Source of the DNA: Paramecium tetraurelia
Lineage: Eukaryota
Assembly: GCA_000165425.1 (NCBI GenBank)
Contig: CT868274.1
Span: 62,001-126,000, forward strand
Length of the DNA stretch: 64,000 nucleotides
Reading direction: 5' to 3'
Position numbers and translations under genes: made by a program. Below the pieces are notes generated by a model that did no database searches, was not told the DNA's origin, and saw only the letters and a list, made by a program, of their open reading frames with translations. Of this stretch, positions 1 through 64,000 are shown one piece after another (positions within the stretch are counted from its first letter, which is position 1; the number at the start of each line of letters is the position of its first letter).

Positions 1-1008
1 AATCAATTATCCTTACTATTAATTCAAAATCTTCAAAAACAACTTGAAAATCTAGATAATCTGACCACCTAAACCACAACCAAGCTATTCTATCATGAAT
101 TCCAAGCATCTCATATTTGCCATCCTTAAGGCATCAAAGTTTTAGTTATCCTCCAATAAAAGCACTCTGCTTATAATTTTAATTAAATCATCTGAGAGTC
201 TTAGGACGCATTCATAAGAATCTGTGTTTTATAACGTATACAACATCTATGTCCTATCATATTGGACATTCACATACTAGACAGCTTATTTTAATGCTTA
301 TAGTTTCTCATTTAGCATTGAAGGTTGATTAATTGAGTCAGCTATCAATATTTATAAGCCACTTGCCCTTAGAAAATAATAGTCTTTTTGCTTAACTAGA
401 ATTTAAGCTTTTTCAGCATAAAAATTGGCTACTTTCTTGAATATTTCAGCAGCTTATACAAATCTTCTCGAAGATAAAAGAGATAAACCCAATAGAATGT
501 CTGCTTCTGCTTAGTTAATTTCACGGTTATTTTTTTTGAAGATATGACTGATGTTTAATAGGGCTACCATTTAATTAGCAGCAGGTGATAAGTATAACTA
601 ATATCCAAAAACTTAGATTGTTAGTTTAGCTTTTAACTTATTTTCTAATTATTGAGGAGGTTCACAAACACCAAAAGAAAGTCTGAGTTTTCTACCAAAT
701 CCAAGACCCACAATCTTGTATTAACCACTACATTATTCAGTATTCACCACCTCTTTGCTATTGATTAGACGATTATAAGTTTAATCAAAGCAATCCAAAC
801 ATTCTAAAGATGTAAATGCAAATCCTTTTATTGGAGTATCACTCCATTTTAAAACTAAATGAGTGATCAAACTATCTTCTGTTAGATTGATCTATAATTT
901 CACATTAGCTTATTTACTATCACCTTATCTTTCAGTAATTTAAACTTTAATTGCTTCTTGAGCAAGGTCGAATGATGCAACACAAACATTGCTTTGAACC
1001 AATTACAT
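1..1008 (-). CDS. Hypothetical protein, 5' part only (runs off window start); possibly helical-repeat region
   Basis: ATG at 1008 (MQLVQSNVCVASFDLAQEAIKV...) open in code 6 to the window edge; no diagnostic motif. Confidence 0.7.
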
Positions 1009-1248
1009 ATTAATAAATTAAATAAACAAAATCGGATTTTACTCAATAAATTGAGTATGAATATCAAGATGATTTTATATAACCTTTGTATATATAACTG
1101 ATGATTTAAATCATATAACCCATAGAGTATAAAAAATTATTAATATATTGTATGTTTATAACTCTAATAAAATTATTTATAAAATAAATAAATTTAGTAT
1201 TATTTTGGATAAGATGTTTATATTTAATTTTTAATCATCTACAATTTA

Positions 1249-1772
1249 ATGTTATTATAAACATCACTGAGACAATTAAAGTTAATTTGTCTTTAGGTCA
1301 AATTAAATCTTCAAAAATTCTTAATAAACTAAATACTATAAATTATTTTTTGAATTTTATAAGAATATTGTTAATATCAGTAAGATTCAATCTAAATAAG
1401 CTGTTAAATTTAATAATAATCAGGAGCAACCTTTTAACAACCAGGATTTAATTGAGTTGTTTTATTAAAACAAATCTGATTATAAATTTGATCTTGTTGA
1501 AGATGTGATATAATTGCAATTAACAAAGAAATAATAACCATTTAAATGGCTGTTTTTAATATGAGTTTGTAAGAATATACATAGATTTAATAATCAACCA
1601 ATTTATCAATTCACAAAGAGCTCAGAACTTATATTTCGAATAATCTAGATTATATAATTAAATATTGAATTATAGAAACCTTGGATTGGATGGAAGCTTT
1701 TATTATGACTTCTTATAATTTACATACAATTTAAACGATAATTCAAACTTCAAAACTTTATTAATTTTTTGA
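1249..1772 (+). pseudogene. Possible degraded gene remnant
   Basis: Two coding-like code-6 frames (1249-~1563 and ~1510-1772) offset by a frameshift with no clear intron; no motif recognised. Confidence 0.3.
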
Positions 1773-1865
1773 CAGCATTTAGTTAAGATATCAGAAAATA
1801 TATTTTATTATTACATGATATATTCTTTATATTTATTCAACGAAATCAGATAATTGCAATAAAGC

Positions 1866-3685
1866 TCAATGTTGGATAGATTTTTCCAAAAGGCTATAAA
1901 TTCTTTGGCCTATGTATAATATATTTTCAGATGATACCATGCACAGTCGATTTGATGGCTGTTAATTCGGATTAGTTTTATTATAAATGATCTGATATAT
2001 ATTTTTGTACACTATGATCACTCAAAACTAAAAATTTCTTTATAACATAATTAGCGTATTGATGATTGGCTAAGATGACGAAATTACTTGAACTAGAGAT
2101 AGGGAGATTATTTTACTATTAATTTGGATTTCGACATACAAGCCAATTCATTATTGCCACTAATTCTTGCTTACCTAAGACTTCCAAGGCTCGTTCAACA
2201 GTATTGCTTGAAATGATATCAGACAATACCTTGCGTATTTGTTAACACTAAGTTAGTAAAATTGTTATATAACTAATTGAACTAAATATCCCTTTTCTTA
2301 GCTTGGTTTCCAATATTATAATATATGCTATAAGACATAGTTTCCATATTCAGTTTAACTCAGTATACTATAATTCTACACAGATAATCTAATTATTCTA
2401 CTTATTTGTTGTGGAGTGTATTATTATATAACTTTATGAATAATTTTGCAGCCATATATTTATTAGCCCATGTAGTTAAACTAAATAGTTGAATGAGTAA
2501 ATTTACAGATTCTTCTACAATGGGAATGAGAAATTCCATTTTTAATTTATCATAAGTTTCCAACATCTTAAAAATGACATAATTTCCATTCAAATCATAG
2601 ATTAAAGATCTCATGTTAGATTGTAATTGCTATAGTACAATCAATTACAAATCTTCACGATTATAGGTGTATTCAATCAATTTTTGCATCACTCTGCATC
2701 CAAAATTGTTCTTGGACAAGTCATAGAAATGGGACTTTAATTTGTTAAACATCCTCAATTGTAGTTTTTGATTAGCTAAATATCATGTGTGAATTATACT
2801 GCATTCAAAGATTTTTTGAACCACGTAATTGCCAAATACGTCCTTCTCAATTTATGGACTGATGCGTTCCAACTTATATGTGATCAATTCCTTCTATTCC
2901 TAGGTCCCTTGTTCCAACATCTTCTGCAATTTGCGGCTTACAATCTGGTTTCCCCAAAGTTAATCCTATAGATTTATGCCATGTTTATTACTACTAAAGA
3001 GGTCACCTAAAGATCCATTTCAACATCTGGCTCAAATTTAACTTGAGGACTTTGAGATTCAAGAGGTGGAGAGTAGAGCGGTTAGTTGAGGTAACTATAA
3101 TCATAAGACAAGCCTTGAGGGATGGAATGACCGTCAATGATGTCCTGGAAATACTCAGACTCATTCTTTTCTGAATTCCACAGTTCCTTTATAACCTATA
3201 AAGTCTGAGCATTGAGTAAAGGAGTATCATTTGAGCTAGGGGATTGCATCTCTAAAATTGCATCTTAATTTTCTTCAATTCCTTAACCAAGAGGTTCAGT
3301 CAGGTGAGGTTCACATGTTTTATGCTTTGGAGATTTTCGTTTTTATTCTCTAGGTACCTTGAAACTTTAATGTTTCTAAGCACTAAGTGTCCCTTGTACT
3401 TATAATTTGAATATATTTTCTTCTTATTCATCAATAGTGTCTATAATGAGACAGTTATTTTGATTAACTACGCTTTCTTTAGGTGATGTGTCCAATGTCA
3501 TTTGCTCGAAGTCTGTTGTTAATGTATTGCTCATTGGAGTCATCAAACCTAGGTTCCCCAATCTTATAATAATAAGCAAGGCCTTACTTAACTTTTTGTT
3601 ATTCAGATAACTGTCCCTCTGCATTTTCGGTTCCCTGAAATTCCTTTAGCAATGAAGGCAGATAATCATCATTTTAGTTGTTCAT
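1866..3685 (-). CDS. Pumilio/PUF-family RNA-binding protein
   Basis: C-terminal PUF repeats (DVFGNYVVQKIFE, NNFGCRVMQKLIE, DLNGNYVIFKMLE, HQYANYVIKKFL); low-complexity N-terminus; several tiny introns; TGA at 1868-1866. Confidence 0.92.
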
Positions 3686-3868
3686 GTGGGGAGATTGTAT
3701 TGATAAATAAAACAAAAAAAATCTTTTATATATTTTTTCATTAAAATTCCAGCATCATTTAGTCTCTTTTATGATAATAATGCATGTGGCTAAAACAACT
3801 AATGATTATATATATTTATAAATTGATTTGCAGAGTATATTCATATAATAATTTAAAATAGTACAACA

Positions 3869-4862
3869 ATGTCAGATGATGATGTTGAGATTATTCATTC
3901 GAGTCAATACGGAGATAGTCTGCCTTAATAAGTCCTTGGCAGTCAAATTATTCCCAACCTCTAATCTGATAATCAAGTAATACGTTTTCTGAAATTTAGA
4001 AACTTCAGCAAAGTAACAAATCGCTGGAGACTGAGGTCAAACAATACAAACATTTATTGGAGTAAACCTTAGAAACTCTGCGACAATCTGAAAGAGATCA
4101 AAATACATTGAGTATTGCTATTGTGCATCTAAATTTTAGAACTTCAACTTTCCTAAAAGGATTTCTAACTTTAAGCAATCTAGGCTAATGTAGAGGAACG
4201 TTAAAAAAGTGCAAAAATAGAATCGCATTAAAAATTAAAGGATAGCAATTCTAGTAAAATGCTGTAAATTATAATAGACCGAGATTCCTTTGGTAATAAA
4301 TAAACAAATGTGTCTTCCATCGGCGGTTTTTTATCATCCACTTAAAGTCCTCGTTGTTAATGCGATGGTGTAATTTACTTCATTAATATTAGTTTCATAC
4401 TAGAGGACAAACGCTCATAGAGACTATGAAGAAGATTCAATTCTCTTTAAAATAGAATGAGTAAAGTGCTTACTCTTAGGACCTTTTCAAAATATTGTAA
4501 GAATTAGAAGAGAATTTAAAATAGTTTTTAACTCTTCATGAATAATTTGCAATCGAAGTATTTTTATGTTGTAAAAATAGATTCATCGAAATAGAATAGA
4601 TCAAACAGAACAACAATCTCAAAATAAACAACAATCCACCCATTCGATGAGTGATTAATTTCATTCTTTGGAAGATTAAAATACCAATTAAAATCCTAAT
4701 CAGTAAATACTGAATAATGATGAACTTGACACCAGCCAATTTGAAAGTGAATAACACATCAAATAGTAATTTGAATGTTTCGAAATGTCATTGGCAAAAT
4801 TGAATGAAGAGGAAAAACAATATTGGAAATAAAAATTACTATAATTAATTAACACTCTTTGA
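3869..4862 (+). CDS. Hypothetical coiled-coil protein
   Basis: MSDDDVEIIHSSQYG...; multiple tiny GT-AG introns; ends KLLQLINTL-TGA. Confidence 0.7.
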
Positions 4863-4880
4863 ATAATTTTAATATTATTT

Positions 4881-5920
4881 ATGGAAGAAGAAAAATCAGA
4901 TTAAGTAACGATTGAGCCCTTATTCTTTCCATCAAAAGAGAACGAATAAAAGCTAATTCAATTTCTCTCCCAAGCCAAATCATACATCCGTATCTGTGTT
5001 TACACATTCACCAATAAAAACATTGTTGCCAAAATGTTGTAGATGATGAAAGAAAATCCTAATCTTAAAATACAAGTCATCACTGATGATGCTTAGACCA
5101 AGATACCCTCATAAAAAGCTATTCTGGATTAGATATTGGAAGAAGGAAAGGGCTAGGTAATTCATTAGCGTTATATTTTTCTCAGGCTGAAATCAAACTT
5201 GACAATTCAACAGTTAGTTTGATGCATAATAAATATCTAGTGATTGACACAGATTATATTGCTACAGGTTCTTTTAACTGGACTAAGTCTGCAGTTACAA
5301 CCAACAAAGAAAACTTACTATTAATTAAAAGTAAGAAACTTGTGCAATAATTTGATGAAAACTTCTAATAACTATGGAAAGACTTTCAATTCATGAACGA
5401 CAGAATTCTATAATAACAACAAGAAGAAATTGATAAAGCAGAACGTTAGAAATTAAAAGCAGAAAAACTAGCTGAATAGGCTGCAAAAAAGGCAGAACAA
5501 GAAGCAAATGCTGACCCTAATAATCCAAATCCCACACCAACAGAACCATAAACCAAACCTAAAAAAGCTCCCAAAGAACCCAAACCACCTAAAGAACCTA
5601 AACCTCCTAAGGAACCCAAACCTCCTAAAGAGCCAAAACCACCAAAAGAACCTAAACCACCTAAACCTCCTAAACCTACTAAAGAACCTAAACCACCCAA
5701 GGAACCTAAACCCCCCAAGGAACCAAAACCCATTAAGCAAAAAATTAGAAAGGTCGCCTAACCTAAGAAAAAGAGGGAAAGTTAAGAGGATGAAGATTTT
5801 AGTGATGATGGAGAGGAAGTCGACGTTTAGAATGATGTCGAAGATGATGATGACGATGTTGCAGAGGAGGAAGATTCAATGGAAGACTTTTTAGCAGAAG
5901 ATGATTCTGAATGTGATTGA
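4881..5920 (+). CDS. Single-HKD phospholipase D superfamily protein (Zucchini/PLD6/Nuc-like) with Pro/Lys repeat and acidic tail
   Basis: MHNKYLVIDTDYIATGSFNWT (HxKxxxxD...GSxN) at 5222-5284; upstream IRICVYTFTN and VITDD, downstream NKEN; 29-nt intron 5157-5185; 336 aa. Confidence 0.9.
5570..5731 (+). repeat. Coding tandem repeat, 9 x 18 nt, encoding PKEPKP
   Basis: Units such as CCTAAAGAACCTAAACCT; differences are mostly at third codon positions. Confidence 0.95.
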
Positions 5921-5961
5921 TAAATTACATAAAAAAGAAATAAACAAAATATACATTAATT

Positions 5962-6627
5962 ATGAACTATAGCTCCTAAAATGAATACTATGTCAGAGAT
6001 TCAAAAATAATAAGTGAGAGTCTTAATTAAAAGAAACTAAAATCTCAATTATCATTGGCAAAATCTCCTTTCAAAGATAAACGCAAATTCATTAATGAGT
6101 CTGAAGGAGCAATCAAAAATAGTTATCAAATACAATTAAACAATTTTGTTAACGGAGCCCGAGTTGCTCCTTAACCTATGTTTAAAACCACTGTATAAAA
6201 ACATGGAGTTATAAAGCATGTAGAAAGAATTCATTCTGAAACTTAAAAATATCATCAAAATTTATCCAATAAAAGATCTGAAAGAAATATATTTTATAAT
6301 AAATTGATTTCTGCTTCCACAAAGCGATCATATAAAAAAATTAAGTAGAACTATTGCAAGACAAACGATAAAACCGATTGCATTTCGAGAGCTGAAATTA
6401 CATATCTTTAAAATAGCTATATCGATGCTAAACCAACTGTTGCTGACACTTCGCTATAAATTAATCATCATCAAAATAAGTTGATAAGGAAAAATAAATA
6501 TTAAATTATTTCGTATGCTAAGAAAGAGGAAAAGTACAATATATTGAATTAAACAGAAAACTAAATGAATGATGAAGATCCATCTGAAAAACAGGTTCTG
6601 CCTTTTAAATCAAAGAGAAAATTGTGA
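5962..6627 (+). CDS. Hypothetical basic protein (221 aa)
   Basis: Uninterrupted code-6 ORF MNYSSQNEYYVRD...KSKRKL-TGA. Confidence 0.7.
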
Positions 6628-7070
6628 TTAAAATTATTAGATATTTTATGCTAATTATAATTACTATCAGTTAATCAACTTATAAATAAACATTAAATTT
6701 TAATATTGTCAATATAATTGCAATATATGGATATTTAGAAATTAATTAATAATCTTGTTAATATATGAAATATTCCTAATATTTGGTTTTTATATAACAG
6801 AACATTTCTATTTCTATCAATTCAATTCAATATTTTAAAGAGAGTAAGAAAAGTAGATCATATTTGATAAAAAATATAAATAGAAAAATGAAAAAATTTA
6901 TCATAAGCGATTTAAAAGATATAGCCTCTTAGACTTGGTTATTGATTGTGAAAGAAAATTGTAGAAGATTGAAACTAATATGTGAGAATTTTCAATACAT
7001 TTGTATTTAAATTTAATTTTATAATATAAAAACGAACTAAACTAATTGGTGAAGAATACATTATTTTTTT

Positions 7071-8192
7071 ATGTTATTACTCTTTCACTAACATACTTCC
7101 TACAATCCAGAATATGAGAAGTAATCTCTCAAGCCAAATTGTTCATAAAATGTTATTCTAAAAGCAATGCATGCATCTTTATACAACAAATATTCCTATG
7201 CTCAAAATTACTATTACACTAATAATCTGAACATGATTATAAATAATCAAGGAAGGCCATCCATCATTCACATATATGAGAAAGAATACTTTGAATGCAA
7301 GGAGTATTTGAATAAATATCATGATAAATAAGTTACTCAAAAACTAAAGAAACTGATTTCTATTCATAAACAAACTTTAAATGCTCCTAGATACTTTTTA
7401 GAACCAATTAGTTTGGATCTTTTAGTGGATAAAAATTATACAAAGAAAAGGAAACTGAGATAAAGAAATTTATAATAAAAATAGTAGACTCAATATAATA
7501 ATAATAATAATGGTAAATTTAACTTAGTAAATTAATTTCTTAAAATGAAACTCATTAGTTTTGATCCAATTTTGAAAGACTTGAACGATTCAAAGCCAAC
7601 AACCATGTAATTTGTAGACATGTTGAAGGAGTATAATGCATACAATAAACAATACAGAAATGCTTAATTTATTATAGAGATGGAGTAACACTAAAAGCAA
7701 TCAGTTTTGGATGACAATGTAAAAATAAAACAGTTCAATGAAATTGTATCTTTCAACAAGAATTCTAATCTATCAGGATCAACACGTCTATCAAGTACAA
7801 GAATTCAAAAGGAGCCAAATATCAGAAATATCTTAATGCAGCATTACACATCATTAAATTATTAGAATTTCATCAATCAAAGAATTTTGTAATAGGACGA
7901 AAAACATCTGAGTACTAATAAAGCAATCTTCAAAAATACAACAAATTAGGAGAACTTGTAAAAATGCAACAATAAGGTTCAATTGACTTAGTACAAAAAA
8001 AAATAACCCTAGCCAATCGATGTGATGATGGAATCAATGAGATCTTAATAATAATAGTAGCAAATATAAAGTAGTAGAGCAAACCCTGAAAACAAGAGAA
8101 TCCAATCTAAACCATTTCTTAGCCCAAAAGGATAAGTAACTTCGAATATTAATTTTAGGAGAGTGCCTTCTAATATAACTAAACTAAGATGA
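7071..8192 (+). CDS. Hypothetical protein (ciliate-type, YNKYSYAQNYYY segment, Q/N-rich)
   Basis: Long code-6 ORF, ATG 7071 in frame with TGA 8190-8192; middle not fully traced. Confidence 0.7.
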
Positions 8193-8280
8193 TACTTCAT
8201 AATATAATTATAAATTTATATAATAAGATTAATTCATCGATTATATCCAATTTAATGACATAAATAAATCATAAAATAAT

Positions 8281-9943
8281 ATGCAAAAATTTAGGAATAT
8301 TGCAGCATTTTCTACAATTCCCTCTTATTTTACCCTCGATCCAAATTAAATGTAAGATAGTCTTTTAATTAACATCACAATAGATCTGCTCGCAATCCTC
8401 ACAAGGCTCAAAACTTTTTGCGTGGAAAATGGATTGATTCCCATAAATATCAAACAATAATAGATCCATTGAATGGCGAACCATTTATTACTGTGCCCGA
8501 TGTCTAGGATAAATAAGAGTTGTAGAAATTTATTGATTCAGCCAAAGAATGCCCAATTAGTGGATTACATAATCCATTAAAAAATCCATAAAGATATTAA
8601 CTTTATGGGGAAGTATGTCATAAAATAGCTGCAGAACTTAAAAAAAAAGAGGTTCATGATTTCTTAGTGAGATTAATCCAAAGAGTTGTACCTAAGCATT
8701 TTGCATAAGCATCAGGGGAAGTTGTTGTAACAGAGAGATTCTTCTAAAATTTTAGTGGTGATCAACCTCGTTTCTTAACTAGATCATTCAATGTCGCTGG
8801 GGATCGACCTGGATAGCAATCATCAGGATATAGATGGCCTTTTGGATCTTGTGCTGTTGTGGCTCCATTCAATTTTCCATTAGAAATACCAAGTTTATAG
8901 ATATTTGGAGCTTTGATCACAGGAAACAAAGTTTTCTTCAAAGGAGACAGCCGAGTCAATGTTGTTATGGAATAAATGTTGAGATTAGCCCTTCATTGTG
9001 GATTACCAGCTACAGATGTAGATATGTTATTTGGAAATGGTGAAGCGACTGAATTTATTTTAAAACAGGGAAATTTCAGAAACACTTAATTTACAGGATC
9101 ATCAAAGGTCGCAGAACATTTAACAAAAGTATTGAATGGAAAGATAAGAATTGAAGATGCTGGATTTGATTGGAAAATACTTGGTCCAGATGTACCAGAT
9201 GTGGATACTCAAAATTATGTTGCATGGCAATCTGATTAGGATGCATATGGAAGCACTGGATAGAAATGTTCAGCTTAAAGCATACTCTTTGTTCATGAAA
9301 ATTGGGTTAAGGCAGGATTTCTTGATAAAATTAAACAACTTGCTAGTACCAGAAAATTATAAGATTTGAGCAATGGTCCCATAATAACATGGAACAATAC
9401 ATAAATTAAATAGCATATTGACAACATTTTGAAGATTCCTTAATCTAAAGTATTGTTTGGTGGGTAGGAATTGAAAAATCACACTATTCCATCAATTTAC
9501 GGAGCATTTGAACCCACAGCCTTGTACGTTCCATTAGATTAAATTTAAAAGAATAAGGCAGTGACTACAGAATTGTTTGGACCATTTTAGATTGTCACTA
9601 CTTATTCTTCTGATTAAATCAATTAGGTTTTGGATGTGATCAATAATCTTGAAAACCATTTGACTGCAGGCATAGTTAGTAATGATGTGAATTTCTTAAG
9701 ACATGTTTAATCCAATACAACTAATGGAGTGACTTATAGGTAATGTGAGATTCAATTATTTTAGTGGTATAAGGGCAAGAACCAACTGGTGCTCCCCAAA
9801 ATCATTGGTTTGGACCATGTGGAGATCCAAGAGGAGCAGGTATCGGCACTCCTGAAGCAATATTATCTGTGTGGACATGTCATAGGGAAATTATACATGA
9901 CATAGATCTGGCTCCTTAAGGATTCAAAGGATAACAAAGTTGA
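8281..9943 (+). CDS. Aldehyde dehydrogenase family 12 / delta-1-pyrroline-5-carboxylate dehydrogenase, probably mitochondrial
   Basis: APFNFPLEIP, FTGSSKVAE, IEDAGFDWKILGPD, GQKCSAQS (catalytic Cys), TTGAPQNHWFGP; basic, acid-free N-terminus; introns 8352-8383 and ~9740-9764. Confidence 0.93.
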
Positions 9944-9980
9944 TTATTGTTTAATATATAGACAATATAGAATAGATTTG

Positions 9981-11258
9981 TCATTATCTAATCCAATCCA
10001 ATAATTTGATAGCATCTTGCCATCTGAGATCTACTGATCTACAATTTAACAGTACAATAATGTACGAGTTCTCGTTATCCTCAAAATACTCTACAACACA
10101 AGGCCCTGCCTCTTTTGTTATGCCTGTCTTAACACCCCTAAATCCTTGGTATAACATCCTATTAGTGTTTTCCCAAAAGATTTCCTTTGACTCTCCAAAT
10201 TTGTCTTCAATTTCACTAAAGTAGATTTTGGTCTTGACAATACTGGCGAACTGTAGATTTTACATGGCATGATAGGTGAGGATGCCAATATCATAAGCAG
10301 ACGAGTAGTTGGCTTCATGATACAAACCTTTTTGTTAGATTAATAATACCATGAGGATTAGCATAGGATGTCAACTCCATTCCAATGTCTTATGCGTTTT
10401 GATTCATTTGTTATATAAAGTCGCAACCTTTATAAAGTTCGAAATTATGTTGTAGGGAGATTGCTGCATCGTTGCCAGATGGTAACATCAACCCATAGAG
10501 CAGATCTCTAATGCTGAGTTTATCACCACTTGAGAGTTGTGCTGTTGTGCCTCCAATCCTTTCTGCCTATATTTAAGCTATGAACTACTTTTTCTGGCAC
10601 TGTGAAATAGGTGTTATCAAGGTCCAATTGAAATTGCTGGGTGAGTTTCAGTGCTAGCCAACATGTCATGATTTTGGTGATTGAAGCCATTTGTCTGCTT
10701 TTATATTGATTATAGCCCCCCATCAATTGGCCATTCTTTCCATTAATAACACACCAGCTCTGAGCAGACACTAATGGAGCCACACTCTCCAAAGGTGTAA
10801 TGGAGATTTATTATGGTAATATTCGTTTAGCTCTGGAAACTGCAGTCTTGGGTTTGATGGGGGATTATTGATATTTTTCCGAACTCTTTTTCGAATAGAA
10901 GGAGTTGTTGGCTGTGGAATTTAGGAGTTTGACTTTGGTATTTTTGGGGTTGCTGTACATGTGAAACCTTTTGGAGTCCATGATGGTGGTTTTCTGCTTT
11001 TTTTGTTCAGGTTCTTTATCTTGCTGATGTGGTTGAATGACTGAGACTTTTCGGACTTAAAACTTATCTGCGGGTTCAATAGATACATTGAATACTTTAC
11101 TTATACTCTCTGAAGATTCTCTGGGCCAACATTAAGGTGTTGCTGAGATTTTCGGTTTGTGGTTGGAGGAATGCTTGGTGGCGATAATTGCTGGCACTTG
11201 TAGGTTGGTATTTGAGACAGAGGGCTTGTTGTCTATTTTCAAAGTATTCTTGATTCAT
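9981..11258 (-). CDS. Peptidase S11 (D-alanyl-D-alanine carboxypeptidase / PBP5-like) with low-complexity N-terminus
   Basis: SxxK (MASITKIMT), SxN (LMLPSGNDAA), NPHG and KTG (GVKTGITKEAGPC) motifs in canonical order. Confidence 0.9.
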
Positions 11259-11427
11259 GTAAATATTAATAATGAAATTGGGTATATAATTAAATTATTT
11301 AGATGTTATTTTTTTTATACAGGAAAATCTAATAATGCTTTGGATGTAATGTATTTAGGTCCAAATATTTATTGATTGAAGTTACTATGATAAATAAATA
11401 TTTATAAATTATAATAAATAATAACTG

Positions 11428-14400
11428 ATGGGCAATGAGATTTCTAATGGAAGTCCAGGAGATCTGGAATAGATGAAAAGATTTATGAACATGTCGCCAG
11501 GTTAGGTCAAATTGATAAAGTAATCGTGTTATACAAATTGTGTTTTAGAGAGAAATTCGAATTGATGGCGGATGAGGATCTCACGATTGATAGGAATGGG
11601 TTTATATAGTTGATGAAATTGAAGGAGACTGAAGTAGATAAAGTGTTTTAATTTTTTGACATCAGCAATGATGGTCGAATTGACAGTCATGAATTTGTAT
11701 GTGCTTTGAGTCTTTTGAGTTAAGCCACCCTGAAGGTATTTCTAGAATTATTATATCGAAGGAAAAAGCAAATATCATATTTTCCTTATATGACTTTGAT
11801 CACAACAAAACAATCACTCGAAATGAATTGGTCATTCTGATCAAGACTACTTTGACAGCCTTGGGAGCCATGTCACAGAAGGGAGAATGCACCATCCAAG
11901 AGGCAGAGAGAATCTCAGACGAATTGCTAAGGAAATATGATACAAACAAGGACGCCTCAATATCTTTGTCTGAATTTCATAGGTATGTTTATATTTTAAT
12001 AATTATTTCGCAGTCTTTTATCAAAAGATTAAGATGTGCTCAAGATGCTCCTATCCTATGGCTTATGCTCACTGGAAGATTTGAGATCTGACTTCGGAGG
12101 AGCCTAATAGGGTGATGTTCCGTATCCAGACTCTGATTTGGAGAGTGAAACACAGCGAAGACAATTGGCATACGATCAGAAAAGAGAATTGAGGAAAATT
12201 GGAATAGAAGCCAATCTTGATGATGGCAATACTCAATTACAATAAGATAATAATCAAAAAGCTCTCAAAATGACCAACAAAGAAGTTTGGAAAAACCAAG
12301 TTAAGAATGGTTATCCATCTTCTTGGAAACCAGGAAAAGGGGATATCAATCCACCAAGTACATTTATGGAATTAGATTACATATATGGATTTAGAAGTTT
12401 TGACACAAGAAACAATATTAAGTTTGTTGATTAAGAATTAGTCTATTTTACTGCTGCAGTTGGAGTGGTGTATAATCCATAGACAAATTAATAAAGGTTC
12501 TTCTTTGAACACACAGATGATATTACATGCATAGATGTTTACGATAAGTATGTTGCAACTGGTTAGGCAAGGGGATAGGTTCCTCCTATTTATATTTGGG
12601 AAGTTAAAGATTAAATGTAACCATCTAGAGCTGCTTTTAAAGGTATTTTGCGTTAAGGAGTGCAATGCTTAGCATTTTCAAATGATGGTAAGAAATTGGC
12701 CGCTGTGAGTATGGATGATGATCACACTTTGGTTGTTTATGATGTGGATAAGGGAATAGATGCAAGATTGAAAGGTGATGTATCATAGGCCTTATTAGCC
12801 ACAGGTAAAGGTCCTAGGTCATTTGTATTTGATATTAAATTTGATAAAGTTGACAAGTATTTGATTGTGGCATGTAAGAATGAAGTCTACTTTTGCAGTT
12901 ACGATTAAAATCAAATCAGATTGAATCTAGGAATTTGGGATACGAAAACATCACCATTCTCATCAGTATTATGCATAGCATTATGCGATAACAATGTGAT
13001 AACAGGTACGTACAGAGGATAATTATTAATCTGGAAGAGCAATAGAGCTACTACAGCAGTGGATGCTCATAAGAGTGCAGTGCTAGCTATTCATACGAAG
13101 AGAAGTTAGGAAGGTGGGGTTGTATCAGGGAGTAAAGATGGAACAATCATAGTTTGGGATGTGAACATGAAAGCTAAAGAGAAGATAAATGTTCTGAACT
13201 TAAATTTAAAAATATTCAATTTCAAAGTATAAAGTGTTACAATAGGACCAAATGATTAAGATAAATCTGTCCACTTAGTGTTTGGAACAAGAGGTTCTGA
13301 CATGGTAGAGGTGCAAGGACCAAAAAATAAGATTTTAATGAGAGGACATTCAGTCGGAGTCTTAAGGGGATTGGCCATGCATCCAAAATTCCCTACTTTT
13401 TACACAATTGGAGAAGATAATATTTTGGCTTGTTGGCTGATCAAGGATAAGAAGATGTCAAGTTGCATGAGACTAGAATATCCTAGCAGTGCTATTCATA
13501 TTAGCAAAGATTACAAATATCTGGCTGTTGGTAGTACTAATGGAACTGTACTTATTATTGATCCTAAAACATTGATGCCTACTTTTAACTTTAAAGATAG
13601 GGATGCTGAAGTCTCATGTCTCAAATTCTCTCCTGATACTGAATAATTAGCAGTTGGTCATGATGCACCAAGTTGTGATGTCATCATATATTCAATTAAG
13701 AATCATTTCAAAAAGACTAATGTTTTAAGAGGATCTCCTGCAAGAGTAATTAGTATTGATTTCTCATCCACATGCAGAGTTTTATAAATTAATGATTGGA
13801 GTCAATAAGTTCTCTATTATGAATTGGGTGGAGAAAATAATCAAAAAGTACAACCAGATGGAGCTTAGAAGTATAAGGATGAGAAGTGGGCAACATACAC
13901 AGCTATATATGGATGGCATGTTTTGGGAGTATGGCCACCTTTATCAGCTGGAAGTGATATCAACGCTGTGGATAGATCTAATAAAGGAGATATTATAGTT
14001 TCAGCTGACGACTATTCTGGAATCAAGATATTCAGATATCCTGCTGCATAACCAGGTTAAGGATTTTAGAGATATGTGGGACATGCAGCACATGTGACCA
14101 ATATCAGATTCTCAGCTGATGACGAGTACATCATATCATTGGGTGGAGCAGATAAGTCCATCATGTAATGGAAAGTCTCGCATGATAAGGATGCTCAGAT
14201 TGAGTAAGATCAGGCATGTGAATCAATTTAAGATGTTTAGATATCCAAGGATTATTATAGACTCAATTTAAATGAGGAGGAGAATAAGTAGGAAGGGTAG
14301 AAGTAGTATTAAGCCTTTGTTAAAAGCCACTTAACCAACCAATTTTAAATTTGAATGAGAAGAAATATAATGTGTTGCCTTAGGGTAACATAACACTTGA

Positions 14401-17400
14401 CTATGTTTTGGGGTATGAAAACAGATTAGTTGGGTTAGGATTACTTTAATGGAGTTAAATTATTTGGAAAATGGTAAGATTGCATTCTCTTGTGGAACGG
14501 TTGGTGTTATAATGGATCCGAATATGCCCGTTGGATAATAATATTGCACTCAGACTTATTTCAGATATCATTAGGATGAAATCACTTGCATTGCCATTCA
14601 TCCAAGAGGAAGAATAATTGCAACAGGTACTAAAGCATTTGCTTTGAATGAGAAGCAATTAACTGCGATTTGTGTTTGGGAGGCTGAATCAAAGAAGGTT
14701 TTGTCAATGTTGAATGATTTTCATACTAAAATGATTTATTGCTTAGAGTTTTCATACGATGGTGTTTTTTTATTATCATTTTCCTCGGAATATTCAATCG
14801 CAGTTCACGATTGGCAAATTGGGTAGTTGATTATTACTGTAAAGACTATGAGATCTAACATTTATGGAATTTGCAGCAAGTCACCCACTGAGTTCATGTC
14901 TTGTGGATAGAGGAATGTCACATTCTATTAAATGAATGGAAGAAATATCAAATGTTATCCAGGCATTCTTAATAGCAATCAATTTGAACCAATGTTGTGC
15001 TGTTGTGTTGCATTTAAGGAGTCATATGAAATCACAGGATCTGAAAATGGTAACATTTTCCTTTGGAAAGATAACAAAAACAGCAAACATTACTAAGCTC
15101 ATAGATCCAAGGTGAGTTCATTAGTTGCTGTTGGAAAAACCTAATTGTATAGTAGTGGTTTGGATGGTTAAATTAAGTTATGGGAAATGAATGGAAATAA
15201 TTTGAATAATGTTGCAACAGTTATTGATATTACTGAAGCTCTTCATTAACCTCAGCTGTAGTGAGAGGCCTTTCTATCGATATTAAGAATGATAACATCA
15301 TAATAGCAACTAAATAAGCCCAGATGTATCATGCTCCACTTAAGAATGTTTAGAATTTGAAACTATTACTTGATTGCCATTATGGTGGAGAAGTATGGGG
15401 AATCGCAGCTAGTCGTAACTCATAAACCATTATTACTTGCGGTGGAGACGGTGTTCTCCGTTAATGGGATATCAATCAATATACCTTGGTTAAATGTTCA
15501 TCTCCATTTGAAAATGACATAAGGGCAGTCGATTGGAGTTCAGATGGCAAATACTTAGCTGTAGGAGATGTGCGTGGATGCATTTACCTAGTTGAACCAA
15601 CAAATATGAATATTTTGGATAAGAAGAATTCCAAAGCAGGATCCCTAAAATAGAGTACATAAGGAAAAACATTTTGGATAGAAGATATTAAGTTTTCACC
15701 GGACAGCACTAAAATTGCATTTGGTGCTCACGGCACATAGTCATAAGTAGAGGTATGGGAAATTGAAGGAGGTAAATTTTCTAAATAAAGTTCAATAAAC
15801 ATCTCATTGAATAGTAGTTTGATTAAATTAGATTGGGCTATGGATTCCATTCACATAGTAGTGAATTCATCAACTTATGAGTTGAAATTTGCAAATGTCT
15901 AATCTTTGAAGGATGTTCCAGGACCTTAAGTGAAAGAATTGGATTGGTACACTTGGACTTGTTTATTCGGTTTCAATGTTTAGGGAATTTATAAAAAGGA
16001 TGAATATTCAGTGACTGCAGTTTGTGTTGATAACTAAAGATAGATATTGGCAACAGGAGAATATAATGGTATAATAAATCTGTATCAGTATCCTGCTGTT
16101 TGTTAATTCAACTAGATTCATAAAGAATACCCTGGACATGCAAATGCTATTACAAGAATGAGATTCTCATTTGATGATAGTAAATTGATTTCAACAAGTG
16201 GTATGGATAGGGGAATATTCATTTGGAAAACAGATTGGTCTAAATCGTAATAGTAGTTAATGTTGCAGGATGAGAATGCCTATGGAAAATTCGATGAGGA
16301 TATTGATGATTTAGCTGCTCTATCAGTTCCATAGGAAAAGATTAGAAGATTTGGATCTGGATAAGTATGGCAAAGTGAGAAGAAGAGATAATCAATTCGA
16401 GAAGAATGAAGATCAATAGAATTATAATGATCAGAATGAGAAAGGAGATGAATTCACTATCATTCGACCATGGATGGGAGCAATCAAAGAACCTTCCAAT
16501 TATTATAAAGATCCATTGAACCAAAATAAACAGCCTTTGGTGGAATTGACCTTAGAATATGTTCATGGGTATCGTAGCAAGGATTGCAGAAATAATGTGA
16601 AATACTTAAAGAGAGGACAGATTGTTTACAATGCTGCTGCATTAGCTGTTGTCTTAGATCCCAATCCCAATCCAAATACTAATTCAAATGCATAAAGATT
16701 TTTCAATCATCATACTGAAGATGTAGTCATGTTTGGATGTGTCTAATGATCAATTTAAGGTAGCTACTGGATAATTAGGAGCTAATCCATGTATTTACAT
16801 ATGGGAAAGCAACACTCAAGCCATCATCTGCTCAATTAGAGGTTATTTTACAAAAGGAATCTTACAATTGGCATTTAACGACTCAGGAGATAAATTAGCT
16901 GCTATTGGAATGGATGATTGCCATCAATTATGCATTTTTGACATAATATCTAAATCTTTAACTGGAGGAACTTTGTTGGTCAAAGATCAAATTGGAAAGG
17001 ATATTGTCACAGACATTAAATGGAAAAATGATTCTGAATTTGTTACATGCGGATTGAACCATCTTAAATTCTGGAAATTAGGACATGGAGGTTTGACTTA
17101 CTCTAAGGCTTATCCTTAAAAACCTTTGTCTTATAAATATTTATGTGCAGCTGTCAACAATGAAGATTACTTGTTGGGTGCCGTGGATGGATCCTTGTAA
17201 ATATTCTCTGGTGCCAAATTCACAGCTTATTACTAATATCTAGAGGCCAATCGATCATTAGAAGCTATAAGTGTTTCCAAAGACTTGTATTTATATTCAT
17301 CATCATTAGTGTTCTCATCGGAGGAGCTGATTCTAAGATTGTCATTATAGATTCCAAGACTTACAAATTCAGTTTTATCTTTTAAGTTATCAGAATGCAT

Positions 17401-18583
17401 GAGGAATTCATTGGGATTAGAAGTCAAGTCCATATCGTTAGGATTGAGTGATTAGAAGACTTTACTTATATCAACTAATGCTGGAGATATTGTTGAATTA
17501 GTTACTAAAGATGCCAAAATCAATATTAACTCCAAATTTGCTGTTTCTAAAACCTTAATGAAATCTCATTGTTCTCCAAATAAGCGATCTTTGAATGAAA
17601 TTTGGGGTTTGGCTATTAATCCACAAGATTCTGATCAATACTATACTTGTGGAGATGATGGAACTCTAAGATCTTGGTCTATCAGTCAAAAGAAAATGCT
17701 CAATTGCATCAAAACCAATCTTGATGTTAATGGAGCAGAAATCAAACAAGATGAAGTTGGTGAATTGCCTGATAATACAAAAGGTAGATGTATAGCTGTT
17801 TCTTTGGATGGTATTTCAATATGCGTAGGATTTAAGGATGGAACATTTAGGGTATTTTATAAGTAATTAACTTAAGATATATGATAAAGAATTCAAATAA
17901 AAATATGTTAATAGATTAGCCAAAGAGTGGATTAGTGATATCAAATTCAGTCATGATCAATCTTGGATTGCAATTGGATCTCATGATAATTCCATATATA
18001 TCTACAGTTTCCCAGATATGAAACAACGTTACAAACCACTCAAGAAACATTCAAGCTACATTACTCATATTGATTTCTCCATAGATGGAAATCATCTTCA
18101 TAGCAATTGCGGAGGGTATCTAATTAATACTTATGTTATTCAGATATGAACTATTGTTTTGGGAACTTCAAACTGGTAAATAATTGCCAAATGGAGCAAA
18201 TTAATTAAGAGATGAGAAATGGTTGACTTGGACTACACCATACGGATGGCCAGTTTAAGGAATATGGCCAGATATCTAAGATGGCAGTGATATCAATGCT
18301 GCTGTCAGATCAAATAAGACATATAATGAAAAGGATAAACCCCCTGATAATTATCATTTGATTGCAACTGGTGATGATAACTCATAAATCAAAGTATTTA
18401 GGTATATGCTAAATGTAATAATATAGATATCCTTGCGTTAAGAAAGAATCAGCATACATCTTAGGAAAAGGACATTCATCTCATATTACCAACATTGCTT
18501 GGTCAATGGAAGATCATTACTTGTTTAGTATTGGCGGAGAAGACAATTCTATATTCTAATGGAAAATAAGTAAATTGAGATGA
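11428..18583 (+). CDS. EML5/EML6-like triple HELP-WD40 microtubule-associated protein with N-terminal EF-hand domain; apparent frameshifts
   Basis: MGNEIS start; EF loops DISNDGRIDSHE, DFDHNKTITRNE, DTNKDASISLSE; three HELP motifs (LDYIYGFRSFDTRNN ~12373, LDYVLGYENR ~14396, LEYVHGYRSKDCRNN ~16551); many WD40 repeats; about 7 single-base indels. Confidence 0.88.
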
Positions 18584-18706
18584 TTTATTGTTAAAATTAT
18601 CAATAAAATTAATTATTTATATTTAAATTGATCATATTTGCTATTAAATTTGAGTTTAATTAGTTCAACATTGAAATAAATATTTGATATTTTTGTATTA
18701 AGATAT

Positions 18707-19895
18707 TCAAAATATTGTGCAACAATTATTTCTAGCCTTTTCTGGAACTGTTGTTTTTTCTATTTAATAGAGCACAATTAATCCTTCAAATAACCTCTTG
18801 GTTACAATAGCTTCTGTGACACCAAATCTTGCTGATGGGGAAATGTCAGCAGTTCCTTCTTGATCCACAGATGAGTGCTCACCACCGATTCCTCTTGCTT
18901 ATAATCCAATTGATTTTGCTTTATCTTTCAAATTGGCTTCGTCTGTTCCAGCTTTACTAAGATTTGGGAATTTGCCCAAGATAGATTATCTTTTTCCAGT
19001 TCCCATATTGGTTGGACATGTTGTTATGATACCATAGACTGGATGCTCAGCAAATTTGAGACCACTCTTTTCAATACCATTTAATAATTCATGAAGGGAT
19101 TAATCAACCTTGCCTAAATCATTTCCTTAGACAATTGAAATAATTCTTAATTAATCTTCTTCTCCTACCCAAACCCATTTTACTCTCATCTTAACTTATC
19201 CAGATTCCTCTTCCAAATGGCCAATCTGATGCTACACCATTCGACATTAAATGATTGTCACTTGTCATATCTATAAATAAGAAATGCCTTTTCCTTAACT
19301 CATCAGCCTTTTGATCTGATATAAAATTCTTATGACCTGGTGTTAGACTGTAATAATTTCCTGGAATTCCAAAGTTTTCAAACACAGTTACCATTTGATT
19401 CTCAAATTTGATCCTCTCATCCTTATCCATTGATGATGGTAAATTGTAACCAACAACATTTCTGGCCACTCTGGCTCTCATTGAAACCTTCTCCAATGCA
19501 GGATCAATCTTTGTTAATACATATTCACCAACTGGGATATTCCAATCATGTTCTTGCTTCGTCTCCCCTTCGATCTTATGATATTCTCTGATTATTGGTT
19601 CTAGATAAAACAGAAAAACATCATAATCCTCTGGTCTTGTGGCTGATATACCAACTTAGCTATCATCATTTGTTAGACCGGCTATCACTATATCTAAGAA
19701 TCGTTATTAGTCTTCAGCAGACATTGTTTTCACCTTCTCAACTACTGCTTGAGTATAATGTTTGTTGGCTAAGCTCACCTTTATATTCTTCAACTCATCC
19801 CATCTGGCCTATATCTTATTAAAATCAACATTCCCTTGTTCATCTAAGTAGAGCTTCCTTACATCCTATTTAGCAAAGATTTTGTGTTAAGACAT
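18707..19895 (-). CDS. Phosphagen (arginine) kinase with C-terminal CaaX motif; one apparent +1 frameshift
   Basis: RARVARN, DWPFGRGI, WVGEEDQLRIIS, TTCPTNMGTG; ends RNNCCTIF-TGA; span is 3n+1 with an extra base at ~19175. Confidence 0.92.
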
Positions 19896-20093
19896 TGCAA
19901 TTTATAAATAACTTTATCACTTCATTTTTGTTAAAAACGTATATAAATTCACCAAATTAATTAAACATAATGGGAATACATAACTTCCCTTTTACAATAC
20001 TTTGATTTTCTCCTTAATTTCTAATGATTTCCAACAATACTCCACTCAACTAGTATGACAAAATCTTCATTTATTAATATAACTATTATTAAA

Positions 20094-21773
20094 ATGTCTG
20101 TTCACACAAGTCCTAAGAGCTCTTTCTTAAGTTCAGCTCGCACAAGACCATAAACAGCTGTGACAAGCCCTCGAAGACCTCAATTTCAGTAAATAAATAT
20201 TGCATCTTAGACTATCTATTCCAAATGATGATCAAGATCAATAACTATTAATCAACAAATATACTGCCGCTACAAGTCTCACACCAAGGAGTTTGCTCAA
20301 GTTGCAAGAGAAGAAAGTCAATGTAGGAGCAAGATCTGAAAATGTATCGTGCAATTTGAGGGTTACAAAAGAATAGGCTGAAATTGATCCACCAGAGGAC
20401 TATTTCGAAAAGGAAGTGTAAATTAATCAGGATGAATATGAGCAATTCAAAAAAAACTTTCATAGAATTGTTTTTGATGCTTTCGGAAATTATATTTACA
20501 CCAAACCAGGACCCATTGATGAAGAATTTAAACTTTAAGTTTCTGTAATATATATTTGTAAACTAAGTCAGCATTGAATACGCAAAAGCATACTTCAAGC
20601 AGTCTCAAGAAAAAACTGTAAATCAAGACTCAGAGTTTCCAACCCAAAAAAACCATTGAAAACTTGGTCAAAAGCACCTCAGAAATGGCTAAAATGAATC
20701 CAAGAAGAAGAGCCATTCTGGAAATCAAATAAAAGGCAGAGAACTCTCTTTATACGATGATCAATAATCTTGCCAAAGAAAAAGTCTTGAGCGAATCCAA
20801 GGCTTAATTAGAGTAAGTTACACAATAAATGCTCATCTACATCGATAAATTTACAAGAGAAAAGTACCCTATTATCTATAATTAGCTAAGAACTTGTGGA
20901 TTAATTAGAAATGGCTAAGGGGAAGATCTTTGAATTGTAGAGTTCGAATGAAAGTCTGAATTTTAAGAATATTCAACTTCTCAAAGAAATCAAGCTTTCC
21001 AAATAATAATTAGACGAACTCAAGAGGAGCACAGTTGAAATTGAAAAGTTCATTCCTTAATTCAACATTATGACTAAGAGGTTCGAAAACTTTTAAGCTG
21101 AAAAATTCATAGATAAATATGATTATTTTGAGAATTAAAACTTGATTCTCACCAAAAGAGTGTCAGATTTAGAGCTCGACAACATTTAACTTGAAAAATA
21201 ACTTTTGCATCTACAAAAGGATTTAGAAATCAAACAATAAGTTAGCAAACATCAATACGATATGGATTTTAAATCATCCTCTAATAAATAAGATGCACCT
21301 GATTAAGATTACGAACAATATAAGGATATGTATTTGAACTTGTTTAAGAAAATACTATAAATATATAGTGATTGGACTAGTAAATCTAAAGCTCTATTGC
21401 CTGACAAAATGGATGGAGGTCCAAGAGCAAATTTAGTTGAACCTTTAGAAATGTTGTAAAATATGGAAAAAATGATAACTATCTCCTCTAGCGAAAAGCT
21501 CTAATCCTACTTAAGAAAAATTATAGTCAGTGCTAATTAGTTGTAAAGGAAATATTTAACTGAAAATGTCAATGAAAAATTTGATCCAGATAAAATTTAT
21601 GAAAGAATTATTAAATTAGTAGACAATTTAAAGGCGCAAATTTCAAATCTACAATCTTAATTGTAAAGCTAAAAATAATCACAAAATGTATTACTAATTG
21701 TATTATTTAGTGTTTAACATAAGTGCAAACCTAGAGGTCAAAGTCTTTTCTTCATGAAAAAGAATAAAATTGA
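20094..21773 (+). CDS. Coiled-coil protein of unknown function
   Basis: MSVHTSPKSSFLSSARTRP...; four tiny introns; long E/K/Q/L-rich helical C-half. Confidence 0.75.
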
Positions 21774-21831
21774 TTATGAATAACTTTAACTTTTTCAGAT
21801 AAAACATAATATTATTAAATCTAATTTCAAT

Positions 21832-23838
21832 TCACATTTCAAGATAGTCTTTTAGATTAAACGAAAACCATGTAGTCTTCTTTAAACCTCTTCTCTTAGC
21901 TTGCATCACTTTATTTTAAGTTCTTAATAATTTAATCAGACGATTTATATTTCCAACCAGATACAACTTTGTCTTTCGATTTCAAATCTCCTTTGACATT
22001 TCGAAAGGAGGCTTAAATTACTTATTAAATCTATTTGGCCTTTTTCTCAGGGTTCTCTGATTTGTATGCCTATTAATACATCAAAGATAAAACAAGGTTA
22101 TCTCTTGGAATTCTAGGCAACCTACTAATTGACTCAAAGACCTAATTCAAATCTACTTTAGAATTTGAAGATGAGTTCTAGGCCATAGTTGGTAATCTCG
22201 GATTCAACTGGCTATTTCTCCTTCTCTCTGGACTACTCCTTTCGGTATAAAAGAAGGTTCTTTCATTATGTAAATGACATTATACTTATCTTTATGACTT
22301 CTAATACAATGATCATCAGAACATTGGGTTTATAAAGGCATCTTAAGTAATTTAGCCTAGTATTGCTAAAGTGCGTTGCTGTAGACCCGTTATAAAATAG
22401 TTTTAATGGGTGAATTTCCAATAGATTTAATATCCTGAATATTACTGTCTGCAAGATTTTGGAACACTTTGACTTGACTGAGTTTATCTCCCTGAACTTC
22501 TATGATCTATTTGTTAACAATCTATTTTGAGGATTCATTTCTTCGATTAGTTAATTGATCTTGAGCTGCTTGGAAGATTTCATCTTTTTAATTAACTTAA
22601 GATTTGGCTGTTTCAAAAATTAGAGTCCAATGTTTAAGTATTACTTTTGAAGTACTTTTAAAGTTTTCATAAATTTGTATATTTCCTAGATTATCAAAGA
22701 ATTTAGATTGTCCAATTTTATACACAGTAAGTCTAGGAGATATCACCCTTGCTCTAGTAAATCTTGGTATGTTATGGAAAACTTCCACTTCTCCAAAATG
22801 TTGATATTCACCATAAGAGGACAGAACGATTTGTTTAGATTTCAACTATTTAGACAATTCTACTTAGCCATTAATTATGAAATATATGTGATTGGATCTT
22901 TCATTTTCTTCATACAGTATTTCTGATGCTTTATATGTGATTTGATGACACTCTATAAGGATCCCCATAATTTCATTCAATTCGAAGTCAATTTCTTTGA
23001 AAATTGGAGTTTGAGTAAAGTAGTTTATTTTATCATCCAAAGATTTACTAAGAAAGGGATCTAAAAGTTATAAATAGGCTTGTTCACTAAGGAATACGAG
23101 ATGCGAGTTCTCAATTGCAAAAACAGTAGAAGCTCTTGGACTGTACATTTTGATTGCTGCTTCACCGAAAGCGCTGTGGTTTATAAAGAATATTACTCTC
23201 CATTGATTAAGACTTTGAGAACTTTATAATCTGGAAAAGCACTCTTCAATCCATAGGGATCAGGATCATTCCTTCTCATATTTTGTTGTTTAGCCTTGCC
23301 TTCTTATTCCGACTCTAACTTAAGAAAACCAACCATTTTGTCTTTAGGTTTCATCACTACACATTTTCCATCTAAAAGGATATAATATTTTTTATTTGAG
23401 TCTCCTTACCTATAAACTGCAGTATTTGCAGGAACATATGAATATCTAAAATCTATGGCTATATTACCTTAACTCAGAGTAGACCTTATTCATAATTTCA
23501 ACTGGGACTTGTTCTTTCATCAATTTGATGGAACTAACCGATTGCAATTATTCTATCAATAATGGAGAAGTGGGAAGTATAAAATTAGGTGGACTTTTAG
23601 CCCTCAACCGAGATGACATTTTACCAATCCTGGGACTAACTTCAGAATCAATTTAGGGTCGACTGTTTAGCTCTTATTTTATGGCTTCAATATCCAAAAG
23701 CTTTTTCTATCTTCTGGTGTAATTTTACAGGAGTTATTGTTATAACTGCAATTCTTCTTCTGAATCTGATTTATTCTGAGGTTTCTTGAAATCAAAAAGT
23801 TAACGATCAGAAACTACGAATTAGGAAGGCATATTCAT
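21832..23838 (-). CDS. Cyclic nucleotide-binding domain protein (two cNMP domains)
   Basis: FGEAAIKMYSPRASTVFA and FGEVEVFHNIPRFTRARV phosphate-binding cassettes; VYRQGDS..IYILLDGNV. Confidence 0.85.
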
Positions 23839-24082
23839 TTTAAGATAAAATACTCTAATAATAAAGTTTATATTATTCGTTTATTGGAAACATGATGTAA
23901 ACTTAAAGTAATTCTTGATGATGTATATAAATTTAATTAATTAGTATTATAAACCCATTTTCTTTGACTAAAATTTATCAAACAAAGTATTAATGAGAAT
24001 GATAATTGCTAAAATTATGAAATATATTTAACTTAATTGCAGATAAGTATTAAGATAAATTTATAAAATAGTATTATCAAGT

Positions 24083-26818
24083 TCAATTATACTCTAATTG
24101 TGCAAATACTTCAGCAATCATCTCCAATTTCACAGGTTTAGTAATAAAGGCATCAAAACCAACATTTTCACACCTTTCCTATTCACTTTCATCATCAAAT
24201 CCCGAGATCGCAATTATTTTTACATCCTCAATGACTTTTTTGGCAATCTAATTTAAATTCTGATATTACCATATCTCGAATCTTAGCAACAGCCTTCCAC
24301 CCATTTAAAATCGGCATGAAGAGATCCATCAGAACATATTTAATGTTCTTGCTTTTCTGAAATGTTATTAACTATACACATATTACAAAAATAATTACTT
24401 TATTAATAGCTTATTAACCATTATAGGCTTCTAAAAATGAAACATTTAATGAAATATCCTACAATAACAATTTCAAGGCCAATACGTTAAATGGTTGATC
24501 ATCAACAATCAGTATTGAAAATGTTTTGTTTTACAAAGTCTTTTGTAATCTTGATCGAGGATCCATTATTTCTTACGAGTCATCCAAAGTCTGCTCTTTA
24601 ATTTTTATTCTGCTTGCTGTTGGAGATTTTAGATTTTACAAAATGTTAATGTTTTATAATTTCTACTGTCCTTCATCCTCATGTTCTGGATTCAAATCAA
24701 AGCCTGCCTCCGTATCATTTTTATCAACAGGTCTTGAGTAAACACGTAAAATTGATGACCTCACAAATTTTTATTACATTTCCTATTCATCAATTAGAGA
24801 GGGACTGTCAAGATTAAAGTTTTTAGAGCTGCTCTCCTATTTGAAAACACTAATATAATTAGGTGATCTCTTAGGATCGTCAGGCAATCGAGAATAAATC
24901 TGAAATGACATTCTCGTTCCTTTGTTTTGCTCACTCCATAGATCAATTTTCTCGGATGGACCCAACAATTTGATAAGCTTCTTACAAACCATCAATCCAA
25001 TCCCAGTTCCACTCTTATTTTGGACATCCTTACTTGGATATGTGGCATACATATTGAATAATTTAGGCTTGATTAGATCCGAGATACCACAACCTGTATC
25101 TTGAATAGATATGGTATAAACCATCCTACCCTGTCCAGATTAAGACTTAACAGATTTTCCAGATAACTATTTCCGCAACTGCCCTACTGATTATTAATTT
25201 TATTATTGATGGAGCACACTTTTGGATGAAATTGTTCTAACTATATGATTAGCTTTATCAGTCTGTGGAGATTCAACTGATATTGTGATTGATCCTTGTT
25301 CAGTAAATTTTAATGAATTAGAAATAAAATTCATAAGAATCTATTTGATACGATTAGGATCACTATAGATTTAAAAAGAAGGAATGTCATAATGTGTTTA
25401 TATAACAACTCCTTTTTGTTCAGCTTAAATAGCTACCAATTCAACCACTTCATCTATAATTTCGTTTAAATAAAAGTCACTAACACTCAATCTTAACTGG
25501 TTTTTCTGGATCCTGGCAAAATCTAAAATGTCATAAATCATGTACAACATCAAGTACACATTCTTTCTAATTATTCTCAAATAATATTTGGAAGGAGCAC
25601 TAAGATTGTATCTTTCCTCCATCGCCTCTACTATGGTACAGATTCCATTAATGGGAGTCTTAAAATCATGAAACACAGTCGCCAATATCTAATCCTTATT
25701 GTCGTTTTGTCTTTTGCTTTCTTCAAGTTCTTCAGTCAATATTTGTAACAACTTTTGGCTCTCCAAGTCTTTCAAGGAAATCATAAAAGCTTCTTTATTT
25801 TTCCAAATGCAATGCTGCACTGTTATATTCATTTTTTTTTATTTCAACTCGTTAATCCCAAATAATTTATATTGGCTATCCTTAAATCTGAATTTGCTCT
25901 TTCCGTGAGGGGTATCGTCATTGAATTAATTGGAAAGTTGAAATTTTTGATTTTCAATTTAAACTTTAGGACTTTCAATATTTATGAAGTCCTGCTTTTC
26001 TATATTGATTTCGTCTTGCAATAATGTAGTTATTTTTTTATTTTATTGAGTTTCAATAAATTGATAATCTTCATTTGATATTTCTTTTAATCTGCAGTAT
26101 TAGAACCTGCTTTTTCGCTCAATTTATTATTGCTGTTCCTCAAAAACACTCTTCAATGTTTTTTGCGATGAGTCCTAAAATTATTGGAGACAATGAATAA
26201 AGTAATCTTAGTTTGTGGATGTATAATTAAATTCTTATTCCATTTGATTGCTATGAAAAAGTGGTTCTTTTGTTTCAGCATCAAGTATCAGAACTGGGTT
26301 CGTCAAAGTTTTTTAAAAAAAATCAATTATTGAAGAAGAAAGAATCTCTTGAGATTGATCAACAATAAATATAAAAGGAATAAAAGCCAATCCTAAATAT
26401 GGAAACATATTCATATAAAATTGTAATCTGATACAAATGTAGAAATAAGTTATAGAAAATATAGTGATTCGAAATGGCATCCTTTCTATTGATGTTGTTA
26501 AAATAAATAATCTGAGACTTAAAAAGAAAATATATTCCTATTTATTAATATAGTTTATACAGAAGATTAAAGAGATCCTAAAAACTCAATCTATAATATT
26601 TAGCATACAAGGTATGAAACACCTAAAAAAGTTTCTCTAATCAGGTCATTTAAAAACCTTTTATATTACAAAACAATAAATGCTATCATCAAAATTAGCT
26701 CTGCTATGAATATTATACTAAAGTTAAAACAACAGCTAGCCTAGATAAAACTGACTATTCCAGCAACCAAACTAATCGCAGCATCACAGAATCCAAAATA
26801 TAGTAATCTATTATTCAT
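24083..26818 (-). CDS. Membrane hybrid histidine kinase with receiver domain
   Basis: Hydrophobic N-terminus; H-box ATVFHDFKTPING; N-box QILMNFISNSLKFT; G1 IQDTGCGI; G2 GTGIGL; receiver ILIVDDQPFN, LMDLFMP, ITKP. Confidence 0.93.
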
Positions 26819-27691
26819 ATTAAATTAAAATTATTATAAATCAATTCTTAACATCCAAAAATTAAGTATTCTAAATACCCTCTTTGAGTGAACAAAATAT
26901 TTTTGTATTAAATTTATCAAAAACATTTGTACTAAATGGATTCACAAAGAGTACTATAATTTACCAATTAATTAAGATATAATTTTTAATAACTCATTAA
27001 TTAATATAATAAAATGGTAATTCAATTCAAATTTTGAATTTTGGTGAATAAAATATAAATAAGTTACTATTTTTTAATTTCAATAATTTTTACTTTTGAT
27101 GGACCAACCTTTTTCAAAGATCATTTACACAGATATTTTCAAGTATTTAATCTCACTTTAATAGTTATTCTTCATTCTCACAGAATTGCCCTTAAAAATA
27201 TTGTTAATCAGATGAAGAATTATGAAAAAATTATAAAAACTTACTCAATATAAGGTAATCATCATTTTATTTATCTATGTATGTTTTCTTTTTGGCATTA
27301 TTGCACTGATATTTCTTAGGATCCATTTTGAGTCACCATATATCATATCTAATTATATATGACATCGAAAAACAAAAATAACAAATTAATGTTATTTATA
27401 AACTACATTGAAAGCAATTGAATTAAATAGTATAGATTTCACGAAAAGATTTCGGTAAAACATAAATTTTAATCTTAAAGCAAATTTTAAGATTTAGTAA
27501 TAACCTGTTAAAAATTAACTACTTTTATTATACACTATTTCAGTAGCTAATATTTAATAAATAACAAAAAAATCATTTTTCCATAATAATTGTACATTAA
27601 AACTTATAGGAATTCTAGAGACTTTGCTGAATACAAAGATTCTCTAATTTTACATTATTTAAGAACCAATTATAAATTATCTTGTTAAAAG

Positions 27692-29322
27692 TCATAAAAT
27701 TAAGATATTGATCTTATAATTAAATAATATAGATTAAAACTTTTTCATGAAAAATAAATTTTTCGTAACTCATCAAATTATTCATCTAGTTCTTCTATAT
27801 TTGCCCTAGCAAGGAAATCATTTACTTGAAGTGGAGAATTTATCTCTTTTAATTATTGTGATTTTATTATTGTTTAGTAGTGCTTATTCAAATTGCTAAC
27901 GTCTCCAATTTTATTTATGAGGATGCACATGAAGATCAATAATCTAAATTATCTATTGCTTTTATTTTCCTCTAAATTTTCAATTTATTTTAATAAATTA
28001 TTTAATGGCAATCTATAATAATTTTTGACATCATCAAAATTTAAGTTAAAATTATCTATTGATATAAATTTTTTTATCTCCTAATACATCAAATGATTCT
28101 AATAATCAGGGTAATAGATTTACAGAGATTTATATAAATTGTCCAAATAATTTGGCATAAATTATTATTGGAGGTATTTCAAATTTTTCAACAACTCAAA
28201 GCAAGCTTAATATTGTTATGATTTAATCAAATTTTCTATTTCTTTAATATTGAATTTTAAAAATTGTTAACTTTCAAACATCAAAAATATTTTTTAGAAA
28301 AATATGCATTTAATTTTTTCAAGTACAAATATAGAAAGAGGAACTGAGATGTGATCACTTGAGATAAATTTAAGTTTAACATTTTCAATAGCCTAATCAA
28401 TGATAGTAAAATTGAATAGTCTAAAGTTTAAGTATTTGTGAATAGAATTTAATTCAGGTTTAAAAAAAAATATAAGATTATTTAAACTCTCATCTAATAG
28501 AATGGGAGGAGCAATATCAACAACTTAACTATTGTCATCTCTCTTCTTAATTTCTTAATTAATTGAGGATAATGTTTCCTAATCCTCACTATAAAACTTT
28601 TTAATCTCTGTAAATTATTATTACTTTCCTTTAAGACCTAAGAAATCTGTCATAAAGTTTGCAAAACAATATCGATTCTATTGAGAAGGTGAGATAAGGT
28701 TTTTACAAAGTTCTTGCAGAGTTTTAGAATATGAGGAGGTTTCAATTTTTTTTTAGGTTTCAGGCCACATGGATTTAAAAGAGCCATGCTCTGGAATATC
28801 CTGATTTGTTAGTAAAAAATACAAAATCCTTCCAATTAAAAATAAATCAAATTAATAATCATAACAGTTTAATTCTCCATCCAAAGGCTAATATTCAAGA
28901 GGACATCCAAAACCAAAGTCCATCAATTTGATGCAAAAACTACCTTTCTATATGTTTGTGACCAAAATATTATAAATATTAAAGCATCTTCCCATTAACT
29001 TGCTTTTATGTAAATTATATATAGCTGATATTAATTAACCCAAAATATTAATAACTTCAGCCTCCAATAATTTTTTTGATATATCCGCAAGTCTGAAACT
29101 CCCAAAGTATTTAAAAAATATATATTTGCTACCTGGATTTGTTATCATTAAAGGTTCTCTTAAATATTCAGATCTAGGTTCTAAATCTTATGATCTAAAT
29201 GCTTAATCATATGTTCCAGTATAGAAATATGCAAAATAAGATTCTGAGCTTGAAGTTGCTTCATAAATTGTAAAACCAGAGGATTTTAGATTGGAGGATC
29301 TAAATTAGAATTTGGACATCAT
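27692..29322 (-). CDS. Divergent protein-kinase-fold protein (probable pseudokinase); 3' end uncertain
   Basis: LHKSKLMGRCFNIYNIL in place of HRDxKxxN; IKLMDFG retained; DLFLIGRILYFLLT; no glycine loop. Confidence 0.7.
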
Positions 29323-29391
29323 TTGAAAATATATTTAATTATTAATATTTGAGAAACAATAATATCGTAAGTTATAAGCTAAAAGCAAAGT

Positions 29392-30068
29392 TCAACTATT
29401 ATCTTAGCGCCTAGTTCTTTATCGTCTTGATTGTTAAGGCTATTCATTCTGTCTTCTTATTTCATTATACAAATCTTCGTCTTTACCATTTTCACAATGA
29501 TTGCAATTGCATTCCACAGTACAAGTTTTCTATCTGATATAGCATTCACAATATCTTTTTAGACACCTAGTCTTTTTACAATTACATCCCCAAATATCTT
29601 TTGTTTCAAATAATTTTTCTTATGGCACTTTTTTATTTCTATGAGCTTTTTTCTTTATATATTCCACAGCCTCATCTCTTTAGTGGAAATGCATATTAGT
29701 ATTTTTGCAATCTTCACATTTGCAGGATTCGCCACAAATTTAGCCATTGTGAAAGCACGAACAATACATTTTAAGACAATAGGTTTTAGTACAACTACAT
29801 GGTTACCATTTTGAACTCTCATTTATTGGACTCTCTTGTTTTTTTTCATCTATATCTATTTATTTATTAATCACAAGATGTAATTAATCGTTGTTATCAA
29901 TAGCTGAATTTCTTAGTTAGTATTAAATAGATTTTACAATTTTCTTAATTTTAGTATTTTTGGAGATTACTTGTTCTCTAAATCAATCTCACTAAACTCA
30001 GAACATTTGCTAAAAACTAACAATAACTTTGGTGGCCTATTCTCTTCTGATAGTTCAGGATTACTCAT
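29392..30068 (-). CDS. Tesmin/TSO1/LIN54-like CXC (CRC) domain protein
   Basis: CSCTKTYCLKMYCSCFHNGQICGESCKCEDCKN and GCNCKKTRCLKRYCECY..CTVECNCNHCEN. Confidence 0.93.
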
Positions 30069-30452
30069 ACAATAATTTTTAAATATTATATATTTAATAT
30101 AAATTTATAAAAGAAACCTCAAATTCTAATTCTTATGTTTTTACATTTAAATCTTTTCATCTAAATTTATAACTCTATTTTGTTCCATACAATTTTATGA
30201 TCCAATTAAGATTTTTTAATCATCTTACAATGTTATCTGCTCTTCAATATTTGATAGTCCAATTAATCTAGATGGTGGTTATTTCTAACTACTAAAAGTC
30301 TAACCATCAATGTATGGTTAATATTGATGATAATTCTTGGCTTAGATCGATTGGCAAAGCAGTAAGGGACACTTTGAAAATCCAAAATTATATTTTACTA
30401 TTAAATAGATGTTAATAAAATTTTGAATTCAATATTAAATTTCTAACTACAA

Positions 30453-31835
30453 ATGCATGAAGTGTCGGTTGCTGATTTTGAAATTCTAAGAAAATTAGGA
30501 CAAGGGTCTTATTCTTCAGTTTATAAGGTCAGGAGAAAATCGGATGGATAGGAATATGCTATGAAAAAAGTATAGATGACTGGATTATCAATTAAAGAAA
30601 AATAAAATGCTTTGAATGAAGTAAGAATTTTAGCAAGTTTATCTAATCTTCACATTATCGGGTATAGGGAGGCATTTATCAAAGGAGAAACATTATTCTT
30701 AATTTTGGAATTTGCTGGAGGAGGTGATTTGTAATAAAAAATAGAGTACACAAAAAAAAAGGGTTTTGGATTTCATTTTGATGAATAATTGATATGGAAT
30801 TATTTAATTGAAATGTTAGTTGGATTGAACGAATTGCACAATAATGGTATTTATCATAGAGATATTAAATGTGCGAATGTATTTTTGACTTAAGACCATA
30901 AGCATATAAAATTAGGGGACTTAAATGTGGCAAAAATAGTGAAATCAAATTAACTTGCCAACACCAAAGCAGGCACTCCATATTATGCAAGTCCTGAGGT
31001 TTGGAAGGATGAACCATACGATTAAAAATGTGACATTTGGTCACTTGGATGTGTGATATATGAGATGGCTCAACTATAACCACCCTTCTTAGCAAATGAT
31101 TTGTATCATCTACAGAAGAAAATTCAAAGGGGAATTTATGAACCACTAAATTAAAGATACAGCAAAGAACTTAGTTATTTGATATCTAGATGTCTCTAAG
31201 TTTCTCCAAAAACGAGAGCATCTTGTGAGGATCTACTCAATTTAGAGGAAATCAAAAAGAGACAGTAATACAGTGATTCAGGACAATTGCTAACTAATGG
31301 ATCAAAACTATTAGGAACCATTTATTTGCCCAGAAATTACAAAGACATAACTCTACCAAGACCAAGATATCAAACTGATAATAGTGATGCTAGTTTGACT
31401 CTTAATAAACGTCCTAGTTCTCGTGTTTAAAGGACAAAATCAAATAATATTTCGAATGATTCTGATAGTCCTTCATTTAAGAAGATTAAAATAAAAAATA
31501 AATTGTCAAATAATCTCAATATTCCATCTTTGTAAAGAAGCATTTCTTAAAATAATAGCCAACTTAAAGAGAACATCCCAAATAGCAGCAACATTTATTA
31601 ATTGCTACCTCTTCATCAACATCACCCAAGTCATCAAGGATATTAAAGCAATAATGCAGGATAATGCTCTCCGAGACTACGGAAATAGTTATCCTCTCCA
31701 TAACAATAAAAATAAAAATTATAATCAATTTTATAATAAGATTTTTATTTACCAAGAATAGATTAGAAGTAATTGAACAAGTACCAAAAAATCAATTCAA
31801 AATGTTATATTTCAGATATCAGGAAATTATTGTGA
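30453..31835 (+). CDS. NIMA-related (NEK) Ser/Thr kinase
   Basis: GQGSY, YAMKK, NALNEVRILAS, HRDIKCANVFL, LGDLNVAK, GTPYYASPE, KCDIWSLG; intronless, 460 aa. Confidence 0.93.
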
Positions 31836-31910
31836 TTAATATTTTACATAAATATATTATAACAATACAAAAGCTAATTTTTACCATTTTTTTTTTTATC
31901 ATTAATATAA

Positions 31911-35445
<3,535 letters not shown>

Positions 35446-35505
35446 ATAATTTTAAGAATATAATAATTTAATATTGTGCCAAGTTTGTATTAATTATAAC
35501 GAATT

Positions 35506-35982
35506 ATGAGCCGTCTTTACACATTGGAAGATGAATAATTAGATTATGGTTTGGATTATGAAAGTGTCCTAGTAGTTAAAGATATTGATTAAAAAAGATA
35601 ATAGAAGGGAAACGACAATGATCTTCAAAAAGTACTAAGTCTTCAATTTTACAGCAGACATCAGCAATAATCAAAGACTACTGTAAATTTGAGGAGCATT
35701 TAAAGATTAATCACTGAGCAAAAAGAGAATAATAAAAAGTTGAAAGAAAATAAGCCCATCAATTACAAAATTAAGACTCCTTCTTTAAAACCTTATTAAG
35801 GCTCAATAATCACGCCCAAATATTAAACCAAAACACCTTAACTTACAAAATCATTAAAATCGACAATAACTATTACACCGTTAAATTTTTAGGATTCATT
35901 ATAGAAAATTAAGATGTTAGTTTCTAAATAACAGTAAAAATACTAGTTAGACTTTAACAAATTTAAAAAGTCAATATATTGA
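35506..35982 (+). CDS. Hypothetical protein (158 aa)
   Basis: Code-6 ORF MSRLYTLEDEQLDYG...FKKSIY-TGA. Confidence 0.7.
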
Positions 35983-36325
35983 TTTAATAATTTGTATTCA
36001 GATTCTTTTTATATTAGTTTTTAAGTAAAAATATACGATTCAAACATTATGTTGATTAACAGTGTATAGGATATATCAACAATAAGAAAATTCACCATTC
36101 ATAAATATAGTATTAATTATTACGACTATTTTAATAATTTTAGTGGAGATGAAAATAAAAATACAATTCATTTGATAATGAATTTCTCATGATTTTTGCT
36201 AATTTGCGAGATTCTAAAGATAAATTCAAAGAGTTGAATCAAAAATAAATTATACTCTTAATTCAATGCAGTAATTAGTAAAATGATGAATTTATAAGTA
36301 ATAACAAAAATAAATTATAAATTTA

Positions 36326-37060
36326 ATGCAAATTAATGTTAAACAATCTTCAAAGAGTAGAATATTACTAACAATGATTGAAAATTATCACAAATCCCCT
36401 GATGATGAAGCTTTGCTTGAGACTTCAAAAAATAACTCAGTTGCCTAAATTGAAAAGAGATTCAAAAAAAGCTAAGTTAATCATACATATACATTTCCAA
36501 GAACGGAGGAAAATAACCAAAGACTTAATTCTGAATCTCCTATTGCAAAATAGTTTTCACCTAAAGAATAACCTCAATAGAAAGACAACTTCAAAGATCT
36601 TTTGAAAAAAATATATCTCTCTAATCAAAACAAAAATTCAAGAAAAACTCAACTCAACCAAGAATTTATCAAATAACAATATTCAATACTGCAACAATCC
36701 AATCATAAATCATTTTAGACAGCAAACAAATCAAATTTATAACATTCCTTAAGTTAAAATAGGCTTTTAACAGACGTAGGTTTAAAATAAAGCTATTCTA
36801 GGGGACAGTCCCCAGATAATAAATTGTCTTACTCAAATCGTCAGCTAGGAACACAGCTTTCTAAATTTATGAATCAAAATGTCAAGGAAAAACAAAGATC
36901 ATAATAAAATTTTAATTAACAAAACTCATGTAGAAGTTTTGAACTTAGATATTAATTTAACAAGTCACCTTATTCATTACTGTAAAACAAAAGCTTTGAT
37001 TTAATTAAATAGCTTTCATAATTTTCAAGTCTATAAAAAGTAAAATCTAAAAATAATTGA
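36326..37060 (+). CDS. Hypothetical low-complexity protein (244 aa)
   Basis: Code-6 ORF MQINVKQSSKSRILL... in frame with TGA 37058-37060. Confidence 0.68.
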
Positions 37061-37104
37061 TATGGCTTCAAATTATTAGTTTATAATTCAAATAAATATA
37101 AATG

Positions 37105-38121
37105 TCATTCTTTTTTTTTTTAATTAACATCAAATCCTCCCCCACATCTTTTAGATTTAGTCGTTTTTGCTTTCTGCTTAATATTTATCACTTGGGTATT
37201 GGACTCCTTAGGTTGCTAAATTACAGTATCTTGTTATTTAACCTCTACCTTTTATTTTAAACTATAGTATTCTCCTAACACTATAATATTATTCTCGAAT
37301 CTGAGTTCAGAGGCTAACAGCATCATTTGAATGGCCAAATCTTCTGTTGGATTTTGAAATTCATTAGCCAAAAGACACTTTGCTTACTCTATGAAAATTC
37401 TCATGCAATCATATTTTTCTTCAATAATTGCTAGTAATTTTTAAGTACTTGGAACGGCCTTTAAATTGTCTTCCCCATTATCCAACCATCTAATAATATT
37501 GGCTATCTATTCAAATTCTTCATTTAAAATAAATTGTAATAACACAGCCAATGCAGAATAAATCATGGCATGAGATTTCCTTTAATATCTTTAAGTGATA
37601 TTGTATTTCTTAGTTGTTATGCAATCTTAGATAAAACCCTTTAGATGCTTAGATTGGAAAATCGGTTATGAAAGCAAAAACTTTTCTGATCTCACAAATC
37701 CACTAATGTAGATATTGTCATTTTCAAAAAAAATATTTGTCGCTTTTAATCCTAATAAATGTACTCCATATCCTTCAAGGGAAGCCAAAGTTTAAAATAG
37801 TTGTTGAGTTATAGTAACAACTAAAAATTTGTTTCTAATTTTGTAATCTAACAATTTAGTTTGATAGAATCTCCTTAAAACCTCAATGCATCTTTCTTTT
37901 TCATTGTAATCGATTTCAAAGTATTACACAATATTAGGGAGATTCAACTTTATTACATTTTCAAAAGCATTAATTAAAAATACTTATTCTCTTTCATCTG
38001 TAATATATATTTTCTCTAATAAAAAATCATCCATTTGATAAAATTTTGAATAAGCATCTGATTCTAATTCATTTGCAGCGTAATAATTGAAGTTCTTAAT
38101 TCCTAATTTATTTTTCATCAT
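37105..38121 (-). CDS. Highly divergent kinase-like protein (probable pseudokinase)
   Basis: LNLPNIVQYFE, GVHLLGLKATNIFF (no catalytic Asp), IYISGF (no DFG); 338-aa code-6 ORF. Confidence 0.6.
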
Positions 38122-38236
38122 TGGAAATATGTTGTATTTAATTATATTATTATTTGAAATTTCTAATAATAACTAGAATATGATTATAAGTTATTTTTCT
38201 TTACAAAATAATATTTATTAATATAATCAATTTTTC

Positions 38237-39142
38237 ATGAAAAAATAATAATAATCTAAATCTCTTTCTAGTCGCAAACCCTAAGATAATGCTAAGTCGG
38301 TTAAGAAACAGGAGAAACTTACTAAAATATAAGAGGCCTTTAATTTCAATAAAGCATCCAAATACATTGTACATTTTTCCCTTATTTTTAGTTTTAATCT
38401 GGATTTTAAGAGAGAGCTTGGTTAATTAAAAGAGGTTATCAAGATAGGATTGATTTTAAGGACTAGGAGATTGCTGAATTGAGAAAATATTTTTCATCCT
38501 TAGATGGAGACGGATCAGGTGCTATCGGAATAGAAGAATTAGAGGACCCATTAATTGCTTTAGGCTTAGTTAATTCTAGGGAGGAAGTTGAAAAAATTAT
38601 GAGTGAGGTCGATGAGGATGGAACCAATGAAATTGAATTTAAAGAATTTCTAACTATAATGAGAGGAGTTTAGAAAGGTGGAAATGTGGACTAAGGAGAA
38701 AAAAATCCAATTTATGATTTTTTTAAAAGTAAAATTTTTCATATTTGTATTAGAAATGAGTAATGGCCAATTAGAGAAAGGCATGGATAAGCATATTCCG
38801 TTTAAGTTAAATGTCAGTTTATTTAGAAGAAAATAAATATTAAGTATAAATCGATATAAATTATTAGATGCAATAACTGGTGATTAAAAAGAGTTAAAAG
38901 ATAAGGGATAAAAAATATTATAAGCATATAAAAGATAGTTATTGAATTATAAACAATAAGATAGAATCAATAGAGGAGAAGATCCAAATGGTAATTTATT
39001 GGATTAAACATTAGATATCTCCTTAGATTAGTTTCCAAACAAAGATAATGGTCCTAATCCAAGAAATGGATTTCCTAAGCTATAAAGAGTCATTTAACAA
39101 GAATAAACTATAGGACATAATCATAAACACTATGATAAATGA
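38237..39142 (+). CDS. EF-hand calcium-binding protein (centrin/calmodulin-like N-lobe pair)
   Basis: DGDGSGAIGIEE and DEDGTNEIEFKE loops; four tiny introns. Confidence 0.85.
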
Positions 39143-39737
39143 GATCAATTCAATTAAATCATAAATTTAGTATGCTTTTCTAATATCATTTTATTTGATA
39201 TCTAGGATTTAATTCTAAATCAATTCTTAATAGTGTTCTGTTAGCTAAAGCTTTTCTTAGCTAAAACAAACTCTACTTATTTAAATATAAGTATTTAAAT
39301 TGAATTGCTTCAGTGTCACATCCAAAAATAATATTTTTAGAATTGTTTAAATTATTTACACAAAGAGGATTATTAACAATCTATTCCTTAATTCATATCT
39401 TTTAATATTCAAATATTTGCCTTAATTGAATAATCATAAATATTGTCAAAAGAAATATGATATTAATAATTAATTATTCTTAAATATATATATTATTTAT
39501 GAAAACCCATTTTAGTGATTTATTTGATTATCTGTCAATCATATATTTTATAAATATTGAAAAATTTGATTGAACACAATTTAAAAGAAATTTAATAAAT
39601 GAGATTTGTGGGTATAGAAATAAATTTGATAAATTTTTATTAAAATATTGATTCCCATTTATATTATTGTATAAACGCTAACTACTTTTAAATTTCATGA
39701 TTGTTTTAAAAATAAAATTTATTAAATTTTACTTATA

Positions 39738-40619
39738 ATGAACATAAAATTAAAATAGAATAGGCTAACAAAAGTATAATTTTATTATGAGTCAGCATAA
39801 GAAAGAAGAAAGAAACAAGCATTAAAATATATTAAAACTTATTAATTATTTCAAACTCCATAAAAAAGTTAAAGAATAATTAGAGATAATATGCTTGACA
39901 TCAGTTCTACAAAATTAGGTGATTCAAGTTGTTGTTGTTCAGAATGCGGAAGAGAATCTGATTTTAAATAAAGAATATTTAAAAATTATACCTTTACCCA
40001 AACTTAATATTCAAAATAAGAGTCATAAAGATAGTAGTAAATTATGGATCGATATAGAAATTCTAAATACATTAAAATCTTTAGGAAACTTGTGTATTGC
40101 TTGCTTTTCATAATCAGATATAAGATAGTTTAAAATATTAGGTATAGATAACGGTAGAGAATGAAAAAAGCTTTTAAAACAAGAATAGATCATCCCAAAA
40201 TGACTTTTCTTAATATTTTAGACTTTTCATCAAACTAATTTCATATAAACCCAAAATTTAGATCCGCAACTAATTTTAATACTGTCTATATCTAAAATGG
40301 TACAGCTGTAAACTCTCCTTAAGATTCAGATGAGGAATTTTATCATCTTAAACCAAGAAAGTCTTTGGTGCACAAGTTTTCAATAGAGGAAGAATTAATG
40401 CGTAAAAAATTATCTAAATCCCAATAAAAACTATACTTAATGACTGGGTCAAATTCAGTTTTAAATTAATATGTAACAAAGAAATTAAACTAAACTTATC
40501 AAAAGTCAATTGAAAAGCCACAATAAAACGTAATACTTCCATAAAATTCTAAAAATAATGTTGCAAGATAAAATTAATCAGTCTACTTACCTAATATCAG
40601 AATAAAAAAACTTAATTGA
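39738..40619 (+). CDS. Hypothetical protein with CCCSECG motif and short hydrophobic segment
   Basis: 293-aa code-6 ORF; SSCCCSECG and IFRKLVYCLLFIIRYK. Confidence 0.7.
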
Positions 40620-41227
40620 AACTATAATTAACTAAATTTTGTTTTTAATAGAAATCATAATTTAAATATCTAAAATATTGATTTATATACGCCTATCTTT
40701 CAAATTAAATTAATATATAAATGAATTAACATCCTTCACATTATTTTAATTATTATTGTCTTAAGGTAAGAAATTTATAATATATATAAGCCCCTAGTAA
40801 TGTTAATTATTGTACCATAAAAATTCATAACTAGAACAATTTTTCAAACAATTTATTTAGACTTGATATTTTTATATCAAATTATTGAATCATTAATTTG
40901 GTTTCTTCTCAATAAATATTTCATTTATTTCCTGAAAATCTTCTGCTTTCATTTTTCAAAATTTATAAATTCGTATTTTCTAATGCATAAATTTATATAT
41001 TAACAAATAATAGGCAATCTCAAACTAAAAAACATTTAATTTGAAAATTAAATTACAAAAACTGTGTAAACAACTATATATAATCTTGCTTAAAAGTACT
41101 TAAAATATTGCATCCTATTTTATTATTAAACCAATTATGGATTTGAAATTCTGTTAATCTGATTAGCAATTATTCAAACTTTATGAAAAAGAAGAGGTTA
41201 TAACTCTAATATATATTTTATAAATTA

Positions 41228-42336
41228 ATGGAATTAAATTTTATGATATTCCCAGCTCCAAGACTCTCCTACCGTGAGGAACATTTGAGAGTTTATATAA
41301 TAGTTAATTTAGGAACTTGTCAAGATTCCTTATTATGATGATTTATTTAAGTTTCAGCAAACATCGCCTAAAACTCGAATTTAGTTTCATAAAATGGATC
41401 CTTTTAAACCTCCAGAGGAAGTTCCAAATGTATTGCAATAATTAGAATTTAGGATGTTAGTTAGCTTTCAATCTATGATGATTAAGTTGATGAGCTTCCT
41501 AGCCAAAGAATTCCTCATATGAATAAGACTATTTCTGTAAGTAGACAACAAAATATGTTCACAGTTTAAGAAAATAGAAACAATATGAGAGTCTCAACTA
41601 CTCCTCGTGTGAGTAGTAGCTCAAACACTTTTAATTAATTTAATAATAATAGGAATTATAGATGTTCAAAATAAATTCCATGCTTGTATTTAAAGGCTTC
41701 CATTCCTACTAAAAAAACTATATTATATTTTCATGCCAATTGTGAGGACTTATTGTCTTCCTATAATTTGGTGGACTTTATAAGACACAATATGAAAATG
41801 AATGTTTTGTCAGTGGAATATCCAGGATATGGATTGTATTAAGGATATACAAACGAGGAAAATATTTTGAAAGATGCTGAATATATTTATAAATACGTTG
41901 CATTTCACTCTGTAGTTGAAGAGAAAAATATGATCGTGATGGGTAGATCGATAGGAACAGGAGTAGCATGTCATTTGGCTTCGATATTTTAGCCTGGGCT
42001 TTTGGTTTTGATCTCACCTTTTTTGTCATTGTAAGAGATTGTGAATGAGAAGTACCCTTTAGTAAAGAAAATGGTTAAGGAGAGATTCGTTAATAAAGAT
42101 AAAATTCAATAAGCAAAATGCCCTGTTTTTATTTTGCATGGTCTAAAGGATAACATAGTTTCAGTTGAATAAGGGAAGAAACTGTTTGGTATCTAATCGG
42201 TTAATAGTGTTTAGACTTATGCAAAAGTGCTTGTTTATTGAGGACACCGCCTGAGATGACACACACTAGATTTCAATTTGAGAATGACTTGACTTTGCCA
42301 TTGCTAAACTTTATGAGATCGTTGAATTTACTTTGA
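41228..42336 (+). CDS. Alpha/beta hydrolase (ABHD17/ABHD13-like)
   Basis: YFHANCEDL, VEYPGYG, nucleophile GRSIGTG, LHGLKDNIV, MTH; two introns. Confidence 0.88.
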
Positions 42337-42372
42337 AAATAAAAAATAATTTGAATAAGTTTTATTTAATTA

Positions 42373-44292
<1,920 letters not shown>

Positions 44293-44369
44293 AACTGAGC
44301 ATAAAATTATTTAAAACTAACAGTTAAAAGAATTTAAATTCAATTAATTTAAATATATTTTTTAAGTAA

Positions 44370-47315
44370 ATGAACAAGTCTGATACTACTCACAATTAAG
44401 AGAACATTGATCCAAATATAGTTAGAAACTCTGTTTCTCAATAAAAAAAATTTACAAGAAGTTCAGGTCAAAAAACACCTTGGAGTGCTAAGTAATATTC
44501 TCTTTAAATTTCGATTAGCACTGGAGAAATAAGTCATTCAACCAATGACGATATTGAGATTTCTTGTTTCCAAGTAGGACCGACTAAAATATCTTCACTT
44601 TCGACCAATTAGGCTCTGATATGTCAAACAAGATTAGAGTAATATTTGACTTCAAATAATGTTCCTGATATCCTATCATACTTAGATGAATTTGAAGATC
44701 TTGATTGGGTTAAATAAAATTATGTTACTCATATAATCGAATTAATCGTAAAACAAGAGAGAGAATATTTAAAATAGAGGATTGTTGGATTAACTGCAAT
44801 ATTGACAAGCAAATGTTATTTACTCAATAGATAAATCATCAAGATGATATTTAGTGTGTCATCTAGGATTGGTTCACAAGAAGGTTTCTATGCTTTACAT
44901 GAAATATAAAACCTTATGGAGACAATGATTTTCTAGGAGGAACTTCAGTAATACAATTAGAAACAATACTACCCTCTTATTGTATATTGTCATACACATC
45001 AATTATTGTATTGGGGATTGGCTGGAGAATGCTGGGAATTACTAAAACTCAAATTAACCAAATAAATTGATGAGTCAGTCAAGGATGAATTTGAAAAGAC
45101 AGCATAGAAAATCTGTGATATGCTTTTGAGATAATTAATAGAATTAAGTAGTTCAAATAATTAATGGTATCCAATTTTCAATTAAGTCTTATACGAAGGT
45201 GTCATTAATTTGCATCCAACTGATATATTCTTTAATAAACTCATTGATTATGCTTTCAGGAAGTCTCAAGTTGAAATGGCAGAATATCTGCTGGTATTTA
45301 TGAGAGATCAAGCCAAAATTCAGCCCACTATTGTTACTATAAACACAATGATCGACTAATACTTTAAGAACAACCAGAGAGAAAAGGCTTGGAAGACTTT
45401 TGAAAATCTTAAATTGACCTAAACAAAGCCAGATAATTTTACATACACAACTCTTATTAATGGTTTAAAGAATTCGGATAATATGGATTTGAAATTGGCA
45501 TTCTCATTATTTGAAGAATACAAATAATACAACCAGCCAGATCAAATCATTTATAATTGTCTTTTAGATGCATGTATTAATGCAGGAGACTTGAATCGAG
45601 GCTTCTAATTGTTAAATGAGATGAAATAATCTTAAACCATTTAATTAGATGAGATTACATATAATACATTGATAAAAGGATGTGGAAGAAAGAAGAGATT
45701 GAATGATGCTCTAAATTTGTTTGAAGAAATGAAATTAATAGGAATTAAACCAAATAGAATTAGTTTCAATTCTTTACTTGATTCTTGTGTTAAGTGTAAT
45801 AAAATGAATATTGCATGGAGATATTTTGAAGAAATGAGAAAACAATATGGCATTTTCCCTGATAATTTTACTTATAGCATTTTAGTTAATGGAATTAAAA
45901 CCAATCACTCAAATAGAGATGAATTATTGAGGGCTATAACTCTATTGGAATAGATTCAAGAGACTGGGTAATTCAAGCCAGATGAAATTCTGTATAATTC
46001 ATTAATTGATGCTTGTGTTAAATTTAATGAGATCCAAAAAGGAATGGAATTATTTAGAGAAATGAAAAATAAACAAATTGAACCATCATCAGTTACTTAT
46101 GGCATTTTAATTAAGGCATATGGAAAATAGAATGATTTGAATGGGGCATTTAAGATATTTGAAGAAATGAAATAAAAGAAGATACCAATAAATGATGTTA
46201 CTTATGGATGCTTGGTTGATGCATGTGTGAGGAATGATAGATTAGATCAAGCATTGTAGTTCATAGATCAAATGAAATCTTAAAATCTACCAATCAATAC
46301 AGTTCTATATACAACAATAATCAAAGGATTTTGTAAATTGAATTAAACTGAAGAAGCAATCAAGTATTTCGATCTCATGAAATAGTCACCAAAGACTTAT
46401 CCCAATCTCATAACTTATAATTCATTACTGGATGGAATGGTAAAGAATGGATTACTGAATTAAGCAGATAAACTATTTTAAGAATTAGTTGACTCTAAAA
46501 TCAAACCTGATCTTATTACTTTTAGTACCTTATTGAAAGGACATTGTAGAAAAGGCAACATGAAAAGACTCAATGAGACAGTATAAATCATGACAGGTTT
46601 ACAAATTAGTCCTGATGAGTCTTTGTTACAATTAATATTGGAAGCTTGTCTCAATCAATAGTAGTATCATATAGGAGTTCAGATATTTGACCAGTTTTGT
46701 CATTAGATTCCTTAATCCACTCAATTGTTATTGACAATCATCAGATTGCATTGTTTAGATAAGAAATTAGTCTAGGCAATGTCATTATTGAATCGTTTAT
46801 ACTAATTAATGGACGAAAATAGAGTTTAGCACTAATTTTTAGAATAAACAATTAATTCCTTATTATTGTATTAGTTGGACGAATAAGTTTATCCAATAGT
46901 TACTAACATAGTAATAATAGCCTTAAAAATGGAGTTTAATATATCTAATTTGGAGACCCTAATATCTAGTAAAAATTCTTAATTAACCACGCTGTTATAA
47001 AACACTAGTCAACTTCCATGTAATAAGTTACTGCAGATAATACCTGAATTGGCGAACGAGGATTAGAATGCATGCAGAGAGTATGTTAGGAAGAACAGCA
47101 AGAACGGTCTTAAAGAGCCATTGAATGAATAATTTGGGTAGGTATTTTTGTAATGTAACAACAATAATAAAAAGAGTAAGGTTTAAGAACGATCATCACC
47201 ATTCAACAATGAGAACAAAGAGAACGTCTACCATCCAAAGCGGTAGTATAATAATTATGCAAAGAACGATTTGGATGAGTTCATGCCGAACAAACAATAC
47301 GCAAGGAGAAGATGA
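44370..47315 (+). CDS. Pentatricopeptide-repeat (PPR) protein
   Basis: At least 10 ~35-aa repeats (TYTTLING, IYNCLLDAC, TYNTLIKGC, SFNSLLDSC, TYSILVNG, LYNSLIDAC, TYGILIKAY, TYGCLVDAC, LYTTIIKGF, TYNSLLDG, TFSTLLKGH). Confidence 0.93.
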
Positions 47316-47336
47316 TTAATTAATTAATATTATAAA

Positions 47337-48601
47337 ATGAATAATGATCAATCATTAGAAGACATTGACTAATTTATTCATTCTTATGCACCGCAACAGT
47401 CTATCCCAAATATTCTTTCGCAAGCCATCACGTAAGATTAACTTCTGGTCCAAAATGTAAGGTTATTACAACAATTGCATGAACAACAATCGATTTTGAA
47501 TCTTTAAAGTTTAATGTTCCTCAATCCAATGGTGCAAACATAAGTGAACCACGAAAGTAAGAAGATAAAAAAAACAAATAAAAGCATCTAAGTTATCCCC
47601 TCTACGACAAATGTAAAGGAAAATGCACAGCATCTCTTAGAAATTAAAGGAAATGTCAAAAATGCATATATAAAGAAAATAACTTCGTTGTTGAGTGTGG
47701 AGGGTGACAAATTGCTTGATGATGACTTTCAAGAGGATCTGGAAATTGAGAGTTGTTCCGACCTCCACAAGTAGGATAAATTGAGTGGACTGTTGAACTC
47801 TAACAATGACTAAACTCAAGTGAAACAAAAAGGAAGGTAAAGTGCCAAAATGTCAAGACTTCGTAAAAAAGTGTATCTGAAACTTTTGGAGAAGAAGGTA
47901 TGTTATTGCATCTAAGTCAGGTTTCAGATCTGGATTAGCAGATATCGGAATACAAGAAAACAACCCGGCAATCCTTTGAATATTTGACTCAAATCTTGCA
48001 ATCGCATCCCATCCTCAATAGCATGATAATAGGGAATTCGGCGGCAATTGATTAGGTAATGGAATGCTCATCTCCAGAGTAAGCCCAATTGATCCTCGAC
48101 TCCTATATTGTAAGCATCCAAATAAATGTAGATGAGATATGGCATATGTGGAATCAAGAGAAGGGATTACTTCAAATATGCCGTAAAAAATATACAGAAG
48201 AACTTTTTGAAGGGGAACTATGGTCTGCTGCTGATGAGTTGGAATAATCGAGTACATAATTGTAAGAGACTTTGACTTATGAGTAGATGATCAAGAGTTT
48301 AATCAGTACGTGGAAATCGTGAAGGAAGAGGCCAAGTTGGAAGACGATAATCAAGTGTATAAGGTACTGCCTACAGTTGATCGGATGCTGAATCATCGAA
48401 GATTGTCCTAATAGTACACTTAACAGTATTAATCATAGGCTATTGTTGAAATTCAATTAGGACATCAGAAATTTGAGATCCCTCCAACAAGAAGTGGAAG
48501 AAACAGTAAATTAATTTACTTAAAGCTTAAGTCCCACTCAGCATTTAGATTTCATCAAGTTGATAGAGAAATAAGGAAGTTTTAATAGATATACCAAATG
48601 A
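47337..48601 (+). CDS. bZIP-like transcription factor
   Basis: KQKGRQSAKMSRLRKKVYLKLLEKKVSDLDQQISEYKK basic region plus zipper; four tiny introns. Confidence 0.78.
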
Positions 48602-48643
48602 TTATTATAAAGTCATTAAAAATTTTTGGTTTTCTCTTAATAC

Positions 48644-49802
48644 ATGTCATCCATTTTAAACAGCATTGCTAAAATGAGATATAAAACAAAAGTATCAATA
48701 TGATTTGAGTGTTGTTAGGCCGTATTTTCAGGAGTGACAGACGTTGTAGTTGTAGATCAGGGGGAGGAGAAGTATGCATCAACTCCTTTCAATGTGAAGT
48801 TTGGTAAATTGAAATTCTTAAATGCTGGAGAGGAATTGGTTATTGAGAGTATATTATAAATCCGATTGCATAGCATTGAATATAAAAGAGAAATCAACCA
48901 TCAAATAGATGAGTTTGATAAAATTAGTAATTTTCATAAACGGAGAGAAAAGGGATGACATCCAATTTTACTTGGATGACGATTAGATAGGCCATTTTGC
49001 ATATGACTAGAAGGCAGATATAGAGGAACTTAAATAGAAATATTTGGAACAGACAAAACAAAATATGAATCTACAGCAATAACAGGAATCTAAATTGATT
49101 CCATAAAATAAATTCTTAGTTTTGTCTAGAGTGCCTACTTCAAAAACCATTCAAAGTTTAAAGTTAAAGCATGGATTAAACACAATTACTTATGAAGTGG
49201 AGTGCAAGAGGTTGGGTTTGTAACATATTGAATGTCAATTGTTTATGATAAAATAAAACCAGAAGATTTTCATAAGTGACATCGATGGAACCATTACTAA
49301 ATCTCCAACAAAAGGTATGATTCTATCTACATTCGGAAGAGATTACACATAAGATCACATATGTGAGTTTTACAATAGGCTCACTTAGAGGAATTATCTT
49401 ATTTTATACATGTCTGCTCGATCGATGGTATAATACGAAAGTACCAAAGAATATCTGCTCAGATAATAACAATAGGGTATCTAATTACCTCCAGGCCCAC
49501 TGTTTTTGTCTCCCTAAGAACTATTAGAGGCTTTTACTATAGAGGTTATCAAGAAACAGACTGACATTCTTAAGTCACAAATGTTAAACGATTTGGTCTT
49601 CACCATAGGAGTAACTGGGACAATTTAAGGTGGAATGGGAGATAGATTGAACGATATTCAAGCATACAAGATGGCCAATATCGAATATGAAAGGATATTA
49701 CTGATAAATAAGAAGGGGGAGATAGTTCGAGTGAATAATGAAATGAAAGAAGAAAAATTCACTATAAAAGAAATTATTTAAAAGATGGATTAAATTTTCT
49801 GA
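48644..49802 (+). CDS. Lipin/Pah1-like phosphatidate phosphatase (N-LIP + LNS2), compact form
   Basis: FSGVTDVVVV..STPFNVKFGK (N-LIP); ISDIDGTITKS catalytic motif; LYMSAR; LPPGPLFLSP; intron 48692-48718. Confidence 0.92.
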
Positions 49803-49833
49803 ATTTATTTAAATAATTACACAATTAATTAAA

Positions 49834-51519
49834 ATGTCTGCTGTGGGTATTCGTGGTGAAAGAGATCAAGGACAAGATGTTCGTACAAGTAATGTAACTG
49901 CCGTCATGGCCATTGCAAATGTAGTCAAAACTAGTCTTGGACCATAAGGATTGGATAAGATGTTAGTAGATGAAATTGGAGATGTTGTAATCACAAATGA
50001 TGGAGCAACTATTCTCAAATAATTGGAAGTTGAGCATCCAGCTGCTAAAGTCATTGTCGAGTTGAGTTAATTGTAAGACAAGGAAGTCGGTGATGGTACT
50101 ACATCCGTTGTTGTATTGGCTGCTGAATTGCTTAAGCGAGCTAATGAATTAATTAAAATTAAGGTGCATCCTACCACCATTATATCCGGTTACAAATTAG
50201 CTGCCAGATAGGCTGTCAAATATATCCAATCTCATTTAGTGCACAAAATCACTGAAGATGACACTGAGATATTGATCAATGCAGCCAAAACTTCCATGAA
50301 TAGCAAAGTTATTGGTCCAGAAAGTCACATCTTTGCTAAATTAGCAGTCGATGCAGTCAGACTAGTCAAAACTTAAGGTGCAATCTCAGGAAAACCTAAA
50401 TATCCCATCCAATCTATTAATATTGTTAAAAGTCATGGACAATCCTCCAATCAATCTGAATTGGTCAAAGGATACGTTATCCAATTACAAAGAGCTTCAT
50501 AATAAATGGTAACCAAAGTTAAGAATGCCAAAGTTGCTTGTTTAGATATCAATTTGAACAAATTCAAAATGTAGATGGGAGTTTAAATTTTGGTTGATGA
50601 TCCAAACAATCTTGAGAAGATCAGAAAGAAGGAAATGGATGTTTTGAAAGAAAGAATCTAATTATTATTGTCAGCAGGAGCCAACGTGATCCTAACATCA
50701 AAAGGAATGGATGATTTAGCTAATAAATACTTGGTTGAGGCGGGAGCTATTGGATTAAGAAGAGTCCCAAAGGATCATCTAAGGAGAATTGCTAAAGCAA
50801 CAGGTGCAAAGGTTATTACTACCTTCGCAAACGAAGAAACTGGAGAGTCCTTTGATGCATCCAGTTTAGGAGAAGCTGAAGTATGATTGTATAATAACAA
50901 TAGGAAGTTTACGAAGAAGCCATAGGAGACAATGATTACATATTTTTCAAGGGAATGAAAAGAGAATAATCAGCAAGTATCATCCTCAGAGGTGCAAATG
51001 AATTGATGACTGATGAAATAGAGAGATCTATACATGATTCATTGTGTGTTGTTAAAAGAACCTTGGAATCTGGTTCAGTCGTAGCTGGAGGTGGAGCTGT
51101 CGAAATGGCCTTAAGCATTTATTTGGATGATTATTCGAGAACTCTTGACACAACTGAACAAATTGCTGTTGCCGAATTCGCTGAAGCTTTGACTGCTATT
51201 CCAAAGATATTGGCTACCAATGCTGCCAAAGATTCAATTGATTTGATCAGCAAATTGAGAGTTTTACATAGCAAATCTTAATAACTCTAAGTGGATGAGA
51301 AGGGATTTAAGTACAGTGGACTAGATCTGATTAAAGGAGAGGTTAGACACAATTTGAGACACGGAGTTCTTGAACCAACAGTGAGCAAAGTGAAATCATT
51401 GAAGTAAAATACAAACATATATTGTTAGGTTTGCAACAGAGGCTGCTATTACAATATTGAGAATAGATGACATGATTAAATTAGAACCAAAGAAGGAGTA
51501 AATGCCAGGTAGACATTGA
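49834..51519 (+). CDS. CCT1: T-complex protein 1 subunit alpha
   Basis: [63 protein letters not shown]. Confidence 0.97.
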
Positions 51520-51724
51520 GTTATGATAAGTATAATAAATAATTATATGCATAATATTATTAATGAAAGTCCATTCAAGGATGTTAATAAATACTTACTC
51601 ATTTTGGTGCTTATTTCTAGTTTACTTGAAAATATTTAATTAACCTAGAATCAACTCTAAAATTAATAGAGCTTTATTAATCAAAATAAGGAATCCAACA
51701 AATCGTTTAATTATTTTAATAAGA

Positions 51725-52490
51725 ATGAATCGAAGAATTATCACAGAAGTTGGAGATTCTAATCGCAAAGATCTCAAAGATGAGTGTAATGCAAATGAGT
51801 ATAATTTCATCTCGAATAAACGTTATCTACACTTGAAATCCAATGCAAGTGAATCTGCGGTTGAATTGAAAAGACAAAGTAGAATTAATCCAATGGCATT
51901 TCAATAAGAGAATGTTTCCATAGATTAAACGAAGTTATACTCTATGGCGAAACTGTCCCTTCAAGGATAAACTGAATAGCTGAAGAATTGCTAATGGTAG
52001 GATCTCAATCTACAAAAAAAGAGTTCTTGCTTATTCAAGAATTTAGACAAATTAGAACATAAAATTTTTGTTAATCAAGGTATTTATAATAATTCTAAAA
52101 GATTGAGATTAATTTACAAAGAGAAGAAGTTAGTTGCTGAAATAACTAATGTAAATAAAACAAAGTGATAGGAGTAAGTCGAATTATAACTTGTAGATTA
52201 AAGATGGTGAGAAAATTGAAACGATCCTTCAAGTGCGATCGATAATGAATGCTGAAGGGAGGTTGGAATAATAGTAGAGAAGATTTTAGATACAAAATCA
52301 ATCTGTCTTAAGAATGAGATAAAGATTGGCTAGTTGTTTGGAACAGAGTCAAGATAGAAGCTTGAGTAGATTGAATATGAATTTCTCCGCTTTGACGATA
52401 CAGAGAAAAGAGCTGATAAATAAAAATAGCTCTTAATTAAGAATAAGAATGTAATAAAATTGTTGTAACAAAGAAATAAATACTAATTGA
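51725..52490 (+). CDS. Hypothetical protein, tandem paralog A
   Basis: MNRRIITEVGD...SIMNAEGRL; one intron near 52080 with uncertain acceptor. Confidence 0.7.
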
Positions 52491-52514
52491 TTAATTATAT
52501 ATATTATATATATA

Positions 52515-53366
52515 ATGAATAGACTATTGATTACGGAATTAGGAGATACAATGAGAACAGAAATGAAAAGAGATTTAAATAAGACTATTAAGTCGAACAG
52601 AACTATACTGAAAACCTCATTTCCAGAAATAAAGAATAATTTTTGTAGTTCTGCTCTTCTTACCGAGATCGACAAAACTTAGAACCCACTCTACTAAAAA
52701 AGTCTTTCTGATTAGGCACTTCTAAATCTGTCTAAGGTTGCCAATCTTTCTTTGTTTGGGCCTAAAAATAGACAGAGTTTGGAAAATCACTTAAGAGATG
52801 ATCTATAAATTAAGAAGTAGAAGGATTATTTAAATTTATGTTTGGACAAGTAGGTTGATAGAATTCTTGATGATAAGAGTATTAGAATTGAAATAATATT
52901 AGATTTGATGAGCAAAAGGAAGAGACAGTTACTGAATGAGTTGAAGAAGTTGGAAGCCAGAACAAAGTTGAAACATTTTCATCACATCCCAACGGAGTAG
53001 TCTTAATTTAGTTCTCTGATTGAGGACAACGACAGAGGGATGAAGTTGATGTCGATAGTAAATGCTGAAGGTAAGTTATTATAATTGAAGAGAAGATACG
53101 AAAAGCAGTAATTGGTGGATTTGAAAACGAAACAATAAGTGAAACTGAATTATTTCAACTTCAAAGAAAATCAGATTAGGAACATCGAAGCTTTGAAAAT
53201 AATGGAGCATAAGGATATGGAGAGTGATGTTAAGGATATTTTTATGAACAAAGATTTGTCCGAAATCAGATTCAGTGAAAGATTGAATGAGAAACATGTA
53301 AAAGAGACTGAACAAATTTGGAAGTAGCATCACTTTCCTCAACATAGGAAATGGCTATCAAATTGA
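52515..53366 (+). CDS. Hypothetical protein, tandem paralog B
   Basis: MNRLLITELGD...SIVNAEGKL; open code-6 frame to TGA 53364-53366. Confidence 0.75.
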
Positions 53367-53397
53367 TTAAATATATATTAAAATTAAATTGATAAAA

Positions 53398-55412
53398 ATG
53401 ACAAGGGCGATTAATCTAAAATTATAAGATAAGTTGATTCTCATAGAAATGGCAAATGAAGCTACTCTGAGTGATCTTTACAAAAGAGTAATAATTCAAT
53501 TTAAGACATAGATCAAAGAGCATCCTCTCACTCCAAATCCAAATTAACTGATTGGACTCAAAACTGTATCAGGAGCCTTGACTTTAGATTATATTCTCTC
53601 AAGACCTGAAGATAGGAGTATAAAATAATAATGATTAGGTTTGTTACAATTAAATAAATTGAAGTAGAATGAGTGGTTGGTAGGAATTTATAAGTAATAA
53701 ACAGGATAGTTAAGTTTGAAAGATTTTGTATTTGAAAAATGCATAGGAAAAGGAGGAACCTCAGAAGTATATTTGATAAGACATAAAGGAAATGCAAGAC
53801 TGTACGCACTCAAAATGATAAAAAAGCATTACATTACAGATTGCAGACGTTTAGAATAGGTATTGAGAGAAAAGAAAATATTATCCAATGTATTAAATTA
53901 AAGTCCATTTATTGTACCATTGTATGCAACATTTGCCACTCGAGAACACTTGTGCTTCTTGATGGAATACAGTCCAGGAGGGGAGATGTTCTTCCACCTC
54001 TAAAATTATAGATTTACAGAGGAAGAAGCCAAGAAGTACTTTTGTGAAGTGATTTGCACATTGGAAGAGTTACATAAACATAAAGTGCTCTATCGAGATT
54101 TAAAGGTATTATTACAATTGATTATAATAGCCAGAGAATATCTTAATTGATATTCGAGGTCACATTTAATTGACAGATTTCGGTCTATCAAAGTTGGATT
54201 TGATGAATGAAGATGTTACACACAGTTTTTGTGGTTCTCCTGAGTACATGCCTCCAGAAATAGTCAGGTATATCTATTGACTATTCTAGTCGTTAAGGAT
54301 ATTCATACCCAGCAGACTTTTACACCTTGGGTTGTCTCTTACATGAGTTGTTATTAGGATTACCACCACATTATTCTTAAAACACTGAAGAGATCTTTTA
54401 GAAGATAATTAATGAGGAGTTGGAGTTACCAGATGACCTTACAGAAGAAGTAACTGAACTATTAATAGATCTATTGGAAAAGGATGTCAATAAGCGAATC
54501 AAGGACTTCAAAGTGTTGAAAAAGTATCAATGGTTAAGTGATGTGAATTGGGAAATTATCAAAAACAAACAATTAGAAATGCCTATTGAAATAGATATAT
54601 ATGAAACTCATATTCATGGAGAATTCTTAAAGGTGGATGTTGCTGAATTTAATTAAAAAAACGAAACTGGTGATTTGAAACCTTAAGATGATTTGTTCGA
54701 GTTCTTTCATTACATTAATCCTATGTATTAGGATTAATTCTTGTTAGAATCAAAATAATAGAATGTCAAAAACAGAGCTTCAAGTGATATGATAATTGAG
54801 AAGAAATAAAAATTAGGACTAAATGACAGATAGTCGAATGTCAATCCAACTCAATTAAAGAAGTGCAATTCTATCAAATAATCTTTGAAGTCTGCTAGTT
54901 CTCCAAGAATAAGTAATTAATTATTTAGTACTGGCCATCATAGTACTCAAAATTCGCCCAAGAAACAGCTACAACTCAATTTATAAGATATTGACAACCA
55001 ATTAAACATGAAAACGCCAAAATAACCCAAATCCCTAGCTGGAACAACTCCAACAGCTGCAACTTTGGCACTGCTGAGAAAGAGTTTCTAGACTCTATTG
55101 AAGAAGGCTCCATAATTAAGGAATCAAGATAATAATCCCACTTTAAGAACTCTGTTATCAGAAAGGTCTTTAATGGATAGGAATTATGTTAATCATATTA
55201 ATTATAATTAGATTTAAAAAATATTACAATTATAACATAGCAGTCCCACCAATAGAGAATTGTCATAGAGGCCACCTCAATAATTGTAAAAAAGAATTTC
55301 AAGCACTTCCACCCATCTTAAATCCTAGTTATCATAGTTATCACTCTTTACTTTATCTTCATAAATTACTTAAAGGGGCAGTACCTCACATAGACCAAAA
55401 CTCAAATAATGA
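53398..55412 (+). CDS. AGC-group Ser/Thr protein kinase
   Basis: IGKGGTSEV, YALK, YRDLKPENIL, LTDFGLSK, SFCGSPEYMPPE; S/Q-rich tail; several introns. Confidence 0.93.
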
Positions 55413-55810
55413 TAATATTATTATATATATTTAAATATAAATTTATCCTTTAAATTCATCTGATTTGTCCATCCTTACATTTTAAGTCTCGTTTTGATAT
55501 TATTTATTTATTTCAAGTCACTTATCAATCACTATTACTATGATATCTTATATTAATTTCTATCTGCTTGAAACAAAGAAACATCAAGAAAGCAATTACA
55601 ATGTTTATTTGATCTATCAATTTGATGAATCAATCAGACATAGATATAAATTTTAAAATTTCATTTTAAAAGTAGTTGAATACATCAATAAATATCAGTT
55701 ATAATATGTTATTGAAATATTTATATTAATTAGTAACAACTTTAATAATATATAAATTATTCAAACTTTTTTTAATTAAATTTATAATAAAAAATACTTA
55801 AATCACAACA

Positions 55811-56774
55811 ATGATTGATGTGCAGCCTTCCTAGCAGAATTAATATTTAATTAAATCTTTACTCAAAAATTAAATCTTTACCTTAGATAAATAGGATTCG
55901 TTAAAGTATTAATAAATTACAGCCCAATAATGTAATCAGCAATTTCATTGGACTATAGTAAGTGTGGACTAACTCTAAAATTTTACTTAGAAATACTCCT
56001 TAAGATTTGGAGAGTTTATTTAAATTACTGCAAGCAGACCCTAAAACTAAAATCAACCTTTGAGCAAGGTACCTCTATTGATCCAATAGCCTGATAATTC
56101 AATTATTTCAGAGTAAACTTTTACAAGCCTTAATGATAATTTAGTTAGAAAACAACCATGTGTCCTTTAAAGGGCTGATGACAATTTTTATTTAACAATA
56201 GAGAAAGATAAAATTATATTCATAGAACTCCCTAATCAAGGAAGCTATTTCTAAATTATACCCCTAAGTGAAAATGAATTAGAAATAAATAGACCTATAA
56301 TTTAATTCCAATATGAATATGAAATCAGGAATTACTATACTGGATATTCTCTAAATATTAAATAAGAAAATAGCATTCCCAACCATCTAAAATTAAGCGC
56401 AATAAGAAGTAATAAACAAAGTGAGAAATGGCAGATAATATAAGATCAAAACTTCCATAACTAATTTTAAATTCTAAATTTAAGACATCAGATTTATATC
56501 AATACGAAAGACGACAATACAAAGTAATTTTCAGTGAACCCACAAAATGTTAATTGGGAATTTTAAAGTACAAGATTAACCATATAAATTAGCAATTGGC
56601 GGTCAAAAATTTTCTTATGGTGTTCCTTTTATTATTCAAAATTCCTCCACTAAATACTTTTTAACAATGGGTGTATTTAACTTAAAAAATATTATAAATT
56701 TTTAATAAGTAGTTAAATAAAGTCAAAAACTAAAGCCAACATCATTATGGATAATTTTTTAACATTAAATTTGA
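55811..56774 (+). CDS. Hypothetical protein, possible beta-trefoil (MIR/ricin-B-like) repeats
   Basis: Recurring [YF]xIxN..T..[SF]L and Wx[IF] patterns (YEIRNYYTGYSL, EKWQII, FIIQNSSTKYFL, SLWII); last intron uncertain. Confidence 0.6.
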
Positions 56775-57088
56775 TTTTTTATTTATTTATATTAACACAA
56801 CTAAGTGGAAATTCTTTTGAATATAAATAAAGTAAGTAGTAAGTCTTGGATTATTATAAAAGTTCTTAACAGAGATAAATAGTATTTTTTTTCGGAAAAA
56901 TACTACTTAACTAAAGTAAGCACAGTATAAGGCTATTTCTAAAAGTTCTAAGAATAATACTAAAGGGTTGTCAAATTGATATCTTTGTAAAGAATAGATA
57001 ACTTATAAAAAATAAAAGAATTGCTAAACCATCCTTATTTCATTTATCAAATATTATTTATTGTTTATAATTTATATTTTATAATTAA

Positions 57089-59013
57089 ATGAAGCAAATT
57101 AAAAGCTAATTTAACTATCAACTAATAGGAAGGATTCCAAAACAACTGAGTATAGCTAGCTAATTTATTATTAAGGTAGTTCATACAAAAAAATGAATAA
57201 TCGAATACTTGCATATTAAAATAAAATATAAGTCACAAAAGATGATAATCAATTTGACTTTAGCATAATTACTCCAGGCTATTTAAAATGCAACAAATCA
57301 TAGTATATGTTTAATTGGAAAATCAACTTTTTTGAAAGCCAACTTTGTTAATTTTCTAAAGATGAATTTTATTAGATTTATCTATACAATTGTTTCCTCT
57401 TGGGGGATTGTTACAAAGCTAATAGTCTATCATATATGCAATAACAATTTAGATCATTTTAGTCATATTTTGATAAAAGGAGTGGAAACAGATATAATAT
57501 GCTTTTATAAGGAGAAAACATGAAATAATTCAATGAATTTAAACTATAAAATTCATCTCAAAATGAGTTCACAGATTTTAATCGAATTTATGTTAATAAA
57601 AGAAATCCATTTGTATAATTTTCAGTATATGATATGGTAAACAGCAATGAAAAGGCAATATCATATTTTTAGAAATTGATTCAATAAAAAGCATTTAAAA
57701 ACATAGATGAAGCCTTATAATATTATGGAGTGACTCTAAAGGAAATTGAAGAATTGAATGTTCATGAATTCTTACATCTAGAAAAACTAGTTCCTGGGAA
57801 TATACAAACATATAGGTAGAATTACCAGAATTTCTAAGAATACATAGCCTTTTGTGCATACACATTACATATCAATTAATTCCATAGAAATGTACCAAGT
57901 ATGGCATTCAGCACTAATGAATGCGAATAGTGTAACTCAAACAATCCATCAGAGTATTGTACATCTCTTAAACCTATTCAACCTTTAAAGTAACCTCTCT
58001 TAATACCTATTTAATAATTGTAAGAATACCCTCTAAATTATAAAACATATGACATTATTTGCATTCTCTATAATTCATTAATTTGCTAATTAAATATTTG
58101 GAGTCATCAAGACTCTGTTGAAAGCATACTAAATTACTAAGTGCCTGAAGAAGCCATAGTAACTTCATCATTCAATTTCAAAAGAAACTATGAAAATTTG
58201 GAAGTATTAGGCGATTCTGTTTTGAAATATGTCATAACCGCGGATATCTTTAAACAATACAAATTGTTAGACGAGGGAGAAATGACATCCTTACGTAGCC
58301 GCTTAATAATGAATACCTTTTTGGCCTAATTATTTGAGTAACTAGGTTTAGAACAATTTATAATAAATTAGGATTTGCATTTCAAATAAATTAAAAATCC
58401 ATTAGTCAATGATATAATTTCAAGTGAAAATAAACAGCTGCAAATCAGCCAGAAAGCTGATATTTATGAAGCAATAATTGGTGGAGTGTTTGAAACTACT
58501 CAAAGTCTCTATGAATATATTACTATTTTAAGAAGAACAAACTTTCCTATATCTATCTATAAAGACATCCTCTTTGATTATGAGCCAATTACAGCTCAAA
58601 TCGAGCAAATAGATATCAGAGACTATAAATTCAATAATCCTCAATTATACGAAATAGCTATTAATCCATAATATTATGATAGATTGGAATTTTTAGGGGA
58701 TGCTGCTATTGAATTACTTGTCATTTCTTATGCTTTTAGAGTGGCAAGGGAAAAACAATAGAAAAATCCTAATTGGAGCTTGAATCCAGGATTACTATCG
58801 ACATGGAAGTAGTATTTATTAGGAAATAAGTTTATGGGAGAACAAACTATTAAAATGGGATTAAAACCTCAAGTTAACGAGATACCAAAATTATATGGAG
58901 ATATTTTTTAAAGTGTTGCAGCTGCCATTCTTCTTGATAGTGGATGGAGAGGTTTAAATTAAGTGTATGGAAGCCTATATAAGAAATATTTGGATGAAAT
59001 TATTGAGTTGTGA
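57089..59013 (+). CDS. DCL: Dicer-like protein (tandem RNase IIIa/IIIb; no helicase or dsRBD seen), ~632 aa
   Basis: IIIa NYENLEVLGDSVLK...KADIYEAIIGG; IIIb YDRLEFLGDAAI...PKLYGDIFQSVAAAILLDSG; 26-nt intron near 57150; the paralog number cannot be assigned from sequence alone. Confidence 0.92.
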
Positions 59014-59033
59014 TATATTATTAAACTAATTAT

Positions 59034-59510
59034 ATGAATAAAAAAAATTTAGGATGGGACATTGAAGAACACTAATACTTAGATAGTTTAATACCTAGCA
59101 ATTTACCAAGAATCGAAAAAAGACATTAAGAGAGCAAGAACCATAGAATTAAGTCAATTTTAGATTCGAAAATTATTATCTGTTCTTCTTCTGTTTAACC
59201 TAACCAAAATAAGAAATCAATGTAAATTTGTACTTAAACTACTCAAACTGCATTTTAAAATACACTTACTTAAAGTTTTTATAGTCCCATGGCTTTAACA
59301 AATTACCAAGCTTTAAGATATCCTCCAATATAAGATGTTGTTAATAAGTCATCTAAAAAATCATAAGGACCATTGAAAAGAAGGAAATATAGATGCAGTA
59401 TAATTAATTTGAGTCAGCCATCAATTTAAAGTCCATAAGCAAATAATAAGCTGTACAATATCAATTAATATTTATAATAAAAATACTCATGTATTAACTA
59501 TTTTGATTGA
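59034..59510 (+). CDS. Hypothetical protein (158 aa)
   Basis: Uninterrupted code-6 ORF MNKKNLGWDIEEHQYL...INYFD-TGA. Confidence 0.68.
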
Positions 59511-59619
59511 TGGTTTCTTATAGCATAATTTATAAATATTAAAACATAAAGGGATGACCATAACATTATTAATTAGAAAATATAAAGGATATTTCATTTA
59601 TTTATATTTTAATTTCCTT

Positions 59620-59980
59620 TTCATTTACATCGGATTAAACTTAAATCAATCGATTCTAAACATAGACAAGAATAACATTAAGTAAATAGATTATTGAAGG
59701 AGCACTACAAGATGAAGATGGAAATTGAAAAAAATAAATTATATATCTTGAAAAAAAGTTTTCCTTATTGATTGATTCTAAAGACTATGAATTTTTATAT
59801 ATATAATACAACAACATTTCTTAATTATTGATTTAACAACTCATTTAGAAGTGAGCTAGGGAATCCTTGAATAAAGGTAAGTTAAGATCTAAATTATATC
59901 CAAATTATAGGTATGTTGTTTTAGATGCCATAAGATGAATTCTCAAATAGTTGTATTGCCATTCTATTAAATATGATAAA
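59620..59980 (+). pseudogene. Possible decayed gene relic
   Basis: Coding-like fragments (IEGALQDEDGN*KK, YVVLDAIR*) with TGA interruptions and an intron-like GTAAG...ATAG at 59877-59910. Confidence 0.3.
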
Positions 59981-60075
59981 TTATTCGATGACAAATATAT
60001 AGAAATAAATATGTATGATTTATAGCTTATTGTAAAGATTAATTATTATTTAATTACATTAATTAAAATATTAAT

Positions 60076-62164
60076 ATGTCAGCACTTGAGATAGCACGCA
60101 AGAAAATATCATTTGATGTAAATAAGCTGTCCCACTTCATTTGGGAAGGAGAGGAGAGATTCAAGAGATTCATGGCATTTTAGAAGCTATGCAGTTCTGA
60201 TCCTCTTCTTCGTAATAATCCTAAGGACATTGGAATAGGAAGAGCCGAAACATATGAACTATATGCAAGGAAAATGAAGAAGTTGTTGGAGGTGGCTGAC
60301 TTGCGTGATATCAAAGAATTCGCAACCTTGATCTATCCAGAGGCTGTAAGATATTGATATTATGTTGAATAGTTGGTGTCATCATTGAATTATGAAATGT
60401 TCATGCCCACAATAATGAATTTGGGAACAGAAGAATAAGTGAAGCTGTTTTATGAGCCAGCATCAAGATGGGAGATCTTGGGTTGTTATTCATAGACAGA
60501 ATTAGCACATGGTTCAGATATAAATAGAATCGAAACAACAGCCACATATGATAAATAAACAAAATCTTTCATAATTAACACTCCCTCATTGAAAGCCACA
60601 AAATGGTGGGGAAGTGACATGGGCATAACAGCTACTCATGTCGTAACCTAAGCCTAATTGTATATAGACGGTAAGAGATGCGGAGTATAGAATTTTGTTG
60701 TCTAAATCAGAGATGTGAAAACCCATCTAAACACTTCCAGGCATTTTGGTCGGTGATATTGGTGCTAAGTTTGGATACAATGCAAAAGATAATGGATATT
60801 TGAGATTTGATAATGTTAGAATTCCCAAAGTCAATATGTTAAGCAAATATGTGAATGTCTCAGATGATGGACAATTCACTAAAACTGGAGATGACAAAGT
60901 ATGGCATGCCACCATGTAATTGATGAGATAACATTTCTTGGATTCAGTATGGAAATGTCTAGGAATTGGTCTCACTATTGTTATTAGATATTCATTACAA
61001 AGAAAACAATTCAAAGATTCCTTAGGGTAAGAAATTCCCATCTTTGATTACCAACTTCAATAACACAAATTGATTCCTTTGATTGCTGAAATGTATGGAT
61101 GCATGTTAGGAAGTAAGAAGGTCTTTGCTATGGCACATGACAATGTTGCTAGAATCAAATAAAAGAATGATTTCTCTAAAATGATGGTATATCTTAAATT
61201 CATCTTAGGAAGTTCATGTTGTCTTAAGTGCTTCTAAAGCATATTATACATGGAACTGCTTCTTTGCCTTAGAAAAGGTTAGATAATGTGCTGGTGGACA
61301 TGGTTATTCCTATTACTCTGGAATCCCACCTCTTATTACTGAGATGAGTCCCTGTGTCGTGGCTGAAGGTGATAATACAGTCTTATCTTTGTCTGTGGGT
61401 AAGGTCTTGTTGATGTATCTCAACAAAGGTATCACAATATTTTCTATTGTTAGCCATGTAATCAGGAAAGGCTCCCAACACCACTTGTGATTATTTGGAA
61501 GACATTTTCAATTATTTGACTGAACTCAAATAACCATTGGTCTCCAAAGAGTGCACCAGAGACCTCAATAAGGTTTTGGCTGCTTTAAGATACAATGTTG
61601 CTTTCAATGTTGCTAATGCAGGATAAAAGTTACAAACTCTCATGGGTGATAAGGGATTAACATTTAAGGAATCCACAGACAAGCACTTAGGCATTCTCTT
61701 ATAAGAAATTGCTCACACACAATCTAATTATTGGACTTATAGAACCTTCCTTGAAGAAGTCAATGCTTTAACTGATCCAAATATTAAGACTGTCCTCACT
61801 CAATTATGCTTATTGTATGGTCTTAACAAGATCTTGGAATAATAAGGATAATTGTTTGAGTATGGTGTCTTAACTGGTCCTCACATTCTGTATGGATCAG
61901 AGAAACCAGAGATGAACTTATTTCAAATTTGAAAGACAACGCATTGGGATTAGTTGAGGTATACTTATTATCTCTATTTTATAGGCCATTGCTTATGATG
62001 ATAATAGTGTGAGATCAGCCATTGGAGATTCCTAGGGTAATCCATATGAGAAATTATATCATTGGGCCAAAGACCTCAACCCATTAAATGAACCAGAGTT
62101 CCATGAATAAGTTTTCAAGACAATTAAGACAATCAGAACTGCATCTCCACATGCTAAGTTATGA
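60076..62164 (+). CDS. Peroxisomal acyl-CoA oxidase; two apparent frameshifts
   Basis: GCYSQTELAHGSD, ATKWWG, VGDIGAKFGYNAKDNG, CAGGHGYS, AEGDNTVL; C-terminal PTS1 AKL; indels at ~60727 and ~61891. Confidence 0.92.
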
Positions 62165-62284
62165 TTAAGATTAACAAATAATTAGATTCATTATTTATGT
62201 TCTTTTTCATTATAGAGTATTTATGATGAAAGTAAGGGAAGGACCATCAATGAATGCTTTAATATTTATTATTATTAATTAAAA

Positions 62285-64000
62285 ATGGAAGGATATTTGA
62301 AAAAATGGACTAACCTTTTTTCAAGATGGCAAGATCGTTATTTCATTCTGAATGAAGAAGTTCTTGTTTATTGCGATTCTCAAGGAGGCTAGATTAAAGG
62401 ATAGGTGCATTTAAAAGTGGCGGCTTTGATTTTAGTGCCTGAAGACCCTTTAAGAATAATTATTAATACTGGAACGACAGAAATTCATTTGAGAGCAAGC
62501 AATATAAATGAGAAGATCGATTGGATTAATGCATTGAAATAGGCATAGGACAAATGTTTGAGTCGTTAAAATGAAATAAAGTTTGAATAAAAGATACAAG
62601 AATTGCTTACTGATGTTTGGTAAACTGGAGCTATATGTAAGATAGATAAATTATTGTAGTTGATGAAACTTTGAGTATGTTGATTCCTAAATTGGAAAAG
62701 AACTCGCAAATTAAAGAAATGGCTGACAGATTAGAAAGCATAGGGAAAAATCTAAAAACGAAAATCACCTTATGTGCTCAAATTGTTGAAGAGGAAAAAC
62801 AAAAGCTATCAAATATAGATAATGGAACTGTGTATGAGAGTTTTATTCATCAAAATTCAGCATAATCAGTATTACGAGAGGAGTCATTGAATCACTAGCA
62901 TCATTAATCACACGGTCAATAATAATTAATGAGTGTATCTGAAATTGGTTAGCAAATAAGAGAGCATTAGCCTATAAAATATGTACTTAAAGAATTTGTT
63001 ATATTAGTTTTTAGAATAATCTCATCAATAATCCTGCGTTTCAGAAGAGTAAATTTACAAATCAGTCTAAAAGAGATAGATTACCTTATCGAAAGGACCC
63101 TAATGAAAAGATAAATGTTTGGTTATTGTGTAAGGAATTGATTGGAAAGGATTTAGGAAGATTTTCAGTGCCAAGTAATGGATTCATATTTACAAATAGT
63201 TATTTTGAATGAGCCATTGTCGATGTTATAAAGATTAGCAGAATAAATGGAATACTCTGAATCGTTGGAAGAGGCTGATAAGATTCAAGGAGATAGTGCA
63301 TTAAGAATGTGTTATATTATGGGTTTTGGTGTCTCACCCTATTCAGCAAATATAGGAAGAACAAAGAAACCTTTCAATCCTATTCTAGGAGAAACCTATG
63401 AAATTTAGACTCAGAATTGTAGGTTTATTAGTGAATAGGTTTCGCATCATCCTCCTATATCTGCAGGGTATGCAGAATCCAAAGCTTTTTAGTTTTGGGC
63501 GCACACAGATGTCCAAACAAAATTTAATGGCTTATGTTTCTAAGTGAATCCTGTTGGATTATTTAACGTCATTTTGAAATCATCAAATGATCATTATTAA
63601 TTTAATAGGTGCACAACAAAGGTTCAGAACATTTTATGGGGGTAATAATATTTGGATCATATGGGACAAATGAAATTTGTAAATCTGACGACTGGTGATA
63701 ATGGAGTGTTGGAGTTAATTGAAAAATCAGGAAAATCAGAGTCTGAGATGAGAGGGTATGTAAAAGATAAAAATGGAAATGAGAAATATAAGTTAAAAGG
63801 TTTTTGGAATGATCGTCTTATAGCTTATGATTCTTAAAGAGAGATCATAGTGTGGAAGAGACATCAATTACCTTAGGATTCAGATTGGTATTATAATTTT
63901 ACTGAATTCGCCATGTAACTTAATCATTTGACAATTGATATGATAAAAGTAATAAATATATGTCTAAATGACTTAGGATTTGCCATGTACTGATTGCAGA
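62285..64000 (+). CDS. Oxysterol-binding protein with N-terminal PH domain (3' truncated by window end)
   Basis: MEGYLKKWTN..WQDRYFIL (PH); NEPLSMLQRLAE, KPFNPILGETYE, EQVSHHPP signature. Confidence 0.95.

What the first reader, a model, noticed from the sequence alone, without database searches (positions are those of the whole stretch)
4881..5920. Anchorless Zucchini/Nuc-like PLD enzyme with PKEPKP repeats, NLS-like motif and acidic tail: candidate nuclear nuclease
Seen: one HKD domain starts within ~12 residues of the Met, with no hydrophobic N-terminal anchor or Cys/His zinc wing. It is followed by a helix, 9 PKEPKP units, PKKKR (5762-5776) and a D/E-rich C-terminus. Known: single-HKD proteins (bacterial Nuc, Zucchini/PLD6) are homodimeric nucleases or cardiolipin hydrolases, and animal Zucchini is anchored to the mitochondrial outer membrane for piRNA processing. 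Inference: basic repeat plus NLS plus acidic tail suggests a chromatin-associated or autoinhibited nuclease. It could act in small-RNA processing or in degrading eliminated DNA or the old macronucleus. I know of no description of this architecture, but could not search.
Basis: partly seen in the sequence, partly recalled or inferred. Interest (0 to 1): 0.72.

Follow-up and report, generated by a model that had tools for sequence, protein, structure and literature searches.

The report
Unanchored Zucchini-like enzyme in a ciliate
This is a real, expressed ciliate gene for an enzyme related to the animal piRNA nuclease Zucchini; it lacks the mitochondrial anchor and carries a conserved charged tail that may steer it to nucleic acids in the nucleus, but its location and job are untested.

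Summary
4881-5920 (+) is a two-exon, 336-aa gene (code 6, 29-nt intron), expressed well above its neighbours. It has one intact HxK(x)4D(x)6GSxN motif, no N-terminal anchor and no zinc wing, then a long helix, 9 PKEPKP-type units, PKKKR and an acidic end. Its closest solved relatives are mouse/human Zucchini/PLD6, ahead of Nuc. The tail is under strong purifying selection between whole-genome-duplication paralogues (dN/dS about 0.03), and the repeat occurs only in this pair.

The anchorless, wingless state is not special: 95 of 98 single-HKD relatives lack the wing and 94 lack an N-terminal hydrophobic segment. Charged tails recur, some with CaaX or C-terminal membrane anchors, so the tail does not prove a nuclear location. 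The Tetrahymena relative keeps a basic tail but not the repeat or acidic end. Best reading: a soluble dimeric single-strand nuclease, probably nuclear (0.4). A role in DNA elimination or scnRNA turnover is possible but unsupported (0.15). Ten literature searches found no description.

The parts
4881..5156 (+). Exon 1 (residues 1-92): 14-residue acidic N-terminus without anchor, FFP motif (4923-4931) joined directly to the first helix (no zinc wing), first half of the PLD domain
5157..5185 (+). 29-nt phase-0 GT-AG intron; same position in L001 (26 nt) and L032 (23 nt)
   Evidence: indirect read support only
5186..5920 (+). Exon 2 (residues 93-336 and TGA)
5225..5311 (+). Catalytic motif H106-x-K108-x4-D113-x6-G120-S121-x-N123 and conserved E134
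   Evidence: matches the invariant columns of the 30-protein family alignment (compared by eye)
5390..5509 (+). Charged helix continuing the last PLD helix (residues 161-200)
   Evidence: dN/dS 0.026
5570..5731 (+). Nine PKEPKP-type units (7 exact), residues 221-274; no predicted helix or strand
5732..5776 (+). Basic patch ending in PKKKR (5762-5776), NLS-like; PKKKK in the paralogue
5777..5917 (+). D/E-rich C-terminus (residues 290-336, net charge -28); no CaaX, no transmembrane segment

Best explanation
A soluble, homodimeric Zucchini/PLD6-family nuclease that works in the nucleus. SHOWN: an intact single HKD site, no membrane anchor at either end, expression, and strong selection on both domain and tail. 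FROM FAMILY KNOWLEDGE: two subunits form one active site in a groove (PMC5714352 passages). RECALLED: one His106 attacks the phosphodiester to form a phosphohistidine, the partner His protonates the leaving group and activates water; the reaction is metal-independent, prefers single strands and leaves 5'-phosphate/3'-OH ends. INFERRED: the long helix projects a disordered tail; the basic repeat and patch (net +19) bind nucleic acid or chromatin and carry the import signal; the acidic end (-28) folds back on them and damps activity. The likeliest job is general turnover of RNA or single-stranded DNA, not necessarily tied to sexual development.
For: Family profile ranks mouse Zuc 4ggj (4.5e-43) and human PLD6 9lkx (2.6e-41) above Nuc 1byr (1.3e-20); exon 2 alone gives the same order. 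In the 54-row tree all 11 Nuc-like bacterial rows lie on the other side of a 98% branch. No anchor, so no built-in route to cardiolipin. KH-PLD fusions occur in P0229 and P0290, P0292, P0293 (Thecamonas) and P0296, and an HhH fusion in the two-HKD P0136. dN/dS: domain 0.023, repeat 0.027, basic patch 0.031, acidic end 0.16. The repeat pattern has 10 matches in the genome, all in these two genes, with 0 for the control. The nearest relatives P0262, P0124 and P0167 all have long basic C-tails. Of 16 non-PLD proteins retrieved through the tail, 3 have a Pfam family, and these are HMG box, uracil-DNA glycosylase and Myb (anecdotal).
Against: Activity and location are untested. PLD6 is reported to be both a cardiolipin lipase and a nuclease (PMC12837048 passages), and no sequence test here separates the two. 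8 of 98 relatives end in CaaX and 4 have a C-terminal hydrophobic segment; 4 of the 17 with acidic+basic tails are CaaX proteins. P0262 ends in a weakly hydrophobic, lysine-flanked segment resembling a tail anchor (KD 1.12). Loose NLS motifs are common here (15 of 43 frames). The PLD domain itself is neutral (net -1). The link to the P0124/P0167 group appears (96%) but not. Tail dS is near saturation and repeat register is ambiguous, so tail dN/dS values are rough.
Confidence: 0.4

Rival explanations
1. A cytosolic nuclease: same chemistry, but the tail binds RNA or RNP granules in the cytoplasm (RNA turnover, or salvage of prey-derived nucleic acid).
For: KH fusions point to RNA; animal Zucchini acts on the cytosolic face of mitochondria (PMC13269885 and PMC9935688 passages); expression is steady in 3 of 3 poly(A) libraries of one study; NLS-like motifs are common.
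Against: The PKKK[RK] motif is kept in both paralogues under strong selection and is found in only 1 of 43 window frames.
Confidence: 0.25
2. A peripheral-membrane phospholipase (MitoPLD-like): the polybasic repeat replaces the lost anchor by binding acidic lipids, and the enzyme makes phosphatidic acid.
For: PLD6 hydrolyses cardiolipin as a dimer (PMC12837048 passages); relatives carry CaaX or C-terminal hydrophobic anchors (8 and 4 of 98); databases name the Ichthyophthirius and Thecamonas members 'mitochondrial cardiolipin hydrolase' (names by similarity, no test shown); the FFP-to-His spacing is 91 here against 83-86 in most wingless members, so the substrate loop differs.
Against: No anchor or lipidation signal; the whole protein is acidic (-11) with a -28 end; nucleic-acid-binding fusions occur in the family.
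Confidence: 0.2
3. One reading: a nuclease induced in the sexual cycle that degrades excised germline DNA, old-macronucleus nucleic acid or macronucleus-matching scnRNAs.
For: How MAC-scnRNAs are degraded is stated to be unknown (PMC11724296 passages); the genome has four PLD6-like pairs, including fast-evolving and catalytically dead ones.
Against: No stage-resolved expression was obtained. The reported scnRNA decay is 3' trimming, a poor fit to a Zucchini-type endonuclease. An Oxytricha survey of development-specific nucleic-acid-binding proteins does not mention PLD in its main text. Similar proteins are widespread outside ciliates (Thecamonas, Amoeboaphelidium, bacteria).
Confidence: 0.15

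Closest known systems
Zucchini / PLD6 / MitoPLD (mouse 4ggj, human 9lkx, fly 4gel)
   Same: Single HKD with GSxNWT..A..xN.EN, the FFPS motif before the first helix, best PDB matches; same side of the tree as zinc-wing members.
   Different: No N-terminal transmembrane anchor; no zinc wing (the model jumps from FFPS straight to the helix); about 7 extra residues before the His; a 176-residue helix + basic repeat + acidic C-tail.
Bacterial Nuc (1byr) and H. pylori NucT (6ehi)
   Same: Minimal wingless single-HKD fold; dimeric nucleases (PMC5714352 passages).
   Different: Lower scores; Nuc-like bacterial rows form a separate branch; NucT has a signal peptide and is periplasmic, this protein has none.
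Uncharacterised protist PLD6-like proteins (Tetrahymena utriculariae KAL4480802.1, Ichthyophthirius EGR32047.1, Furgasonia, Thecamonas KNC55567.1, Amoeboaphelidium KAI3634924.1)
   Same: Wingless, N-anchorless, FFP-type single HKD; often charged tails. T. utriculariae is the nearest named relative (44% identity) and also starts directly with the PLD domain.
   Different: Most have an extra N-terminal region of 80 or more residues (87 of 98 have 30 or more residues before FFP). The tandem PKEPKP array with a C-terminal acidic end was seen only in this gene pair; others carry scattered KxPK units, N-terminal acidic blocks, CaaX, hydrophobic C-ends or KH domains.

Membership tests
PLD superfamily, single-HKD (PLDc_2) | HxK(x)4D(x)6GSxN motif, once per chain | tested here: met
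   H106-N123, one match; PLDc_2 over cut-off in both exons
Zucchini/PLD6 clade | Closer to Zuc/PLD6 than to Nuc by sequence and tree | tested here: met
   (quick trees, SH-aLRT only; solved animal sequences were not in the tree, only unnamed zinc-wing rows)
Animal Zucchini/MitoPLD proper | N-terminal transmembrane anchor to the mitochondrial outer membrane | tested here: not met
   max KD19 0.78; FFP at residue 15; upstream stop 18 nt before ATG; same in L001 and L032
Animal Zucchini/MitoPLD proper | Cys/His zinc wing after FFPS (feature recalled) | tested here: not met
   only C39, C335 and H106; FFP-to-His gap 91 against 105-108 in winged rows
Animal Zucchini/MitoPLD proper | Single-strand endonuclease activity, piRNA processing, cardiolipin hydrolysis | not testable with these tools
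   needs biochemistry and RNAi
Single-HKD PLDs | Homodimer forming one active site | not tested
   inferred from PMC5714352 passages; no complex prediction was run
Bacterial Nuc/NucT | Exported protein, grouping with Nuc-like sequences | tested here: not met
   no hydrophobic leader; outside the Nuc-like branch
Nuclear protein with classical monopartite NLS | Functional basic import signal | tested here: inconclusive
   motif present and conserved in the paralogue, but loose motifs are common; no matching motif by the regex in P0262

The most novel reading that the evidence does not exclude
A nuclear, soluble Zucchini: ciliates, which use Piwi-bound small RNAs to edit their genomes, have moved a PLD6-family nuclease from mitochondria to chromatin through a self-inhibiting basic-repeat/acidic tail. 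It clears excised germline DNA or macronucleus-matching scnRNA complexes during development, possibly regulated by heterodimers with the catalytically dead paralogue pair found in the same genome.
Probability: 0.15. Interest if true: 0.8.

Novelty: new variant of a known kind. Interest (0 to 1): 0.45.

Why it matters
Zucchini is treated as a mitochondria-anchored animal piRNA enzyme, and databases label protist relatives 'mitochondrial cardiolipin hydrolase' by similarity. The retrieved relatives show a large wingless, N-anchorless branch with varied targeting (KH fusions, CaaX, hydrophobic C-ends, charged tails), which bears on whether the family began as a nuclease or a lipase. This member lies in a ciliate where RNAi and GFP tagging are routine (recalled) and where the route of scnRNA degradation is an open question (PMC11724296), so one localisation experiment and one double knock-down would settle most of it.

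Tried and rejected
Missed upstream anchor exon: rejected. Artefact or pseudogene: rejected (expression, dN/dS 0.055 overall). Standard-code reading: gives only shadow ORFs over the repeat. Nuc-like origin: not favoured. The window protein and its paralogue were not listed in the protein collection, so no source name was obtained. Metagenome scan: 1 of 80 loci was a close orthologue (L032), cut off before the tail. No RNA holder was listed on record; this blank is not evidence. These unseen supplements could decide the expression and location questions. ESM Atlas gave only PLDc_2 clusters (0.91-0.93, one Ciliophora cluster; best 0.85, lead only). Earlier scan findings: none. The careful tree did not finish; the quick tree stands in. 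No structure of the whole spliced protein, no fold search and no complex prediction were run.

Full report
Setting. The window is AT-rich ciliate DNA read with NCBI code 6. The genome has 72.09 Mb in 697 contigs. With 23-29-nt introns and syntenic duplicate genes this points to a Paramecium aurelia-group macronucleus, probably P. tetraurelia (inference; PMC11724296 gives 72 Mb for its MAC genome). I did not map the locus to a gene ID.

The gene. One GT-AG intron, 5157-5185, is the only one in the tested range that yields an open frame: 336 aa from 4881 to 5920. Both exons match Pfam PLDc_2. The active-site motif H106-K108-D113-G120-S121-N123 and E134 are intact and agree, by eye, with the 17 invariant columns of a 30-protein family alignment. 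There is no anchor (KD19 maximum 0.78) and no zinc wing (only C39, C335, H106). The upstream gene ends 18 nt before the ATG. The paralogue L001 (19 nt) and a syntenic orthologue from a metagenome contig, L032 (11 nt), have the same short start and intron position, so the N-terminus is real. In three poly(A) libraries of one study, stage unknown, depth over 4901-5900 was 8-52, 15-89 and 21-99, against 0-6 in the nine bins upstream to 4800 and 0-3 downstream; all reads agreed with a + strand transcript and 5' ends piled at 4883 and 4890. No splice joint was listed; the dip, the read ends at 5153 and a contig leaving at 5157 support the intron only indirectly.

The tail. An alignment-free model of exon 2 gives one helix over protein residues 142-200 and no helix or strand beyond (mean pLDDT 65.7, pTM 0.30). 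Then come 9 PKEPKP-type units (7 exact), a basic patch ending in PKKKR (5762-5776) and an acidic end; net charges are +19 (201-289) and -28 (290-336). Against the paralogue (89% identical, 8 units, PKKKK) dN/dS is 0.023 in the domain, 0.026 in the helix, 0.027 in the repeat, 0.031 in the basic patch and 0.16 in the acidic end; tail dS is near saturation, so those values are rough. A DNA pattern for the 11-residue repeat matched 10 places in the genome, all in these two genes, with 0 for the reversed control. The tail is thus selected, not drift.

Family. A profile of 9 rows (7 protist-like proteins plus the two exons) ranks mouse Zucchini and human PLD6 far above Nuc and NucT in the PDB; exon 2 alone gives 4.1e-12, 4.4e-11 and 9.3e-9 for mouse, human and Nuc, while exon 1 alone was weak and ranked NucT first (0.009). 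The profile found 2,048 representatives at E<=1e-30, of which the best 150 were examined. Among all fetched proteins I kept those with exactly one canonical motif and an FFP 70-125 residues upstream, after dropping 15 cluster duplicates or fragments: 98 rows including this gene and its paralogue. Three have a wing-length insert (a fourth flag, P0004, is false on inspection), 4 have an N-terminal and 4 a C-terminal hydrophobic segment, 8 end in CaaX, 17 have both acidic and basic tails (4 of them CaaX), and 16 have at least one KxPK. The sample is biased: the seeds were found through the tail's words and animals are under-sampled. Named members are Tetrahymena utriculariae (P0262), Ichthyophthirius, Furgasonia, Thecamonas and Amoeboaphelidium; most have no name. 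KH fusions (P0229; P0290, P0292, P0293, P0296) and an HhH fusion (two-HKD P0136) favour nucleic-acid substrates. Two bacterial proteins fall inside the PLD6-like branch.

Trees. In a 154-row quick tree (144 columns, LG+G4) the pair joins P0262 at SH-aLRT 89, unstarred. In a hand-picked 54-row tree (mixture model, quick search because the careful one did not finish) the three Paramecium-type rows join P0262 (94) and then P0124/P0167 (96), and the 11 Nuc-like rows are separated at 98. The P0124/P0167 link is absent, so it is model-dependent. P0262, P0124 and P0167 have C-tails of 123-191 residues that are basic but not acidic; P0262 has no KxPK and ends in a weakly hydrophobic segment.

Paralogues. 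The genome holds four PLD6-like pairs: this one; L003/L004 and L005/L006 with intact HKD on long branches (L005 lacks the 5' part); and L014/L015, which keep the FFP start and a PLDc_2 match but have lost the catalytic His and Lys.

Mechanism. Most likely a soluble dimeric nuclease with a shared active site in a groove (PMC5714352 passages) and phosphohistidine chemistry (recalled), preferring single strands like Zucchini. The basic tail would bind nucleic acid and carry the import signal, and the acidic end would damp it, an arrangement recalled from HMGB1. Odds: nuclear general nuclease 0.4, cytosolic nuclease 0.25, membrane lipase 0.2, development-specific nuclease 0.15. The lipase reading stays alive because PLD6 has both activities (PMC12837048 passages) and several relatives are membrane-targeted. 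Three of 16 non-PLD proteins retrieved through the tail have Pfam families, all DNA-acting, which is anecdotal support for the nucleus.

Literature. Ten full-text searches (listings and abstract openings seen) returned no paper describing a ciliate or protist Zucchini/PLD6 in the rows shown. Passages read: PMC5714352, PMC12837048, PMC11724296, PMC13269885, PMC9935688, PMC2628886; term searches without PLD hits: PMC5312943 and 10.1101/2025.04.24.650466 (main text) and supplements of PMC13092971, PMC10066578, PMC10711438. The library lacks most subscription papers, and the expression and proteomics tables that could decide location and timing could not be read.

Verdict. Observation confirmed; interpretation partly supported. 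A new variant of the Zucchini/PLD6 kind that fails the anchor and zinc-wing tests for animal Zucchini proper, within a broad and apparently undescribed anchorless branch. It is easy to test and could matter, but the nuclear and developmental claims rest on the tail alone. Interest 0.45.

Noticed in passing
L014 (G000:C682:204879-205268) and L015 (G000:C22:158059-158448): A paralogue pair with the FFP start and a PLDc_2 match but without the catalytic His and Lys and without a tail: candidate pseudo-enzymes that could heterodimerise with active PLD6-like proteins.
   Followed up: partly
L003 (G000:C32), L004 (C46), L006 (C391): Fast-evolving single-HKD PLD6-like paralogues without introns in the domain, with K/R/Q-rich C-tails and short acidic ends; long branches in the tree.
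   Followed up: partly
L005 (G000:C347:56438-56614): A 98%-identical 1,068-nt copy of the L006 gene that lacks the 5' part including FFP: a truncated duplicate or an assembly feature.
   Followed up: partly
P0126, P0142, P0145, P0154, P0158, P0166, P0178, P0193: A group of unnamed PLD6-like proteins ends in CaaX boxes, suggesting prenylation as another way to reach membranes.
   Followed up: no
P0229, P0252, P0290, P0292, P0293 (Thecamonas), P0296: KH-PLD6 fusions scattered over the tree (Pfam KH shown for five; P0252 judged by eye), implying RNA-directed members outside animals.
   Followed up: partly
window 4863-4880: Only 18 nt separate the upstream gene's stop from this ATG (19 and 11 nt in L001 and L032), so the promoter must overlap the upstream gene or lie within this gap.
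   Followed up: no
window 34426-34517: 21-nt tandem repeat (4.4 copies, 92% matches) encoding a 7-residue N/Q/Y/R-rich unit in an open + strand frame.
   Followed up: no

Follow-up and report, generated by a model that had tools for sequence, protein, structure and literature searches.

A Glu-to-Gln change in RNase IIIb of Paramecium tetraurelia Dcl1, published in 2009, is private to this species among 13 sequences compared

The gene at positions 57089–59013 (+) of the window (the whole stretch of DNA analysed, 64 000 nucleotides of P. tetraurelia contig CT868274.1, positions 62 001–126 000) encodes a Dicer-like protein with two RNase III domains, the second of which carries a glutamine in place of its last catalytic glutamate. 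The question raised by this locus is whether such a protein can still work as a Dicer-like enzyme and, if it cannot, what has become of it. A sequence-only reading had proposed that it may nick only one strand, act as a non-catalytic binder or regulator, or be decaying. The Glu-to-Gln change in RNase IIIb is real but was already published in 2009; the new detail is that none of the other 12 sequences compared has this glutamine, which in this set is private to P. tetraurelia.

Gene identity and domain architecture

Under the ciliate code, in which TAA and TAG are read as glutamine, positions 57193–59013 (+) form a single open frame of 606 codons. The frame that starts at 57089 differs from this main frame and ends at the TGA at 57194–57196. 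Excision of a 26-nucleotide GT..AG intron joins the two, and the joined segments (57089–57149 and 57176–59013) reproduce the protein P0003 exactly. Translated with code 6, the product has 632 residues followed by a TGA stop (a 633-codon frame). The top match in a homology search (eight proteins at E ≤ 0.001, from 3630 candidates) was the P. tetraurelia protein at 100% identity, and a cluster look-up gave the source name of P0003 as GSPATT00012932001 on scaffold_36, with accessions CAK77447.1, XP_001444844.1 and CAI39054.1. The N-terminus, C-terminus and GDIFQS motif of P0003 match those of Dcl1Pt in Supplementary Fig. S2 of Lepère 2009 (NAR 37:903, PMC2647294), where GSPATP00012932001 is named Dcl1Pt. 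Given the 100% match to P0003 and the shared termini and motif, the gene is identified as P. tetraurelia DCL1. Every P. tetraurelia DCL1 record found traces to one assembly, there being a single contig for P0003 in its cluster. The features of the gene are listed in Table 1.

Table 1 Features of the DCL1 locus, in window positions; the ciliate code is used throughout
Feature	Position	Strand	Remarks
DCL1 gene (GSPATT00012932001)	57089–59013	+	ATG to TGA stop; spliced translation identical to P0003
Exon 1	57089–57149	+	61 nucleotides; codons 1–20 plus one base
Intron	57150–57175	+	26 nucleotides, GTA...AAG; inferred from the protein
Exon 2	57176–59013	+	
N-terminal region	57176–58191	+	Approximately residues 21–359; family not detectable by sequence
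RNase IIIa	58192–58494	+	E363, D367, D449 and E452 all present
E363 codon	58201–58203	+	GAA
D367 codon	58213–58215	+	GAT
D449 codon	58459–58461	+	GAT
E452 codon	58468–58470	+	GAA
RNase IIIb	58666–59004	+	E525, D529 and D596 present; Q599
E525 codon	58687–58689	+	GAA
D529 codon	58699–58701	+	GAT
D596 codon	58900–58902	+	GAT
Q599 codon	58909–58911	+	TAA; replaces the fourth catalytic Glu of RNase IIIb

A Pfam search found Ribonuclease_3 (PF00636; E value 5 × 10−31) in two stretches of the product, the better of which covers residues 334–434 of P0001 and corresponds to RNase IIIa. The two domains lie in tandem in a single chain, and Dicers, Drosha and plant DCL proteins in the PDB match both regions; with RNase IIIb as the query (125 residues), residues 11–123 align with the endonuclease domain of Aquifex RNase III. 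By homology with Dicer and Drosha, the IIIa and IIIb domains of the chain would pair to form one processing centre in which each cuts one strand.

No helicase, DUF283/Dicer dimerization, PAZ or dsRBD domain was detected in Dcl1 by the Pfam and PDB profile searches. Matches in the PDB profile search were confined to residues 333 onward, Pfam gave only chance-level matches for the N-terminal region, and an atlas search with the N-terminal 335 residues reached a best score of 0.79, which is under the lead threshold. The N-terminal 330 residues or so do contain a conserved cluster of His and Cys. As judged at the level of sequence, Dcl1 does not have the canonical Dicer domain set and is a minimal Dicer-like protein. 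In Hoehener 2018 'a highly diverged PAZ domain' is ascribed to these Dcl proteins.

Catalytic residues and comparison with relatives

The four acidic residues that had been described for RNase IIIa are confirmed at the codon level and lie in the motifs LEVLGD and ADIYEA. RNase IIIb contains LEFLGD and GDIFQS, and the TAA codon reported there is likewise present in the sequence and encodes glutamine under code 6. Dcl1 therefore has seven of the eight catalytic residues, the IIIa set being complete and the IIIb set incomplete; it is a family member by descent which, on its predicted active sites, is to be placed outside the catalytically complete Dicer-like enzymes.

The fourth carboxylate of an RNase III active site helps to hold the catalytic metal ions. 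Q599 aligns opposite the glutamate of GDIFES in RNase IIIb of human Dicer (2eb1), GDVFES in Drosophila Dcr-1, GDVVES in Arabidopsis DCL3 and GDVFEA in Aquifex RNase III (1i4s), and opposite the glutamine of GDVFQA in the engineered Aquifex E110Q mutant (1yz9). A DCL4 chain (9kby) also carries a glutamine at this motif (GNLVQS). The alignment with E1813 of human DICER1 that had been put forward holds for the glutamate, as seen with 2eb1. We infer the residue number from the coordinates of the 5zak alignment (query 79–111 against chain 1800–1831), assuming that its single gap falls after the site, as it does with 2eb1. The same position is presumably equivalent to E117 of E. coli RNase III, and both the E. 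coli E117Q and the Drosha Glu-to-Gln mutants lose cleavage.

Three known systems resemble Dcl1 in part. The RNase IIIb hotspot mutants of human DICER1, which include E1813, change the glutamate homologous to Q599, and mutations of the metal-binding residues of this domain are described as abolishing the 5'-arm cut but leaving the processing of the other strand in place; these mutations arise somatically in tumours and affect a full-length Dicer, which has helicase, PAZ and dsRBD, whereas Gln599 is fixed in the germline of a minimal Dicer-like protein. In Aquifex aeolicus RNase III E110Q (1YZ9), glutamate is likewise replaced by glutamine at the corresponding place in the motif (GDVFQA compared with GDIFQS), and the mutant was engineered to block cleavage, which holds the enzyme on dsRNA for structure determination (PMC8943300). 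This bacterial enzyme is made up of two identical chains, each with a single RNase III domain and one dsRBD, so that both of its active sites are mutated, whereas Dcl1 has a natural change in one site out of two. The dead ciliate Dicers (Paramecium Dcr2 and Dcr3 and Tetrahymena Dcr1) are, like Dcl1, retained RNase III paralogs that are judged inactive by sequence. In these proteins all four catalytic residues are mutated in both domains (Lepère 2009) and a helicase and DUF283 are present, whereas Dcl1 has lost only one of its eight catalytic residues.

The closer comparison covered 13 sequences from seven species: this Dcl1 and 12 other proteins of the Dcl1/2 family, namely P. tetraurelia Dcl2, two proteins each from P. 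octaurelia, P. biaurelia, P. primaurelia, P. pentaurelia and P. sonneborni, and one from P. caudatum. All 12 relatives have glutamate in the Q599 column, and the other seven catalytic residues, including all four of RNase IIIa, are common to all 13 sequences. The check on whether the glutamine is conserved in orthologs thus came out negative, with glutamine in none of the 12 relatives. The 11 proteins from other species (P0011, P0014, P0004, P0016, P0012, P0013, P0005, P0017, P0006, P0007 and P0008) have the same architecture as Dcl1 and are 60–89% identical to it over their full length, but keep the glutamate at the IIIb site where Dcl1 has glutamine.

In a maximum-likelihood tree Dcl1 and P0011 of P. 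octaurelia, which reads GDVFES at the IIIb motif, form a clade with a support of 100/100. Because this sister has the glutamate, the glutamine either arose after the split of P. tetraurelia and P. octaurelia or is an allele carried by the stock that was sequenced, and the simplest path to it would be a single G-to-T change from GAA to TAA. Five of the ten inner forks of the tree are open (support below 80), the deeper ones having values from 20/72 to 54/92, and the only supported pairs are tetraurelia/octaurelia, primaurelia/pentaurelia and those within P. sonneborni. A clean division into Dcl1 orthologs and Dcl2 orthologs across the species was considered and rejected, the deeper forks being weakly supported; the more distant sequences are for this reason termed members of the Dcl1/2 family rather than Dcl1 orthologs.

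A wider sample comprised 250 RNase III domain matches in 153 proteins (149 representatives from a HMMER search of 1.84 billion proteins and four added sequences), of which 131 matches have a residue in the Q599 column. This residue is glutamate in 126 cases, glutamine in two, and arginine, lysine and alanine in one each. One of the two glutamines is that of Dcl1 itself, and the domain with the other also has its first two catalytic residues altered.

Expression, Dcl2 and rate of protein evolution

P. tetraurelia Dcl2 (GSPATT00008494001) is the ohnolog of Dcl1 from the last whole-genome duplication, the two genes having been described as close paralogs from that event (Lepère 2009, PMC2647294). 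The two proteins, each of 632 residues, share the N-terminal region and both RNase III domains and are 84% identical (530 of 631 positions, no gaps). Dcl2 has all eight catalytic residues, with GDIFES where Dcl1 has GDIFQS. The same pair of motifs stands in Supplementary Fig. S2 of Lepère 2009 (PMC2647294), and it is stated there that in Dcl1 a catalytic residue is missing from the second domain only. Across 11 aurelia species, 21 of the 22 possible Dcl1/2 copies have been retained (Jenkins 2021, PMC8059543).

The two genes also differ in expression and in assigned function. Dcl2 is up-regulated in early autogamy, whereas Dcl1 is constitutive (Lepère 2009; Hoehener 2018), the microarray values given for DCL1 at autogamy being 10.0 and 9.9, a nonsignificant difference without up-regulation (Lepère 2009, PMC2647294). 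Dcl2 cuts dsRNA to 25-nucleotide products in vitro, whereas Dcl1 is without an assigned function (Hoehener 2018). In Lepère 2009 (PMC2647294), transgene silencing was not relieved by DCL1 dsRNA and no role of DCL1 in sexual reproduction was seen. Production of scnRNAs and iesRNAs is the role of Dcl2, Dcl3 and Dcl5 (Hoehener 2018), so that the link to this process drawn in the sequence-only reading is not supported for DCL1, which is flat at autogamy. Dcl1 is described as the presumably inactive ohnolog of Dcl2, of unknown function and 'supposed to be catalytically inactive' (Hoehener 2018). Literature searches turned up no subsequent functional study of Paramecium Dcl1, and those on Paramecium Dicer-like genes found no published activity assay of Dcl1 and no published statement that the inactive-looking IIIb is confined to P. 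tetraurelia, which is no proof of absence.

In an oligo-dT RNA run (X23), 22 reads from 19.16 million records fell on the stretch, with the first mate always on the minus strand. The depth in raw reads was 0 in the bin 57142–57212, which contains the intron, and 0.56 in the bin that holds the TAA codon. These reads, none of which spans the intron, fit low-level sense transcription of DCL1, provided that the library was stranded in the usual way.

Protein evolution has been faster in Dcl1 than in Dcl2 within the tetraurelia/octaurelia pairs. Over 603 columns, identity is 91.5% in the Dcl1 pair and 96.7% in the Dcl2 pair, and the terminal branches of the maximum-likelihood tree measure 0.062 for P. 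tetraurelia Dcl1 and 0.066 for its P. octaurelia partner, compared with 0.020 and 0.012 for the Dcl2 pair. A Tajima test of P. tetraurelia Dcl1 against Dcl2, with P. caudatum as the outgroup, gave 32 versus 18 changes (p = 0.048). Against the glutamate-bearing P. octaurelia sister, P. tetraurelia Dcl1 was not significantly faster (25 versus 16, p = 0.16; 25 versus 15, p = 0.11).

P. tetraurelia Dcl1 has 37 polarized terminal changes, 11 of which are at columns that are invariant in the other 11 sequences; the corresponding numbers are 26 and 4 for P. octaurelia protein A, 19 and 2 for P. tetraurelia Dcl2 and 13 and 1 for P. octaurelia protein B. The excess at invariant columns has p = 0.058 against the pooled comparators (7 of 58; Fisher test) and p = 0.24 against P. 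octaurelia protein A (4 of 26). The share of 11 in 37 is also below the neutral share of 328 in 606 (binomial p = 0.004), which indicates purifying selection that continues or that lasted through most of the branch. All 633 codons form an intact frame, and conservation persists in the 33 residues that follow Q599. Of the 11 changes that are private to this protein and fall on invariant columns, five are in residues 353–383, around the IIIa signature motif, a window that was picked post hoc. Wholesale decay of the P. tetraurelia copy was considered and is not borne out, and the rate tests are marginal. A scan of metagenomes for coding DNA of relatives yielded 44 pattern matches, none of which was confirmed.

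Interpretation

The account that is probably correct is that a recent change from GAA to TAA abolished cutting by IIIb in a duplicate with weak expression, most likely a redundant one that is early in losing its function; the loss of the IIIb cut, taken by itself, is likely. DCL1 and DCL2, whose product makes 25-nucleotide scnRNAs, are duplicates that go back to the last whole-genome duplication. The G-to-T change, later than the split from P. octaurelia, would have removed the last of the four carboxylates that bind metal in RNase IIIb, and the strand served by this domain would no longer be cut. Dcl1 would be expected to keep its binding of dsRNA and to make at most a nick on the strand served by RNase IIIa, and would not be able to release small-RNA duplexes on its own. 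Its fate would then be that of a redundant duplicate, for which an early stage of function loss is suggested by the faster protein evolution, the extra changes at conserved positions and the lack of a knock-down phenotype. The 'inactive' status of Dcl1 is a prediction from homology alone, and the three outcomes originally proposed for this locus (nicking, non-catalytic binding or regulation, and decay) all fit the published view of the protein as presumably inactive.

This account depends on the TAA codon being genuine and on its effect on cleavage. An assembly or base-calling error that hides a true GAA is extremely unlikely. The codon does lie in 58853–59017, the sole part of the gene beyond the contigs of both DNA runs, X3 and X15, which end at 58850–58852, and the best runs hold 0.96 rather than 1.00 of the sampled words; but these contigs match 57000–58851 with no differences, the gap proves nothing because the filter omits records, and the 2009 alignment and two GenBank protein records show the glutamine as well, possibly all from one source. 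The contigs break at about 57372, 57600 and 58851, perhaps where sequence in common with DCL2 divides the assembly graph. A further run (X20) gave a single contig of 166 nucleotides that is identical to the window. It is somewhat easier to suppose, and still improbable, that the glutamine is an allele of the sequenced laboratory stock, whether a polymorphism or a mutation fixed in culture, and that other isolates have glutamate. The derivation of all P. tetraurelia records found from one assembly would allow this, as would the glutamate of the closest species and the single base that separates the two codons; nothing speaks directly against it, and 19 runs from several studies hold at least half of the sampled words of the stretch, with no coverage of the codon in the four runs examined. 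As to the effect on cleavage, it is very unlikely that the glutamine is tolerated and that Dcl1 is an ordinary active enzyme whose IIIb site still cuts, more slowly or with another metal ion. Glutamine has the size of glutamate and could still bind metal through its carbonyl oxygen, and the three other IIIb carboxylates are intact; but Glu-to-Gln at this position is the standard means of inactivating RNase III for structural work, as in the Aquifex and DCL4 structures named above, and glutamate fills the column in nearly all aligned domains of the wider sample.

The remaining alternative, which is unlikely although less so than those just discussed, is that Dcl1 works in a changed role and is kept by selection, either as a strand-specific nickase in which RNase IIIa cuts while IIIb holds the RNA or as a protein that binds dsRNA without cutting it and serves as a regulator or partner of Dcl2, Dcl3 or other RNAi factors. 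The intact RNase IIIa domain and the avoidance of invariant columns by the changes in Dcl1 would agree with such a role, as would the open reading frame and the transcript, but a young pseudogene would also have the latter two. The clustering of private changes near the IIIa motif could be co-adaptation, subject to the post hoc choice of the window. Dead Dicer paralogs are retained in ciliates (Lepère 2009), and the near-complete retention of the Dcl1/2 pair (Jenkins 2021) suggests that a second copy is generally useful. Against this, the screens in the published account gave no phenotype (Lepère 2009), the glutamate is kept in every relative compared and the change is private to one species, so that any new role would be very young. 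The narrower proposal that P. tetraurelia Dcl1 is a selected natural one-strand nickase or cleavage-dead dsRNA clamp, acting as a vegetative modulator or competitor of Dicer-like processing, is more doubtful again. If it were true, this role would be unique to P. tetraurelia, the counterparts in the sibling species looking fully catalytic; 'Dcl1 is inactive' would hold for one species, and the ancestral task could be studied in P. octaurelia and the other siblings.

As the substitution was published in 2009, its consequences for the field are small. The change does illustrate a side effect of the ciliate code, in that a GAA-to-TAA change, which truncates the protein in most organisms, is here the same Glu-to-Gln replacement that is engineered to inactivate RNase III. 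Among the 13 sequences, the inactive-looking IIIb is limited to P. tetraurelia, which is the model species of all of the functional work. As all 12 relatives have a complete catalytic set, the statement that Dcl1 is inactive should not be extended to other aurelia species, and it may be in these species that a function of Dcl1 is easier to find.

Genomic surroundings of DCL1

The coordinates of the features discussed here are collected in the table. DCL1 is flanked by ordinary housekeeping genes (window 48813-55409 and 60076-63990), and no RNAi-related neighbour was found within these two intervals. Two further open frames, one antisense to DCL1 and the other running through the upstream intergenic region, match no Pfam family; since TGA is the sole stop codon and the DNA is AT-rich, long frames are common, and thus neither constitutes evidence of a gene.

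Features in and around DCL1
Feature	Window	Strand	Size or residues	Remarks
Lipin/LNS2 phosphatase	48813-49799			upstream of DCL1
TCP-1/CCT chaperonin subunit	49747-50883			upstream of DCL1
Protein kinase, C-terminal part	54207-55409			upstream of DCL1
Open frame	55625-57196	+	523 aa	through upstream intergenic region
His/Cys cluster	57868-57960		252-282	N-terminal region of Dcl1
Private-change cluster	58171-58263		353-383	S353F, L364V, V374I, V376A, E383K
Open frame	58420-59436	-	338 aa	antisense over DCL1
Acyl-CoA oxidase	60076-61339			downstream of DCL1; several exons
Oxysterol-binding protein	63142-63990			downstream of DCL1

Contig breaks and RNA depth

Contigs from two independent runs split at the same three sites in DCL1 (window about 57372, 57600 and 58851), where short 31-nt pieces of raised depth are present. 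These breaks are likely to be caused by stretches identical to DCL2, the paralog from the last whole-genome duplication. Immediately beyond the stop codon of DCL1, the RNA read depth reaches 2.98 (window 59059-59100), exceeding that at any point inside the gene; this signal may come from the 3' UTR or from an adjacent transcript.

Conserved and private residues of Dcl1

Residues 1-46 of the P. octaurelia sister protein (P0011; 654 residues) are unrelated to the MKQI...SSSYKK start common to the other 12 sequences, probably because the first exon or intron of this gene model is mis-annotated, and residues 1-26 were therefore omitted from the substitution counts. In the comparison of the Dcl1/2 family, five of the 11 changes private to P. 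tetraurelia at otherwise invariant columns surround the RNase IIIa signature motif, in a window that was chosen post hoc with the data already seen; three of these five changes are conservative.

Five residues of the N-terminal region (His252, His257, Cys270, Cys273 and Cys282) form the pattern H-x4-H ... C-x2-C-x8-C and are invariant in the alignment of all 13 Dcl1/2-family sequences. Dcl3 and Dcl4 show a comparable C-x2-C ... C arrangement in the supplementary alignment of Lepère et al. (2009; Suppl. Fig. S2, PMC2647294). This cluster may act as a zinc-binding site in a region of Dcl1 that otherwise carries no assignment.
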